From positions 1-64,000 of the IMG/VR virus record IMGVR_UViG_3300027870_000001: DNA of 64,000 bases. The stretch is one strand, 5' to 3'. Below, piece after piece: positions 1-64,000 of this stretch. The position numbers were made by a program, and so were the translations under genes. Origin of the DNA: a virus. A model generated the notes under the pieces. It was not told where the DNA came from and did not search any database. It worked only from the letters and a program-made list of their open reading frames with translations. Within the stretch, counting starts at the first letter, position 1. Every line of letters begins with the position of its first letter.

Positions 1-70
1 GCCCGGCCCACCGCTGGGTGTCCACCACGGTCGTCTCGATCGAGGCGACCCTCAACCCAACGGGAGCAGC

Positions 71-418
71 ATGACCAAGCACGACGACGAGGACGGGGGG
101 CGGACCTTCGATCAGGTCCTCCTCGACTACCGGCGCGGTGGCCTCAACATGGAGATCACCGCTGCCGTCAACGAGACGACCCAGGCGGTCCTGGCCACCG
201 GCAAGACCGGCAAGGTCACCATCGAGCTGGAGATCACCCCGAACGGGCTCCGCATGGTCAACATGCGCGGCTTGGTCAAGACCAAGGCTCCCGAGGCCGA
301 CGTCGAGGTCGGGTCGTACTTCGTGGGCCGCGGCGGTGGCCTCTACCGCGACGACCCGACCGCCTCCAAGGGCGCCGCGGTCGTGTCCGGTGCGGCCGAC
401 CGGGGGGAGGTCGGCTGA
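71..418 (+). CDS. Phage protein, YfdP-like, partner of DUF2303
   Basis: SD GGGAG; GKTGKVTIELEITP...FVGRGGGLYRDDP pattern typical of the small gene preceding DUF2303; TGATG coupling. Confidence 0.6.
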   Translation: MTKHDDEDGGRTFDQVLLDYRRGGLNMEITAAVNETTQAVLATGKTGKVTIELEITPNGLRMVNMRGLVKTKAPEADVEVGSYFVGRGGGLYRDDPTASKGAAVVSGAADRGEVG

Positions 419-1359
419 TGGACACCGAAGCCGAAGCTGTAGCCGAGCTGGTCGTCGACGCCGCTGGCGTCTCCCAGGTCGAGATCGACCCCACGGACCC
501 GGCCACCGTCGCCGTGGTCCGCACCAACGAGTTGGAGAGGTGGGTGGAGATCGACGGTGAAGCGCACGGCTACGAGCCGCGCCGCTCCGCTGGCAAGATC
601 ACCGTCACCGACGCCGACTCGTTCGCCAAGGCGATCGAGCAGCGTCGCCTCGGCCCCTACACCCCGGTGATCTACTCCGACGAGCGCAACCTCAAGCTGG
701 TCGCCGTCCTCAACGACGACCAGCAGGACGGTGACGACAACACCGTCACCGGGTGGCGGGACTACCGGATCGAGCTGGACCTGGCCCAGACGCCCGAGTG
801 GGAGTCCTGGAAGGGCCTCGACCGCAAGATGGTGGCCCAGCTCCAGTTCGCTGAGCACATCGAGCTGAACACCGACGACGTCGTCGAGCCGTCCTCCGCT
901 GAGATGCTGGAGATCGCCCAGAACTTCCAGGCCCGCCGTGGCGGCGAGTTCCGGTCCGGGCTCCGCCTCGCCACCGGCAACGTCCAGTTCCTCGACGTGG
1001 TCGACAACGAGGCCACCACCACGACCGCCGCGGGCACGTCGGTCCAGGTGCCCGAGCTGTTCACCATCGCGCTGGCCCCGTTCTACGGGGCAGGCCGGTA
1101 CGCCACCGTCGAGGGATCCGACGAGCCAGGCGAGTGGGGGCCGGCCCGGTTCTCGCTCCAGGCCCGTCTCCGGTGGCGGATCACCAGCGGCAAGCTGGAG
1201 CTCGGCTACCACCTCGTGCGACCCGACGACATGGTCCGCACCGCGTACCTGGCGTTCGTCGAGCGGGTCAAGGAGCTGACCGAGCTGGACGTGCTCGCTG
1301 CACCGGCCCCGCCGATCAGCGACGTGCCCAACACGGTGAAGGTGCACGCCGGCCGGTAA
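418..1359 (+). CDS. DUF2303 (YfdQ-like) family protein
   Basis: DADSF..AI, TPEWESW, QLQFAEHIE, PELFTIALAPF, ARLRWRI..GKL motifs. Confidence 0.8.
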   Translation: MDTEAEAVAELVVDAAGVSQVEIDPTDPATVAVVRTNELERWVEIDGEAHGYEPRRSAGKITVTDADSFAKAIEQRRLGPYTPVIYSDERNLKLVAVLNDDQQDGDDNTVTGWRDYRIELDLAQTPEWESWKGLDRKMVAQLQFAEHIELNTDDVVEPSSAEMLEIAQNFQARRGGEFRSGLRLATGNVQFLDVVDNEATTTTAAGTSVQVPELFTIALAPFYGAGRYATVEGSDEPGEWGPARFSLQARLRWRITSGKLELGYHLVRPDDMVRTAYLAFVERVKELTELDVLAAPAPPISDVPNTVKVHAGR

Positions 1360-1381
1360 CGTCTCCGGGCGGAGACGGTGG

Positions 1382-1421
1382 GATGGTGCCCTCGGTTCGC
1401 GCCGGGGGCACCATCGCGTTT
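1382..1421 (+). terminator. Intrinsic terminator hairpin
   Basis: GATGGTGCCCTCGG/CCGGGGGCACCATC 14-bp stem followed by GCGTTT, just after the DUF2303 stop. Confidence 0.7.
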
Positions 1422-1465
1422 GGGGGTCCACCTGGGCGCGGAGGGCCGGTCGTAGCGTTCCGGGG

Positions 1466-2662
1466 GTGACGACCGCGAAGAAGACCCCCGCCAAGAAGTC
1501 CCCGGCTGCCAAGAAGACGGCAGCGAAGAAGGCCCCGGCCAAGAAGGCGGCGCCCGCCAAGAAGGCCGCAGCGAAGAAGGCGGCGCCCAAGAAGGCCGCG
1601 GCGGCACGCAAGCCGCCCGCCCCGAAGCCCGACGAGAGCACCCCCAATCCTTCTGAGCCGGTCGTCGAGACTCCTGAGGGGGAACTCACCCCCGAGCAGG
1701 TCGTCGCCGCACGGGACGTGATCCTGAGCCGGCTCGCGCTGGACCCGGCGGTCACGTTCACCACGGTGGGCGACGAGATCCCCGATCACGGCGAGAACGA
1801 CGAGGGTGACGAGCTCCACCACGAGCTGGTCGAGAGCGAGATGGCGCACGCCTTCGCCACCCTGGCCAAGGCCGGCGCCCCGGCGGAGCGGTCCACGGCG
1901 CAGCTCCGGGCGCTCTACGCCCCGTCGTGCACGCCGCCGTTCGTGACGGTCACCCTGTTCGGCGGGGCCCGGGTCACGATCGACCCGATCATCGTCGCCG
2001 CGGCGGACGCCCTCAACCACGCGCTCATCGCCTTCGACTACGCCGCGACGCCCCCGGACTGCGGTGCCTACAACTGCCGGCACATCACCGGCGGGCTGCT
2101 CGACTCGCTCCACGCCTTCGGCATCGCGATCGACATCAACTGGTTGCTGAACCGGTACGGGCCCACCCTCGTGAGCGACATGCCGATCGGGATGATCATC
2201 GCGATCGAGGGGATCCGCACCGTCGGCGGCGTGAAGGTCTGGCGTTGGGGCGGGCGGTACCGCGGCAACAAGGACGGGATGCACTTCGAGGTCATCGCCT
2301 CCCCGGCGGAGCTGGCCCGAGGCATCGACCCGACGACCGTGCCCGGTGCGAAGGCGTCGGACATGCCGCGCCTGGTGCACTCGATGCGCCGCGGTGGAGC
2401 CACGAACCGCAAGGCCGACGTCGAGGCCGTGCAGCGCCACGTGAACGTGATCCTCCAGCGGTCGGGGTGGTCCGCTCCGCTGCTCCGCATCGACGGCGAC
2501 TTCGGGACCGCGACCGAGATGGCCGTGACGTGGATCCAGCAGAACGTCATCGAGATCAACACGTCGCTCCCGGCCGACAAGAAGATCCTCCCGGCCGGCG
2601 CGAAGGCCAACGGGGTGATCGGCCCGAAGTGGCTGAACCTGATCTGGTGGTTCTCCGCCTGA
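1466..2662 (+). CDS. Endolysin: histone H1-like PAKK N-terminus, M15 peptidase, peptidoglycan-binding domain
   Basis: GAYNCR, SLHAFGIAIDIN, WGG.Y.G.KDGMHFE (M15 Zn ligands); DGDFG..TE.AV PG-binding motif; TAGCGT (1453-1458) 7 nt before GTG. Confidence 0.8.
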   Translation: MTTAKKTPAKKSPAAKKTAAKKAPAKKAAPAKKAAAKKAAPKKAAAARKPPAPKPDESTPNPSEPVVETPEGELTPEQVVAARDVILSRLALDPAVTFTTVGDEIPDHGENDEGDELHHELVESEMAHAFATLAKAGAPAERSTAQLRALYAPSCTPPFVTVTLFGGARVTIDPIIVAAADALNHALIAFDYAATPPDCGAYNCRHITGGLLDSLHAFGIAIDINWLLNRYGPTLVSDMPIGMIIAIEGIRTVGGVKVWRWGGRYRGNKDGMHFEVIASPAELARGIDPTTVPGAKASDMPRLVHSMRRGGATNRKADVEAVQRHVNVILQRSGWSAPLLRIDGDFGTATEMAVTWIQQNVIEINTSLPADKKILPAGAKANGVIGPKWLNLIWWFSA

Positions 2663-2681
2663 CCACGGCGCCCTTGCGCTA

Positions 2682-2703
2682 ACTGTCTCGGATCGGTTAC
2701 AGT
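2682..2703 (+). promoter_or_regulatory. Dyad promoter element (10-nt spacer type), -35 TTGCGC, leaderless ATG 2711
   Basis: ACTGTCTCGGATCGGTTACAGT. Confidence 0.85.
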
Positions 2704-2710
2704 CACGGGC

Positions 2711-2992
2711 ATGGAAGCCCCGACCTTTCCCCTCACCGCCGGTCAGGTGATCCCCGGCCTCGCCGTCACCTACCGCGACGCCGACAACGCACGCCGGCAC
2801 GGCAGCGTCACCGAACTGACCGGCACCCCGTCGTTCCAGTTCGCCAAGATCACCTGGGCCGACGGCACCACCTCCTCGGTGTCCGTCGCCATGCTGGTCC
2901 GCCAGCACGGCATCAACCGTGGTCTGGGCGCCACCGGAGGGTGGATGGCCACCGCGCTCGCCCCCACCCCTGACCGGGTCGGTGGACCATGA
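2711..2992 (+). CDS. Hypothetical protein (leaderless, MEAP start)
   Basis: ORF 7 nt downstream of -10 TACAGT. Confidence 0.7.
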   Translation: MEAPTFPLTAGQVIPGLAVTYRDADNARRHGSVTELTGTPSFQFAKITWADGTTSSVSVAMLVRQHGINRGLGATGGWMATALAPTPDRVGGP

Positions 2993-3006
2993 CCGCGGTC
3001 CCCGAT

Positions 3007-3029
3007 GCTGTCGCCGCTGGTGCTACAGT
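3007..3029 (+). promoter_or_regulatory. Dyad promoter element (11-nt spacer, TG-extended -10), leaderless ATG 3037
   Basis: GCTGTCGCCGCTGGTGCTACAGT. Confidence 0.8.
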
Positions 3030-3036
3030 GACCGGC

Positions 3037-3450
3037 ATGACAGCCGCCAAGAACCCGGTCACCCAGCCGATCCTCGGCGTGCTGGAGATCGCCCACATGC
3101 TCGACGTGAAGGACCGCACGGTCCACCAGTGGCTCCGCCGTGAGCTGCTCCCCCACGCCGACTACGGCGTGATCAACGGCTCCCGATGCTGGTCCCGGCC
3201 GGTCATCCTCAAGTGGGCCGGTGAGACGGGGCGGTTGACCTCCAAGGCCCTGCGCGACGAGTACGAGCAGACCTACAAGGTGAAGGCGCTCCCCGTCCGT
3301 CGTGGTGGCCGGCTCCCCGTCGACGACCCGCCCCTCTCGGCCGTGAAGGGCAAGGGCCCGGCCAAGCGGAAGCCCGCAGCGAAGAAGGCCCCCGCCAAGA
3401 AGGTGTCGGCCCGCAAGAAGGCGAACGCCAAAGTGAAGGCCACCGCGTGA
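3037..3450 (+). CDS. HTH DNA-binding protein (AlpA/excisionase/MerR-like) with PAKK-rich basic tail
   Basis: ILGVLEIAHMLDVKDRTVHQWLRRELLP..D..INGSRCW; start revised to the leaderless ATG. Confidence 0.7.
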   Translation: MTAAKNPVTQPILGVLEIAHMLDVKDRTVHQWLRRELLPHADYGVINGSRCWSRPVILKWAGETGRLTSKALRDEYEQTYKVKALPVRRGGRLPVDDPPLSAVKGKGPAKRKPAAKKAPAKKVSARKKANAKVKATA

Positions 3451-3809
3451 GGGCTCTCCGCCGCGGCACCAGGCTCGCGGTCGAGTCGTCGGCGCTCGGT
3501 GTCGCATCGTGGCGGCTGACCCGCCTCGTGGTCGAGGACGGCATCTGGGCACCGACCCGCGAACGGCTCCTCTCCGCTCTGTGGGCCACCGCCACCCAGG
3601 ACGGTCCACGGTGGCGGGTGTTCCTCGCCGGGAAGCTGTACGAGCTGCTCACCTGCCCCTGGTGCGTCGGGGTGTGGGCCGCGCTGGTCATCGTGTGCGT
3701 GTGGCGCCGGAAGTGGCCGTGGCAGCTCCGCCACGACACCTGGGTCCTGGTCGCCGCGACCGCCGGGGCGAACGGCCTCATCGTCGCTGGGGTCGCCGCC
3801 TCCGAGTAA
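3447..3809 (+). CDS. DUF1360-like membrane protein
   Basis: WRLTRLVVEDGI...R...LYELLTCPWCVGVW; hydrophobic segments; directly upstream of the portal. Confidence 0.7.
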   Translation: MRALRRGTRLAVESSALGVASWRLTRLVVEDGIWAPTRERLLSALWATATQDGPRWRVFLAGKLYELLTCPWCVGVWAALVIVCVWRRKWPWQLRHDTWVLVAATAGANGLIVAGVAASE

Positions 3810-3983
3810 GGTGACCTCCTCGCCTGCGATGACCCCGGCTTCAACCACCGGGTAGCGGTCGAGTGGTGGACGACGGTGCCCCAGGCGCCGGCCCCGCAAG
3901 ATGGCCCACCGGTCCGCCGGTGGGCCATCTGCGTTCCTGACCATGCCCAGGTCGGCACACCGGTCCCCCATAGAATCCGGGCG

Positions 3984-6032
3984 ATGGCTGACGGACAGAA
4001 GCGACGCAACCTGTTCGGCCTCACCCGGAAGCGAGTCGCTGGCTCCACGTCGATGGCGATGGTCCAGCCCCAGAAGGGCATCGCCAAGACGTCCGCCGCC
4101 TCCCAGATCAAGGAAGGTGCGCACCGCCGCGACCGGCAGTCGCCCGACCGGGCATGGCAGCGCGAGGCGTACGAGTTGGCCGTCGACGTCGGTGAAGCCG
4201 GGTACGTGCTGTCGCTCACCGCGAACACCGTCGCTGGCGGTGAGCTGGTCCCGATGATCAAGACCGGGCCCGGCGAGTTCAAGGAGCACAACGACCCGCG
4301 GATCACCCGGGTCGACGAGGCGTTCGTCGGTCCCCGAGGTGGACGCCGCGAGCTCAAGCGGCGGCTCGCGACGCACGTGATGATCGGCGGCGAGTGGTGG
4401 CTCAAGGCCACCGCCGCCGAGGTCGACGACGGGCTCCTCTGGGAAGCCCTGTCGGTGCTGGAGCTGTCCGTCGACCCGCAAGGCAAGGTGTGGCGCCAAG
4501 AGGACGGGGTGGTCCGCACCGAGGAGGATCCCGAGTCGTACCTGGCCCGCGGGTGGGTGTCGGCCCCGGAGTATTCGGGGCGCGCCGACTCGCAGATGCG
4601 CCGGGCTCTGCCGGCGTGCCGTGAGATCGCCGTCCACACCCAGGCCATCGACGCCGTGTCGAAGTCGAAGCTCCCCGCCGGGGTGTTCTACGTCCCGATC
4701 GAGATCGAGATCGACGGCGACGGCGACGTCGGCATCGAAGGCAACGACGACACCGCGGACCTGGACGAGGTCGAGGAAGGCGAGGTCGTCGACGAGGAAG
4801 ATGAGGAAGGGCCGCTCGGGCTCGACGAGAAGATCCTCCTCCACTTCACCGCCGCCGTGGAGGACCGCACTGACCAGGCCCGGTACTCGCCGTTCTTGCT
4901 GCGCGGCCCCGGCGAGCAGGCCGGGAACATCAAGTGGATCGACGTCTCCCGGGAGCTGTCGAAGGAAGCTCTGGAGCTGCGGCAGGCGGCGATCGCCCGG
5001 CTCGCGAAGATCCTCGACGTCCCCCCGGAGGTGCTCGAAGGCAAGGGCGGTCTGAACCACTGGACCGGGTACAACATCGACGCCGATTTCATCGCGAAGT
5101 TCGTCGCGGCGATCGGTGAGATCATCGCTGAGTTCCTCACCGTCGCGTACCTGCGCCCGATGCTGGTCGCCTACGAGGGCATGTCCGAGCAGGACGTGGC
5201 GTCGATCGAGTACCAGTACAAGACCGACGCTCTGGAAGGTCAGCCTGACGGAGCCGGCACGGCCCGCGCGATGTGGGATCGTGGCCCCCTGTCGACCGAC
5301 GCCATGATGAAGGCCAACGGGTACGACCCCGTCGCTGACGCCGCACCGCCCGAGGAGCGGATCGAGCGGATCGCGCTCGACCTCCTGGTCAAGCGCCCTG
5401 ATCTCGCGGCCCAGTTGCTCCCGAAGATCCGCGGGTTCGAGGACATCGTGGTCCCCGCCGCCGTGGCCGGTGCGCCGGGGATGCCAAGCCCAGCGCCTGG
5501 TACCCCCGGGCCGGCCCCAGAAGACCCCGAAGCGGTCGGGCCTCCCGTTCCGCCTGCCACCCCGCCCGGTGGCGCAGCACGCCTCGTGGACCGTCTCGTC
5601 GCCGCCGCGGACGGCGCGGTCGAGCGGGCCATGGAACGAGCCGGGTCCCGGCTGTGCGACACGGTCCGCGACCCCGGGCTCAAGGCGTCGCTCCGCCAGG
5701 TCGACAAGCTCGCCGTGTTCACCGTCGCCGGCCCCGCTGACCTCGCCCAGATCGGCCTCGACCCCAACCAGATGTTCACCGCAGAACTGGCCCGGTTCGG
5801 GCCGAAGGTGCGCGGCTGGGTCCGCGACCACCTCACCTCGAACGGCATGACCCCCGCGATGGCCGACAACGAGGCGTCGCTCGCCGCCGACGCGCTGATC
5901 GTGTCGCTCACCGGGCTGCTGATCGAGACGCTCCACTCGGGGTGCCCGGTCGGGGCCAACGGCTGCCGGGTCCCGGACGAACTCGTCAACGAGGCGATCA
6001 GGGACTACGTCCGAGTCCCCGCCGGGGTCTGA
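3984..6032 (+). CDS. Portal protein
   Basis: AWQREAYE..DVGE..Y and LDVPPEVLEG...NHW motifs of cluster-B-like actinophage portals; TAGAAT (3971-3976) 7 nt before ATG. Confidence 0.8.
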   Translation: MADGQKRRNLFGLTRKRVAGSTSMAMVQPQKGIAKTSAASQIKEGAHRRDRQSPDRAWQREAYELAVDVGEAGYVLSLTANTVAGGELVPMIKTGPGEFKEHNDPRITRVDEAFVGPRGGRRELKRRLATHVMIGGEWWLKATAAEVDDGLLWEALSVLELSVDPQGKVWRQEDGVVRTEEDPESYLARGWVSAPEYSGRADSQMRRALPACREIAVHTQAIDAVSKSKLPAGVFYVPIEIEIDGDGDVGIEGNDDTADLDEVEEGEVVDEEDEEGPLGLDEKILLHFTAAVEDRTDQARYSPFLLRGPGEQAGNIKWIDVSRELSKEALELRQAAIARLAKILDVPPEVLEGKGGLNHWTGYNIDADFIAKFVAAIGEIIAEFLTVAYLRPMLVAYEGMSEQDVASIEYQYKTDALEGQPDGAGTARAMWDRGPLSTDAMMKANGYDPVADAAPPEERIERIALDLLVKRPDLAAQLLPKIRGFEDIVVPAAVAGAPGMPSPAPGTPGPAPEDPEAVGPPVPPATPPGGAARLVDRLVAAADGAVERAMERAGSRLCDTVRDPGLKASLRQVDKLAVFTVAGPADLAQIGLDPNQMFTAELARFGPKVRGWVRDHLTSNGMTPAMADNEASLAADALIVSLTGLLIETLHSGCPVGANGCRVPDELVNEAIRDYVRVPAGV

Positions 6033-6035
6033 CCG

Positions 6036-9000
6036 ATGTCGTTGTCCAAGCAGGAGCGGGCCACCCTGCGGATGGAACGCGCCTTCGCTGGGCTGGTCGC
6101 GAAGATGCGGCACGAGGTCGTCCGGGAGCTGCGCCGCGCTGCGATCCCAGCCGGTGGCCTGGTCGCCGCGGGCCCGGACCCGAAGGCCGTCGTGCCCGGG
6201 GTCCAGGGGCTGTTCGACGACCTCGCCTGGGAAGCCGACGTGTACGACGACATCGGCCCGATCGTCGAGGAGCTCATCGCCTCCGCCGGCGCGAAGGCCG
6301 TGGCCGGCTACGCGTTCGACGTGACGAACCCCGCTGCCGCCGCGACGGTCCGGGCGCATGTCGCCGCGATCGCCGGGTGGGGCGAAGGGATCTCCGAAAC
6401 GGTCGCCTCCACCGTCGAGCGCGGGGTCGCCGCGGGCTGGTCGATCGACGAGCTGGTCAACGGGCTCATGGACTCGGGGGTGTTCTCCGACGCGGTGGCC
6501 CGCAACATCGCCCGCACCGAGGCCGTGTCCGCAACGAACGCCGGTGAAGTTGCCGCCTGGCGAGACTCGGGGCTGGTGGCCACCAAGACGTGGATGGCCA
6601 CCGACGACGACCGCACCCGCGAGGACCACTCCGAGGCCGACGGCCAGGAGGTCCCGATCGACGGGTACTTCGACGTCGGCGGCGAGGAAGCCGACTACCC
6701 CGGTGACCCGTCCCTGTCGGCCGAGCAGCGATGCAACTGCCGCTGCACCTCCTACGCGACAGCGGTCGACGACACCGGCAACGAGACGCAGACCGCCCTC
6801 GAAGGCGACGACGCAGAGTTCGGGACCGGCCCCGGGCCGTCGCTCCCATGGATGGCCACCCGCACCGACGACGAGTGGCAGGGCACCGGCCGGTGGGTCG
6901 CCTATCCCAGTCGCCTCCCAGAAGCGACCGTAGCCTTGACCGCGACCGAACCCGAGGGGAACACCGTGACTGCAACCGTGACCGATCTGGCTGACGCCGC
7001 TGCTCCGCCCGCCGCCCCGCCGGCTGCACCGGCCGCGGATCCCAACACGCCCGACGACGGCGCCGGTGGCCACCCGGACTTCTCCAAGTCCGGGATGATC
7101 GCCCTCACCCCCGCCGACCCGACTGCGCTCGTGGTCGAGGGCGGCGACCCCCCGGAGGAGCTGCACGTCACGCTGGCGTTCCTCGGAGACGACGTCACCA
7201 CCCTGGAACAGGGTGCGCTCGACGCCGTGAACATGGCGCTCGCTGACGTCGCCGCAGCGTTCACCGGGCCGATCGACGTGTTCGTGTCGGGCGCTGGTGT
7301 GCTGGGCCCGAACGGGGCCGTGGTGCTGTTCCTGGAGGGCGAGGAGCTGGGCACCGCGTACGAGGCGGCGTGGGCCGAGCTCTACGACTACGGGGCCGAG
7401 TCGTTCCCGGAGCGGCACGAGTCGTTCATCCCGCACCTGACCCTCGGCTGGAACATCGACCTGGCGGCGGGGGTGGCGTTCGTCGGGCAGACGATCACCC
7501 TCGACCGGGCCACCCTCGTGATGGCCGACGTCACCACCGACACGGTGCTCGGCACCCCCGACCCCGACGCCGCGACGGATCCCGACCCCGAGGTGCCGCC
7601 CAACACCGACGCCGTCCCCCCGCCCGCGGCGACGGTCCAGTCGCTCATCGCGAAGCTCGCCACCCGGGTGCCGCGCCCCGACGGTGTGGCCGACCCGAAG
7701 ACGATCGACCGGTCCCGGCGGATGGCCAGCACCGACCTCGCGCCGCTCGGCCCCGACGCCGTCGAGGTCGTCCCCGACGAGGCCACGATCCCGATGACCT
7801 GGACGGGTCGGCTGCTCGTCGAGGGCATCGAGACGGGCGACTGGCGGTTCATCCAGGAAGGCGCGATCACCTGGCGCGACCTGCCCCTCACCTTGATGGC
7901 GATGTTCGCGAACCCCGACGGCGGGCAGGGCCACGCCGCGGCGAAGATCGTCGGCCGGATCGACGCCATCTGGCGCAACGAGGAGAACCCCGCCGAGGTG
8001 TGGGGCTCCGGGGTGTTCGACGAGTCCGACGACGGCCGGCTCGCGGCCCGTCTCGCGTTCGAGAAGACCATGAAGGGCGTCTCGGTCGACATGGACCGGA
8101 TGATCGCGGCGATCGCCCCGATCCCCGGCGACGACGGCACCACGATGACCCCGTGGGGCGAAGGGGTCCGCCTGGAAGTGACCGCCGCCCGGCTCATGGG
8201 CGCGACGCTCTGCCCGTTCCCGGCGTTCGCGGAGGCGTGGATCGAGCCGGCCGACCCGGAGGCTGCGCTCATCGCCTCTGGCCCGGAGACGGTGTGGCGG
8301 GTGTGGACCCCGTTCGACACCCCGGTCGTCACCCTCGTCGCTTCTGGTGGCGCCGGGAACGGCCCGCGGTACCCGGAGTTCCCGCCGGCCGAGTGGTTCA
8401 CCCGGATCGCGGAGCCCGAGCGCACCCCCGTTCGGGTCACCTCCGAAGGGCGGATCTCGGGCTACGTCGGCTCCTGGGACGACCTCCACATCAGCTTCCC
8501 GTACTCGCGGGTCAACCCGCCGCGGTCGCGCTGCAACTACGCGAAGTTCCGGCTCGGGGAGACGGAGTGCGCCGACGGCACCGTGGTGGCCACCGGGCCG
8601 CTGGTGTGCGACACGGTCCACCCGGACCTGCGCCTCGCCGCCTCGGATGCCCAAGCGTTCTACGCCCACACCGGGTGCGCGTTCGCTGACATCGTGGCGT
8701 GGGACGACAGCTACGGCATCTACATCGCCGGTGCGATCCGACCGACGGCGACCAACGCCCAGGTCCGTGCCCTGCGCGGCGGTGACGTGTCCCCCGACTG
8801 GCGTCCGATGAGCGGCCACCACGAGGCGGTGGCGTTCGTCGCCGTGAACAACTCCGGGTTCAAGGTGCCGCTCGCCCTCGCCGCCTCGGGTGGCGTGTCG
8901 CCGCTCGACGGTCCCCGAGTCCAGTTCGATGCCGATGGCCAGGCCCTCGGCATGGTCGCTGGTGGCGGGATGCGCGCCCGGATGGGTGCCCGCGATGACA

Positions 9001-9098
9001 TCGCTGCCCTGCGCGCCGAGCTCGACGAGTTGGCGGGTCACGTGATGAACTACCGTCGGGAGCGTGCAGCCCGAATCGCCGCCAACCTCACGGCGTGA
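6036..9098 (+). CDS. MuF-like minor head protein, 2H phosphoesterase and capsid maturation protease fusion
   Basis: IARTE, KTWMAT.DDRTREDH, NCRC (MuF); HVTL at 7164 and HLTL at 7434 (2H); ETGDWR, GVSVD, ATLCPFPAF, SPDWR (protease region). Confidence 0.8.
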   Translation: MSLSKQERATLRMERAFAGLVAKMRHEVVRELRRAAIPAGGLVAAGPDPKAVVPGVQGLFDDLAWEADVYDDIGPIVEELIASAGAKAVAGYAFDVTNPAAAATVRAHVAAIAGWGEGISETVASTVERGVAAGWSIDELVNGLMDSGVFSDAVARNIARTEAVSATNAGEVAAWRDSGLVATKTWMATDDDRTREDHSEADGQEVPIDGYFDVGGEEADYPGDPSLSAEQRCNCRCTSYATAVDDTGNETQTALEGDDAEFGTGPGPSLPWMATRTDDEWQGTGRWVAYPSRLPEATVALTATEPEGNTVTATVTDLADAAAPPAAPPAAPAADPNTPDDGAGGHPDFSKSGMIALTPADPTALVVEGGDPPEELHVTLAFLGDDVTTLEQGALDAVNMALADVAAAFTGPIDVFVSGAGVLGPNGAVVLFLEGEELGTAYEAAWAELYDYGAESFPERHESFIPHLTLGWNIDLAAGVAFVGQTITLDRATLVMADVTTDTVLGTPDPDAATDPDPEVPPNTDAVPPPAATVQSLIAKLATRVPRPDGVADPKTIDRSRRMASTDLAPLGPDAVEVVPDEATIPMTWTGRLLVEGIETGDWRFIQEGAITWRDLPLTLMAMFANPDGGQGHAAAKIVGRIDAIWRNEENPAEVWGSGVFDESDDGRLAARLAFEKTMKGVSVDMDRMIAAIAPIPGDDGTTMTPWGEGVRLEVTAARLMGATLCPFPAFAEAWIEPADPEAALIASGPETVWRVWTPFDTPVVTLVASGGAGNGPRYPEFPPAEWFTRIAEPERTPVRVTSEGRISGYVGSWDDLHISFPYSRVNPPRSRCNYAKFRLGETECADGTVVATGPLVCDTVHPDLRLAASDAQAFYAHTGCAFADIVAWDDSYGIYIAGAIRPTATNAQVRALRGGDVSPDWRPMSGHHEAVAFVAVNNSGFKVPLALAASGGVSPLDGPRVQFDADGQALGMVAGGGMRARMGARDDIAALRAELDELAGHVMNYRRERAARIAANLTA

Positions 9099-9120
9099 AG
9101 GGACCGACGGGTCCCGGCTG

Positions 9121-9297
9121 GTGATCCTGGCCGGTGGCCCGTCGGACGGGACTCGGATGAGGGTCGTTTGGCCGGCTGTGGAGTTCATGCGCCTGGCGAT
9201 CCCGGAGTGGGCGACGTACCGGTGGACGGGTGCCCGTTACGACTACGTGGGTCCCGAAAGGGTGGCCGTGTATCAGGCCCAGGATCGGGTAGAGTGA
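9121..9297 (+). CDS. Small hypothetical protein (GGP.DG motif)
   Basis: ILAGGPSDG motif common in small phage proteins; start uncertain. Confidence 0.5.
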   Translation: MILAGGPSDGTRMRVVWPAVEFMRLAIPEWATYRWTGARYDYVGPERVAVYQAQDRVE

Positions 9298-9336
9298 CAG
9301 CGTCCCGTCGTCGTCGCCCGTAGACGGATAGAGGAT

Positions 9337-9370
9337 GGCCCCTGGTCCCCGGACCGGGGGCCTTTCTCGT
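9337..9370 (+). terminator. Intrinsic terminator
   Basis: GGCCCCTGGTC/GACCGGGGGCC stem followed by TTTCTCGTT. Confidence 0.75.
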
Positions 9371-9379
9371 TCTCTGGTG

Positions 9380-9402
9380 ACTGTCACCGCCCGTGCTACA
9401 GT
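9380..9402 (+). promoter_or_regulatory. Dyad promoter element, leaderless ATG 9410
   Basis: ACTGTCACCGCCCGTGCTACAGT. Confidence 0.85.
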
Positions 9403-9409
9403 CGGGTTC

Positions 9410-9652
9410 ATGAACGAATCCTCAACCCTCACCCCGACGAGCCCCTTCACCGTGATCGCGGAGGTGGACGTCGATGCCGTCACCAAGCTGGCTGATGCCG
9501 AGAGGGCCTACGCCGCCGAGGTGTGCCCCAATCCGCTGCCGCTGCTCGCCCCTCACGTCGGCCACTGGCACAAGGGGCACGACATGGCCCACCCGGGCAA
9601 GGTGTGCACCGGCTGCGGGGCGATGGCGCCCACGATCGAGGGTCTCCAGTGA
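9410..9652 (+). CDS. Hypothetical protein (His/Cys-rich C-terminus)
   Basis: Leaderless ORF; CTGCG. Confidence 0.6.
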   Translation: MNESSTLTPTSPFTVIAEVDVDAVTKLADAERAYAAEVCPNPLPLLAPHVGHWHKGHDMAHPGKVCTGCGAMAPTIEGLQ

Positions 9653-10206
9653 GCGCCTCAGCTCCCGTGACAGGCCCTCCCGGTCCATCAGGGCACCCGC
9701 ACCCGCCCCGGGCCGTCTCGGAACACCTGGGACGCCAATCCCGTCACGGTGTGCTGTGGCTGCCCGTCGGTCCGCCGGCCTCGGGGAAGTCCGAGCTGGC
9801 AGCCCGTCTCCTCGCCACCGGGCAGATCGACGAGGACGCGATCGTCGGGATCACCCGGCTCCGCCAGATGTTCACCGGCTCGCTCCGCAACCGGGGCTCC
9901 GACGCCGCCGTGTTCGAGTTCGCGGACCGCCTCACCCGAGAACGGCTCCGCCACGGCTGCGCGGTGTACCGCGACGGCACCAACCTCGACGCCAAACGCC
10001 GGGACGCCCTCGTCGCCTCCCTGCCACCCGACACCAAGATCGTGACCGTGGTCCTCAACCCGCCGCTCGCCCAACTCCGGGCCACCAACGCAGCGTCCCC
10101 TGAGCCGCTCCCCGACGACGTCCTCGTCCGTCTCCACCACGTCGTGAACGACCTCGCCTGGGCGGACCTGCCCGGCACCGTCGTCCCCGCCTTCGAGGTG
10201 CCATGA
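9649..10206 (+). CDS. P-loop kinase (AAA_33/polynucleotide kinase-like)
   Basis: GPPASGKS Walker A; DGTNL...R motif. Confidence 0.7.
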   Translation: MSASAPVTGPPGPSGHPHPPRAVSEHLGRQSRHGVLWLPVGPPASGKSELAARLLATGQIDEDAIVGITRLRQMFTGSLRNRGSDAAVFEFADRLTRERLRHGCAVYRDGTNLDAKRRDALVASLPPDTKIVTVVLNPPLAQLRATNAASPEPLPDDVLVRLHHVVNDLAWADLPGTVVPAFEVP

Positions 10207-10496
10207 GCGGCACCCCGGCAGGGTACGGCAAGGATCCGTCGCCGTGCCCGATGATGGAGGCTGCGGCGATCGCGCTGGCTGGACTGCACCGTGACCGGTC
10301 GATCGGGTCCATGGCGTTCCCTCCTCCGCCCGGGTCGGTGGGCCCGTGGCTGGGCGCGTTCTTCGCCCAGGTGACGATCACCCAAGCGTGGACCGCGGCG
10401 CGGGCCCACGGCTGGCGGACGGCGAGGGTGATCGACCTCCCGGATCTGGAGGCTGTGGTGGCGTGCGAGCGCCGGTTCCATGGCGTCTCGACCTGA
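10203..10496 (+). CDS. Hypothetical protein
   Basis: ATGA coupling to the upstream gene. Confidence 0.5.
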   Translation: MSGTPAGYGKDPSPCPMMEAAAIALAGLHRDRSIGSMAFPPPPGSVGPWLGAFFAQVTITQAWTAARAHGWRTARVIDLPDLEAVVACERRFHGVST

Positions 10497-10510
10497 CCCC
10501 GCTTGCGCCT

Positions 10511-10532
10511 ACTGTCTCGGATCGGCTACAGT
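10511..10532 (+). promoter_or_regulatory. Dyad promoter element, -35 TTGCGC, leaderless ATG 10540
   Basis: ACTGTCTCGGATCGGCTACAGT. Confidence 0.9.
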
Positions 10533-10539
10533 GGCAGGC

Positions 10540-10932
10540 ATGGACGCACCCGACCCCAAGGAACCCACCATGCCCACCGAACCCGTGATCTTCTACACCG
10601 TGCGAGACGGCTTCACCGTCAAGCTCAACCCCGCCCGCAGCTTCACCGCCCGGGACCTGGAGCTGAACCAGTGGGTCGACCGGCACAACGCCGCCGTCGC
10701 CGCCCCCACCGTGGTCGAGGGCGTCACCCTCCAGGCGATCCGGCACGTGGCCGACATCGTGCACAACGCCCAGACCATCGGGCTCGACGACCCGCTGTGG
10801 CGCGAGCAGGTCGGGATCCCCCTCGTCGGAGCCATCCGCAACACCCTCAACTGGGATCTCGGGCGCCTCGACGGCGGCACCCTCGACGCCGTGGTCTGCG
10901 ACCTCCTCGTCGAGCTCGGAGCCGACCTGTGA
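10540..10932 (+). CDS. Hypothetical protein (MDAP start; second SD-led ATG at 10570)
   Basis: ORF track and promoter spacing. Confidence 0.65.
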   Translation: MDAPDPKEPTMPTEPVIFYTVRDGFTVKLNPARSFTARDLELNQWVDRHNAAVAAPTVVEGVTLQAIRHVADIVHNAQTIGLDDPLWREQVGIPLVGAIRNTLNWDLGRLDGGTLDAVVCDLLVELGADL

Positions 10933-11144
10933 AGCGGGCCATCGTCTCCTACGGCCGCAAGGTCGCCACCATGGACGTGGCCACCGGCAATGCCGCCTTC
11001 GGGGACACCCCCGAGGAGCGTGAGGCCGAGCTGGAGGCCATCGCCATGCGGATCCGCCACCGGGTCGTCCAGGGTCACACCGAGGGCAACGCCATGGACA
11101 CCAACGGGAACACCGTCGGCACCTGGAAGGCCACCAGCCGATGA
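10929..11144 (+). CDS. Hypothetical protein (DTNGNTVG.W motif)
   Basis: GTGA coupling. Confidence 0.6.
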   Translation: MKRAIVSYGRKVATMDVATGNAAFGDTPEEREAELEAIAMRIRHRVVQGHTEGNAMDTNGNTVGTWKATSR

Positions 11145-11581
11145 CCGACACCGAGGAACTGACCGCCCGGCTGTGGACCTACAAGCACCGGTACCTCCGC
11201 CGCGACGGCGGCATCGGCCACGCCTGGATCGCCCACAACGACGAGGAGGTCAGCTACGACGCTGCCCCCTCCGGGGCGGTCATCGGCGGGCTCTACAAGG
11301 TCGAGTGCACCCTGTCCGGTGACCGGGCGCGCCCCAAGAGCGCCGAGTTCACCGGCGACCGCGCGGACGTCGACGAGGGCGTCCTGGTCGAGTGGCGCAC
11401 CGAAGATCGTGCCGCCGCCGTCGCCGCCGAGATTGAGAAGGCCCGCAAGCGACTCGCCAAGGAGGACGCAGACATCGGTGACCTCACCCTCCACCAGGCC
11501 CGACGGCTGCTCGCGAAGGGGCTCCCCCACCAGAAGGCCGCGACCGCCGCGGTCATCCTCCGCTACCTGTACCTGGCGTGA
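11141..11581 (+). CDS. Hypothetical protein
   Basis: Coupled ORF with typical codon usage. Confidence 0.65.
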   Translation: MTDTEELTARLWTYKHRYLRRDGGIGHAWIAHNDEEVSYDAAPSGAVIGGLYKVECTLSGDRARPKSAEFTGDRADVDEGVLVEWRTEDRAAAVAAEIEKARKRLAKEDADIGDLTLHQARRLLAKGLPHQKAATAAVILRYLYLA

Positions 11582-11814
11582 GCGACTACGCCCGCAACGA
11601 CTTCACGTGGTTCGAGGAGGTGTGGGAGTGGCCGGTCGGGTGGATGGCGTGCGAACACCCCGAACGGCCACCCGACAAGGACATGATCTGGCACCCCCGC
11701 TGCCGGCCCTGCCACCTCAAGGCCCTCGCGGAGCTGGCACTCCACCCCGACGAACCCGAGCGGATCATGCTCGTCTACGCCACCGACCCCAACGGCAACG
11801 GCACCTGGGATTGA
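11578..11814 (+). CDS. Hypothetical protein
   Basis: Coupled ORF. Confidence 0.55.
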   Translation: MSDYARNDFTWFEEVWEWPVGWMACEHPERPPDKDMIWHPRCRPCHLKALAELALHPDEPERIMLVYATDPNGNGTWD

Positions 11815-11821
11815 CCCGGTG

Positions 11822-11844
11822 CCTGTCGCCCATCGTGTTACAGT
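11822..11844 (+). promoter_or_regulatory. Dyad promoter element, leadered (SD AGGAGG, ATG 11872)
   Basis: CCTGTCGCCCATCGTGTTACAGT. Confidence 0.75.
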
Positions 11845-11871
11845 CGGCCCCAGCCGGAAGGAGGAACCACC

Positions 11872-12045
11872 ATGGAGCAGACCAGCCAGGCCGTGATCGA
11901 CGCCCTCGTGGCGCTCGTCACCGACACCATCGCAGACACCCAGCTCACCGCGGGAGGCAACACCTCCCTCGATGACACGGTCGACGTGATCCTCGACGGC
12001 TACCCCCACGACGTGCGCGAGCGCGTCCTCCAGGCGGTCGCCTGA
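11872..12045 (+). CDS. Small hypothetical protein (57 aa, absent from the ORF track)
   Basis: Strong SD; MEQTSQAVIDALVALV...; stop overlaps the next ATG. Confidence 0.65.
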   Translation: MEQTSQAVIDALVALVTDTIADTQLTAGGNTSLDDTVDVILDGYPHDVRERVLQAVA

Positions 12046-12272
12046 TGGCAGAAGCCCAGTGGAAGGCCTCCCGAGGTGTGCGGATGCAACTGACCGCAGA
12101 CCTCGCGGAGGTCGCCGCCGGCCTCTCGGGCATCCGGTCGAAACGGAACCGGGAATCGAACCCGGTGGTGCTCGGCGCGCTCGCCCGCGTCGACACCGCG
12201 ATCGTGGAGCTGGCCAAGGCGTGCGCCGAGCTGTCCGCCGACGCAGCCGAACCTCCCGACCCAACAGACTGA
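12045..12272 (+). CDS. Hypothetical protein
   Basis: TGATG coupling. Confidence 0.55.
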   Translation: MAEAQWKASRGVRMQLTADLAEVAAGLSGIRSKRNRESNPVVLGALARVDTAIVELAKACAELSADAAEPPDPTD

Positions 12273-12284
12273 CCGGAGCCCCCC

Positions 12285-13322
12285 GTGTCCCAGATCCTCG
12301 CCGTCCGCGGCAACAACCCCCTGCGCGCCCTCGAACGAATCGAGTGGCCCGCCGAGCTGGCCGTAGCCGGCGAAGCGACCGTCGACGTGGTCGACGAGAT
12401 CCCGGTCCGGGCCACCGTCGGCGCCACCGGATCGCACGTCACCGGCGTCGACTCCGATGCTGACGTGATCGTGGTCCAGAACCCCCTCGACCGGTTCCTC
12501 GCTGAGTCGGTTGTCGCGGCCAAGCGCGAAGGCCGACGGATCGTGGTTGACGTCGACGTCGACTGGTGGACGATCCCCCCTCACGCCGCCGGCCACCGGT
12601 CCACCACGAGCCTGCACTCCTCCAAGAAGTGGCTGGACCTCGCCGTGAGCGCCGCCGACCTGATCACCGTCCCCTCGGCCCGTCTCCTCGACCGGTTCGC
12701 TGGGACCGACGTCGAAGCCACGGTGCTCCGCCCGAAGATCCCCGAGCAGCTCATCGTCGACCCCGAGACGATCACCGGCACCGGGCCGTCCCAGATCGTG
12801 TGGTACGGGTCGACCGCCGACCAGCCCGACGACCTGGGCCCGGTGTCCAGGCCGGTGCGCGAGCTGCTCCGCACCGGCCGCGCCCGGCTCACGATCATCG
12901 GCCCCGAGGCAGGGATCGCCCGAGCGTTCGGTGCCCCGTTCGACGCCAACTCGTTCTGGATCTCCGGTGAGCTCGAACCGATGGCAGCGTTCGAGCTGCT
13001 CGCCGCACGGGCCGGGCAGATCGGGATCGCCCCGTTCAAGGACGTGGTCTTCAACAAGGCCCGCGGGTGGTCGTGGCCGCTGCTCTACGCGGCGTGCGGT
13101 CTGGTCCCGGTGATGTCGCCGCTCCCCGAGCACGAGCTGCTCAAGGAGGAGCACGGGATCGGGGTCCTGGTCGACCAGGGGTCGGACTGGCGGTCGACGC
13201 TCACCCGCCTCTCGGTCCGGTCCGACGAGCGCCTGGACCTGGCGCGCGCCGCCGCGACCGGGGTCGGGGCGTTGACGTTCGAGGCAGCGGCTGCCGAGTG
13301 GGCGTTGGCGTGGCTGGGGTGA
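12285..13322 (+). CDS. Glycosyltransferase (GT-B fold, GT4-like)
   Basis: IVVDVDVDW, ADLITVPS..L, IVWYGS, IGIAPF...FNKAR..LYAACG.PV.S. Confidence 0.7.
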   Translation: MSQILAVRGNNPLRALERIEWPAELAVAGEATVDVVDEIPVRATVGATGSHVTGVDSDADVIVVQNPLDRFLAESVVAAKREGRRIVVDVDVDWWTIPPHAAGHRSTTSLHSSKKWLDLAVSAADLITVPSARLLDRFAGTDVEATVLRPKIPEQLIVDPETITGTGPSQIVWYGSTADQPDDLGPVSRPVRELLRTGRARLTIIGPEAGIARAFGAPFDANSFWISGELEPMAAFELLAARAGQIGIAPFKDVVFNKARGWSWPLLYAACGLVPVMSPLPEHELLKEEHGIGVLVDQGSDWRSTLTRLSVRSDERLDLARAAATGVGALTFEAAAAEWALAWLG

Positions 13323-13582
13323 ACGAGCAGACCCACCGGGCGGAGGGCCGGCTGGTCCGGTACCGGTCGGCAGCGAAGGTCCAGACCGAGGCTGGGGTCC
13401 CGAAGTCGATGTCGTCGGACGTGGTGATCGAGGTCGAGGCCAACGACCCGGGCCGTCACCTCGTGAAGGTGGCGGGGGCGTGGGTCGATGCCGAGACGCT
13501 CCCGGTCGGGGTTGACATCGCGGACGTGACGGTCGAGGTGACGGTGGTCCTCCGCTGGCCTGACCAACCATCCTTGCGCTAA
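13319..13582 (+). CDS. Hypothetical protein
   Basis: GTGA coupling. Confidence 0.55.
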   Translation: MNEQTHRAEGRLVRYRSAAKVQTEAGVPKSMSSDVVIEVEANDPGRHLVKVAGAWVDAETLPVGVDIADVTVEVTVVLRWPDQPSLR

Positions 13583-13603
13583 CTGTCTCGGATCGGCTAC
13601 AGT
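13582..13603 (+). promoter_or_regulatory. Dyad promoter element, -35 TTGCGC, leaderless ATG 13611 (11-codon minigene)
   Basis: CCTTGCGCTAACTGTCTCGGATCGG is identical to the copy at 2672. Confidence 0.9.
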
Positions 13604-13642
13604 CGGGGCTATGGAAGCACCCGCCGCCACGAACAGGAGCCG

Positions 13643-14203
13643 ATGATGGCGTTCACCATGCCCAACCGTTACCCCGGAGACTGCAAGGGATGCGGCCGAG
13701 CCGTGCCCCCCGGCGCCGGCCTCGCCGTCAAGACCAACGGGTCCTGGCACACCGAGCACCTCGACTGCGAGGAATGGGCCCACGAGCACCCCGCTCCCGC
13801 TGCCCTCGTGAAGGCCGTCGCCGCCGCGCCCACCGGGCCGACCCCTGACGTCGCCGCTGGCCGCTACGCCGTCCTCGACCCGGTCGACGGGGTCCTCAAG
13901 TTCTACAAGGTCGACCGGCCCACCGAAGGCCGCTGGAAGGGCTACACGTTCCTCAAGGTCTACGCCTCCGACGAGACGTGGCCCATCCGCGACCACACCC
14001 ACCGGGACCTGATCCTCACCGCGATCGCTGCCGATGCCCGCGGGGCGATGGAACGCTACGGGGCCGAGATCGGCAAGTGCGGTCGCTGTGGCCGCACCCT
14101 CACCGACGAGGCGTCCCGCGCCCGAGGCATCGGCCCCGACTGCTGGTCGATGCTCAACGAAGGCCGGGGCACCCACGGCCGCAACCAGGCCGCTGTCGCC
14201 TGA
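13643..14203 (+). CDS. DUF6011-like zinc-ribbon protein
   Basis: CGRCGRTLTDEASRARGIGPDC; N-terminal CKGC..H..C. Confidence 0.7.
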   Translation: MMAFTMPNRYPGDCKGCGRAVPPGAGLAVKTNGSWHTEHLDCEEWAHEHPAPAALVKAVAAAPTGPTPDVAAGRYAVLDPVDGVLKFYKVDRPTEGRWKGYTFLKVYASDETWPIRDHTHRDLILTAIAADARGAMERYGAEIGKCGRCGRTLTDEASRARGIGPDCWSMLNEGRGTHGRNQAAVA

Positions 14204-14535
14204 TGGCCAAGCTCCTCCGGGCCAAGCTGCGGATCACGGCCAGCCACTTCCGCGAGATCGACTTCGCCCCCGAGTCGATGGACGAGCACGCCCGGCTCCG
14301 TCACGGCACCGAGCTGGTCGTGGTCGCCCTCGACCGCAACGAGACAGCCGCGGTGACCTACGGGCTCCGCCTCAACTGCGTCGCCCACGGCTGCGACCCG
14401 CACCACGCCGACGACGGCCAGGTGTCCCCCAGGCCGAACTGGACGCTCGAAGAACTCCAGGCTGACCCGACGGTCAACGGCCACGCCGCCGACGTCGTCG
14501 AGCAGCTCACCACCCCCTGGACGGAGGTCCAATGA
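14203..14535 (+). CDS. Hypothetical protein
   Basis: TGATG coupling. Confidence 0.55.
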   Translation: MAKLLRAKLRITASHFREIDFAPESMDEHARLRHGTELVVVALDRNETAAVTYGLRLNCVAHGCDPHHADDGQVSPRPNWTLEELQADPTVNGHAADVVEQLTTPWTEVQ

Positions 14536-15128
14536 AGAAGATCCCCACCCTGCTCCGCCGCGACCCAGACAACCGAGCGAAGGTGCTCGACGAGGTCACC
14601 CCGGGATGCGAGTGGGTGATGGCCGGCGACGGCCGACCGACCCGCAAGTACGACGGCGTCTGCGTCCTCATCGTGATCGGCCGGCTGATCCACCTCAGCG
14701 CCGGGGAACGGATCATCACGGGGTACGTCCGCCGCAACGTCAAGCCCGGCAAGCCGACCCCCGACGGGTTCATCCACGTCGAGACGGACCCGGTGACCGG
14801 GATCACCTTCGGGTGGGAACCGGTCCACGGGACGGGGTTCCACCGGTTCTTCGAGGAGGCCGTCACCAACCACAACGGAGCGGAGATGGGTCCGCTGGTC
14901 GACGGGACCTACGAGCTGTGCGGCCCGAGGATCAACGGCAACCCGGAGGGGCTCGACCAGCACCTGCTGTTCTCCCACGACCGGGCCGAGACGGTCGGGT
15001 TCGCCCTCGACCACCCACTCGGGTTCCAGGAGCTACGCGAAGGCGTCGCGCTGCTCGCCCCGTGGGAGGGCGTGGTCTGGCACCACGACGACGGGCGCAT
15101 GGCCAAGCTCAAGCGCCGCGACCTCTGA
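14532..15128 (+). CDS. RNA ligase-like nucleotidyltransferase (DUF5565-like)
   Basis: KYDG (motif I), GTYELCGP.INGNPE, EGVVW...MAKLKRRD. Confidence 0.7.
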   Translation: MKKIPTLLRRDPDNRAKVLDEVTPGCEWVMAGDGRPTRKYDGVCVLIVIGRLIHLSAGERIITGYVRRNVKPGKPTPDGFIHVETDPVTGITFGWEPVHGTGFHRFFEEAVTNHNGAEMGPLVDGTYELCGPRINGNPEGLDQHLLFSHDRAETVGFALDHPLGFQELREGVALLAPWEGVVWHHDDGRMAKLKRRDL

Positions 15129-15130
15129 CC

Positions 15131-15796
15131 TCAGACGAGGGACGGCACCGTGACGTCGCCGTCCTGGCGGAGCAACTGGTCGAACGTCGCGGTGTCCATG
15201 TAGAACGCGCCGCTCATCCCCCACGAGGCGCCCCAACTGTTGAGGAACCGCCACCGACCGGCCCCGCGCTGGTCGTACCCCGTGCACACGTACTCGTGGC
15301 CACCGACGACCCTGCCACCGAGGTGGACGTGGTGGCCGGCGTCCGGGGTGAACATCTCGTCATACCAGTCGGTGCCGACGAGGAACGGGCCCTTGGCGAT
15401 CGCCCCGATGGCGTGCTCCAGACCGAAGGCGTGGGTGAACGACTTGATGAGCCCCGCCTGTCGAGCGGCCTTGCAGACCGCGAGCCCGGACCCTCCCGGA
15501 TCACCCGGCGGGTACACCGGCCCGCCCTGGAGGATCGTCTCGGCGTGGTAGAGCGCGAGAGCATCGGCCTCGGTGACCCGCAGGCCCTTGGCGAACCCGG
15601 GAGCGGTCATCCTCCACTGCTCCAGAGCGTTCGCAGTGCACGACCCGACGTCGCCCTGGTCGAGGACCCCGCCGTAGTGCCGCCACGACACGACCTTCGC
15701 GGTCGCGGTCGGGGCCGGGAACGCCCGGGACCTCTCGTCGTGATCAACGCGCCGGCCGAGGAGATGGTCACCGAGAACGAGAGGCATGACGCCCAT
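15131..15796 (-). CDS. Papain-like (C1) cysteine protease
   Basis: LDQGDVGSCTAN, GGHEY, NSWGASWG; start is 15796 or 15787. Confidence 0.8.
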   Translation of the reverse strand: MGVMPLVLGDHLLGRRVDHDERSRAFPAPTATAKVVSWRHYGGVLDQGDVGSCTANALEQWRMTAPGFAKGLRVTEADALALYHAETILQGGPVYPPGDPGGSGLAVCKAARQAGLIKSFTHAFGLEHAIGAIAKGPFLVGTDWYDEMFTPDAGHHVHLGGRVVGGHEYVCTGYDQRGAGRWRFLNSWGASWGMSGAFYMDTATFDQLLRQDGDVTVPSLV

Positions 15797-15968
15797 GATC
15801 GCAGACGCCCCCCACCGCGACCGCGACCATCCGCGCTTCGCGTCCGGGCCGCAACTACCTTCCCGACTGCGACGACGACCAGGGAGAGGGTTCATGGGCC
15901 AATCGGCCGGATCACCCGCCACCGACGACCAGCAACCCGCTGGGCCGAGGCGATGCACGGACGGGACG

Positions 15969-16193
15969 ATGCACCACACGTGGTGTGTCCACGGGGACCC
16001 TGAGCGCCCTCGTGGGTTCCGTGGAGCGTTCTGCGGGCGCTGCCCGCTCGTCGTGCTCACCCTCGCCGTGTGGGCGCAGGTGGACCCGGAGGCGTTCGCG
16101 ATCACCGTCGACCCGAACGGGATCCAACGGGCGTGGATCACGGCGAAGGTGCTGCCCGAGCTGGCCAACGACCGGATGCGAGCCGAAGGGTGA
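15969..16193 (+). CDS. Hypothetical protein
   Basis: Coupled to the downstream nuclease; start uncertain. Confidence 0.4.
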   Translation: MHHTWCVHGDPERPRGFRGAFCGRCPLVVLTLAVWAQVDPEAFAITVDPNGIQRAWITAKVLPELANDRMRAEG

Positions 16194-16576
16194 CCCCGAG
16201 GCGTCGCACGGCCAAGCGGCCGAGCAAGGCGATCGTCGCACCCGAGGCCATGCCGAAGGGCCAGCTCAACAAGCTCGTCTCCGAGGCCCGGTTCCAATCG
16301 GATCTGATCAAGGTGCTCGACGACCTCGGCTGGTGGTGGTGGCACGACCAGGACTCGCGCCGCAACAAGGCCGGGCTCCCCGACCTGATCCTCATCCGGC
16401 CCCCGCGGCTGGTGTTCGTCGAGCTCAAGCGTCAGCAGGGCCGGCGCAGGAAGGCCCAGATCACGGTCCTCGCGCTCCTGGCCCGCTGCCCGGGGGTCGA
16501 GGTGTACCTGTGGCGCCCAGCGGAGTGGAACGCCATCAAGGCGAACCTGGCCTCTCGTGAACGGCCCGCGGCATGA
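16190..16576 (+). CDS. VRR-NUC / PD-(D/E)XK endonuclease (resolvase-like)
   Basis: SEARFQ, GLPDLILIR, FVELK, Q..VL..L. Confidence 0.8.
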   Translation: MTPRRRTAKRPSKAIVAPEAMPKGQLNKLVSEARFQSDLIKVLDDLGWWWWHDQDSRRNKAGLPDLILIRPPRLVFVELKRQQGRRRKAQITVLALLARCPGVEVYLWRPAEWNAIKANLASRERPAA

Positions 16577-17454
16577 GCGCCGAGGCCACCGGGTGGGTGT
16601 TCCGTCACTCGCCGTACAAGGGCGCGGCGTTCGCGATCCACCTGTCGATCGCGGACTCGGTCAACGACCAGAACAACAACGAGTTCTGGATGAAGCAAGC
16701 CACCCTCGCGGACAAGGCCCGCACCGGTCGGCAGACGGTCAACACGACCATCGCCGCGATGATCGAGGACGGCTACCTGGAGGCCCTCGACGGCGACAAG
16801 GTCGGGTCCCGGCAGTCGCTCCACCAGGGTCGGTTGCTCCGGTTCCTGATGCCCGATCCGCTGTCGTCTCACACGACAGCGCCCCCCGGACCGCTGTCGC
16901 CTCACACGACAGCCGGGTGTCCTGAGATCGGACAGCCCGCTGTCGTCTCAGACGACAGCCAAGGAACCCAAGCTCTATCAACCCAAGAAGAACCCAAAAC
17001 CCCCCAGCCCCCGTCGGCTGCGCCGACCGCGTTCGGTGACCAAGTAGCCGCGGTGTTCACCCTGTGGCAACAGGTCGCCGGGCACCCCGCCGCGGTGCTC
17101 GACAACCCCCGGAAGCGCAAGATCGCCGCTGCGCTCCGCTCGCACGGCTTCGACGTCACCTGCGCCGCTGTGAACGGTCTGGTGCACTCGCCGTTCCACC
17201 TCGGAGAGAACGAACGCTCGACCCGCTACGACGGGCTCGGCGTGATCCTCAAGAACGCTGATGCGATCGAACGGTTCGCGGGTCTGCACCTCGACCCGGC
17301 GTCGCGGCCCCAGGTGAAAGATCCGCTCGCCGGCCTCGGTGGGCCACCGCCGGCCAGGTACGGGCCGCAGCCCGGGTCGGTCCCGGCGGGCGAGTCGGTC
17401 CACCCGGTCCTGGCCCGGCAACGACGCCGTGAGGCCGAGGCAGCTCACGCCTGA
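16573..17454 (+). CDS. Phage replication initiator (N-terminal winged HTH) with internal iterons
   Basis: LSIADSVND...FWMKQATLADKARTGRQTV; C-terminal F..W...R..KI..AL; repeats within the linker. Confidence 0.75.
   Translation: MSAEATGWVFRHSPYKGAAFAIHLSIADSVNDQNNNEFWMKQATLADKARTGRQTVNTTIAAMIEDGYLEALDGDKVGSRQSLHQGRLLRFLMPDPLSSHTTAPPGPLSPHTTAGCPEIGQPAVVSDDSQGTQALSTQEEPKTPQPPSAAPTAFGDQVAAVFTLWQQVAGHPAAVLDNPRKRKIAAALRSHGFDVTCAAVNGLVHSPFHLGENERSTRYDGLGVILKNADAIERFAGLHLDPASRPQVKDPLAGLGGPPPARYGPQPGSVPAGESVHPVLARQRRREAEAAHA
16860..17000. repeat. Putative origin: four 21-bp palindromic iterons and an A-rich tract
   Basis: GCTGTCGYCTCASACGACAGC at 16860, 16893 and 16939; degenerate inverted copy at 16916; A-rich 16961-17000. 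Confidence 0.75.
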
Positions 17455-17469
17455 CCCCCGCCTCGGTCG

Positions 17470-17492
17470 ACCGTCGCCGCTCGTGCTACAGT
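17470..17492 (+). promoter_or_regulatory. Dyad promoter element, leaderless GTG 17500
   Basis: ACCGTCGCCGCTCGTGCTACAGT. Confidence 0.8.
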
Positions 17493-17499
17493 TGCGCCC

Positions 17500-17910
17500 G
17501 TGGATAAGCCGTCGCTGATCAAGGTCATGGAGCGCCTCGCTGCCCCGTGCGGGGTCGTTGTCCACGACCAGCTCGTGACGGTGTGGATGGTCAAGCTCCA
17601 GGTGTTCGCTGACGACGTCGTCGACCGGGCCACCGACGCCTGGCTCACCGACCACCCCGGCGAGTTCCCGTCGGCCGACATCATGGTCACCGAGGTGAAG
17701 GCGGCAGTCGCTCGCAAGGCAGCGGACCTCACCGCCCGCAAGGCCCAGACCGCCCCCCACCGGGCCGGGCGCCTGTGGCCGGCCGCGATCCGCGAGGCCC
17801 AGTCGTGGGCCGAGACGCAGGACTTCGACGGCGACACCGACGCCAAGGCAGCAGCGATCCACGCCTACGCCACCCGCCGCCATGCCGAGCTGACCAAAGG
17901 ACTCAAGTGA
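17500..17910 (+). CDS. Helicase loader/inhibitor-like protein
   Basis: W...L.....V..A.D.W...GEFPS pattern; lies just after the initiator. Confidence 0.45.
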   Translation: MDKPSLIKVMERLAAPCGVVVHDQLVTVWMVKLQVFADDVVDRATDAWLTDHPGEFPSADIMVTEVKAAVARKAADLTARKAQTAPHRAGRLWPAAIREAQSWAETQDFDGDTDAKAAAIHAYATRRHAELTKGLK

Positions 17911-19370
17911 GCGACCCCACCCCCGAGCAGGAAGTCGCGATCGACCTGTTCCGTGCCGAGCTGCCCCTCGTGGTCCAGGCCGGTGCCGGTACCGGCAAGA
18001 CGACCACCCTCCGCTCGATGGCCGCGACCGAGCCCACGTGGCGCGGCCAGTACATCGCCTTCAACCGGGCGATCGTCGAGGAGGCCAAGGCGAAGATGCC
18101 CCGCTGGGTCGCCGCCTCCACCGCGCACGGCCTCGCGTTCAAGGCCGTCGGCGCCCGCTACGCGCACCGTCTCCAGTCGCACCGGATGCGGTCGATGGAG
18201 ATCGCGAGGATGCTCAAGATCGACCCGATCTACATCAGCTACGGCGCCCAAACGAAGGTGCTCCAGCCGTCGACGCTCGCCGGCTACGTGATGAAGGCCG
18301 TCGGCCAGTTCTGCCAGACCGCCGACCCTCACCCGACCGGCCGGCACGTCCCGTACATCGACGGCATCGACCTCCCGACCCAGGACGGGCGCCGCACCTA
18401 CGGCAACAACGACGTGGTGCGGGCCACGCTCGAACCGAAGATCGCTCACGCCTGGGCCGACCTCCAGTCGACGACCGGGCAGCTCCCCTACAAGCACGAC
18501 CACTACCTCAAGTTGTGGCAGCTCAACAGCCCGCGGATCGCCGCCGACTACGTCCTGTTCGACGAGGGCCAGGACGCGAACCCGGTGATGCTCGACATCG
18601 TCCTCCAGCAGGCCGAGCACGGCGTCCAACTGGTGTGGGTGGGCGACTCCCAGCAGGCGATCTACGGGTTCACCGGCGCGGTCGACGCCCTCGACCGGGC
18701 GGCTGCCGCCGGGTCGATGACGTCGTTCCTCACCCAGTCGTTTCGGTTCGGGCCGGCGATCGCTGACCTGGCCAACGTGGTGCTCGACGACCTCGACGCC
18801 GAGCTGCGCCTCACGGGGCTCTCGTCGATCCCGTCGCAGGTCTGCCGGCTGGACCAGTCGGACGTGGTGCTGTGCCGCACGAACGCCGAGGCCGTCACCA
18901 CCGTCCTGAACACCCAGAAGGACGGGCGCACCGCGGCCCTGGTGGGCGGGGCCCGGGAGGTGATCACCTTCGCTGAGGCAGCCACCGAGTTGAAGGACAC
19001 GGGCCGCACCTGGCACCCGGATCTGATCTGTTTCGAGTCGTGGCTGGAGGTCCAGGAGTACGTCGAGCACGACGCGCAAGGCGGAGAGCTCAAGGCCCTC
19101 GTGGGCCTCGTGGACGACTTCGGTGCGGACGTCATCAAGCAGGCCCTGTCGAACAACCCGAACGAGGACGCGGCCGACGTCGTGGTGTCGACGGCGCACA
19201 AGGCGAAGGGCCGCGAGTGGGACACGGTCCGCTTGGCCGGCGACTTCCCGGACCTCGACGAACGCGACGGCGACACCGACGAGGAGAAGCGCCTCCTCTA
19301 CGTCGGAGTGACCCGGGCGAGGTTGAAGGTCGACGTGTCGTCGGTGCCGTTCTTCCAGACCCCCACCTGA
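17907..19370 (+). CDS. UvrD/Rep family SF1 helicase
   Basis: AGAGTGKTT, FDEGQD, VGDSQQAIYGF, STAHKAKGREW, LLYVGVTRA. Confidence 0.92.
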   Translation: MSDPTPEQEVAIDLFRAELPLVVQAGAGTGKTTTLRSMAATEPTWRGQYIAFNRAIVEEAKAKMPRWVAASTAHGLAFKAVGARYAHRLQSHRMRSMEIARMLKIDPIYISYGAQTKVLQPSTLAGYVMKAVGQFCQTADPHPTGRHVPYIDGIDLPTQDGRRTYGNNDVVRATLEPKIAHAWADLQSTTGQLPYKHDHYLKLWQLNSPRIAADYVLFDEGQDANPVMLDIVLQQAEHGVQLVWVGDSQQAIYGFTGAVDALDRAAAAGSMTSFLTQSFRFGPAIADLANVVLDDLDAELRLTGLSSIPSQVCRLDQSDVVLCRTNAEAVTTVLNTQKDGRTAALVGGAREVITFAEAATELKDTGRTWHPDLICFESWLEVQEYVEHDAQGGELKALVGLVDDFGADVIKQALSNNPNEDAADVVVSTAHKAKGREWDTVRLAGDFPDLDERDGDTDEEKRLLYVGVTRARLKVDVSSVPFFQTPT

Positions 19371-19386
19371 CCAGCGCGGTTCGCAT

Positions 19387-19409
19387 ACTGTCACCCGACG
19401 TGCTACAGT
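19387..19409 (+). promoter_or_regulatory. Dyad promoter element, leaderless ATG 19417
   Basis: ACTGTCACCCGACGTGCTACAGT. Confidence 0.85.
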
Positions 19410-19416
19410 GACGGGC

Positions 19417-21399
<1,983 letters not shown>

Positions 21400-21403
<4 letters not shown>

Positions 21404-22692
21404 TCCACGACTTGATCCAGCACCTCGCCCGCCCGATCGGTGACCTCCGCCCCCACCCGGAGAACCCCCGACGTGGTGACGTCGACGCCATCAAGGAGTC
21501 GCTGGAGGTGAACGGCCAGTACAAGCCGATCCTCGTGCAAGCGTCGACGATGTTCATCCTCGGCGGCAACCACACCTGGCTGGCAGCGAAGCGCCTCGGC
21601 TGGGACGAGATCGCCGCCGTGCTCCTCGACGTCGACGACGCAGAAGCGACCCGGATCCTCCTCGCTGACAACCGGCACGCCGACCTCGCGACCGACGACA
21701 CGAACGCTCTGACCGAGCTGCTCCAGACGCTCCCGTCGCTCGACGGCACCGGCTGGGGCCAGGACGACATGGACCGGATGCTCCGCGACCTCGCCCGGCC
21801 GCTCACCTACGACGACCCGCCCCCCGCCCCCGAAGGCATGGGGACCGGCACTCCACCCGACGGCGAGGGTGAGGAGCCCGGCGACCCGACCCCACCGGTC
21901 GCGATGATCGACGCCCCGGACTTCAAGGTCGAGCTCCAGCCCGGATCGCTCGCGGAGTGGGCCAAGGAGTTCAAGGGCAAGAAGGGCCAAGCGAAGCTCG
22001 CGGAGCTGCTCACCTGGCCCGACGGATCCGGTCCGCCGCGCCTGTCCCGCCCCGGTGACATCACCCGAGTCGGGACCGGGACCGGCGAAGGCGGCGTCGG
22101 GGAACAGGTCCCGCTCGACGAACTGAACCCGTACCCCCTCAACCCCCGCCAAGGCGACGTCGGCGCGATCTCCGAGTCGCTCGCAGCGAACGGCCAGTTC
22201 CGGCCGATCGTCGTGAACAAGGGCACCATCACCGGCGCCCCGAACGAGATCCTGGCCGGCAACCACACGTTCTTCGGGGCCCGCGCGATCGGCTGGCAGA
22301 CCATCGGGGTCACCTGGGTCGACGTCGACGCCACCGAAGCCGCCCGGATCCTCCTCGCTGACAACCGGACCGCCGAGCTGGGCTCCTACAACACGGACCT
22401 CCTGGTCCAGTCGCTCCAGTCGCTCGACTCGCTGGCCGGCACCGGGTTCGACTACGACGACCTCGACGACTTCCTCGCCGCCTCCTCCGACGTGGCCGGC
22501 GCCACGAGGAAGGGCAAGGCCCGGCTGCGGATCATCGACGAGGACTCCGCTACCGCCTACACCCTGTCGACCTTGTGGCCGCTCTACGACGGCTGGTATG
22601 CCGACCTCGAAGCTCGTGCGTCGCAGACGGGCACGAACCCGGCGGGGCTGGTGGCCGACCTGCTGTCGCTCACCTCGGCCCGAGCCCAGTGA
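21400..22692 (+). CDS. Protein with two tandem ParB N-terminal (ParBc) domains
   Basis: Two copies of NPR.GDV.AI.ESL..NGQ..PI...IL.GNHT...A.RILLADNR. Confidence 0.85.
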
Positions 22693-23309
22693 CCGAGCCG
22701 TCCACCGGTGAACTGATCCGTCGGGCGACGCGGATCTGGGCCGACGACCCGGGCACGGTCCAGGCCCGACGGGTGCTCCTCGCCCGCGCCATGGCCCCGT
22801 TCGGGCTCGCCCCGAGGATCCTTGACCTGATGGGGGTCGACGGCACCCCGTTCCTGCGTCGCCGTGGTGTCGAGGGGCTGGCCACCGGCCGCGGGATCCT
22901 CATCCACTGGATCCTGGCCCCGGACCCTGGCCTCGACCTCCACGACCACCCGTTCGAGTTCTGGACGTGGATCGTCAGGGGCGGGTACACCGAGGAGTGG
23001 ATGGACGGCCGGAATGCGTCGCTGATCGCTGGTGCGGTCGAGCACGTCACCGCGCTCGGTCACCCGCAGCCCCGTGGTCTGGTTCGCTCCTGGGCGAAGG
23101 GCTCCGTGCACCGGATGCCCCTGAACGTCACCCACCGGATCAGTCACGTCGAGCCGGGCACGATCACGGTCGTGTTCCGAGCCCGGAAGACCCGCGAGTG
23201 GGGGTTCTACCTCCCGACCGGCTGGGTCCACTGGCGCCGTTACGACTACCAGGCCCGCCGGCCGGGCATGGCATCGTCGTCGAAGCCTGAGGAGAACCAC
23301 CTCGCATGA
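22689..23309 (+). CDS. Cupin-like metal-binding protein
   Basis: LHDHPFEFWTWIVRGGYTEE...HRISHV...REWGF. Confidence 0.6.
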   Translation: MTEPSTGELIRRATRIWADDPGTVQARRVLLARAMAPFGLAPRILDLMGVDGTPFLRRRGVEGLATGRGILIHWILAPDPGLDLHDHPFEFWTWIVRGGYTEEWMDGRNASLIAGAVEHVTALGHPQPRGLVRSWAKGSVHRMPLNVTHRISHVEPGTITVVFRARKTREWGFYLPTGWVHWRRYDYQARRPGMASSSKPEENHLA

Positions 23310-23662
23310 CCGAGGCCGCGAAGGAGATGCTCCGCTGCGAGGACGAGCACCTGATGATCGTCGAACGGGCCCAGCTCAGGGTCCGTCTCGGTGAGACAGG
23401 CTGGTGGTTCGTCGACGGTGCCCCGTCGCTTGCGGAGTCGGCGGTGTCCCGGTGCCACCGGCTCCTCAAAGGTGACCGGTGGGAACGGTCGGTCAGAGTC
23501 GAGGTCGGGCTCGACGGTGAGGTGAAGCTGCGCCGCTACGTCGACGGTGACCGGGTGCGCGAGACGATCTGGACGGGGCACCTCCCGATCGACGAGATCA
23601 TCACCGCCACCGACGCCGCCCTGACGTGGGAACGCCCACCTGGGCTCCCATCCTCACCCTGA
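23306..23662 (+). CDS. Hypothetical protein
   Basis: ATGA coupling; SD GGAG. Confidence 0.55.
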   Translation: MTEAAKEMLRCEDEHLMIVERAQLRVRLGETGWWFVDGAPSLAESAVSRCHRLLKGDRWERSVRVEVGLDGEVKLRRYVDGDRVRETIWTGHLPIDEIITATDAALTWERPPGLPSSP

Positions 23663-23726
23663 CCCCTGCCAAGCTGTCCTGGACCATCTGAGCGTCCGAT
23701 CCCGCCACCCTGGAGGCCATCCCGTC

Positions 23727-24848
23727 ATGCCGAAGTTCGTGCGCTACTACCCGGACGGGGTCAACGTCCTCGACGAAGCCAAGGCCCGGCTCCGTCACGC
23801 CTACAAGAACTTCGACCATGTCGTGATCTCGTTCTCCGGGGGCAAGGACAGCTTGGCGCTCCTCGAACTGGCCCGTGAGATCGCCATCGACGAGCTCCAG
23901 GTCACCGACAAGGTCGAGGCGTGGTTCCGGGACGAGGAGGTGATCCCGAACATCGTCGCTGACTTCGTCGAGTCGATGAAGGATCTGCCATGGCTGGACC
24001 TCCACTGGTGGGCGGTGCCGCTCCGCTCGGTGAAGGCCGCGTTCGGGGTGACCGAGCGGTATATCCAATGGGACCCGGCCCGCGACCCAGCGAACGGTGG
24101 GGTCGGGTTCGTGCGTGACCTGCCACCGTGGGCGGTCACCCTCGACACCCTCGGTCTGCCGGCGGACACGGTCCTCTCCCAGTACACCGCCGACGCCGCG
24201 TTCGCTGACTCGCTCCTGGGCCGCGGGTCGATCGTCCAAGCGATCGGGATCCGCTGCACCGAGTCGCTCCTCCGCTACGCAGCGATCGTGAACGGCGGCT
24301 CCCGAGGCCGGCGCACCTGGCTGACCACCCCCGAACGGATGGGCAACCGGAAGCGCCTGGTGGCGATGGGCCGACCGATCTACGACTGGGCCGAGAACGA
24401 CGTGTTCCGCCTGTTCTACGAGCGCGGCGTCCGGTACTGCTCGATCTACGACACCCAGATGTGGCTGCGCCGCGAGATGCGCGTCGCCACCTCCCTGACG
24501 ACCCAGAACGCCAGGATGCTCGACCGGCTCCGCGTGACGGATCCTGCCCACTTCGAGCGTCTGGCCAAGGTGTTCCCCGAGGTCGAGTCGCTGGCCCGGT
24601 ACAACGCCGACTTCGACCACGACGCGCTGATCGACAGGATCGGCGTCGATTGGGAGACGCTCACCGCCTGGGTCGAGGAGCACCAGACCGGCGACCTGTA
24701 CGACAAGGCGATGGAGTTCATCCGCTATCACCGCAAGTGGGGCGAGGAAGGCAAGCCGGCGTTCCCGGTCCACGAGGCCGCGGCCCGCCTGGTCCGAGGC
24801 GATCACCAGCGTGGCGCCGGCACAGCGTCCGTCGGGGCCGGGGTCTGA
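23727..24848 (+). CDS. PAPS reductase / PP-loop family protein (IbrA-like)
   Basis: NVLDEAKARL, SFSGGKDS, F.DEE, GIRCTES..R, PIYDWAENDVF, MRVA. Confidence 0.85.
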   Translation: MPKFVRYYPDGVNVLDEAKARLRHAYKNFDHVVISFSGGKDSLALLELAREIAIDELQVTDKVEAWFRDEEVIPNIVADFVESMKDLPWLDLHWWAVPLRSVKAAFGVTERYIQWDPARDPANGGVGFVRDLPPWAVTLDTLGLPADTVLSQYTADAAFADSLLGRGSIVQAIGIRCTESLLRYAAIVNGGSRGRRTWLTTPERMGNRKRLVAMGRPIYDWAENDVFRLFYERGVRYCSIYDTQMWLRREMRVATSLTTQNARMLDRLRVTDPAHFERLAKVFPEVESLARYNADFDHDALIDRIGVDWETLTAWVEEHQTGDLYDKAMEFIRYHRKWGEEGKPAFPVHEAAARLVRGDHQRGAGTASVGAGV

Positions 24849-24860
24849 CCCACCCCGGCC

Positions 24861-24883
24861 GCTGTAGCACCATCGGCTACAGT
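24861..24883 (+). promoter_or_regulatory. Dyad promoter element with perfect CTGTAGC/GCTACAG arms, leaderless ATG 24891
   Basis: GCTGTAGCACCATCGGCTACAGT. Confidence 0.85.
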
Positions 24884-24890
24884 CACGGGC

Positions 24891-25493
24891 ATGGCCCGTA
24901 CCGCTCAAGCTGACCCCATCGACTCGATCACCTGGGTGGAAGCCACCTCGCTGCGCTCGAACGTCTACAACCCCAACCGGGTCCTGACCCCCGAGCTGCT
25001 CCTCCTCGAACGGTCGCTCCTCTCGACCGGCTGGATCCAACCGGTCCTCGCGAACCCTGACGGGGTGATCATCGACGGGTTCCACCGATGGCGTCTCACC
25101 CAGGACTCCCCAGCGATCGCGCAACGCTGGGCCGGCAAGCTGCCCGTCGCCACCCTCGACGTCGACGAACCGACAGCGATGGCGATCACGGTGCGGATCA
25201 ACCGGGCGAAGGGCCAGCACTCCGCCGCGCTCATGGCCGCGCTGGTCCAGGCCATCATCAACGACCACGGCTGGACCCCCGAACGGCTCGGCACCGAGAT
25301 CGGCGCCAACCCCACCGAGATCGACTTGCTCCTCACCGAAGGGGTGTTCGACCACAAGAACATCGACTCGTGGGCGTACTCCGCCGCCTGGTACCCGGTG
25401 CCGTCCGACTCGCCGGCTGCGGCGGACGGCCTGACGTCGTCGGCTCCGCTGCCGGTCGAACGCCCCGAAGACCCCGAGGAGGTCCCGGCATGA
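24891..25493 (+). CDS. ParB-like protein (IbrB-like)
   Basis: DPIDSITWV, NVYNPNRV..PEL.LL..S, IIDGFHRW, TVRINRAKG.H. Confidence 0.85.
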   Translation: MARTAQADPIDSITWVEATSLRSNVYNPNRVLTPELLLLERSLLSTGWIQPVLANPDGVIIDGFHRWRLTQDSPAIAQRWAGKLPVATLDVDEPTAMAITVRINRAKGQHSAALMAALVQAIINDHGWTPERLGTEIGANPTEIDLLLTEGVFDHKNIDSWAYSAAWYPVPSDSPAAADGLTSSAPLPVERPEDPEEVPA

Positions 25494-26056
25494 CCACCGA
25501 AGATCCGCCGCTCGACGCAGCCCGCCGGGCCTACGAGTTCGCCACCGCCCACTCGAACGGTCCGATCGGTGAACTCCAGCTCCCGTGGGATGCCCTGACA
25601 GACGAGGAGACAGCGGCGTGGGTGTGCCACGTCCGTGACCTCCGAGAGGACGCGATCGTGATCAACGGGCAGCGGTTCACGAACGCCGATGCCGAGGGCA
25701 TCCTGCGCGACATGGGGTTCACCCACCTGACCAACGGATCCTGGGTCACGCCACCGGCCCTCGGCTACCCCGCACCCGGGGCCAAGTCCGTCGTGCTCAC
25801 CGAGGCGAAAGCGGCAGAGCGGGCGGTCCGCGGCGGGCGTGGAGTCGAGCCGTGGGAGCACAGCTTGATCCGGGCGTGGGCGATCGTGATGACGGTCAGC
25901 GTCGTGTTCGCCATCGGCGCGGCGTGGGGGACTCGACGCACCCACGACCGGGCCGACACCCGCACGAGGACGGCGGTGTGCCAGGTGCTCGACGAGCTCG
26001 GCGCCGACCCTGCCACCCCCGCAGCGGTAGAGCCGTGCAAGGGCCTCCCCCGGTGA
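25490..26056 (+). CDS. Hypothetical membrane protein
   Basis: Coupled ORF; one hydrophobic helix. Confidence 0.55.
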   Translation: MTTEDPPLDAARRAYEFATAHSNGPIGELQLPWDALTDEETAAWVCHVRDLREDAIVINGQRFTNADAEGILRDMGFTHLTNGSWVTPPALGYPAPGAKSVVLTEAKAAERAVRGGRGVEPWEHSLIRAWAIVMTVSVVFAIGAAWGTRRTHDRADTRTRTAVCQVLDELGADPATPAAVEPCKGLPR

Positions 26057-26421
26057 GGCCCCACCCCCCGGCCCCGCAGACCACCGAGCCGCCGGTCCCT
26101 GGCGATGTCCGGTGGATCGCCGGCTTGGATCTGCGCTGCACGGTCGTCGCCACCGGTCTGACAGCACCGACGTACCCGGTCGGTGTGCCGGGCTGTGACG
26201 TGGTCGTCCACCACGACGACCGACCCGACGAGCACCGGGTCGTCCCGACCGACAGGCTGCTCACCACGGCGGAGATGGCGGCGTGGCTGCTGGTGATCGC
26301 CTCGTGGTGGGAGGAGATGCACGAGCGCCGCTCGATCGAGGCCCGCGAGGCCCTGGTGGCGATGCACTCGTGCCGTGCGAAGTCCGAAGTCCTGCAACCT
26401 GATGGAGCCACCCCAACATGA
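26053..26421 (+). CDS. Hypothetical protein
   Basis: GTGA coupling. Confidence 0.5.
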   Translation: MRPHPPAPQTTEPPVPGDVRWIAGLDLRCTVVATGLTAPTYPVGVPGCDVVVHHDDRPDEHRVVPTDRLLTTAEMAAWLLVIASWWEEMHERRSIEAREALVAMHSCRAKSEVLQPDGATPT

Positions 26422-27254
26422 CCCCCGAACGCCTTGACCAACTCGCCGCGTACCTCACCCGCTGCACCGACGCGATCTTCGGGGTGCCCCTGCGCCGCCA
26501 GGTCCGTGAGGGCAACGACCTGATCGACTCGCTGATCCACGACCTCGGTGCCCGCGACGTCGAGATCAAGCGGCTCCACCGTGCCCTCGGGGAACAGACG
26601 AGGGCGGTGAAGTCCTGGAGGAACCGGTGCCTGCGCGCCAAGAAGAACCTCGCCCTGGCCCGCGAGCACCGTGACCGGGTCCGGGCCGAAGGCCGAGCTG
26701 ACCGTGAGGCCCTGGCTGTGGCCAACCGCAAGGTCGCAGTGTTCGACATGCTGCTCGACGCCGGCCTGCTCGACCCTCGACGTCGTGACGTCGTCCTCCG
26801 AAGCGCCGTCGAGGCCCTCCGCCCGCTCCCTGGCCCGACCCAGCAATCAACGATCGCTGACGAGCTGACCGTCGGCGTCTATAGCGCGAGGCCGGTGACG
26901 GCGGTCCCGGTCGAGGAGATCATGGAGTCGCCTGGCCCAGCGACGGGTACCCCGATCACGCCCGACCCCGACAACGACGAGACGATCAAGGCGGAGCAGA
27001 CCGTCGGGTTGGGGCCGCTGGCCGGCTTGGGTCCGCTCCGCCCGATGGGAACAGCCGGTCACCTGGCCCAGGCTCTCGACGCCTACCGGTCGGGCCCAGC
27101 TCTCGACGTGTGCGCCAAGCCCGGGTGCGGACACCAGCGTCGCCTGCACCCGACGTCGTCCTCGGATCACGCCGCCGGGTTCTGCACCGGTCAAGGCCCG
27201 TGGTGGCGCCTCGGTGCCTGCGCCTGCCACGGGTTCGTGGAGCCGACGCCGTGA
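26418..27254 (+). CDS. Hypothetical protein (coiled coil, C-terminal Cys/His cluster)
   Basis: C...CGH...H...C...CAC..F. Confidence 0.6.
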   Translation: MTPERLDQLAAYLTRCTDAIFGVPLRRQVREGNDLIDSLIHDLGARDVEIKRLHRALGEQTRAVKSWRNRCLRAKKNLALAREHRDRVRAEGRADREALAVANRKVAVFDMLLDAGLLDPRRRDVVLRSAVEALRPLPGPTQQSTIADELTVGVYSARPVTAVPVEEIMESPGPATGTPITPDPDNDETIKAEQTVGLGPLAGLGPLRPMGTAGHLAQALDAYRSGPALDVCAKPGCGHQRRLHPTSSSDHAAGFCTGQGPWWRLGACACHGFVEPTP

Positions 27255-27390
27255 CGACCGACGAGGCGGTGGGTGAGATCGCCACGGTGACCAACGCCTG
27301 GGCGGACGAGGTGGTCACGGTCCCTGATGACCCGTCTGGGCGGTCGATGGCCAAGATCGCTGCGATCCTCCTCGCTGTCGAGGCCGACCG

Positions 27391-27918
27391 GTGAGCACCG
27401 AGTACGGGTACGCCACCACCGACGACGGCCGACTGGTGTGGCTGTCCCCGTCCCCGGACCTCGACCTGACGGTGTCCGAGGTGTCACCAGGGGAAGGGTG
27501 GATGCCAGCGACCCCGGAGCTGCTCACCGAGGCCGGGTTCGTCCAGACCGGCCCAGACACGTGGGCCCGGTACCCCGGGTTCATCCCACCACCGACACCC
27601 GAGCCGGGCCTTCCTGACGCCACACGGGCCGGCTGGGACGACATCTACGCCGCTGCCATGGCCGTCATCGCCCCCCACGGTGACCCGGCAACGATCGAGG
27701 CCCTCCCGAGGTGGTTGCTGATCCCAGCGATCAACGCCGCCGTCGACGCAGCAACCGCGCACCTCAGCTCGACCGTCGAGCACGGCGTCGACCTGGAGGA
27801 CGGCACCGGAGTCCGCGTCACCCCCGAGTCGTGGGTCGATAGCCACCTCAAGGCTGGCGGGGTTCCCCTGCCCCTCTACAAGCGCACCGTCACCCGCACC
27901 CCATGGGAACCAACGTGA
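27391..27918 (+). CDS. Hypothetical protein
   Basis: Coupled ORF. Confidence 0.55.
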   Translation: MSTEYGYATTDDGRLVWLSPSPDLDLTVSEVSPGEGWMPATPELLTEAGFVQTGPDTWARYPGFIPPPTPEPGLPDATRAGWDDIYAAAMAVIAPHGDPATIEALPRWLLIPAINAAVDAATAHLSSTVEHGVDLEDGTGVRVTPESWVDSHLKAGGVPLPLYKRTVTRTPWEPT

Positions 27919-27985
27919 CCCTCGTGGCCCGTACCATCCAAGGCGCCATCCTCGCCCTGGCCGTCCTCCTCCTGGACTGGATCCA

Positions 27986-28717
27986 ATGACCACCGAAACC
28001 CGAACCCCGAACGCCAACGAGTCGAACGTCGGCCGACAGTGGAAGCTCACCCGCCGCCGCCTCGACCGGATCCTCACCGCCGTCGCCGCCGGTGCCCCCA
28101 TGTCGAGCGCCGCGAAAGCAGCAGGCATCGGCACCTCCACGTTCTGGAAGTACCACGCCCTCGGCCTCACCCTCCTCGACAAGGCCATCGCAGACGGCGT
28201 CATCGACCCCGACCTCCTCGAACTCGCAGAGGAGAACGCCCAAGGGCTCGCAGACGCAGCCGCCAACGCCCAAGGCGAGAAGGCCGCACCGGTCAACCCG
28301 ACGAAGGTCCTCGGCCGCTACCTGTCCGACGCCGGCTGGCCCGAAATCGACTGTCTGTTCGTGGAATTGGTGGACGGAGTGGCCCGTGCCGAAGCGGAGG
28401 GCGAGCTGCGCCTCGTGACTCTCGTGTCCCGTCATGCGGAGAAGTCCTGGCAGGCCGGGATCGCGCTGCTGTCGCGGCGGTGGCCTGAGCGGTACCGGGA
28501 AGGTGTGGAGATCACGGGGGAGGGCGGCGGTCCGATCCACGTCGCGACGGATGCGGAGCTGGCCCGACAGTTGCGTGATGACCCGGAGGCGCGTCGGCTG
28601 TCGTCGGAGCTGTTGGCTCGGGTGACGCCGTCGGCCCCGGTCGGGACCCCGGCTATCGTCGACGACGACGACCCGGACGGCGAGGACGACGGTGACGCTG
28701 CTCCTCCCGGAGAGTGA
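27986..28717 (+). CDS. terS: Terminase small subunit
   Basis: N-terminal HTH (AAKAAGIGTSTF); WQAGIALLSRRWPERY..EITGEGGGPI; directly upstream of TerL. Confidence 0.75.
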   Translation: MTTETRTPNANESNVGRQWKLTRRRLDRILTAVAAGAPMSSAAKAAGIGTSTFWKYHALGLTLLDKAIADGVIDPDLLELAEENAQGLADAAANAQGEKAAPVNPTKVLGRYLSDAGWPEIDCLFVELVDGVARAEAEGELRLVTLVSRHAEKSWQAGIALLSRRWPERYREGVEITGEGGGPIHVATDAELARQLRDDPEARRLSSELLARVTPSAPVGTPAIVDDDDPDGEDDGDAAPPGE

Positions 28718-31499
28718 TGGGCTCCAGAACGCTGACCGGCTGATCCGGCTGCCGGTCACCCCGGCGCATCTGGGGGTGCGGGCGTCGCGCGGGCATTGGG
28801 TGTACCCGCGGCATATCCAATATCTGAACGAGTACATGGTCGACTTCCTCCTCGACCCTGATGAGCGGTTCGTGATCATCGAGCTCCCAGTTCGCCACGG
28901 GAAGGAGACGCGGGTCGATGAGCCGGTGCTCACGCCGTCGGGCTGGTCGACGATGGGCGCGCTCCAACCCGGAGACGAGGTGTTCGGCCCCGACGGGCGT
29001 CCGACCGAGGTGCTGTGGCGGTCGCCGGTCAACCGGTCGGCTCCGAAGCTGCGGGTGGCGTTCACGGACGGCACCTCGATCGACGTGCACCCGGCGCATG
29101 AGTGGACGGTGTGGTGCCGAGCGAACCGGAAGTGGCGGACCTACGAGACGCAGCACCTGGCCCGGTTGAAGCTCACCTCGGGGCAGGGCCCGACGGGCAG
29201 GTACCTGTACCAGCTCCCGCAGCGGTCCCCGGTCGAGTTCCCCGACGCCGAACTCCCGGTCGACCCGTGGCTGATTGGCTACTGGATCGGAGACGGCGGC
29301 GCAGAGAACGCCTACCTCACCGCGGGCGGCGACGCCGACGAGATCATCGAGATCCTCACCGCGGTGGGTGAAGCACCGCACATCAGGTTCGCTCACAAGG
29401 CGACGGGCTGCGAGTACCTCCGGGTGCCGACGTTGCGTCGCCGGCTGTGGGAGATCGGCATCCGCGGCGTCAAGAAGATCCCCGAGGTGTGCTGGACGTC
29501 GAGCGTCGCGCAACGCCGGGCGCTGCTCCAGGGGATCGTTGACTCCGACGGGCACGTCGAGCGCGGGTCGGGCCGGGTGCGGGTCGTGGGCCACGACGAG
29601 GCCCTCGTCCGCTCGGTCGCCACCTTGGCCCGCACCCTCGGCCACCGGGCCACGATCTACACCGAGACGGACACCAGGCCCCCGCACCTGATCGTCAACC
29701 GTGACGGCTCGACCCAGATGATCGCCACCGCCGGCACCCGCTGGGTCTGCTCATGGACCCCGACCGATGGCCTCCCCCCGGGCCGGTTGGCCCGCAAGAC
29801 CACCGCCCGACCGGCGCGCCGCCAGGAACGGATCGCCATCGCCTCGATCACCGAGGCCCCCCCGGCGGACGGGGTGTGCATCCAGGTCGATCGGTCCGAC
29901 GGGCTGTTCCTCGTCGGACGGGAGCTGATCCCGACCCACAACTCTTGGTTCATCTCGAAGTACCTGACGGCGTGGCACGTCGGGTGTTGGCCGAACAAGA
30001 ACGTGCTCCTCACCTCGTACAGCGACACCTTGGCCAAGGGGTTCTCCCGCGATGCCCGGATGATCTTGGAGGAGTACGGCCCGGACCTGTTCGGGGTGAA
30101 GGTGCGTGGGGACTCCAGGTCGGTGAACCGGTGGGAGATCGCGGATCACTTCGGTGGGTTCAAGGCCAGCACCCTGTACGGGTCGATCACTGGTGTCGGC
30201 GGCGATCTGATCGTGATCGACGACCCGGTGAAGGACGCGAAGGCGGCGCACTCGGTCAACGCCCGTGAGGCCCTGTGGGAGTGGTACCAGGAAACGCTGC
30301 GTGGCCGTCTGGAGCCGGGCGGGAAGATCATCGTGGTCATGTCCCGCTGGCATGAGGACGACCTCGTCGGTCGGCTTCTGGCCCACTCTGAGTCGGACCC
30401 GGAGGCGGACCAGTGGGAGAGGATCCGGTTGCCGGCGATCGCGGAACCCGGGCCGGATGAGCCCGAGTTCAAGATGCCGATCGAGGTGCTGCGCGAGGTC
30501 GGCTGGACCGACGAGATGGGCCGTCAGGCGGGGGAGGCGTTGTGGCCTGAGCGGTGGCCGGTGAAGCGGCTGCGTCGGATCAAGGCGTCGGTGTCGGCGG
30601 TGTCGTGGGAGTCGAACTATCAGCAGCGTCCGACGGCCCGCGAGGGCGACGTGTTCAAGACGCACAACTGGAAGTACGTGGGGGCTCTGCCGGCGGCGGT
30701 TGGGCCGAAGCGGATGATCCGCCGCTATGACCTCGCTGACGACGGATCCGACTACGCCGCGACGTCGCTGCTCGGCTGGCATGAGGGACGGACCTACATC
30801 ATCGACGTGCGCCGCACGAAAGGCGGGTCGGCGCACGTCCGCCGGTTCTTCCGGGCCGCGGCGGTGGAGGACCGCCAGAAGTATGGGCGTGGCATCGAGC
30901 AGATCATCGAGCAGGAGCCGGGGTCGGCCGGCAAGACGATCGCTGACCAGTACGTGGCGACGGTGTTCGCCGGGTTCCGGGCCAAGAAGCTCACCACCTC
31001 CGGGTCGAAGGAGCTCAACGCGGAGGGCCTCGCCGCCCAGCAGGAAGCCGGCAACGTGTACCTCGTCGGGGTCGGCACCGAAACCGACGGCAGCGTGCGA
31101 CCGGCTCACTGGTGGGACGACTACAAGGAGGAGGCCCGCACCTTCCCCCGTGGCGCGAACGACGACATGATCGACACGTCGTCCCAGGCGTACAACGACC
31201 TCGCCGCACGGCTGACCCAACGGGTGAAGGGCCGCGCGGTGACGAAGGCTGGCGCGTCAGGTCGTGGCGGTGCGGTCACGAAGGCGAAGACGGTCCAGCG
31301 GGGCGCGACCTCCTCGTCGAAGGGCAAGCCGGTGGTGCCGCAGATCGAGGCCGAGGTCGAGGACATGCCGGGCCCGGAGGAGGATGCCCCGGAGGAGTCG
31401 ACGGTGATGCCGTCGGCGCCGGCTGCGCCTCGTCGGACCCCGTTGAAGGGCGGCACCGGGCCGGGTCAGCGGCGGAAGCCACCGAAGAAACGCCGGTAG
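28692..31499 (+). CDS. terL: Terminase large subunit containing an intein
   Basis: PVRHGK|S Walker A split by the intein; ITGVGGDLIVIDDPVKD; VVMSRWHEDDL; YQQRP; FPRGANDDMID. Confidence 0.92.
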   Translation: MTLLLPESDGLQNADRLIRLPVTPAHLGVRASRGHWVYPRHIQYLNEYMVDFLLDPDERFVIIELPVRHGKETRVDEPVLTPSGWSTMGALQPGDEVFGPDGRPTEVLWRSPVNRSAPKLRVAFTDGTSIDVHPAHEWTVWCRANRKWRTYETQHLARLKLTSGQGPTGRYLYQLPQRSPVEFPDAELPVDPWLIGYWIGDGGAENAYLTAGGDADEIIEILTAVGEAPHIRFAHKATGCEYLRVPTLRRRLWEIGIRGVKKIPEVCWTSSVAQRRALLQGIVDSDGHVERGSGRVRVVGHDEALVRSVATLARTLGHRATIYTETDTRPPHLIVNRDGSTQMIATAGTRWVCSWTPTDGLPPGRLARKTTARPARRQERIAIASITEAPPADGVCIQVDRSDGLFLVGRELIPTHNSWFISKYLTAWHVGCWPNKNVLLTSYSDTLAKGFSRDARMILEEYGPDLFGVKVRGDSRSVNRWEIADHFGGFKASTLYGSITGVGGDLIVIDDPVKDAKAAHSVNAREALWEWYQETLRGRLEPGGKIIVVMSRWHEDDLVGRLLAHSESDPEADQWERIRLPAIAEPGPDEPEFKMPIEVLREVGWTDEMGRQAGEALWPERWPVKRLRRIKASVSAVSWESNYQQRPTAREGDVFKTHNWKYVGALPAAVGPKRMIRRYDLADDGSDYAATSLLGWHEGRTYIIDVRRTKGGSAHVRRFFRAAAVEDRQKYGRGIEQIIEQEPGSAGKTIADQYVATVFAGFRAKKLTTSGSKELNAEGLAAQQEAGNVYLVGVGTETDGSVRPAHWWDDYKEEARTFPRGANDDMIDTSSQAYNDLAARLTQRVKGRAVTKAGASGRGGAVTKAKTVQRGATSSSKGKPVVPQIEAEVEDMPGPEEDAPEESTVMPSAPAAPRRTPLKGGTGPGQRRKPPKKRR
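28905..29942 (+). mobile_element. Class 3 intein (346 aa) with LAGLIDADG homing endonuclease
   Basis: Starts ETRVDEPVLTPSGW and ends IPTHN|S; W (HEWTV), C (VCIQV), T (PTHN) triad; LIGYWIGDG and LLQGIVDSDG. Confidence 0.88.
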
Positions 31500-31512
31500 A
31501 CCCCCTCGCCCG

Positions 31513-31534
31513 ACTGTCTCGGATCTGCTACGGT
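31513..31534 (+). promoter_or_regulatory. Dyad promoter element, leaderless ATG 31542
   Basis: ACTGTCTCGGATCTGCTACGGT. Confidence 0.85.
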
Positions 31535-31541
31535 TACGGGT

Positions 31542-33091
31542 ATGGACGAACCCACAGCAACCATCACAGCCCCACCCGACGACCCCCGGACGGTCATCGC
31601 CCTCGCCATCAACGATGACGACAGCGCCGGCCTCTCCGGGTTCGAGCTCACCCCCGACGAGGTAGCCGACGAGATCCTCGACCGGCTCACCAACGCCGGG
31701 TACACGATCCACCCGACCCCCCGGCTCCACACGGCCCGCGAGCTGCTCGCCAACATGGGGATCACCAACCCCGAGGTGCTCACCGACACCGACGGCGCCG
31801 GCTGGGACTTCGACCGGCCCGCTGCCATCGCCCCCGCCTGGTCGGCCGACGACGGCGGGCTCCGGGTCTGGTGCGGCGGGCAGGCCCTGTTCACCCTCAC
31901 CTGGCTCCAGGCCGACGGCCACCGAGCCAACCGTTCCCACGCCTACATCGTGATCGACACCCGCGACCTCGACGCCTGGCAGGCAGCCCGCCGAGCCGGT
32001 TCCACCCCGACCGGGGCGTGCCCGTCGCCCCGCATCCGCCTCGCCCAGGCCGGGTGACCCGATGGCCAAGCTCACTCGCACCCAGGTGGCCGAGCTGCGC
32101 GCCATCCTCGCCGGGGCCGAAGCCGCCGACGACGACATCAACCGGCCCGATGTGGTCCTCATGGCCGTGAAGCCGACGGCGACCACCACCCTCGACGTGA
32201 CCCTGCCCGACGGTCGGGTCGTCACCGAGGTGGCCAAGCATTCCCGCCCGTTCGTTCGCCTCGACGCCGCCACCACGGCCCTGGCCCGATTCATCGTGGA
32301 GCACTCATGACCCTGATCCTTGACCGCAAGAACCGTGACCCCGAACAGGTCCGGGAGTTCATGCCCGGCTACCTCGCTGCCCGCAACGAGCTCGGCGCGG
32401 CGCCCGGTGCTCTGGTGTACGACGCTGACCTCAAGGGCCGGATCCCCGGGATCGAAGGCCCCGACGAGGAAACAGCGATCTACTACCTCCAGACCCTCCA
32501 CAAGCTCGACGCGCTCCAGGTCCAGATCGACGAGTACCTGGCCGAAGGCGGGGAGGTGATCACCCACCTCGACGAGCCGACGAAGTTCCGGTCGATCGTC
32601 CGCTACGGCTGGTACGTGGGCGGCACCGGCTGGCAGGAGTGGTCCGGTGCCCGGCTGTGCCCGAACAGCAAGGGTGTCCCGTCGTTCGTGCTCCCCAAGG
32701 GGAGCCGCACCCGCGGCCACTCCATCGACGGATCCAAGGTCATGGTGAAGCGATGACTCGTCGGCACGTCGACCACGACAGGGTCGGGACCACGACGCAC
32801 CGGGCCACCGCGTACCGGTGGGACCCGGACCAGGACGACAACGAGGAGATCGCCGAGGCCGAACACTCCGATCTCGACAGCACCAAGGCCCTGGTCCTGG
32901 CCAACGCCCCGGCTGCCGAGTCGGTGCTCATCTACCGGGGCACCTACGAGTGGGACCCGGATCTTGACCACCACGAGGAAGGCGGCGCGGTCCGCTGGGT
33001 TACCTGGGTCCAGGACACCCACTGGTTCTGCAACGGGTATCCGACCGACGATCCGCTGGCGCCGTGGACGTGGGAGGAGGACCGGTGGTGA
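31542..33091 (+). other. Operon of four hypothetical genes (31542-32057, 32062-32310, 32307-32756, 32753-33091)
   Basis: Coupled ORFs between two promoter elements. Confidence 0.6.
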
Positions 33092-33102
33092 CCACCTCGC
33101 AC

Positions 33103-33125
33103 ACTGTCACCCCTCGTGCTACAGT
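33103..33125 (+). promoter_or_regulatory. Dyad promoter element, leaderless ATG 33133
   Basis: ACTGTCACCCCTCGTGCTACAGT. Confidence 0.85.
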
Positions 33126-33132
33126 CACGGGC

Positions 33133-36100
33133 ATGGACGAACCTGAGACACCCACCACCCACCCGGCCCGCATGTACGCCCGGCTCACCGACGGATCAGA
33201 CGGCTGCTCCGCCGGCACCGCCATGGCCGAGACTGCCCTGTGCAGCGAGTGCATCACCCTCAACGAACACAACGGGGCGCTCGACACCGAAGGGCTGGTC
33301 GACTGCACCGGCAACGAGGCCCTGGAGTGCCAGAACTGCGGCCGGCACGACGCTGACGTCGCCGCCGAACCCGACGCCTCGACCTGGGCGGTGCCGCCCG
33401 AAGGCTGGCACCTCAAGCCCGGCCCCGAAGGCGGCGCGAACATCTACCACGACGGGGCCCTCGTCGCGGTCGTCACCGAAGCCCCAGCGGGTCGGGTCCT
33501 CGTGACCCAGACCATCATCGGCGGCGAGGAGCGGCCCCCCTGCGAGTACCGGGAGTACCGGGCCTCGGGGGTCGTGGTCACCCGCGACGCCTGGACCGTG
33601 TTCGCCGCCGAGCTGACGGTCCGCCCCGCAACGACAGCGACGGTCAGGCTGTGAACGCCGTCAACGCCGCCCTGCCGTCCCCGCGAGGGCGGGGCGAGTT
33701 CCGCACCCGCACCTGGACCGCGAACGGTCCTGGAGCATCTGGGCGCACCTACGTGACGCTCCAGTACATGGCCGCACCCGACCACCCGGGCTACGGGGTC
33801 TGGGAGGACGTGACCACGTTCATCTCGCTCGACGCTGCCCACGAGTTCATCGAGAACCCACCGTCGTGGTGGACCAACCCCAACAGCGACGAGGTGCCCG
33901 ATGCCTGAGTTCCAGGTCACCCTCAACGAGCGGATCACCGCCGACACCTACGAGGAGGCCCGAGCTCAGATGGCCGGGCTGCTCTCCTCCGGTGGCCTGA
34001 TCGACTGCACCCTCGCCCCCGTCGATGCCCTCCCCGTCTGGCCCGCCGAACGCCGCCTCGCCTACAGGCTGTGGCAGGTCCGGTACAACGAGGTCGGCCA
34101 CCAGACCTTCGACATGCTGGCCCAGTTCGTGATCAGTGTCCTGGAGCTGGAGTTCACCGGGTACACGGTCATGGACCTCCGTGACGAGCTCGACTGGGCC
34201 ATCCGCGACGCCGGCCCTCGGCCTCTCGCGGACGACTTCGCGTTCCGTGCCTGGTGCGAAGGGATCACCGACACCGTGGTCCGCGCCCTGCGGGTCGCCC
34301 AAGCCGAACACACCGGAGGGACGTGATGGTCGACGAGAGTGAACGCATCTGGTGGGCCACGTGCACTCCACCACCACCCGACGACGACCCGGTCCCCGGT
34401 GGGGTGGCGTGGACGAAGTGGCGCCAAGACCTCATGGCCGCGGTCGTCGACCAGCTCGACCGCGACGCCGAAACCCGCCCCGACCCGACGACCAGGATCT
34501 GGCAGTTCGGGTCGTTCCTCCCGTCGCCCGGCTGCGACCCCGACGACAACACGATCCTCGCCCTCACCACGATCAGAGCCAACCCCAACAACGAAACGAG
34601 CACCTGATGCCCGACTACCACGTGATCCTGTCCGAACGGGTCACCGCCGACGACGAGGCCGAGGCCATCGACGAGATGCGCGCCATCATCGACCGCGGTG
34701 TCCCCGACAGCGACTTCACCGTCGACGTCGACCCCGCCGACCCGGCGTCCCCGACGTCGCTCGCCATCCTGGTCGCGACCCTCGCCGCCTGGCCGACGAG
34801 CGGCGACCAGACCGCCCGGGTCCAGTGGCTCACCGAAGCCAACCGGGCCATCGAACGGCAGCTTTGCCTCGCCGCCTTGGAAGCGATCGCGGCGCTCACC
34901 CCGGCCCGGTTCCTCCAGGTCGAGGACTCGGACCAGACCCTCGGGGAGCTGGCCTGGTACGGGTTCACCGACGGGGCCGAGCTCGACCGGGACGACGGCG
35001 ACGAACGCGACGCCGACGACGAGGTCGTCGACGAGGTCCGGGAGCTGATCGTGTGGTGCAATGACGGCACCCGCGACACGTGGCTCCCGTTCTTCCAAGG
35101 CCGGTCGTCGCGGCGTGAAGGGAACCGGGGGCTCATCGACCTCGGCAAGATCAGGGAGCGCACAGCATGAAGGAGTACCGAGACGTGAAGACCCGGTGCC
35201 CGCACGGCTGCCGAGGTGACCTCGACAACGCGACGGGCCAAGCGGACTTCGTGACCTGCACCGTGTGCGGTGACGAGTGGACCCCGGAGCTGGTCGACTG
35301 GCTCCTCAGCCCGTCCCAGGCCGAGGCCCTCGCGATCCTCGTTCACCAGACCGAACGGCGCGGCAGGTACGCCTGCTGGCCGACGAACAAGAACGACGCG
35401 GAGGTCGGGGCGGTGGCCACCGGGTCGGTCGGGGTGCTCGCCGCGTCCGAGCTGGCCAAGCCCGGCAACGCCGGCTACTGGATGGCCACCGACCTCGGGA
35501 TCGCGGTCCACCAAGCGAGGGCAGCATGAACGACGTGCCGGCTGTGGCGGTGACCCGAACCTTCGACCAGACCATGGCCGCGGTGTCGGGGCTCGCCGGG
35601 CCACTCATCGACCCGACCCGGTTCGGGCACCCCAACGACCTGACCGCCCCCACCACCTACCCGCAGCCCGACACCTGGCGCGACCCGATCGAGTTCGACA
35701 GCGAGGTCCGAGCGATGCGCGCCTGGGCCAAGCCCCTCGTCGCCGCCATCCAGTACCGGACCATGGACTACAGCCGCCAGACCGGCCCACCCCCAGCCAC
35801 CGGCGCCTGGTCGTTCCACCTCGACCCGTGGGCGATGACCGTCGTCTCGGTCGAGGCGATGTTCCTGTCGACCAGCCAAGCCTCCGTCGCTGACCATCCG
35901 AACCCCGACGCCTTCGCCACGGTGACGGTGTCGCAGCACGCCTCGCTCCTCCGGGCATGGGCCTACCGCACCGGCCCACCCGACGCCCCTGGCCCCGAGG
36001 CGGAACGGGCCCTGTACCTGGAGATTTGGGAGGCGATCAACCGCATCGAGTCCCATGAGCGCATGGAGCACTTCAAGGTGTACGGGGTCCCGGTGTTCGA

Positions 36101-36741
36101 CCCTCACCCGTCCGGTTCGTCGTCGCCGGCCCCGTGGCACCCATGACCGGCTGGCAGCTCCCCGGGCTCCCCCAGCTCCGCACCTGGGTCGACGACGAGT
36201 TGGAGCGCCTCTCGGACGAGCTGTACGTGCCGCTGGCCGAAGGTGTCGAGGGCCGGCTCGACGACCAGGGCCGGTACCTCGTGCTGATCGGGATCCGGGC
36301 CACGACCCCTCGGGTGCCGGGCGCGGTCGGCCGCTACCTCGACGGTCTGCCACGGGACTGGCCGGTCATGGTGCCGTACGTCATCAACCCGCGGCTCGCG
36401 GGGATGCTGGAGCGCCGCGGGTTCTTCGAGCTCGACCGGGGCGACGGCGTCTGGGTTCGGCCGTGAAGATGACCTCGGACGACGTCGCCTACCGGGAGAA
36501 GATCCGCGACCGGATCCGTCGCCGCCGGCCGGGGATCAGCTCGCAGCAGATGGCGGTCACCGCCCGTGCGTTGCAGCTCCTCCTCCAAGACGCGGACGAG
36601 GCGACGGCGTTGCGGGCCGAGGTCGCCTGGTATCGGGCCAGGTTGGAGCGGGGTGCGTGGATGCCCGATGGGATGCCGCTCCCCACGGACCCGCCTGAGC
36701 CGCCGCCGTCGGGGGACACCCGACCCCGGATGGTCCTCTGA
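33133..36741 (+). other. Operon of nine hypothetical genes (33133-33654, 33651-33908, 33901-34326, 34326-34607, 34607-35170, 35167-35529, 35526-36146, 36143-36466, 36463-36741)
   Basis: Continuous chain of overlapping start/stop codons. Confidence 0.6.
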
Positions 36742-36755
36742 CCCCGCCTTGCCTC

Positions 36756-36777
36756 ACTGTCTCGGATCAGCTACAGT
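36756..36777 (+). promoter_or_regulatory. Dyad promoter element, -35 TTGCCT, leaderless ATG 36785
   Basis: ACTGTCTCGGATCAGCTACAGT. Confidence 0.88.
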
Positions 36778-36784
36778 TCCAGCC

Positions 36785-37015
36785 ATGTACGCATCGCACC
36801 TGAACTTCGGAACCGACACCCTGATCGACGTCCCCCAAGACGCCCGCACCGGCCCAGCCGAACACGTCATGATCGTCCAGATCATCGACGGCCCCTACCG
36901 AGGCGAGATCGTCGCCACCGTCGGCATCAACGACGAGGCCCTCTACTGCGTCGACCCCACCAAGACCGACGACCAGCTCGACATCGCCTGCTCCGCCCTG
37001 ATCCAAGGGTTCTGA
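36785..37015 (+). CDS. Hypothetical protein
   Basis: Leaderless ORF. Confidence 0.6.
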   Translation: MYASHLNFGTDTLIDVPQDARTGPAEHVMIVQIIDGPYRGEIVATVGINDEALYCVDPTKTDDQLDIACSALIQGF

Positions 37016-37019
37016 CCCC

Positions 37020-37535
37020 ATGGACGAGGTGCGGGCCATCACCCTCAAGCAGCCGTGGGGATGGGCCATCACCCACGCCGGGAAGCGGATCGAGAACCGA
37101 CCGACCCTGTGGAAGTACCGGGGCATCCTTCTCATCCACGTCGGGGCCGGCTGGGACACCGACGGCCAACGCGACCAGCGAGTCCTGGAGGCGTTCCAGG
37201 CCCAACGGCCCGGCGAACGATGCTGGCCATCGAGCTTCACGTCGTCCGCGATCGTGGCCCGCAGCCGCCTGGTCGACGTCCACCACGCGACCGCCCGCTG
37301 CTACATGGGCGGCTGCGCCCCGTGGGGAGCGATGTACCCGAAGGCCACCCACCTCGTGCTGGCCGACCTGGAGGTGCTGCCCGTGCCGATCAGGTGGCGG
37401 CAGGGAGCCCTCGGACTCTGGCGTCCACCCCCACACCTGATCGCCGCGGTCGACCGCGACCTCGCCGGCTCGCTGGAGGAGTACGCCGACGAGGTCGCGG
37501 CCCGGCGCGCCGAACTCCAGGAGCCGGGATCGTGA
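37020..37535 (+). CDS. ASCH domain protein
   Basis: AITLKQPWGWAI...KRIENR...YRG.LLIH.G; GALGLW. Confidence 0.8.
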   Translation: MDEVRAITLKQPWGWAITHAGKRIENRPTLWKYRGILLIHVGAGWDTDGQRDQRVLEAFQAQRPGERCWPSSFTSSAIVARSRLVDVHHATARCYMGGCAPWGAMYPKATHLVLADLEVLPVPIRWRQGALGLWRPPPHLIAAVDRDLAGSLEEYADEVAARRAELQEPGS

Positions 37536-37713
37536 GCGGTGACGGGTGGCGGTGCCGGCGTTGTGGCTCGGCCCGCTGGGTCCAGGTGTCGCTCACCGGC
37601 CCCGTCTCGATGGGCGGCAAGCCGATCGCCCAGTGCGTGCCGTGCGGCGCCTACGGCGACCTCCCCAAGGCCGAGCCCGAGCCGACGACCGTCTGGACGG
37701 AGCCGACATCGTG

Positions 37714-38115
37714 ATGCACCTCGTCGCCCTCGACGGCTACCCGACCACCGACCGGCGCACCCTCCACGTGGCACGGGTCGACGGCTACGAGGTGCCGGTC
37801 CTCCGAGCCCCTGGACCCGACACGCCCCGCGGCCACCAGGGCGCGGAGCGGATCGGGCGCGCCACGATCACCCGGCACGACCGGAAGACCGGGCTCCACT
37901 GGTCCCGGGCGGAGCTGTGGGCGGAGACGTTCGTCGCCGTGCCCCCGGGCTGGTGGCTGTCCCCGTCGATCGCCGGCACGTTCCAAGGCGTCGAGGTCGA
38001 GGATGCCCCCCTGGCGATCTGCGTCCTGGGTGCGAAAGTCCAGGGGCTCACCCTCGCCCCCGTGTCGTCGTGGCCGTGGCCATGCGAACCGCCACCCGTG
38101 ACCCCTCCGTCCTGA
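37714..38115 (+). CDS. Hypothetical protein
   Basis: Coupled ORF. Confidence 0.5.
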   Translation: MHLVALDGYPTTDRRTLHVARVDGYEVPVLRAPGPDTPRGHQGAERIGRATITRHDRKTGLHWSRAELWAETFVAVPPGWWLSPSIAGTFQGVEVEDAPLAICVLGAKVQGLTLAPVSSWPWPCEPPPVTPPS

Positions 38116-38136
38116 CCGTCTCGGATCGGCTACAGT
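38115..38136 (+). promoter_or_regulatory. Dyad promoter element, leadered (ATG 38173)
   Basis: ACCGTCTCGGATCGGCTACAGT. Confidence 0.85.
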
Positions 38137-38161
38137 AAGCCGTTCCTCCCAGTCCCAACCT

Positions 38162-38188
38162 GGAGCCCCAACATGACCGACCTGCCCC
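38162..38188 (+). repeat. 27-bp start-associated repeat (also at 49122-49148 and 52379-52405)
   Basis: GGAGCCCCAACATGACCGACCTGCCCC, three exact copies. Confidence 0.85.
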
Positions 38189-41100
38189 ACCCGTTCGACG
38201 CCATCGCCCTCGGTGCCGCCGAGTACGGATCGCTCACCGGCCGCGACCTCGCCGCCGCCTACGGCTCGGAGACGGTGAACAACGCCCGAGCCGTGCTGCC
38301 CTTCGGCAGCGTCCGGTCCTACGTCGCGGCGTACTCGATGCTCAGCGAGGTGATCGCCGCCCTGCTCGCCGCTGACCCCGAGGAGGACACCGACGAGGAC
38401 GTGCGCGACATGGTGCTGCGCCGCACCCTCGCGGAAGCGGTCGTGTCGGCTCTGCCCCGCGACGTCCACGCCGACATGGGCGCGGCCCCCGGCCCGTGGG
38501 AATCGTGGCTCCTCGTCGACCGGGACGGCGAGGTGACCGGCGACGAGTTCCTCAACGAGTGGACGGGTGACCGGTCCTGGGAGTCGACCCTGGCCATGTA
38601 CTCGATGCTCGGCTACCAAGGGTTCCGGCACCGGCACGAGGTGCCGGTCACGTCGACGCGGCTCAAGGTGATGATCGCGGACGGCACCGTGCCCCTCGTG
38701 CCGCTCCCCACGATGGTGCAGGACCGCCAGGATCGCTCCGAGACGCCCTCCGAGCCTGTCCCGCCCCATCCGCCCCACGACGGGGCCGGCGCCCCTGAGG
38801 TCGAGTCGCTCGACGACGTCCTCACCAACGGCCGGATCCCCGACATCGAGATCCTCGGCCCCCACCACGATCAGGCCATCATCGACGACCCGCTCCTCGG
38901 AGAAGCCCGGCCGTGACCTACAGCCACGCCCCCGGCCTCGGGATCCGTCTCGCCCAGATGGCGGAGCGTGCCTCGGTCCCTGGCCACCAGCTCACCCTCG
39001 TCCCCGAAGACCCACCCGAGCTGCACAACGCGACCACCTACGGGACCGTCGTCCACACCGCCGAGCTCGAAGACGGCGTCGGCAACCCAGTGGTCGTCGA
39101 AGCCCTCACCGAGATCCGAGGCGAGTGGCCGAACCCGTGGATCCGGGCCACGTGCTCATGCGGCTGGTCCGCCACCCGCCGCGACCGGTTCACGATCGAG
39201 GAGAACGCGATCCACCACTGGCGCACCCACCACCTCAACCCCACCCTCGCTACGGAGGCCACCCCAACATGACCGACCTGCACCTCGTCGAAGCCCCACC
39301 CGGGCTCCCCGAAGTCGACCGCCTGGTCGACCTGCCCCACCCCGACCCCGAGATCCCGGCGTCGCTGCTGTTCCGGTTCTGGCCCGCCGGCCAAGCCTGG
39401 GCCCGCCGCCTCCCCGGCGACGACGACCGGTACGTCGCCGTGGTCCCGAAGCTCTACACGTGGGCGCTCATCGTCGGCACCGTCAACGACGAGTCCGGGT
39501 TCCGTGACCGCTGGTGCTACGAGGGGCTCCTCTCCGCGGTGCTCGCCGCCTCAGTGTGGGACGGGCGGGGCGAACCTGACGGCTGGCACCGCCACCCCGC
39601 CACCGGCCGACGCCGCACCCACGGCGACCCGACCACGGAGTACATCGCACCATGACCGACCCCCAGACCCAAGTCGAACTGTGGTCCCTCGACCCCACCT
39701 ACGGGCAGCCCGTGTGGAACGGCGGCGGCGAGGCCCCGTACTCATTCCGCGAAGCCAACTCGCCCTGCTCCGACGGCGACGAGGAGGTCCCGGCCAACGA
39801 GTGGATCGTCGAACGTGACGAGGACGGGCACCTCATGGCCGTCTGCTACTCCGAGGACGACGCAGCCCAGATCACCGCCATGCTGTGCCGGGCGCTCGGA
39901 CCTCAACCAGGCCACGACCTGCTCGACGAGGGCCCGACGTGACCGCGCTGCTCATCGTCAGAGACGACCTGCACACCGTCAGGATCTTCAACGCCCCCGA
40001 GGACATCAACCTCGCCTACGCGTTCTGCACCCAGACCGACGACCCGGACGGTCCGCTCACCCGCCGCGACGACTGGGATCACGAGATCCGGTACCGCGAG
40101 ACGTGGGATCTGGCGCTCCGCCTCACCGACCCCACCGCCGAGATCGACCTCGTGTTCACCGAAGGACCCGAGCGATGGCACGTGGACCGGTTCCGCATCG
40201 TCCCGGTGTTCGGCGTGTGGTCCCACCCGATCAACGTCGCTCGCACCCCCGGCGACGAGTTGGCCATCACGATCAGCGGCCCCGACATCTCGTGGAGAAA
40301 CCTCCACGATGGATGACGACGACGACTACGACGACGTGGACCCGGAGGTGTACGTCTGCCACACCTCCTCGAAGGAGACGGTCCTCGACTTCCTCGGGTT
40401 CCTCGTCGACGACGGCACCCAGCTCGACCTGCTCCCCCTGGAGATCACCCCCGGCTGGGCCCGCACCCCGATGGGCCTCCCCCGCCCCCGGTCGGTGCCC
40501 GACGGTCGGCTCCCTGTCCCGTACGTGGCGTCCGACGTCGACAACCTGGGGCAGACCTCCGCCGAGCGCCTGTACCTGTGCGTGATCGACGGCCGCTGCC
40601 AGGTGTGCGGCCGGAAGTTCGACGAGGGCGAGGACGCGCTGGTCGCCGCAGCGTTCGGGCACCGGATCGTGATCGACGGTGCGGCGATCCATCCGGTCGG
40701 GTGCTGGCCGTTGGCGCTCAAGCATTGCCCGCACCTCCAAGGGATCCACGAGAGCGGCGCGTTGCTGGTGTGGATCCAGCCGATCTCCGACTACAAGATC
40801 GACGTGGTCGAGGTCGACGGTCGCCGCCTGGAGGGCTACGCGTGTCCGCCGTTCGAGAAGGGCAACATGTACCTGAACGACAGGATCCGTGAGCTGCTCG
40901 CAGCGGAGGGAGAACCGGGATGACGATCTGGGGTGGCCTGTACGTCGCCGGGTTCATCGGCTTGGCGATCGCCCGGTGGGGCCGGCACCGGTGGCAGCAC
41001 CGGGTCGGTGTGGCCATGGTGACGGTGATGCTCGCCGCTGACGTGGCCGGCACGGTGGCCACCCCGACGTGTCTCGGGTCGATCTTCCTGTTCGCCATGG

Positions 41101-41638
41101 GCACCTCGCTGGCCTCGTACATCGTGTGGGTCCAAGGCCACTGGACCTGGGGCGACGAGCCCGAGCTTGAGGCGGACGTCGACCCCACCGACGCCGAGGC
41201 CGACCGGCTCCTCACCGAGTTCCCGGCCGACATGATCCGCCGGATCCAGCAGATCAACAGCGGCGCCGACCGGTCCGTCGAGAACCTCGCGGAGGTGTGG
41301 CAGATGCTCTACAAGGGCCGCACGTTCGACTGGACGAGGCCCACCGCGGACCTGATCCACGAGGTCGAGGTCGCGCTCTCGTTCTACCAAGACCCAGCCG
41401 AAGACCCCCAGGACCCCACCCCATGACCGACATGAAGCCCGACGCTCGCCAGCTCGGCGTGTTCCTCATCACGACGACGGCAATCGTCGCGATCGTGATC
41501 TGTTTGACCGGTGTGACCCACCGCGTCCGCGCCGACGGCGACCGCGAGGAACGTGAGCGCACCGAGGCGATCCACGCCTGCAACCAGTTCGAGTCCCCGG
41601 AGGCTCGGCTCGGGTGCCTAGCGATCCTCACCAAGTGA
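38173..41638 (+). other. Operon of hypothetical genes (38173-38916, 38913-39272, 39269-39655, 39652-39942, 39939-40316, 40309-40923, 40920-41426, 41423-41638)
   Basis: Chain of coupled ORFs; the last two have membrane segments. Confidence 0.6.
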
Positions 41639-42150
41639 GCGCCGTGCTGTCGGCCGATGGCCGCTACCGGTACCGGCTCACCCGCCACCTGGAGCCCACG
41701 CTCGACACGATCCCCGGCAAGACCGTCGTGTTCGTCATGCTCAACCCGTCCACCGCAGACGCCGAGCTCAACGACCCGACCACCACGAGGTGCATCGGGT
41801 ACGCGGCACGGGAGCACGCCGAGTGGCTCCACCTCGTGAACCTGTACGCCTACCGGACCCCTCACCCGAAGGTGCTCGCCGCCGCTCACCGCGACGGCGT
41901 GAACATCGTCGGCAACCCTGATGCTGACCGGCACCTCGGAGACGTGCTGTCGGAGGCTGGCAGCGGGCTGACGGTGATCGCCGGCTGGGGCAACCGGCCC
42001 GCCGGGATCCCTGAGCCGTTCCACCGGGCGGTCGAGTTCGCGATGCTCGACCGGGTCGGTCCGACGGTCGCGCTCAAGGTCACCGGTCAGGGTGCCCCGT
42101 GGCATCCGCTGTACCTGGCCGCTGACCTGCCGCTCCTCCCGTACACCTGA
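41635..42150 (+). CDS. DUF1643 family protein
   Basis: SADGRYRYRLTR, FVMLNPSTAD...DPT, VNLYAYR, HPLY. Confidence 0.85.
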   Translation: MSAVLSADGRYRYRLTRHLEPTLDTIPGKTVVFVMLNPSTADAELNDPTTTRCIGYAAREHAEWLHLVNLYAYRTPHPKVLAAAHRDGVNIVGNPDADRHLGDVLSEAGSGLTVIAGWGNRPAGIPEPFHRAVEFAMLDRVGPTVALKVTGQGAPWHPLYLAADLPLLPYT

Positions 42151-42153
42151 CCG

Positions 42154-42176
42154 ACTGTCGCCGGAACAGGTAGCAT
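42154..42176 (+). promoter_or_regulatory. Variant dyad promoter element (-10 TAGCAT) driving a small RNA
   Basis: ACTGTCGCCGGAACAGGTAGCAT. Confidence 0.65.
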
Positions 42177-42180
42177 CGGA

Positions 42181-42277
42181 GAGCTGGTGGGAGTGAGTGA
42201 ACAACTGCCCGCCCGTGGAGACACTGGCATCCCAGCCCGCAAGGGGTTGGAGTGGACAGCACTACTCCCGCCAGCTC
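42181..42277 (+). ncRNA. Putative structured small RNA (~97 nt)
   Basis: Ends pair (GAGCTGGTGGGAGT-G-AGTG with CACT-ACTCCCGCCAGCTC); two inner hairpins with GAGA and GCAA tetraloops; own promoter and terminator. Confidence 0.65.
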
Positions 42278-42290
42278 ACCCCAGGAACGA

Positions 42291-42326
42291 CGAAGGCCCC
42301 GGGGGTCGCACGGTCCGGGGCCTTCG
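42291..42326. terminator. Hairpin terminator between convergent units
   Basis: CGAAGGCCCCGG/CCGGGGCCTTCG 12-bp stem. Confidence 0.7.
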
Positions 42327-42357
42327 GTCGATGTCCGCTGTGGACGGTAGCTGGCGG

Positions 42358-42927
42358 CTACCTCCAGTTGTGGGGACCTTGCCCGGTCCGGTAGTTGTCG
42401 ACGCCGCGGTTCCACAGCCACGCCCCGCACGAAACTTGGGCAGCGGGCCCGACATGGTCGAGGGTCGTGTTGTACCCGCACTTCCGGGCCCAGCCGAGGA
42501 GCATCCCGTAGTACCCGGCGGCGGTCGACGCCGAGTTGCGGACCCACCACCGGAACCGGGACTCACGCCACGCGATGTAGCAGGTCGGGCGGTCGCGGCC
42601 GTTGCACACCTCCAGGCCGTCGATCCAGCACGACGACGAGTACCGGGTGCATGGCTGGTTGCGGATCTCCGCAGCGTGCGCGACGGCGGCGGCGAAGGCG
42701 ACGAGCCGGGCGTAGTCGGCCTGACGGTTGAGCTCGGTGTACCACGTCCAGACGTCGATCTCGTGTTGGGTCGGGGCCTTCGCCACTGGTCGGCTGGCGG
42801 GGGCGGTGGCCGCGACGTGGACGGTCTGGGCGGCGCCCGGTGGGGGTTGGCACCCGACGAGCGCGGTGAGGGTGATGGCTGCCGTGAGTGCCACGACAGC
42901 GAGGTGTCTGATGGTTGGTTTCAGCAT
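42358..42927 (-). CDS. Secreted (lipo)protein with lysozyme-like/transglycosylase (Rpf/SLT-like) domain
   Basis: Signal peptide with LVGC lipobox; IAWRES...NSASTAAGYYGML...W. Confidence 0.6.
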   Translation of the reverse strand: MLKPTIRHLAVVALTAAITLTALVGCQPPPGAAQTVHVAATAPASRPVAKAPTQHEIDVWTWYTELNRQADYARLVAFAAAVAHAAEIRNQPCTRYSSSCWIDGLEVCNGRDRPTCYIAWRESRFRWWVRNSASTAAGYYGMLLGWARKCGYNTTLDHVGPAAQVSCGAWLWNRGVDNYRTGQGPHNWR

Positions 42928-42933
42928 CCCGAA

Positions 42934-43024
42934 AGGTTACGGGACCGTTACAGTCGGGATCAACTGTCGGCCGTGAAGCGACAGTCCCGGCGTCCTTGCC
43001 CAACTGTCTCGGATCGGCTACAGT
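42934..43024. promoter_or_regulatory. Divergent control region with three dyad elements
   Basis: Minus strand ACTGTAACGGTCCCGTAACCT (42954-42934) before ATG 42927; palindrome ACTGTCG-N9-CGACAGT (42963-42985); plus strand TTGCCC and ACTGTCTCGGATCGGCTACAGT (43003-43024) before ATG 43033. Confidence 0.8.
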
Positions 43025-43032
43025 CGCACGGC

Positions 43033-44607
43033 ATGGAAGCACCCACAGCACCCCCGACGTCACCCCTCGACGTCACCACCATGATCCCAGCACAACGCGA
43101 CGCCGAGATCGTCCGCCTCCAAGCCGAGACGTTCGACCACAGCGGCCACGTCTACGCCGGGCTCCCCACCTCCAGGCGACGTGCCCTCGTCAACCGGATC
43201 AACGCGCTCCGCAAGGCGAACGGCTGGTCCCCGATCAACATGAAGGGCCGCATCCGATGACCACCTACCAGATCATCGACGGCGGCAGCGTCGTCCAGTC
43301 GGTCGACGTGCTCTCCCTCACTGACCAGGAAGTGGCCGACGGCGTCGAGCTGGTCCTGGTCGAAGGGCTCCCCGCCAACGTGGCCGCGGCCTACCACCGG
43401 CGCCGCCTCCACTACAACCCCGAGGACCGGAACCGGGTCACCGTCGCCGCTACCGAGACGACCAACGTCACTCCACCGAACCTCGACCCGAACCCCGACG
43501 CCAGGTACTTCGCCGTGCTCGTCGAGGTGTCGAAGGAAGGCCACTGGCAGGAGCCGTACGGTCTGTCCCGACGCCGCAACGACGGCACCGCCCGCCCGTT
43601 CGGAGGCGAGTGGGGGCTGCTCTCCAAGTGGGAAGCGGAACGGCTCCGCGACGCCTTCAACGCCGACGCCGTCACGGCCGGCCCTGACGCTGACCTCGTG
43701 TGCACCGCCCGGGTGGTCGAGTTCTGCCGCTGGGACCAAGACCCCGAGTGGCCTGAGGAGTGGGCATGACCTCCACCGGTGGCCCCAACGACGGGGCCGA
43801 ACACGACCGTCAGCTCCCGACTCTGCACCCGGTCCGCGACGGCCAACCGGTCGCCCCCGCCTACCGGTGCTCGGTGTGCCTGGTCGACGCCGAGGACCAC
43901 CGGTTCGCGGCGTGCCGCGGTGGCCACTGGGCTGAGGTCCGACCCGACGGATCCAGGATCCCTCGCAACCCCGGCGACCGGCACGACGCGATGGAACGCC
44001 ACCCGTGGTGGCCGCTCCTGGAGCTGCTCACCTTCCACCCCGAGCTGCCCGTCCCGCAGCACTTCGACCTCGTGCTCCGCGGCCCCGACCAGCACCTCGC
44101 CTGGCTCGTCGGCTGCACCGAGATCGACCTGGCCCATGGCAACGGCCGCAACCCGGGCCCGGGCTACGCCTGGGTGACCCGCCAGTTCGGGGACACCACG
44201 GTGATGGCCATGTTCGACACCGTGTACCTCGGGGAGTGGGACTACGACCGAAGCGTGCTGCTCCTCGGGTCGGTCGATCAGGTCCGCGATAGGCTCCGCA
44301 CGGCCATGGCCAAGACCGGGGAGGGATCGTGACCGACCTCACCCAAGACCGGCCGGCGTCCCCGGTCGCCCAAGCCGTCGACCTGCTGATTGCCGCGGGG
44401 ATCCCCCCGGAGCGGCTGCGCGACCGGTACCACACCGACCCCGAGTTCCACCTCGTGGTGTTCCTCCTCGCCCGGCTGCTCCAGCGGGCCAACGATGCCG
44501 GGATCGACCTCCTCACCGAGGACGAGGAGGCAGCGGCCGCGGTGGTCGCGCGAATGCGCCGGGTCGCCGCGCTCACCACGGCCACCCCGACCAGGGCCGT
44601 CCTGTGA
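43033..44607 (+). other. Operon of hypothetical genes (43033-43260, 43257-43769, 43766-44332, 44329-44607)
   Basis: Leaderless first gene (MEAP start), then coupled ORFs. Confidence 0.6.
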
Positions 44608-45110
44608 GCGCCTCCGAGGTGCCCGCCGGCACCGTGCACCCGGCCGGCATGACGGCCTGTCAGGCGTGCCCGTGGCGCACCGCGAACCACGGCCAACGCA
44701 ACGCGGGAGGCTGGTACACGAAGGCCAACCTGCGTCGCCTGTGGGCGAAGCTCCGCCAGGGCGACTCGATGTCGTGCCATCCGACGGACCCGCGCATGAA
44801 CGACGACCCGGGGATGCCCCGCCCGGTCCCCGAAGGGACGGTGCTGCGCGAGTGCGCCGGGTCGCTGGTGCTCATCGAGCGTGAGGCCAACCGGTTCGAG
44901 GAGATCGTCAAGGCGGGCGGGTCGCTCGCTGACTACCGGCGTGCTCACCCGATGGGCCTCACCCGTGACGGGATCCTGTCGATCGTGGGCCGGTCGTTCT
45001 CTGCGGTGCCGATCATCGGTGACGGGCGTCCGAAGATGACGGCGGTGGACGTCGATGATCCGGCGGTCGGGTACGAGCGCCTGGTGCCGTGGGAGCCCAA
45101 GACCGACTGA
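44604..45110 (+). CDS. Cys-rich protein (DUF6283-like)
   Basis: CQACPWR...MSCH...ECAGSL. Confidence 0.5.
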   Translation: MSASEVPAGTVHPAGMTACQACPWRTANHGQRNAGGWYTKANLRRLWAKLRQGDSMSCHPTDPRMNDDPGMPRPVPEGTVLRECAGSLVLIEREANRFEEIVKAGGSLADYRRAHPMGLTRDGILSIVGRSFSAVPIIGDGRPKMTAVDVDDPAVGYERLVPWEPKTD

Positions 45111-45119
45111 CGTTGCGTC

Positions 45120-45142
45120 ACTGTCTCACGTCGTGCTACAGT
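45120..45142 (+). promoter_or_regulatory. Dyad promoter element, -35 TTGCGT, leaderless ATG 45150
   Basis: ACTGTCTCACGTCGTGCTACAGT. Confidence 0.9.
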
Positions 45143-45149
45143 GACAGGC

Positions 45150-46836
45150 ATGACGAACCCTCCCTCGACCGCCTCCCTCGCCCAACTCCGCGACGGCACC
45201 GCAACCGACCGCAGCTACGGCGCCCCCTGGGTCACCCTCAACGCGCTCGCCGCCGACCTCGACGCCGTCCTCATGGAGATCGACTTCGACCACGTCACCT
45301 GGCGCAACCCCGACGGCGACAACTTCGGCCCCGAAGCCGGCGTCATCGCCCTCGGCAAAGGCAAGCGCACCGTCGCCCGAGCCCGCATGACCGACGGCCA
45401 CGCCGACGCCCGCCTCCGCCTCACCGACTGACCCACCAACCCCAACGAAAGGCCCTGCCCCATGACCACCACCACCGACCCCGAGACGATCGACGTAGCT
45501 GGCCTCTCCGCCGCCATCGTCGGCAACACCCCCACCGACTTCGAGTACGACGACGAGAAGTGGCCCGAGAGCTGGGACTACGTCCCCGTGGTCCGCTGCG
45601 AACACTGCCGGGCGGTGATCATCGACACCGACGACCACCTGTCCACCATCGTCGACGAGAACGGCACCCCGGTCCTCCGAGACGGCGCCGAGGTCCACGC
45701 CACCGAGGCCGACAAGGACGACTGGGACCTGGCCGACGGCGAGGAGTGGGACGACTGCGACGCCGCCGACCAGGATGCCAGCGACCTCGATGCCGGCGGG
45801 CCGTGGATGAACTACTGGTACCCGGCGTGGCTCCGCTTCGGGGAGACGGCCGAGGATCTGGCGCGAGCCACGGTCGACTCGGTCCTCGTGGTCGTCACCC
45901 GGAACGATGGCGATGAGGTCGGGTTCGCGCTCGGCGGTGGCGGCATGGACCTCTCGTGGGAAATCTGCGAGGGCTACATGTCGGCCGGGCTCCTGCCGCC
46001 GTTCACCTTCTGCGACCTGCCCGCCATGGGCGGTCTGTCCGCGACCCCGAAGACCCTGGCGGTCATCGCCGCTTGCAAGCGCACGGCCGAGTGCATCGCT
46101 GACCGGGCCCGGTACACGACGGACCGCCTCGACCGGTTGCAGGCCGACCTGCGGCCGGTCACCGAGGAGGGCTGATGGGCTTCGCCTCGGACGACACGCT
46201 CGCTGCGATCGACATGAAGGTCGAGGAGCTGATCGACGCCGCCCAGACCGCGGCCCGTCGCTACAGCATCCCGGCCCGCTGGCCTCGCCTCGCCGCGGTG
46301 GTCGACGGGTTCCAGGTCACCGCCGAGATCGACCCGGACGGCGAGGTCGAGAACGACCGCTGGGTCGACCTCACCTCCTACTGGGCCGAGGCGGTCGGGC
46401 CCGACGGGATCGTGCACCGCGGCCGGTTCAGCGGCGGCGAAGTCACCTGGGGTGCCGAGTGAAGCCGTCGGTGTGCCCGCTCTGTGGACGCAAGTTCGGG
46501 TCCGAGATCATCTGCCTCGGCCACGCCACCTCCGAGCACGGTCCGCGCGAGATCCTCGCCAAGCTCCGTGAGGTGCTCGACCCGGTGCCCCACCAGCTCG
46601 CCGGCCGCTGGACGACCGAAGGCGGCGCCGAGGCGTGGGTCGACGGGGTCCTCATGCTCACGGCCCCCGAGCCCGGCGTGTCGTACATGGTCGCGATCGA
46701 CCGGTCGGTCCACGTGTGGCTGATCTGGCACCCGGACACGGGCGGGCTCATGGCCACCACTCACGGGTCGGTGCTCGCCCGCACCACCTACGAGCTGCCC
46801 GAGCCCGACCGGATCTACCGGTTCACTGAGGCGTGA
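45150..46836 (+). other. Operon of hypothetical genes (45150-45431, 45462-46175, 46175-46462, 46459-46836)
   Basis: Coupled ORFs; 45462-46175 carries ALGGGGMDLSWEI. Confidence 0.6.
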
Positions 46837-46858
46837 CTGTCGCCGGATCGGCTACAGT
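46836..46858 (+). promoter_or_regulatory. Dyad promoter element, leaderless ATG 46865
   Basis: ACTGTCGCCGGATCGGCTACAGT. Confidence 0.88.
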
Positions 46859-46864
46859 CTGACC

Positions 46865-48232
46865 ATGGCACGAACCCCAACATCAACGCCGGCCCAGTTC
46901 GGTCCCGTCGACTTCGACGACGACGACTTCCCCGACCGGCCGGTCCATCACCTCCACCACGTCGCGATCACCAACATCAAAGGGATCCGCGGCGCGTCGG
47001 TCACGATCGAGGACGGCACCCTCACGATCGTCTCCGGCGCGAACGGCCAGGGCAAGTCGTCGTTCGTCGACGCGATCTTCTACGCCCTGCTCGGCGGCAA
47101 AGCCCTCAAGGGCACCGCCCACCCGGTCACCAAGGGCGAGGAGAAAGGCCGGGTCGAGCTGACGTTCACCGTCGGAGACGGCCCCGAGCAGATCCTCGTC
47201 ACCAAGTCGTGGACGAAGGGCGGCGCCGACTCCACCCTGGAGATCCGCAACAGCGACGGGTACACGACGAAGTCGCCGCAGAAGGTGCTCGACTCGATGC
47301 TCGGCGCCCGCGCTCTGGACCCGTTGGCGTTCATGAACCTCACCGACTCGCAGCAGGTCGAGGACTTCCTGTCGATGATCGAGGTCGACGTCGACCTCGA
47401 CGACCTCGACGCCGACGAGGAGAGGGCCCGCCAGTTGCGTGGCGACGTCGGCCGCGACCTGCGCGCGATGCGGGCCCGGTGCGACGCCATGCCAGAACCG
47501 TTCGACGGGCTCCCCCCAGAACCGATCGCGATCACCGACCTGATCGCTGAGGAGGAGAAAGCACGGGCCCACAACGACAAGATCGACCACACCCTGGAGG
47601 TCGCCGCCCAGACCGACGGCCTGGCCCTCGCTGCCCGTTCCCTCGTCGAACGGCTCACGGCCGAGCTGGAAGCCGCTGAGGAGGCTCTCGTGCGGGCTGA
47701 CGCCACCGCCGCCCGCGCCGCCGAAGACGCGCAACTGGTCCCGGCCCGGATCGACATCGACGAGATCCGTGGCCGCATGGCCGACGTCGACGTCATCAAC
47801 GAACAGGTCCGTGCCGCGAAGTCCCGGCAGGACGCCCTGAACGAGCTGGCCCAGTTGGAGCGCCGGCACCGTGACCTGGAGGAGACGATCGCTGGGATCC
47901 TCGCCACGAAGGAGGAGGCGATCGCCGCGGCGGACATGCCGATCGACGGGCTCACCTTCGCATCCAAGAAGGAGGGCCTCGTCTACCAGGGGACCGCGTT
48001 GAAGGACTGCTCCGCTGCCGAGCAGCGCCTCGTCGCCTGCTCCCTCGCCATGGCCGGTGACCCGCAGATCCGGTTGATCTCCGTCGAGGATGGGTCGCTC
48101 CTCGACTCCGCCGCGCTCGCCCAGTTGGAGGAGATCGCCGCGGCCCGCGACTTCCACGTCCTGATCGAGATCGTCGACGAGTCCGGCGAAGCCGGGATCG
48201 TGTTCCGCAACGGAGAGGTCGTCCCGTCGTGA
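46865..48232 (+). CDS. SMC/RecF-like AAA ATPase
   Basis: NIKGIR, GANGQGKSS, central coiled coil, CSAAEQ, VEDGSLLD. Confidence 0.85.
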   Translation: MARTPTSTPAQFGPVDFDDDDFPDRPVHHLHHVAITNIKGIRGASVTIEDGTLTIVSGANGQGKSSFVDAIFYALLGGKALKGTAHPVTKGEEKGRVELTFTVGDGPEQILVTKSWTKGGADSTLEIRNSDGYTTKSPQKVLDSMLGARALDPLAFMNLTDSQQVEDFLSMIEVDVDLDDLDADEERARQLRGDVGRDLRAMRARCDAMPEPFDGLPPEPIAITDLIAEEEKARAHNDKIDHTLEVAAQTDGLALAARSLVERLTAELEAAEEALVRADATAARAAEDAQLVPARIDIDEIRGRMADVDVINEQVRAAKSRQDALNELAQLERRHRDLEETIAGILATKEEAIAAADMPIDGLTFASKKEGLVYQGTALKDCSAAEQRLVACSLAMAGDPQIRLISVEDGSLLDSAALAQLEEIAAARDFHVLIEIVDESGEAGIVFRNGEVVPS

Positions 48233-48948
48233 GCGGCCAGAGCCCATGGGACGGGCCGCTCCCTCCGGTCGTCGACGAGCACCGGCCCGAGGTCCCGGCC
48301 GAACCCAACCACGCACGGCAGAGCGTCGCCACGGCCGTGATCCGCCAGTACGCCGAAGGCAACGTCGACCTCGTACGGGTCCTGCGCCGGCTCCTGGACG
48401 ACGGCTACGAGATCCCGACCCTGACCTCACCAGCGGACGCGCCGCCGTTGGAGGTCGCCAACGAGCTGCTCGACTACGTGCTCCCGGCCAACGGGTTCCC
48501 GGCCGGGTCGACCCGGATCCTCGGCCCCGCACGACACGCCCCCGACCTGATCGTCCCGGGCGCGAACGGCCCTATCCCCGGCGACCGGCCCGTCGCGGCT
48601 GCGGGTGGCGCGTGCCCTCCGGCCCCCGACATGTTCGACTTCTTCAAGCTCCCCGAGCCGCCGGTCATCCCCGCTGACCCGGTCGAGCTGATCGCCTACT
48701 GGAGGAACGAGGCGGCGAACTGGCGCCAGGCTGCCCGGCGCCTCAAGGGCTCCAAACACAAGAGCGACCGGAACCGCCGCCGCCGGTACAAGGCCATGGC
48801 CTCCCAACTCGACGCGTGCGCCCGCGAACTGGAGAAGTGCCTCGCTGGCGGCGGGCCGATGACCCTCCTCGACTACTGGACGCCCCTCTCCCCGACGTGG
48901 GGCGGGATCAAGTTCATCCAGCCCCCGCCCCTGGACCCGGAGCCGTGA
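48229..48948 (+). CDS. Hypothetical protein
   Basis: GTGA coupling. Confidence 0.55.
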   Translation: MSGQSPWDGPLPPVVDEHRPEVPAEPNHARQSVATAVIRQYAEGNVDLVRVLRRLLDDGYEIPTLTSPADAPPLEVANELLDYVLPANGFPAGSTRILGPARHAPDLIVPGANGPIPGDRPVAAAGGACPPAPDMFDFFKLPEPPVIPADPVELIAYWRNEAANWRQAARRLKGSKHKSDRNRRRRYKAMASQLDACARELEKCLAGGGPMTLLDYWTPLSPTWGGIKFIQPPPLDPEP

Positions 48949-49132
48949 ACGCCCTCTGGCCATGGCTGACCGTCGGCTTGCTCCTCTTTCTCGCCGGGTC
49001 AATCATGGACGAAGCGTTCAACGCCCCGATCGGATCGTGGCTGTTCAGCATGGCCTCGATCGGATGCTGGTGGCAGGCCGGGCGCATCCTCTGGCGGATC
49101 CACAACGACCCACCCCAACCAGGAGCCCCAAC

Positions 49133-49537
49133 ATGACCGACCTGCCCCGCAACGCCCGGATCGTGATCGGAGGCCACCCCCGCACCGGGAAGACCACCCA
49201 CGGCAACCAGCTCGCCGCCGCCCTCGGCGTGACCTGCCAGCACACCGACGACCTGATCGACCTCGGCTGGTCCGAAGCGTCCGCCGCCGCAGCCGAGTGG
49301 ATGACCAAGCCCGGCCCGTGGGTGATCGAAGGCATGGCCGCGGCCCGCGCGCTACGCAAGGTCCCCGAGTCGGAGCACGGCCCATGCGACCTGCTCATCT
49401 GGTTGACCGACCCGTTCGAGCCGCTCACCAAAGGGCAGCTCGCGATGGGCAAGGGCGCGGACACGGTCCTCGCGGGGATCGTCGACGCCCTCGACGACGC
49501 GCAGGTCCAGGTACGGTCCAGGCCGCTCGACCTGTGA
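49133..49537 (+). CDS. Small P-loop (nucleotide kinase-like) protein
   Basis: GGHPRTGKTT, HTDDL, WVIEG. Confidence 0.7.
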   Translation: MTDLPRNARIVIGGHPRTGKTTHGNQLAAALGVTCQHTDDLIDLGWSEASAAAAEWMTKPGPWVIEGMAAARALRKVPESEHGPCDLLIWLTDPFEPLTKGQLAMGKGADTVLAGIVDALDDAQVQVRSRPLDL

Positions 49538-49754
49538 AGGCGTTGGCCGTGATCGACGACGACGGCATGGTCGTCGCCTGGTCCGAGTCGTCCCTCGGCT
49601 GCTACCGCAAGATCGCTGACGCCGACGACAACGGGGTCACCTGGCAACAGATCCGCACTCTCCACGAGGCCGGCGACCCGTTGACGGTCACCGTGCTCGA
49701 CCACCCAACCACCTACCGGATCGTTCCCCGATCCGAGATCGAGGACCACCAACC

Positions 49755-51881
49755 ATGACCACCGACCCCCAGCCCGTGCTCACCCCGTACGTGGGGCGCG
49801 CCACCTCCGACAGCCCGAGTGGCGTCCACGTGCTCTACCTGTCCCCGCAGGGGTGGGCGCTCCAGCACCCGAAGCCCGGCCCCGGCGGGGTGTGCTCCGA
49901 GTTCTGCCCCACCCAGCAGGCCCTGGAGGAGGTGCTCGACCGGACAGCCTGGTTCGCGTTGAGTGATGACGACTTCCGTCGTCTCGTCCAGCTCGCCCCC
50001 GAGGTCGACATCACGATGATGACCCGCCCCCCGTACTGGGTCGACCAGATCGGCCAACTCCTCGCCTACCACGGCGCGGTGGCCCCCGATGGCAGCCACA
50101 ACTGGTGGGACCGGTCCGCGCTCGTCACCGCGTTCCGCCGGCTGGTCGAGTCCTGGACCCAGCCCGGCGCAGCAGCCGGCACCTTCAACCCCGCGGACTT
50201 CGGGCCGGTCGACGCCGACCCGATGGTCCCCGTGCCCCGAGCGGGGATCGTCGCCTACGCCAAGGCGGCGCGCGAGCACGGCCTGTACGGCATGGCCGAC
50301 GACTTCGACAAGATCCTCGGCCACCCGGCCCGTGAAGAACCGGAGCACCCGGAGGTGGTCGGGCTCCGCTACGACGTGGCCGTGTCGCTCATGGGCGCGA
50401 TGCGCCGGTGCAACATGTGGGAGGAAGCCGACCGGCTCCGCAACCTCCTCCGCCTCGACGAGATCCCGGTCCTCCACGACGGCCAGCAGGTCGGTGTCGT
50501 CGAGGAGGTCACCCGCGAGCCCGACGTGATCATCCGCAACACCTCCGGGTTCCCGATGCCCGACAGCGACCAGGCACGGCTCGACTTCGCGGAGGGGTTC
50601 GCCCCCGCGATCGACGCGGTGCAGGAGGCCCTCAACTCGGCGTTTCCCGACGACGGCGCTGGCCCCTGGACCGGGCTCGCTGCGTCCAAGGTGGTGCGTG
50701 GCCTCAAGCTCCTCGGCTGGGCGGTCGTCGAACGGCAGGAGGTGCACGACCAGTGGACAGGCGTGCTCAAGATCGAGGGCGTCCCCGCCGGTGACCAGCG
50801 GCTCGCGCGCTCTGACCGGCCCGAGGTCAACGAGGTGCTCGACCGGCTCAGGATCATCCAGACCGCCGACTGGTGGCAGCACGTCCACGAGGACGGCGAG
50901 GCCCACTACTACCTCGACGCGATGCTCCGCGCGGCCGGTGCCCTGGCCCCTGACCCACGCCCGACGGAGCTCGACAGCGTGAACGATCTGCTCCACACGG
51001 CGTGGGGCATCATCGCCAACGCCCAGCACGCCCTGGGCAACGGCATGTCGCTCGACGAACTCGCCACCGCCGAACCCGAGCTGACGACTGCAACCGAGGA
51101 GGTGGAGTGGGCCAGGGCCGCGGTCCGGTTCCGTGACGCCTACCACCTCCACCTCGGCATCCCGACGGACTACGAGGTCGTGGAGGCGGTGCCCGTGCCG
51201 TGGGTCCCGAGCCCCGACGAAGCCGACCACACCCTGGCCCGTGCGATCCTCGGCCAGTCGAGCACCCTCGCCGGCTACGAACGGGACTGGGTGAAGGACC
51301 ACTACCGGCACGGCGTCTCCGACTTCGCCCCGACGTCGCTGCTCACCCGGTGCACCTTGGAGATGGTCCCCGCGGGTGCGGTGTGGGCATGGGCCGACGA
51401 GGTCGACGGGGCCGGGCTGATCCGCTGGCTCCAGGCTTACGAGGTCGGTCGGGTGGCGGATCTGCTCGGCACGATCGGTGGCCAGGCCGACGCGATCCGC
51501 ACGTTCGGCCGTCTCGGGTCGGATCCGGTGGAGGTGCAGCGCCGGCTCCAGCAGGAGGTGGCGTTCCTCGATCCCAACGTGTTCACCGGTCACGTGGTCC
51601 CGGAGCCCGCGCCGTGGGCAGCGGAGGTGTGGGAGAACATGGAGTCGGGCCCTGAGATCCCGCTTGACATGACCGCGGTCGACAAGGGCGACCCCGATCG
51701 TCCGACCGAGGTCACCTCCCGGCCGACGCCCGACGAGCGCGACCTCCGCAACCAGGCGCTGACCCTGGCCATCGGCTACGTCACCAACGCCAGCATGGGC
51801 GGCAACGCCCTGGAGGTGGCCGAGCAGTACCTGGCGTTCCTCCGCACCGGTCAGGCCCCGCCCCTGGCCACGTTGGGGTGA
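49755..51881 (+). CDS. Large mosaic hypothetical protein
   Basis: 708-aa ORF with SD GAGGA and typical codon usage. Confidence 0.65.
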   Translation: MTTDPQPVLTPYVGRATSDSPSGVHVLYLSPQGWALQHPKPGPGGVCSEFCPTQQALEEVLDRTAWFALSDDDFRRLVQLAPEVDITMMTRPPYWVDQIGQLLAYHGAVAPDGSHNWWDRSALVTAFRRLVESWTQPGAAAGTFNPADFGPVDADPMVPVPRAGIVAYAKAAREHGLYGMADDFDKILGHPAREEPEHPEVVGLRYDVAVSLMGAMRRCNMWEEADRLRNLLRLDEIPVLHDGQQVGVVEEVTREPDVIIRNTSGFPMPDSDQARLDFAEGFAPAIDAVQEALNSAFPDDGAGPWTGLAASKVVRGLKLLGWAVVERQEVHDQWTGVLKIEGVPAGDQRLARSDRPEVNEVLDRLRIIQTADWWQHVHEDGEAHYYLDAMLRAAGALAPDPRPTELDSVNDLLHTAWGIIANAQHALGNGMSLDELATAEPELTTATEEVEWARAAVRFRDAYHLHLGIPTDYEVVEAVPVPWVPSPDEADHTLARAILGQSSTLAGYERDWVKDHYRHGVSDFAPTSLLTRCTLEMVPAGAVWAWADEVDGAGLIRWLQAYEVGRVADLLGTIGGQADAIRTFGRLGSDPVEVQRRLQQEVAFLDPNVFTGHVVPEPAPWAAEVWENMESGPEIPLDMTAVDKGDPDRPTEVTSRPTPDERDLRNQALTLAIGYVTNASMGGNALEVAEQYLAFLRTGQAPPLATLG

Positions 51882-51931
51882 ACCAGGAAGGGGACCGGCT
51901 CCAGGGCCGGTCCCCTTCGCTGTCCCGGCCC

Positions 51932-51954
51932 ACTGTCGCCGTAGATGCTACGGT
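51932..51954 (+). promoter_or_regulatory. Dyad promoter element, leaderless GTG 51962
   Basis: ACTGTCGCCGTAGATGCTACGGT. Confidence 0.8.
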
Positions 51955-51961
51955 CGGCCCC

Positions 51962-52393
51962 GTGATCCTGTACCACGGCACCACGCTCGAAGCGTGGCTC
52001 CTGATCCACCGTGACGGCCTCGTCCCGCACCGTGCACCCGGCCGCGACATGACTGTGGTGTGGGCCTCGGATGACCCGAACGTCGCCCGGTTCTACGCCC
52101 GAGGCGGCGTGTGGACGTCGCCGTCGACCGCCGGGGTCGTGCTGGCCTTCCCTGCCCCCGAGGACGCTCAGATCGTACGTGACGCCGCTCACCCGCGACT
52201 GTGGACCTGCCCCACCCTGATCCCGGCCGAGTCGATCAGCGTGCACGAGACGATCCCCGCCGCCGAGTGCGGATCGGCGTTCGGTGACCTCGGCGCCCAG
52301 GTGAAGGCGTTGGCCAGCGCGTTCCACGCAGCGACCGCGCTCGTCGCAGCGACCAAGACCAAGATCCCATCCAACACTGGAGCCCCAACATGA
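51962..52393 (+). CDS. ADP-ribosyltransferase-fold (YHGT) protein
   Basis: ILYHGTT...I.RDGL.P, VWASDD...ARFYA, IPAESI. Confidence 0.55.
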   Translation: MILYHGTTLEAWLLIHRDGLVPHRAPGRDMTVVWASDDPNVARFYARGGVWTSPSTAGVVLAFPAPEDAQIVRDAAHPRLWTCPTLIPAESISVHETIPAAECGSAFGDLGAQVKALASAFHAATALVAATKTKIPSNTGAPT

Positions 52394-53810
52394 CCGACCT
52401 GCCCCGCGCCCCCGGCTACAACGACCTCACCGACGCGGAGAAGCTCCTCGCCCAAGCGATCGCCGTCGAGGTGGTCAACGCCAAGGACGCCCTCGGCATC
52501 CTTGGGTCGGAGCCGATCATCTACGACGCTTCGATCCCGACGTTCGTCAAGGCGTGGGCGCTCGCCATCGAAGCCGGCGGCAACGACACCGCCGACCTGG
52601 CCGAGGACATCAAGCCCGCCCCCCGTCAGGTGTCGCGGGCGGACGTGTGGCATTGGCTGGGCCGGCACGGCATCGACGGCGGCACCGACCGACCGATGGG
52701 CGGGGCGATCCGCCTCCACGCCGATCTGGTCGAGCTCCCCCCGGCCGACGCCCAGAACCCGGGCGCCCGGCCCGGCCGCACCGACCTCCACGACGCATCC
52801 GCGGTGGCATCGGTCGAGCTGCTCCCCATGATCAACGGCCGCTACGTCCAGACCACCTCCGCCGGGGAGATCACCCCGGTCGCGCTCATCCCGTACGACC
52901 TCGTGCCCGGCGAAGGCGCCGATGCCTGACGACCGGGTCAACGCCTTGGCGGCGGAGATGCGCGCCGCTGGCGGCGAAGGCATGGAGGTCATCGAGCGGC
53001 GGGTGATGGGCGGGCAACGGCTCCGCCTGTGGATGCCCTCGGCCGCGGCGTCCGCGAAGCTGCGGGCGCTCGCGTCGTCGTTCGGGTGGCCGTCGAACGT
53101 GGTGCCCCACTACGCCCACCCGGGCGCGCGAGGGTCGACAGGGGTCCAGGTCGTGATCGACATGAAGGTCGGGCAGGGACAGGTTGAGGGCGGTCACCGT
53201 GAGGTGGGCGCCGGCCGTCGTAGCGTCGGCCCCGGAGGTGCACGATGACCAACGAGATCACGATCCAGGTCGGCCCCGAGGGCATGAACCCCAACGACCC
53301 GCGCTGGCAGGACGCGCTCCTGACGATGACCGGCCGGGTCCAGAACTTCCCGTTCTGGGACTACAAGCCCGAGCTGATCCGCGGTGGCCGTCGCCTCGAC
53401 CGGTTCGTCGACCCCCACCTGGAGGCGCTCCGCGAGTGGCGGCGGATGCTGTGGCACAACGTGGCCGGTCACCTGATCGGCTACTGCGTGGTGTTCCCGT
53501 TCTCCCGGCGGCTTGGCCACTGGATCCACGACAGGACCGAACCCTGATGGGCATCCTCGACCCGGGCGAACTGCTCGCCGCCGCGACCATCGACGACGCA
53601 GCAGAGCTCGTCAACCGGCTCCTCACCGAACCCGACCCGGAGATCCTCGCGGATCTCCTCGAACACGTCGTCGACCAGTCCGACCGGGCTCACGCGGTGC
53701 TCGCCCTGTTGGTGCTCACCGCCCGCGGTGCCCCGGTGTCGGAGACGGGTGTCGAGCTGGTCAACCAGGCCGGCCAGGTCGTCGGCCAACTGATCCTCCC
53801 GCCATCATGA
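52390..53810 (+). other. Hypothetical genes (52390-52929, 52922-53248, 53245-53547, 53547-53810)
   Basis: Coupled ORFs. Confidence 0.55.
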
Positions 53811-54038
53811 TCATCATCGTCCTGGTGGTGGCCGGTGTGGTCGCAGCCCGGGTCCTCGGCCAGTGGCTGGTCGGGTGAGCGACCTCGGGAAGCCGAAGGC
53901 CCGGTACCGGCGTCCGTGCCCGACGTGCGCCTCGACGGTCAGGACCAAGACCCGCGACGGCGAAGACATCGTGGTGTCCTGCACGGGGGGCGGCTACGTG
54001 ATGGGCCGGATCACTCTGACCCGGGATCTGCCCGGCCC

Positions 54039-54680
54039 GTGCTGAACCGCGACCCGGCGAAGAACCGGGCATGGCAGGACCGCAGCCGTGCTCGGGCCCG
54101 CGAGAAACGCAACGCTCGACCTGGGGTCGAGGGTCAACCTCACGTCGACATCGAACCACCGCCGACCCCGAAGCTGACCCGTCCGGTGCCGCCCCCTCCA
54201 CCACGGCCGACCGATGTCGAGCCGGTGGCCAAGCTGTTCACCGACGCCGACACCCAACCCCGCGACGTGGTCCGCGCCGAACGGATCTCCATCGACCGGG
54301 TGTGCCAGGCCCGCGGGTTCACGACGGTGCCGTGCGACCGTGGCCAGGAGGTCGACGAGATGCAAGGCCGAGGCCGGCGACCGGGGTCGGAGCTGGTCCT
54401 CGCTGAGACGCAGCTCCTGTGCCACACCTGCCACGCGCTCAAGACCCGTCACCCGCGGATGGCCGGGCTGCTCGGCCTGTACGGGCCGGTCGAGCAGGAA
54501 CGGCGGATCACGGTCGAGGGCCGCGACAAGGTGGAGGAGGCGCTCGTCGAGTGGGTGCGCCGGAAGTCGACGGCGAGGGGGATCGACGCGGGGTCCCCGG
54601 TGTGGTCGGGGGTGGTCGGGTTGGCGGTGCGACGGGACGCGACCGGGGTGTTGGCGTTGATCGCTCCGCAGGTTGCGTGA
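54039..54680 (+). CDS. HNH-like Zn-binding protein (degenerate)
   Basis: CQARG....C..GQEVDE...QLLCHTCHALKT. Confidence 0.55.
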   Translation: MLNRDPAKNRAWQDRSRARAREKRNARPGVEGQPHVDIEPPPTPKLTRPVPPPPPRPTDVEPVAKLFTDADTQPRDVVRAERISIDRVCQARGFTTVPCDRGQEVDEMQGRGRRPGSELVLAETQLLCHTCHALKTRHPRMAGLLGLYGPVEQERRITVEGRDKVEEALVEWVRRKSTARGIDAGSPVWSGVVGLAVRRDATGVLALIAPQVA

Positions 54681-54701
54681 CTGTCGCCCGTTGGCTACAG
54701 T
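54680..54701 (+). promoter_or_regulatory. Dyad promoter element, -35 TTGCGT, driving a small RNA
   Basis: ACTGTCGCCCGTTGGCTACAGT. Confidence 0.85.
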
Positions 54702-54706
54702 CATTG

Positions 54707-54821
54707 GTGCCCCCCCACTTCCGCCGGTGGGGTGCGGGCGACGGCATCGGATCCACCTCACCCGCCGAGGTGGACGATGTCACTGAGGGTGCCCCCGGTT
54801 GATACGGCCGGGGGCACCCTC
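54707..54821 (+). ncRNA. Putative three-hairpin small RNA (~115 nt)
   Basis: Two hairpins with CCGCC loops, then a 14-bp terminator-like stem GAGGGTGCCCCCGG/CCGGGGGCACCCTC; fills the gap between two promoters. Confidence 0.6.
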
Positions 54822-54840
54822 GCGAACCGGCACTTGTGCA

Positions 54841-54863
54841 ACTGTCTCACGCCGTGCTACAGT
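54841..54863 (+). promoter_or_regulatory. Dyad promoter element, -35 TTGTGC, leaderless ATG 54871
   Basis: ACTGTCTCACGCCGTGCTACAGT. Confidence 0.9.
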
Positions 54864-54870
54864 GACGGAC

Positions 54871-56267
54871 ATGGACGCAACCACCTTCACCTCCGAAGCC
54901 GCCTACCGGGAAGCCGTCGCAGACGAAGCCCCCAGCCCGATCCTCTGGGACGCCACCCCCGGCGTCTGCTGCGCCGCCTACCAGCTCGGCGCCTGCCCCC
55001 ACACCGAGGAACTGACCGACGACGACATCGCCCAGATGGAGGCCGAGTGGCGGCGGGACTTCCCCGAGGAGGCCGCAGCCGCCGACGCCTGGTTCGCCGC
55101 CCAGCCCGCCCCCCGCTACGACATCGAGGAGCCGTTCTGATGGATGACATCACGATCCTCGACGCCGCCTGGGCCGAGGCGGAGCGCGACCTCGACGCCC
55201 TCAAGGCCGGTCGCACCGCAGCCCTCAAGGACTTCATGGCCCGCCGCCCGGTGAGCTTCACCCAGCTCGGCACCGATGCTGCGTCGTGCGCCTGGCGGCT
55301 CGGCTACTGGGAGCGCCTGGCCAAGCTGGTCGCCCGCAGCCTGGAGCCGAAGGCCACGACCCACGTTCTCCCCGAGGGGTTCGGTCTGCCGTACGCCCAA
55401 GCGGGGGTCCACGACGGCATGGCCAACGTGACCTGCCCGGTGTGCGGCGAGGTGTTCGTCGGCCACGACCACAAGGAAGCCGGTGCCGCCTACGGCGAGC
55501 ACTTCACCAAGGAAGCGAGCGAAGGACGATGACCGACCTCGTCACCTCCGCCCAGACCAAGGCGCTCCTCGACCGCCTCGTGGCCAAGGGCTACGAGATC
55601 CAGGCTCACGGCATCGTCCGCGGCGCCCGAGAGGTCAGCTTCGGCAGCCGCTCCGACTTCGGGTGCATCAAGGTGTCCCCCAAGTACGGGCGGATCCTCC
55701 GCTGCTACCTCGTCCTCGGTGGCGCCCCTGAGGTGAAGATCAGCGGCGTCGCGAACGTCCGCCGAGCACTCGACGCCCTCCCGACGGTCGACGTCCTGGA
55801 GCGCACGTGAGCACCCCGTGCTCGGTCGTGGCCTCCACGTCGTGCATCGCCCCGGCGAACTCGACGATGTCCACGAGGGGCCGGTGCTTCGCCTGCGGTG
55901 AGCCGGTGTGCCTCGACCCGTGGTGCTCCCGGATCCGAACCTGGGGGCGATGCGGGCGACGTCGGGTCTGCCGCAACTGCGACGGGCACAACGGCCTTCA
56001 CGCCGACCCCGTCGCGCTCGACGCCTACGACCGCCGGCTCCTCCTCGCTGACCGGAGCCGACGATGAACGGCCCGCCTCCGGTCATGGAATGGACCCGAG
56101 CCAAGTCGCCGTGGTCGCCGGTCCCGGTCGCTGCGCCCCTCTGGTCCCGGTTCACCGGCGAGGAGCACCAGGCCCTCGCTGAGGGCGGTACCGTCCGTCG
56201 TGGTGGCACCTCGTGGCGGATCCCCGCCGCCGATCTGCCCTCCCGTCTTCAACTGGCCCTGTTCTGA
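54871..56267 (+). other. Hypothetical genes (54871-55140, 55140-55532, 55529-55810, 55807-56067, 56064-56267)
   Basis: Coupled ORFs, several Cys-rich. Confidence 0.55.
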
Positions 56268-56920
56268 TGCCGCTCCCCCTGTACCTCGCCACCCCATCGA
56301 GCGCCCCGGCCCGTGACCTCATGTCGGCCGGTGGCCTCGGCCAGATGGTCACCCCCTACGCCGGGAACGCCCGAGTCCCTGGCGCTCTGTGGGCGCTCGA
56401 CAACGGGTGCTTCTCCACCGCCGGCTGGACCCCGGACCGGTGGCTCGCCACCCTCGACAAGCTGTCCGAGGGCCCGATCCAGACCGAGGCCGACGCCCTG
56501 GCCAACGGATGGTGGCAGCCGTGCCTGTTCGCCGTCGTGCCCGACGTCGTCGGTGACGCTGCCGCCACCGACTCGATGTGGGTGCGCTGGTTCCGGGCCG
56601 TGATCCGCAACGGGTTCCGACCCGCCTACGTCGCCCAGGACGGGGCCGGGCCCGGCTGCCTGCCCCCGGCGGCGACCGCCCTGTTCATCGGCGGATCGAC
56701 GGAGTGGAAGCTCGGCGTCGAGGCCCGACGGATCGTGGCCGAAGCCCACCGCCGTGGCATGTGGGTCCATATGGGCCGGGTCAACAGCGAGCGCCGGCTC
56801 CGGTACGCCTCCGACATCGGCTGCCACTCGGTCGACGGCACGTTCCTTGCGTTCGGCCCGGACATCAACTTGCCCCGCCTCCAGTCCTGGCTGAACCCCG
56901 CGCAGCCCAGCCTGTGGTGA
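56267..56920 (+). CDS. DpdA/TGT-like transglycosylase-fold protein
   Basis: WALDNGCFS, VVPDVVGD..AT, VAQDG, LFIGGSTEWK, VHMGRVN, SVDGT. Confidence 0.55.
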   Translation: MPLPLYLATPSSAPARDLMSAGGLGQMVTPYAGNARVPGALWALDNGCFSTAGWTPDRWLATLDKLSEGPIQTEADALANGWWQPCLFAVVPDVVGDAAATDSMWVRWFRAVIRNGFRPAYVAQDGAGPGCLPPAATALFIGGSTEWKLGVEARRIVAEAHRRGMWVHMGRVNSERRLRYASDIGCHSVDGTFLAFGPDINLPRLQSWLNPAQPSLW

Positions 56921-58830
56921 CGGCCTCCCGTCGCCGGGTCGGCCTGTCGAACCCGTCGTGGTGGATCCTCCAGTTCCCGTTCGACCGGGAACTGATCGCA
57001 GAGGTCCGGTCCATGGGCGCCGTCGCCGTCCCCCGCTCCGACAAGTGGACGCTCCCAGCGAACCCTGGCTACGCGGCCCAGCTTGTCGGGCTCGGGTTCA
57101 CCGGGCACGGCCACCCGACGGGCGCGACTCTCGACGAGGTTGCCGCCACAGCGGCCCGGCTGATCGCCCTGTCCTCCGCGTTGGAACCGCCGCCCGAGTT
57201 CGAGGTCCCCGGTCTGACCCGCACCCTCGCCCCCCATCAGGCGGCGGCGGTCGCGTACGTCCAAGAGCAACGCCGGGTGATCGTCGCTGACCCGATGGGC
57301 GCGGGCAAGACGTTCGAGGGATGGGCAGCGGTCCACGCCTGCGACGCCTACCCGGCGCTGTGGGTGTCCCCGGCGAAGCTCCGCACGAACGCCGCGGTCG
57401 AGGCCCTCGACGCGCTCCCCACCGGCACGAGAGTCGCGGTCGTGCTGCCCCGCTCCACCGAACCAGCGAAGGTCGAACGGGCTCGTGCCCGCGGCATCCT
57501 CCCGATGCTCGGCCGACCCCGGCCCGGCGCCGCCGACGTGTACGTCACCGGGTACCCGCTGTTCCACACCGAGCTGGCCTGGTGGAAGGGCGTCGGGCTC
57601 AAGGGCCTGATCCTCGACGAGTCGCAGCTCTGCAAGTCCAGGGACCGGATCAAGGGCTGCCCGATCTGCCGGGCCCCGATGCGACGAGGCGGGGTGTGCT
57701 CCGGGCCCGGCCGGCACCCGGTCCTCCCCGACCGGCGGATCGACCTGTACGCGGTGCTGTGGACCCGCGCCGCCGACGAGCTCATCGACTCGATGGGCCC
57801 GGACCCGATGATCCTGGAGCTGTCCGGGACCCCGAACAAGAACACGAACGCCGACTGGCCAACCCAGCTCGACCTCATCCGCCGGCTGCACCAGTTCGGC
57901 GGTGAGCGCAACGTGCTGTTCCGGTACTGCGACCCGATGCGCGTCGCCGGCCGATGGCAGTTCCGGGGCGGCTCGAACTACGCCGAGTTCGACCGGCTCA
58001 AGCGGGCGACGGGGTACGTGCACCGCACGAGGGAAGCGATCCACCCGAACCTGCCGCCCCTCGTCAGGTCGCCGCTGCTCCTCGACCTCGATGACGACCT
58101 CCTCGTCGACTACCGGGCAGCCGAACGGGACCTGATCCGGTTCGCCGGCCAACGCGCAGCGAAGCTCGCCGCCGCAGCCGGGGAAGACCCCGGGTCCGCC
58201 TCGTGGGAGGCAAGGTTGCGGGCCGAGGCCGGGTTCCATCTCGTGCGCCTCGGCACCCTCGCCCGCCTCGCCGCCCTGGCGAAGGTCCCAGCCGCGGTCG
58301 AGTGGGTGACCGACTTCCAGGCAGCGAACCCGGAGGCGAAGCTGATCGTGTTCGCCCACCACCGCGACGTCTGCGCCCAGCTCGCCGCAGCGTTCGACTG
58401 TCCGAGGATCGACGGCTCCACGACGGCCGACCCACAGGACATCAAGGACCGGTTCCAGTCGGACCCGTCGATGCTGGTCCTGGTCGTGGGGATCACCGCC
58501 GGTGGCGTCGGCCTCACCTTGACCGCGGCGCACGACGAGTTGTTCGTCGAGCAGGTCCACACGGCCGGCGATCACGACCAGGCCGAGTCGAGGGCCTACG
58601 CCCGGATGAACGATCCGCATGGGGTGACGGCGACGTACCTGTTGGCGGCGGACACGATGGACGAAGACCAGTGGCTGTCGCTCGCAGCGAAGCGGGTGAC
58701 GACCGAGGCGGGCCGCTCGGGCGACCCGGAGGCGATCAGGAAGGCCGAGGAGTTGAAGCGTCTGGGGCCGGCGGCGGTGGCGGGGGATCTCCTCGTGCAG
58801 CTCGCACGGCGGTCGGGGGTCGTGGGCTGA
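56917..58830 (+). CDS. SNF2-family helicase (HARP/SMARCAL1-like)
   Basis: VADPMGAGKT, LILDESQ, LSGTP, KLIVFAHH, GVGLTLTAA, QAESRAYAR. Confidence 0.85.
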   Translation: MTASRRRVGLSNPSWWILQFPFDRELIAEVRSMGAVAVPRSDKWTLPANPGYAAQLVGLGFTGHGHPTGATLDEVAATAARLIALSSALEPPPEFEVPGLTRTLAPHQAAAVAYVQEQRRVIVADPMGAGKTFEGWAAVHACDAYPALWVSPAKLRTNAAVEALDALPTGTRVAVVLPRSTEPAKVERARARGILPMLGRPRPGAADVYVTGYPLFHTELAWWKGVGLKGLILDESQLCKSRDRIKGCPICRAPMRRGGVCSGPGRHPVLPDRRIDLYAVLWTRAADELIDSMGPDPMILELSGTPNKNTNADWPTQLDLIRRLHQFGGERNVLFRYCDPMRVAGRWQFRGGSNYAEFDRLKRATGYVHRTREAIHPNLPPLVRSPLLLDLDDDLLVDYRAAERDLIRFAGQRAAKLAAAAGEDPGSASWEARLRAEAGFHLVRLGTLARLAALAKVPAAVEWVTDFQAANPEAKLIVFAHHRDVCAQLAAAFDCPRIDGSTTADPQDIKDRFQSDPSMLVLVVGITAGGVGLTLTAAHDELFVEQVHTAGDHDQAESRAYARMNDPHGVTATYLLAADTMDEDQWLSLAAKRVTTEAGRSGDPEAIRKAEELKRLGPAAVAGDLLVQLARRSGVVG

Positions 58831-58957
58831 GGTCCACGGATCGCCCCCCGGATCGTTCTGTGACGCTCTGGTGGCCGGGTCGGGGTCATCTCTGCCACCG
58901 CGAGGGGTGAGGGGCCAGGGGGACGCCGCGACGATCTCCCCGATTGGGGGTTGTGCG

Positions 58958-58980
58958 ACTGTCTCACGTCGTGCTACAGT
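58958..58980 (+). promoter_or_regulatory. Dyad promoter element, -35 TTGTGC, driving a large RNA
   Basis: ACTGTCTCACGTCGTGCTACAGT, with no start codon at +1. Confidence 0.9.
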
Positions 58981-58987
58981 CAGTTGT

Positions 58988-59463
58988 GAGGGCAAGCAAG
59001 CCACACCGCCCTCCAGCGCACCTTGAGAATCGAGAACCGGGCGAGGGTGAGACGCCCTCCCTGGGAGCCACGAGCTCCTCACCCGGGCGATGCGTCGCCT
59101 GGGGTAACCCAGCCAGGGATAGGCCAGGATGGAACAACAACACCGGCTCTCGATTCACAACTGCACAGATCGAGGACCCGGCCAACTGGCCGGCCCGTGG
59201 AGGCACCATCCACGTGACCCTGCGACCCTGCCCCTGACGGCTAACGACCACCAGCCACCTGCGAACGGTGGAGGAACCCTGAACGAAGGGCAGGCGAGGG
59301 CACACGGTACGGGTGAGTGAACACGGAGCACGGCCACGAGCCGAACCGAGGTAACCGGGGAGAGACGTCCGAACCGGGGAAGTAGGGGAAGCCACGAGCC
59401 AGCCGGCCAGTTCGCCGGGTCCTCGATCTACGACCTGCCACCGCTCCCGGGCGGTGGCAGCTT
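58988..59463 (+). ncRNA. Putative large (~470 nt) two-domain structured RNA
   Basis: Long stems 59023-59040/59143-59160 and 59167-59194/59402-59429; many inner hairpins; terminator at 59435-59460; no credible ORF. Confidence 0.75.
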
Positions 59464-59464
59464 C
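59435..59464 (+). terminator. Terminator hairpin
   Basis: CTGCCACCGC/GCGGTGGCAG followed by CTTC. Confidence 0.65.
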
Positions 59465-59475
59465 GCGCCCCGGCG

Positions 59476-59498
59476 ACTGTCGCCCGTCATGCTACGGT
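59476..59498 (+). promoter_or_regulatory. Dyad promoter element, leaderless ATG 59507
   Basis: ACTGTCGCCCGTCATGCTACGGT. Confidence 0.8.
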
Positions 59499-59506
59499 CG
59501 ACACCC

Positions 59507-60029
59507 ATGAGCAACCACCCTCGACGCCGAGGCCGGCCCTCCGCCGCAGCCAAGGCCAGCGCCTCCCAACGCACCCACCGCCGCGACCCCGCCCCCACCG
59601 AAACCGGCAGCCGAGGACAGGAAGGCCGACGAGTCGACGTCCTCTACGAAGGCCGCGTCGTCGGCTCCGCGATCCACGTCCCCGACCCGGCCGGGCTCAG
59701 CCCCGGCACCCTCCTCGACTCCAGGATCACCGACCCCGACCTCGCGATCCTCCTCGCCCGCGGCGAGAAGCTCTCCCTCACCGCCGACATCACCCCACCC
59801 AAGCCCAACGAGGGGAGCTGACGTGCCCGACCCCAACCTCGACCCCGCCTACCACGAGGAACGCGCAGCGAGGCTCCTCACCGACATCGAGAACGCCTAC
59901 GACCGGGACGCCATGCTGCGCCCGGAGAAGCGCACCGTCACCTCGGCCTGGGTCAAGACCCGGTCAGCGCGTGCCCAGGCCCACGCCACCCTGGCCCTGG
60001 CGCTCCGTCTTGGCAGCAAGGAGGCGTGA
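59507..60029 (+). other. Two hypothetical genes (59507-59821, 59823-60029)
   Basis: ORFs after the promoter element. Confidence 0.55.
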
Positions 60030-60188
60030 CCTCATGCCCAGGACCGATACCGACACCGTGCACCTCGCCTGCCAGTTCTGCGACTACCGGATCCAGGCGA
60101 CGATCGAGTGCGGCAAGCCGCGCATGGCCAAGCACGTCCGACAGCACCACGTCGGCCAGAAGGTGCTCCGCCGGCCGAGGTGCCGGTG

Positions 60189-60629
60189 ATGGGCATCCCG
60201 CAGCGGATCCGCCTGGAGCGGCGCGCCGGCTGGCGGATGCCTCCGGGCGCGGTGTCCTGCGCGAGGCCGCACCGGTTCGGCAACCCGTACCTCCTCGGAG
60301 ACGTGTCCCGCCGGTTCCCGTCGCTCACCGAGCGGCAGTGCGAAGGGTTCGTCGTCAACGAGTTCAAGGATCTGGTCCGAGCGGACGGCAAGCCGATCAC
60401 CGACTCGCTGCCCTCCCTCACCCGAGGCGGGCCCCGCGAACCGCGGACCTGCCAGTACCCGACGATCGACGAGATCCGCGCCGAGCTCGGTGGGCACGAC
60501 CTCGGATGCTTCTGCCACGAACGACCCGAGCACGCCTGCCACGTCGACGTGCTGCTCATCGTCGCGAACCCCGACATCTCGTTCCCGTGGGAGGCGCAGT
60601 ACGGCGCCCCGTTCCAGTGGGCGGCGTGA
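60189..60629 (+). CDS. DUF4326 family protein
   Basis: PQRIRL.R..GWRMP, RP.RFGNPY, ELGGHDLGCFC...CHVDVLL..AN. Confidence 0.8.
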   Translation: MGIPQRIRLERRAGWRMPPGAVSCARPHRFGNPYLLGDVSRRFPSLTERQCEGFVVNEFKDLVRADGKPITDSLPSLTRGGPREPRTCQYPTIDEIRAELGGHDLGCFCHERPEHACHVDVLLIVANPDISFPWEAQYGAPFQWAA

Positions 60630-61312
60630 TGGCCGACGTCGACTGGCAGTCCAAGGTCGAGGCGCTCCTCACGAAGGCCCGCCGCACCGACAACCAGCAC
60701 GAGGCCGAGGCGTTCATGGCCAAGGCCCAGGAGCTGATGCGCCGGCACGCGATCGACGAGGAGATGCTCGACGCAGCGCGCGGTCACACCGCGGAGATCG
60801 GGTTCACGCACCTCCAGATCGAGCACCCGTACGCCGAAGCGAAGGCGACCCTGCTGACCGCGATCGCCTGGGCGAACTCGTGCCGGGCCGTCATGGTCGA
60901 GTCGCCCGACGGCCGGGGACTGCTCGCGGAGCTGGTCGGCTTCGACACCGACCGCGAGAACGTGATGATCCTGTTCGGGTCGCTGCTGTCGTACGCGATC
61001 GAGCGGCTGATCGCGACGCCGGTGCCGATCTTCGAGCATCCGATAGCGTTCCGGGCCGGGTTCATCCTCGGGTTCGCGAACCGGGTCGGTCAGCGGTTGG
61101 CGGAGGCGGCGCGTCTGGCTCAGGATGAGGCTGCGGCGGCGTCGGGTGTGGAGTTGGTCCTGGTCGACCGGAGCGGCAAGGTCGATGACCTGATGAAGGA
61201 TCGGTACCCGGAGGCGGGGACGCATGAGGTGGGGTCGACGTCGCAGGTTGGGGTGGCGTTCGGGCATGACGCGGCGAATGGGTCGCCGTTGGGGAAGGCC
61301 GAGCTGGAATAG
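60629..61312 (+). CDS. DUF2786 family protein
   Basis: KVEALLTKA..T....EAEAFMAKAQELM..HAID; FRAGFILGFA. Confidence 0.8.
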   Translation: MADVDWQSKVEALLTKARRTDNQHEAEAFMAKAQELMRRHAIDEEMLDAARGHTAEIGFTHLQIEHPYAEAKATLLTAIAWANSCRAVMVESPDGRGLLAELVGFDTDRENVMILFGSLLSYAIERLIATPVPIFEHPIAFRAGFILGFANRVGQRLAEAARLAQDEAAAASGVELVLVDRSGKVDDLMKDRYPEAGTHEVGSTSQVGVAFGHDAANGSPLGKAELE

Positions 61313-61324
61313 GGGCTTGTGCCT

Positions 61325-61346
61325 ACTGTCTCGGATCGGCTACAGT
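61325..61346 (+). promoter_or_regulatory. Dyad promoter element, -35 TTGTGC; +1 reads ATCGAAGCAACC, gene uses SD-led ATG 61383
   Basis: ACTGTCTCGGATCGGCTACAGT. Confidence 0.9.
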
Positions 61347-61382
61347 TGGGGTATCGAAGCAACCACCCACCAAGGAGCCCCC

Positions 61383-62932
61383 ATGGACACCGACACCGTC
61401 ACCCTCGAAACCGCCCAGTTCCTCACCGAAACCCTCGTGACCGACACCCTCTGCTGGGAGGTCATCGCCCGCACCCCCAAGACCATGACCATCCGCCGTA
61501 CCATGAACGACCCCAACAGCGGCCCGGTCCGCGACACCCGAGTCGACGGCGGCACCGACCCGCAGGCCATGCCCGTCATGTGGGAGGCCCAAGTCCCCAA
61601 CCCCAACGGAGCCGTCGTCACGGTCCGCCTCCGCAAGGACGGCACCTTCCGCACCGGGCGAAGCGCCAACCCGCTCCGCCCCACCGCCAACCCGCAGCGT
61701 CGCATCGACTACCGGTTCTAAGGGAAGGATGATCACCATGGCCACCCAGACCAGCGACCGGCTCATCCCGGCGCAACCCACCCCGACCGAGCGACGCGCT
61801 CGGGCCACTGCCAACCGGGCAGCCCAAGGCACCCTCGTGGACTGCCCCCCAGCCAAGACCACGACCTGCCCGTTCTGCTCCCGCCCGAAGTGCCGGTGCG
61901 TGGAACGCGGCTGGGACACCCTGCCGCTGTTCGAGCTGGAGGACTGACCGATGACCCGCCGAATCGGTGGCCTGATCGCCGCCTCCACTCTCCCCCCACC
62001 CGAGGCCGAGGCCCCGGAGATCGCACCTGAGCCGCCCGCAGCGCCCGTCCTGCCGCCCCCTCCCCCACCGGCCCCGGTCGGTCCGCCGACCGTCGGGATG
62101 CTGATCATCTGGCCCGACGGCACCCTCGGGTCGGTCGCTCACGCCTCCTGGGTCGAGCCCGGCGAGGTGTACGCCCTGGTCGCCGCCGACCAGCACGGCG
62201 TCATCGGCGCCCATCACCGGCTGATCCAGACCGACGACGTCGAGCTGCTCCGCCTGGCCGACGGCACCGTCGCCGCCCGCTACCTCGGCCTCCGATGACG
62301 TCCATCCCAGTCCGCAAGAAGGGAGCCAAGGCGGAGCTGCTCATGCTGCTCGCCGTACGAGCGGAGGAGTGGGGCGACCAGCTCCACAAGGGCGTCCCCA
62401 CGGGAGAACCCGCTACGAGTTGGGGCACCCCCACGATCCACGCCCTCGACACCTGGCCGGTCGACGACCCGTTCCGCATCATCGCGGCCACCTACAACCT
62501 GTCACCTCGTCAGCTCCAGGCCATCCTCTCCGAGCTGGGCCAGGAACTGGAGAACCGGGCAGAGCGCCTCGGCTATGGCACCCGGCCCGAGCCCGTCACT
62601 CCCGGCCCGCCCCGGACGAGGTACGTCACGTGACCGAGCGCCAGTGGGCGATGACGAAGATCGGGCCCGGGGACTGGGCGTGGCCATCGAACGATGGGCT
62701 CACCCTGTGGCGGGCGATCAAGGTCGAGGAGCGCGACGGCACCCTGTCGACCGCTGCCGGCAAGGTGATCAACGGTGACTTCTGGACGCTGCTCCGGTTC
62801 CGGCACCCGGCGGGGTCGGTCATGGCAGGCGACTTCGAGTCCCGCTGGGACAACGAGGTGTGGGAGGTGGTCGACTCGATGCTGCCCACGAGGCAGGCTG
62901 CGATCGACGAGTCGATGGGGATCTCGAACTGA
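61383..62932 (+). other. Hypothetical genes (61383-61721, 61729-61947, 61951-62298, 62295-62633, 62630-62932)
   Basis: SD-led or coupled ORFs. Confidence 0.6.
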
Positions 62933-62943
62933 CCCTTGTGCGA

Positions 62944-62966
62944 ACCGTCTCACGTCGTGCTACAGT
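62944..62966 (+). promoter_or_regulatory. Dyad promoter element, -35 TTGTGC, leaderless ATG 62974
   Basis: ACCGTCTCACGTCGTGCTACAGT. Confidence 0.88.
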
Positions 62967-62973
62967 GACGGGC

Positions 62974-63537
62974 ATGGACGCACCCGCCACCCACGGCCCC
63001 GAAAGGACCACCATGCGGATCAACCCCGTCACCCCCGAGAGCAAGGCCCAGTACCTCCGCTCCGACCAGAGCCTCGACGCGATCGCCGGCTACCTGACGG
63101 TCCAGACCATCGCCCCCGACGGCACCCGCCACACCGACAACGGCGAGGTCGTCGTCCTCGGCGTGTTCCCCCACCCGAACGAGTACGGCAAGGCCATGGA
63201 CCTGGCCCACCAGCACCGCCACTTCGAGCGCACCCACGACGTCGAGTACGCCATCGTCTACACGGTCAACCGCGACGGGTTCCACCCCGGCCACTGGGAT
63301 GGCATCACCCTCCGGTACACCGACGAGCGGCTCCTCACCACGGACCAGTGGGCGGAGATCGAGGACGCGGTCCGCTCCGGGTTCACCAGCCACAACGGCG
63401 GCGAGGCCGTCACCAGCTTCGGCACCTACCGGTTCGCCTACGAGCTCGACTCCCACGAGGAGACGTGGACCCTCTACAACGAGGACGGCTCCGTGTTCAC
63501 CATCGGCGGACACGAGGCCATGAGCTGCACCCAGTAG
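62974..63537 (+). CDS. Hypothetical protein (MDAP start; second SD-led ATG at 63013)
   Basis: Promoter spacing and ORF track. Confidence 0.65.
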   Translation: MDAPATHGPERTTMRINPVTPESKAQYLRSDQSLDAIAGYLTVQTIAPDGTRHTDNGEVVVLGVFPHPNEYGKAMDLAHQHRHFERTHDVEYAIVYTVNRDGFHPGHWDGITLRYTDERLLTTDQWAEIEDAVRSGFTSHNGGEAVTSFGTYRFAYELDSHEETWTLYNEDGSVFTIGGHEAMSCTQ

Positions 63538-63559
63538 CCTCCGGTTGCTGCGAAGCCTT

Positions 63560-63592
63560 CGATGCCCACCCCCGGCCCAGGGGTGGGCATCG
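63560..63592 (+). terminator. Terminator hairpin
   Basis: CGATGCCCACCCC/GGGGTGGGCATCG 13-bp stem. Confidence 0.7.
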
Positions 63593-63645
63593 TCGCGCCA
63601 AGGCATCCCCCGAGCCGACGCGCAACGACCGATAGCCTCCCGGTC

Positions 63646-64000
63646 ATGGTCAGCATGGCTCTCCCGATCGACGCACCCACCCCCCGCAGCCGACCCGGTG
63701 GTCTGCTGATCGACGCTGTCGACACCCTCGACATCGCCGCCCTGGCCCACCCGGTCCCGAAGATCGACGGCACCTCCGTCCCCCCGGACCCGGAGAAGTG
63801 GCGGCAGGGAATCGAGTTCGTGCCGCTCGGATGCTCCGGTCTGAGCCGCCGCGACGTCGACCTCTGCTCCGACCCCGGAGTCGCGCTCACCGACGAGGAC
63901 CACCCGGTGCCGTTCGCACCGAACTCCGTCGAGTTCGGGCCGTTCGGGATCGTCGGCATGGAGAAGTGCGCCGCAGGTCGCCTCACCGAGAAGTGGCTCA
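63646..64000 (+). CDS. Capsid pentamer / minor capsid-like protein (partial, runs off the window)
   Basis: Open frame MVSMALPIDAP..RPGGLL...W.QGIEF.P.GC...C...FGPF.I...EKC; TAGCCT (63633-63638) 7 nt before ATG; resembles cluster-B-type capsid pentamer N-termini (from memory). Confidence 0.5.
   Translation, partial: MVSMALPIDAPTPRSRPGGLLIDAVDTLDIAALAHPVPKIDGTSVPPDPEKWRQGIEFVPLGCSGLSRRDVDLCSDPGVALTDEDHPVPFAPNSVEFGPFGIVGMEKCAAGRLTEKWL

What the first reader, a model, noticed from the sequence alone, without database searches (positions are those of the whole stretch)
58951..59464. Large (~470 nt) two-domain non-coding RNA with long processing-like stems
Seen: a full-consensus dyad promoter with no start codon at +1; a 5' hairpin GAGGGC/GCCCTC; and a boxA-like GCACCTTGAGAA. 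Domain 1 is closed by TTGAGAATCGAGAACCGG/CCGGCTCTCGATTCACAA (16 of 18 paired) and holds several short hairpins, including a GTAA tetraloop. Domain 2 is closed by a 28-bp helix with one C-C mismatch (59167-59194/59402-59429) around about 207 nt of purine-rich sequence. A terminator and the next promoter follow. This is the largest stretch without a credible gene in a very dense genome. Known: long closing stems and boxA mark RNase III-processed stable RNA operons; large phage RNAs (GOLLD, ROOL) and RNAP-binding RNAs (6S, Ms1) exist. Inference: a precursor for one or two stable RNAs of a class I do not recognise.
Basis: partly seen in the sequence, partly recalled or inferred. Interest (0 to 1): 0.85.

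Follow-up and report, generated by a model that had tools for sequence, protein, structure and literature searches.

The report
Orphan promoter-driven non-coding phage RNA unit
A 676-base gene-free stretch of an uncultured high-GC freshwater phage sits behind one of the phage's own promoters and can fold into two domains closed by unusually long helices, so it is probably a non-coding RNA gene. No relative or expression data could be found, so its fold and function remain untested.

Summary
Window 58831-59506 is the largest non-coding stretch of an 86.8-kb, 70% GC virus record from a freshwater metagenome. It has no codon-position GC signal, no Shine-Dalgarno (SD)-led ORF and no protein-family or homologue match.

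It starts with a full-consensus copy of a dyad promoter found about 30 times in the genome. That promoter normally sits 6-8 nt before a leaderless start codon; here there is none.

The 18-nt (16/18) and 28-nt (27/28) inverted repeats are real. The 28-nt pair is the longest inverted repeat in the genome.

Two cautions apply:
- Almost all the excess folding energy (z -7.2) comes from those two repeats and the 3' hairpin. The 207-nt purine-rich interior of domain 2 folds no better than shuffles (z +0.55).
- The helices contain no G-U pairs, so they do not distinguish RNA structure from DNA structure.

No Rfam family matches. No homologue was found in phage, plasmid, IMG/VR, JGI or GTDB searches, so covariation could not be tested. 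No RNA run holds the sequence.

Best reading (about 0.5): a stand-alone phage ncRNA of about 470 nt, probably cut by RNase III. The loosest analogue is the roughly 500-nt Pleft RNA of cluster A mycobacteriophages. Rivals are a transcription-primed origin, an antitermination leader, or inert or mobile DNA.

Other readers of this scan flagged the same stretch; nothing similar turned up on other DNA.

The parts
58951..58981 (+). Dyad promoter: -35-like TTGTGC 58951-58956, dyad GACTGT/ACAGTC, -10 TACAGT 58975-58980. The predicted +1 is G58988.
   Evidence: One of about 30 + strand copies; the others counted sit 6-8 nt before a start codon. There is a 38-nt exact match to 73138-73175.
58988..59013 (+). 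5'-terminal hairpin GAGGGC/GCCCUC with a 14-nt loop, starting at the predicted +1.
   Evidence: Read directly from the sequence. It is thermodynamically weak, z 0.19.
59018..59029 (+). BoxA-like word GCACCUUGAGAA, overlapping the 5' strand of the domain 1 helix.
   Evidence: TTGAGAA occurs only twice on the + strand of the 86.8-kb genome. The actinobacterial rrn boxA read is TTTGAGAAC.
59023..59160 (+). Domain 1: an 18-nt closing helix (16/18) around four hairpins. These include one with a U-G pair (59043-59059), the first CACGA pentaloop hairpin (59064-59078), and a UGCG-loop hairpin with one G-U pair (59082-59103).
   Evidence: Domain z is -5.6 (+) and -5.0 (-); the interior alone is -1.9 (+) and -0.5 (-).
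59167..59429 (+). Domain 2: a 28-nt closing helix (27/28, one C-C mismatch) around a 207-nt A-rich, U-poor interior (A 26%, U 8%). Each arm can also form a small local hairpin (CCGGCC-AACU-GGCCGG).
   Evidence: The interior z is +0.55 (+) and +0.09 (-).
59067..59075 (+). GCCACGAGC copy 1. The loop CACGA sits on a 5-6 bp stem.
   Evidence: All three genome-wide copies of this 9-mer lie in this unit on the + strand.
59333..59341 (+). GCCACGAGC copy 2. The loop CACGA sits on a 4-bp stem.
59391..59399 (+). GCCACGAGC copy 3. Only 2 flanking pairs are possible.
59435..59460 (+). Terminal hairpin with a 10-bp perfect stem and no U-tract. It is a putative 3' end or stabiliser.
   Evidence: I6; -23.9 kcal/mol, z -3.7; one search finds no canonical terminator.
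59469..59509 (+). The next promoter copy and the leaderless ATG (59507) of a 104-aa orphan protein with an Arg-rich N-terminus.
42154..42335 (+). Possibly related unit: a degenerate promoter copy, a roughly 100-nt Y-shaped fold and a strong hairpin. It shares two genome-unique words with domain 2.
   Evidence: Local alignment score 32 against shuffles of 19.9 +/- 2.2 (0 of 300). The words are unique to the two loci. Fold z -5.3.

Best explanation
This is a stand-alone non-coding transcription unit of an orphan, high-GC, probably actinobacterial lytic phage.

**Proposed mechanism**
1. Host RNA polymerase starts at about G58988 from a consensus copy of the phage's repeated promoter.
2. It transcribes about 470 nt to the hairpin at 59435-59460.
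3. The RNA folds into a 138-nt multi-hairpin domain and a 263-nt domain, each closed by a long-range helix of 18 and 28 bp.
4. Host RNase III probably cuts these helices, releasing one or two smaller species.
5. The product would act in trans as a decoy or scaffold. It would offer CACGA-loop hairpins and a long purine-rich, weakly paired loop to a host or phage RNA-binding factor.

**Shown:** non-coding status, the promoter copy, the inverted repeats and the terminal hairpin.

**Inferred:** transcription, processing, stability, and the trans-acting decoy or scaffold role. The role itself is a guess.
For: - **Promoter.** The motif occurs about 30 times, all on the + strand, at a fixed distance before start codons. 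This copy is full consensus but has no start codon in register.
- **No coding signal.** Nothing by GC3, SD-ORF scan, Pfam, PHROGs or exhaustive HMMER.
- **Unit boundaries.** It ends in a strong hairpin 9 nt before the next promoter.
- **Overall fold.** z -7.2 on +, -4.9 on -.
- **+ strand-specific details.** U-G and G-U pairs in two domain 1 hairpins, a UGCG loop, and a domain 1 interior z of -1.9 (+) against -0.5 (-).
- **Repeated motif.** GCCACGAGC occurs three times in the genome, all here and all on the + strand; two copies have clear hairpin presentation.
- **Composition.** A-rich and U-poor relative to the genome.
- **Second unit.** A promoter-associated non-coding element at 42.15 kb shares two unique words with this one.
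- **Precedent.** Cluster A mycobacteriophages make an abundant, stable, processed non-coding RNA of about 500 nt directly from an early promoter (PMC5712189).
Against: - No homologue was found anywhere searched, so no helix is supported by covariation.
- No expression data are available.
- The long helices have no G-U pairs. The 18-nt helix would in fact pair slightly better on the - strand, where the A-C mismatch becomes G-U.
- The domain 2 interior is no more stable than shuffles.
- A triple 9-mer is only moderately unusual: P about 0.016 in Markov simulations, and seen in 5% of genome windows.
- The hairpin lacks a U-tract, so termination is uncertain.
- Distant helicase relatives in IMG/VR (L383, L312) have a gene, not a gap, directly after the helicase.
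Confidence: 0.5

Rival explanations
1. It is a cis-acting replication element: an origin activated or primed by transcription, of the ColE1 RNA II or T4 oriF/oriG and T7 type. An ORF-less promoter would make a purine-rich transcript that forms a persistent R-loop. The long inverted repeats and short direct repeats would serve as DNA-level sites for replication proteins.
For: - It lies in the non-structural DNA-metabolism part of the genome, directly after an SNF2-type helicase and near an SbcC-like ATPase.
- It combines a promoter without an ORF with about 470 nt of non-coding DNA.
- The domain 2 interior is 61% purine on the transcript strand.
- The long helices have no G-U pairs, and the domain 2 interior has no RNA-level stability.
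- Three direct 9-mers could be iteron-like.
Against: - There is no AT-rich unwinding element; the lowest local GC is about 40-50% over 15-20 nt.
- The 9-mers are 267 and 58 nt apart, not clustered in helical register.
- Cumulative GC skew shows no inflection here.
- No similarity to any plasmid or phage record.
- No recognisable initiator gene is adjacent.
Confidence: 0.17
2. It is a cis-acting leader that modifies RNA polymerase, either as an rrn-like boxA or nut-like processive antitermination site or as an RNA chaperoning site. Transcripts from this promoter would then read through the U-less hairpin and downstream stops into the following operon.
For: - A boxA-like CUUGAGAA lies about 35 nt after the predicted +1. 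That word is rare in the genome and close to the actinobacterial rrn boxA.
- Pentaloop hairpins follow it.
- The 3' hairpin has no U-tract.
- The next gene encodes a 104-aa orphan protein with an Arg-rich N-terminus (RRRGRP), loosely like the lambda pL-nutL-N order. This last point is an inference.
Against: - The next gene has its own leaderless promoter and no SD, so a read-through transcript would translate it poorly.
- The CACGA loop is not the GNRA-like boxB pentaloop.
- The boxA-like word is half of an inverted repeat and differs from the consensus.
- About 470 nt is far more than any known nut, put or boxA site.
- RGRP is also a DNA-binding AT-hook core.
Confidence: 0.12
3. It is DNA without a dedicated function, or a selfish insertion. 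Options are a decayed gene behind a duplicated promoter, a MITE-like element (28-bp terminal inverted repeats around 207 bp), or an invertible segment.
For: - The 28-bp near-perfect inverted repeats flank an interior with no fold excess.
- The promoter is a 38-nt exact duplicate of another copy.
- The unit is absent after the helicase in distant relatives.
- No homologue is known.
Against: - It is single-copy in the phage. A 23-nt word from the repeat arm gave only two single chance hits in 185,579 species genomes, and each of those genomes holds just one copy.
- There is no clear target duplication; only AC flanks both ends.
- The record (96% complete) has no serine or tyrosine recombinase and no reverse transcriptase.
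- No six-frame protein similarity suggests a dead gene.
- Domain 1, the terminal hairpin and the repeated motif lie outside the 28-bp repeats and are left unexplained.
Confidence: 0.13
4. It encodes a small protein. Candidates are the 84-codon frame from GTG 58986, read as a leaderless mRNA, or another short ORF.
For: - GTG lies 5 nt after the -10.
- An open frame runs to 59237.
- This phage does use leaderless GTG starts elsewhere.
Against: - The spacing of 5 is outside the 6-8 seen at the other copies counted.
- GC1/2/3 of 0.62/0.68/0.69 is not the coding pattern.
- No homologue apart from two multi-stretch, low-complexity-like hits and no family.
- No SD-led ORF.
Confidence: 0.04

Closest known systems
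Pleft non-coding RNA of cluster A mycobacteriophages (L5, D29, StarStuff; Dedrick et al. 2017, PMC5712189)
   Same: Both are about 500 nt of ORF-free sequence directly behind a strong phage promoter in an actinobacteriophage. The L5 RNA ends where most transcripts stop and is processed to 100-400 nt species. Its function is unknown. Its region also folds better than shuffles (L5, z -3.7).
   Different: There is no sequence similarity (blastn against 50,697 phage records). The L5 unit sits at the genome end, not after a helicase. I have not examined it for long-range closing helices. Its abundance and toxicity were shown experimentally, whereas nothing has been measured here.
rRNA-operon leader and processing-stem architecture (boxA plus RNase III stems)
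   Same: The order is the same: promoter, boxA-like word about 35 nt downstream, then long-range helices of at least 18-28 bp that enclose the body of the RNA.
   Different: The boxA-like word deviates from UUUGAGAAC and is itself part of the helix. The enclosed sequence is not rRNA, since cmscan finds nothing. Shared 10-mers with rrn operons are at chance level.
Large phage-associated structured RNAs in Rfam (GOLLD, ROOL)
   Same: Both are phage-borne non-coding RNAs of several hundred nucleotides with unknown function.
   Different: No Rfam family matches even at E up to 10. Those RNAs are defined by extensive covariation, and none is available here. The core of domain 2 shows no excess structure.
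ColE1 RNA II and T4/T7 transcription-dependent origins
   Same: Each has an ORF-less promoter giving a structured non-coding transcript of about 500 nt, with a purine-rich segment, in a replication context.
   Different: No origin features could be tested. There is no sequence similarity and no AT-rich unwinding element.
Lambda-type nut sites (boxA plus boxB) with the N protein
   Same: A boxA-like word is followed by short pentaloop hairpins, and a small Arg-rich protein gene comes next.
   Different: The loop CACGA is not GNRA-like. The spacing and the size of the unit differ greatly. The downstream protein is an orphan with an AT-hook-like RGRP core.

Membership tests
Any Rfam 15 family (including GOLLD, ROOL, 6S, Y RNA, group I/II introns, riboswitches) | A covariance-model score at or above the family's gathering threshold. 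| tested here: not met
   No hit at gathering threshold in the window or the rest of the genome. In permissive mode only Proteo-phage-1 at 16.3 bits (threshold 42, E 3.7) and mir-724 at 15.1 bits.
Cluster A mycobacteriophage Pleft ncRNA | Sequence homology to the right-end non-coding region of L5 or D29. | tested here: not met
   blastn (word 11) of 58840-59500 against 50,697 phage records found no match.
Cluster A mycobacteriophage Pleft ncRNA | An ORF-free stretch of about 500 nt immediately downstream of a strong phage promoter. | tested here: met
   The L5 description is taken from PMC5712189.
Cluster A mycobacteriophage Pleft ncRNA | High abundance, stability and processing into smaller species. 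| not testable with these tools
   No RNA run holds the stretch.
rrn-like boxA / RNase III precursor | A boxA matching the host-clade consensus (UUUGAGAAC in the two actinobacterial rrn operons read). | tested here: inconclusive
   The sequence has CUUGAGAAU, sharing the 7-nt core UUGAGAA. TTGAGAA is rare in the genome. The host is unknown.
rrn-like boxA / RNase III precursor | A long-range helix of about 20 bp or more enclosing the mature RNA. | tested here: met
   28-nt arms with 27 paired, and 18-nt arms with 16 paired.
rrn-like boxA / RNase III precursor | Cleavage by RNase III. | not testable with these tools
   The phage has no RNase III gene of its own, so a host enzyme would be needed.
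MITE / inverton | Terminal inverted repeats. | tested here: met
MITE / inverton | Multiple copies, a target-site duplication, or a cognate recombinase. | tested here: not met
   The element is single-copy. Only a 2-nt AC flanks both ends. No resolvase or integrase family hit.
Retron / DRT-type ncRNA | An adjacent reverse transcriptase. | tested here: not met
   PF00078 is absent from the record.
Lambda-type nut site | A boxB hairpin with a GNRA-like pentaloop a few nucleotides after boxA. | tested here: not met
   The loop is CACGA, and the first hairpin lies about 35 nt after the boxA-like word with another hairpin in between.

The most novel reading that the evidence does not exclude
The unit is the founding member of a new class of large phage RNAs that imitate an rRNA-operon precursor, with a boxA-like leader and RNase III-type closing stems. 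It would recruit or titrate host Nus factors, RNase III or another RNA-binding protein early in infection, displaying repeated CACGA-loop hairpins and a purine-rich loop as the bait. A smaller sister element at 42.15 kb would share the same recognition words.
Probability: 0.1. Interest if true: 0.8.

Novelty: new member of a known kind. Interest (0 to 1): 0.45.

Why it matters
Large non-coding RNAs made by phages are few, and most have no known function. A promoter-defined unit of about 470 nt in a lineage with no cultured or metagenomic close relative would add an independent example. It has an unusually simple and testable architecture: two domains, each closed by a helix long enough for RNase III.

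It also shows that this phage uses its repeated promoter not only for protein genes that start directly at the transcript's 5' end. If the rival origin reading is right instead, the unit would mark the replication start of an otherwise unannotated phage group.

With only one sequence and no expression data, this remains a well-defined candidate rather than a discovery.

Tried and rejected
**Homologue searches, all negative**
- blastn against phage records and plasmid records.
- nhmmer of the unit against about 370 fetched loci. These came from IMG/VR and JGI relatives of the helicase (at most 34% identity to it), relatives of helicase homologue P0002 (33-40% identity to P0002), and loci from a two-copy GCCACGAGC pattern scan.
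- Promoter-word scans of IMG/VR (none, or single chance hits).
- A promoter pattern search in 401 Actinomycetota genomes.
- The unit as DNA against 401 genomes of the class of an Ilumatobacteraceae MAG. This gave only 24-63 nt matches at chance level.
- A 23-nt word from the helix arm in genome contigs. It gave two chance hits, one of them an ordinary terminator hairpin.

The Logan contigs of the closest helicase relatives (P0002-P0006, 40-48% identity) therefore could not be fetched.
- Sequencing runs: one DNA holder, probably the source sample, and no RNA holder listed.
- Laying that run's contigs on the unit showed no variants and no strand-changing joints. Contigs cannot show minor forms.

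**Ideas tested and dropped**
- Antisense pairing of the RNA to the shared 5' ends of the leaderless phage mRNAs. The result was no better than random genome windows.
- An SD-sponge role. GGAGG occurs twice, about what composition predicts (my estimate).
- rRNA mimicry through shared 10-mers. These are at chance level.
- A structural module shared with the 42-kb element. The shared words fold differently in the two contexts.
- Phage-encoded partners. RT, RNase III, Ro60/TROVE, resolvase and integrase are all absent.

**Uninformative**
- Neighbouring proteins: DUF4326, DUF2786, or no family at all.

Full report
**Context.** The window is the first 64 kb of an 86,791-bp IMG/VR virus record. The record is classed as linear and 96% complete, has about 70% GC throughout, and is held by one freshwater-metagenome run. 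Nearly all genes lie on the + strand. The nearest cultured relatives of the adjacent helicase are Arthrobacter, Gordonia and Mycobacterium phages at about 30% identity. The best relatives anywhere reach 40-48% and come from Logan assemblies. This is therefore an orphan phage, probably of an actinobacterium. It has no tRNA or Rfam hit and no integrase or resolvase.

The promoter at 58951-58981 belongs to a family of about 30 + strand copies of ACTGTC-N(9-13)-CTACAGT. In the copies I counted, the -10 TACAGT is followed after 6-8 nt (mode 7) by ATG or GTG, which implies leaderless mRNAs. The copy here differs at 1 of 31 positions from the one at 73146 and shares a 38-nt exact match with it. At the equivalent +8 position it has G58988 and the codon GAG. 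The only nearby start is GTG 58986, 5 nt after the -10. Its 84-codon frame has GC1/2/3 of 0.62/0.68/0.69, whereas real genes here show about 0.7/0.5/0.86-0.95.

A sliding GC-by-codon-position plot loses all frame signal from the helicase stop (58830) to the next start (59507). No SD-preceded ORF of 10 or more codons exists. No ORF on either strand hits Pfam or PHROGs at E up to 1. The 97-aa ORF finds only two multi-stretch hits to much longer proteins among 1.84 billion representatives, which I read as low-complexity matches.

The other large gaps from my crude gene call contain ORFs with a coding GC pattern. This 676-nt stretch is therefore the largest non-coding region of the genome.

**The helices.** The repeat finder confirms two arm pairs: 59023-59040/59143-59160 (16 of 18) and 59167-59194/59402-59429 (27 of 28, 207 nt apart). 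A genome-wide scan shows the 28-nt pair is the longest inverted repeat within 700 nt, and the runner-up is 18 nt. Chance is excluded for the 28-nt pair.

**How much structure is there?** The 486-nt unit folds at -239 kcal/mol, with z -7.2 on the + strand and -4.9 on the - strand. Breaking this down changes the picture.
- Domain 1 with its closing helix gives z -5.6 (+) and -5.0 (-). Its interior alone gives -1.9 (+) and -0.5 (-).
- The 207-nt interior of domain 2 gives +0.55 (+) and +0.09 (-).
- The 5' hairpin gives 0.19 and the 3' hairpin -3.7.
- Against 288 windows of the same genome, the GC-adjusted energy ranks 11th.

The statistical signal is therefore the two long inverted repeats plus the terminal hairpin. 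Neither long helix contains a G-U pair. The A-C mismatch of the 18-nt helix would even become G-U on the other strand. The long helices thus do not distinguish RNA structure from DNA structure.

Evidence specific to the + strand is modest. It consists of a U-G and a G-U pair in two domain 1 hairpins, a UGCG loop, the better interior z, the promoter orientation, and an A-rich, U-poor composition (A 23%, U 10% overall; A 26%, U 8% in the domain 2 core; genome A 16%, T 14%).

**Repeated words.** GCCACGAGC occurs three times in the 86.8-kb genome counting both strands, and all three lie in this unit on the + strand. In copy 1 the word presents a CACGA pentaloop on a 5-6 bp stem. In copy 2 the stem is 4 bp. 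In copy 3 only 2 flanking pairs are possible. A triple 9-mer in 473 nt has P of about 0.016 in Markov simulations and is seen in 5% of genome windows, mostly coding repeats. The motif is therefore suggestive rather than decisive.

TTGAGAA, the core of the boxA-like word, occurs only twice on the + strand of the genome. It resembles the UUUGAGAAC boxA that I read in the rrn leader and spacer of a Streptomyces genome and the rrn spacer of an Ilumatobacteraceae genome. It is also simply the start of the 18-nt repeat arm. Other rRNA-like 10-mers (AACTGCACAG, ACGGGTGAGT) are at BLAST E 1.6, which is chance level.

**A second unit.** The local alignment scores 32 against 19.9 +/- 2.2 for shuffles (0 of 300). 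The shared words GTGAGTGAACA and GCCCGTGGAGRCAC occur nowhere else in the genome. The 42-kb element folds as a Y-shaped RNA of about 100 nt followed by a strong hairpin (z -5.3). The shared words fold differently in the two contexts, so they look like a shared recognition sequence or common ancestry rather than a shared structural module. This remains unexplained.

**Search for relatives.** Every route failed. In two distant IMG/VR relatives a gene follows the helicase directly, so the unit is at best lineage-specific. Covariation, the key test, could not be run.

**Partners and neighbours.** The record encodes no reverse transcriptase, RNase III, Ro60/TROVE, resolvase or integrase. The neighbours are an SNF2-type helicase upstream and, downstream, a 104-aa orphan protein with an Arg-rich N-terminus (RRRGRP), a 68-aa protein, a DUF4326 protein and a DUF2786/DUF7168 protein. 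An SbcC-like ATPase lies about 11 kb upstream, and a ParB-like protein and the major head protein lie further downstream. The unit therefore sits in the non-structural part of the genome.

**Interpretation.** The most economical reading is an independent non-coding transcription unit. It has a consensus promoter, an RNA of about 470 nt beginning at a stem, two helix-closed domains, and a terminal hairpin just before the next promoter.

By established knowledge, helices of two or more turns are RNase III substrates, so processing into one or two smaller species is likely but untested. The purine-rich, weakly paired 207-nt loop held by a 28-bp helix, together with the repeated CACGA loops, suggests a display or decoy RNA rather than a compact ribozyme-like fold. 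This is inference.

The nearest documented analogue is the abundant, stable, processed non-coding RNA of about 500 nt made from Pleft of cluster A mycobacteriophages. Its function is also unknown (PMC5712189). There is no sequence relationship.

I give the ncRNA reading about 0.5. The rivals are:
- a transcription-primed origin, 0.17;
- an antitermination leader, 0.12;
- inert or mobile DNA, 0.13;
- a small protein, 0.04.

**Verdict.** This is a well-delimited, probably transcribed, family-less non-coding unit in an orphan phage. Its interpretation is plausible but rests on a single sequence, and the label of a large structured RNA is weaker than the headline z-score suggests. Interest is moderate.

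Noticed in passing
whole genome, e.g. window 2682, 10511, 13582, 19387, 33103, 43003, 45120, 54841, 62944; G000 73153: About 30 + strand copies of a dyad promoter (ACTGTC-N9-13-CTACAGT) lie 6-8 nt before ATG or GTG, which implies a largely leaderless transcriptome. Many of these genes begin with the same codons (ATGGACGCACCC or ATGGAAGCACCC).
   Followed up: partly
window 42154-42335: An ORF-free element consists of a degenerate promoter copy, a Y-shaped fold of about 100 nt and a strong hairpin between convergent genes. It shares two genome-unique words with the finding (GTGAGTGAACA and GCCCGTGGAGRCAC).
   Followed up: partly
window 54680-54825: This unit was flagged earlier as a ~115-nt ncRNA. 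It has a GTG exactly 7 nt after the -10 (54707), opening a frame of about 33 codons with GC3 of about 0.77 that runs into the terminator hairpin. It may be a leaderless micro-protein gene rather than an RNA. The fold z is -5.9 (+) and -4.4 (-).
   Followed up: partly
window 59507-59821: A 104-aa orphan protein lies directly after the unit. Its N-terminus is Arg-rich (HPRRRGRPSAAAK), which is AT-hook-like or ARM-like. There is no homologue among 5.8 billion proteins. The identical protein is recorded on a second contig of 98,219 bp, so a longer assembly of this phage exists.
   Followed up: partly
window 58903-58949: A G-rich tract with four runs of four or more G lies just upstream of the promoter's -35. 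A CCCC-GATT-GGGG mini-hairpin abuts the -35.
   Followed up: no
window 15697-15714 / 15809-15826: This is the second-longest inverted repeat of the genome (18 nt, 94 nt apart). It lies inside a coding region.
   Followed up: no
L286 5957-5993 (Ilumatobacteraceae MAG, GTDB): An intrinsic terminator hairpin of a freshwater actinobacterial MAG shares 24 identical nucleotides with the 5' arm of the 28-nt helix. This is probably chance among GC-rich palindromes, but the family is a plausible host clade for a 70% GC freshwater phage.
   Followed up: partly
window 59092-59151: There is a weak, sub-threshold cmscan match to Rfam Proteo-phage-1 (16.3 bits against a gathering score of 42, E 3.7). It includes a shared AACACCGGC tail. 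I treated it as noise.
   Followed up: no
G000 76579-78423: A 614-aa ORF has a lower GC3 (0.76) than the rest of the genome. The window starting at 76501 has the strongest GC-adjusted folding energy in the genome.
   Followed up: no
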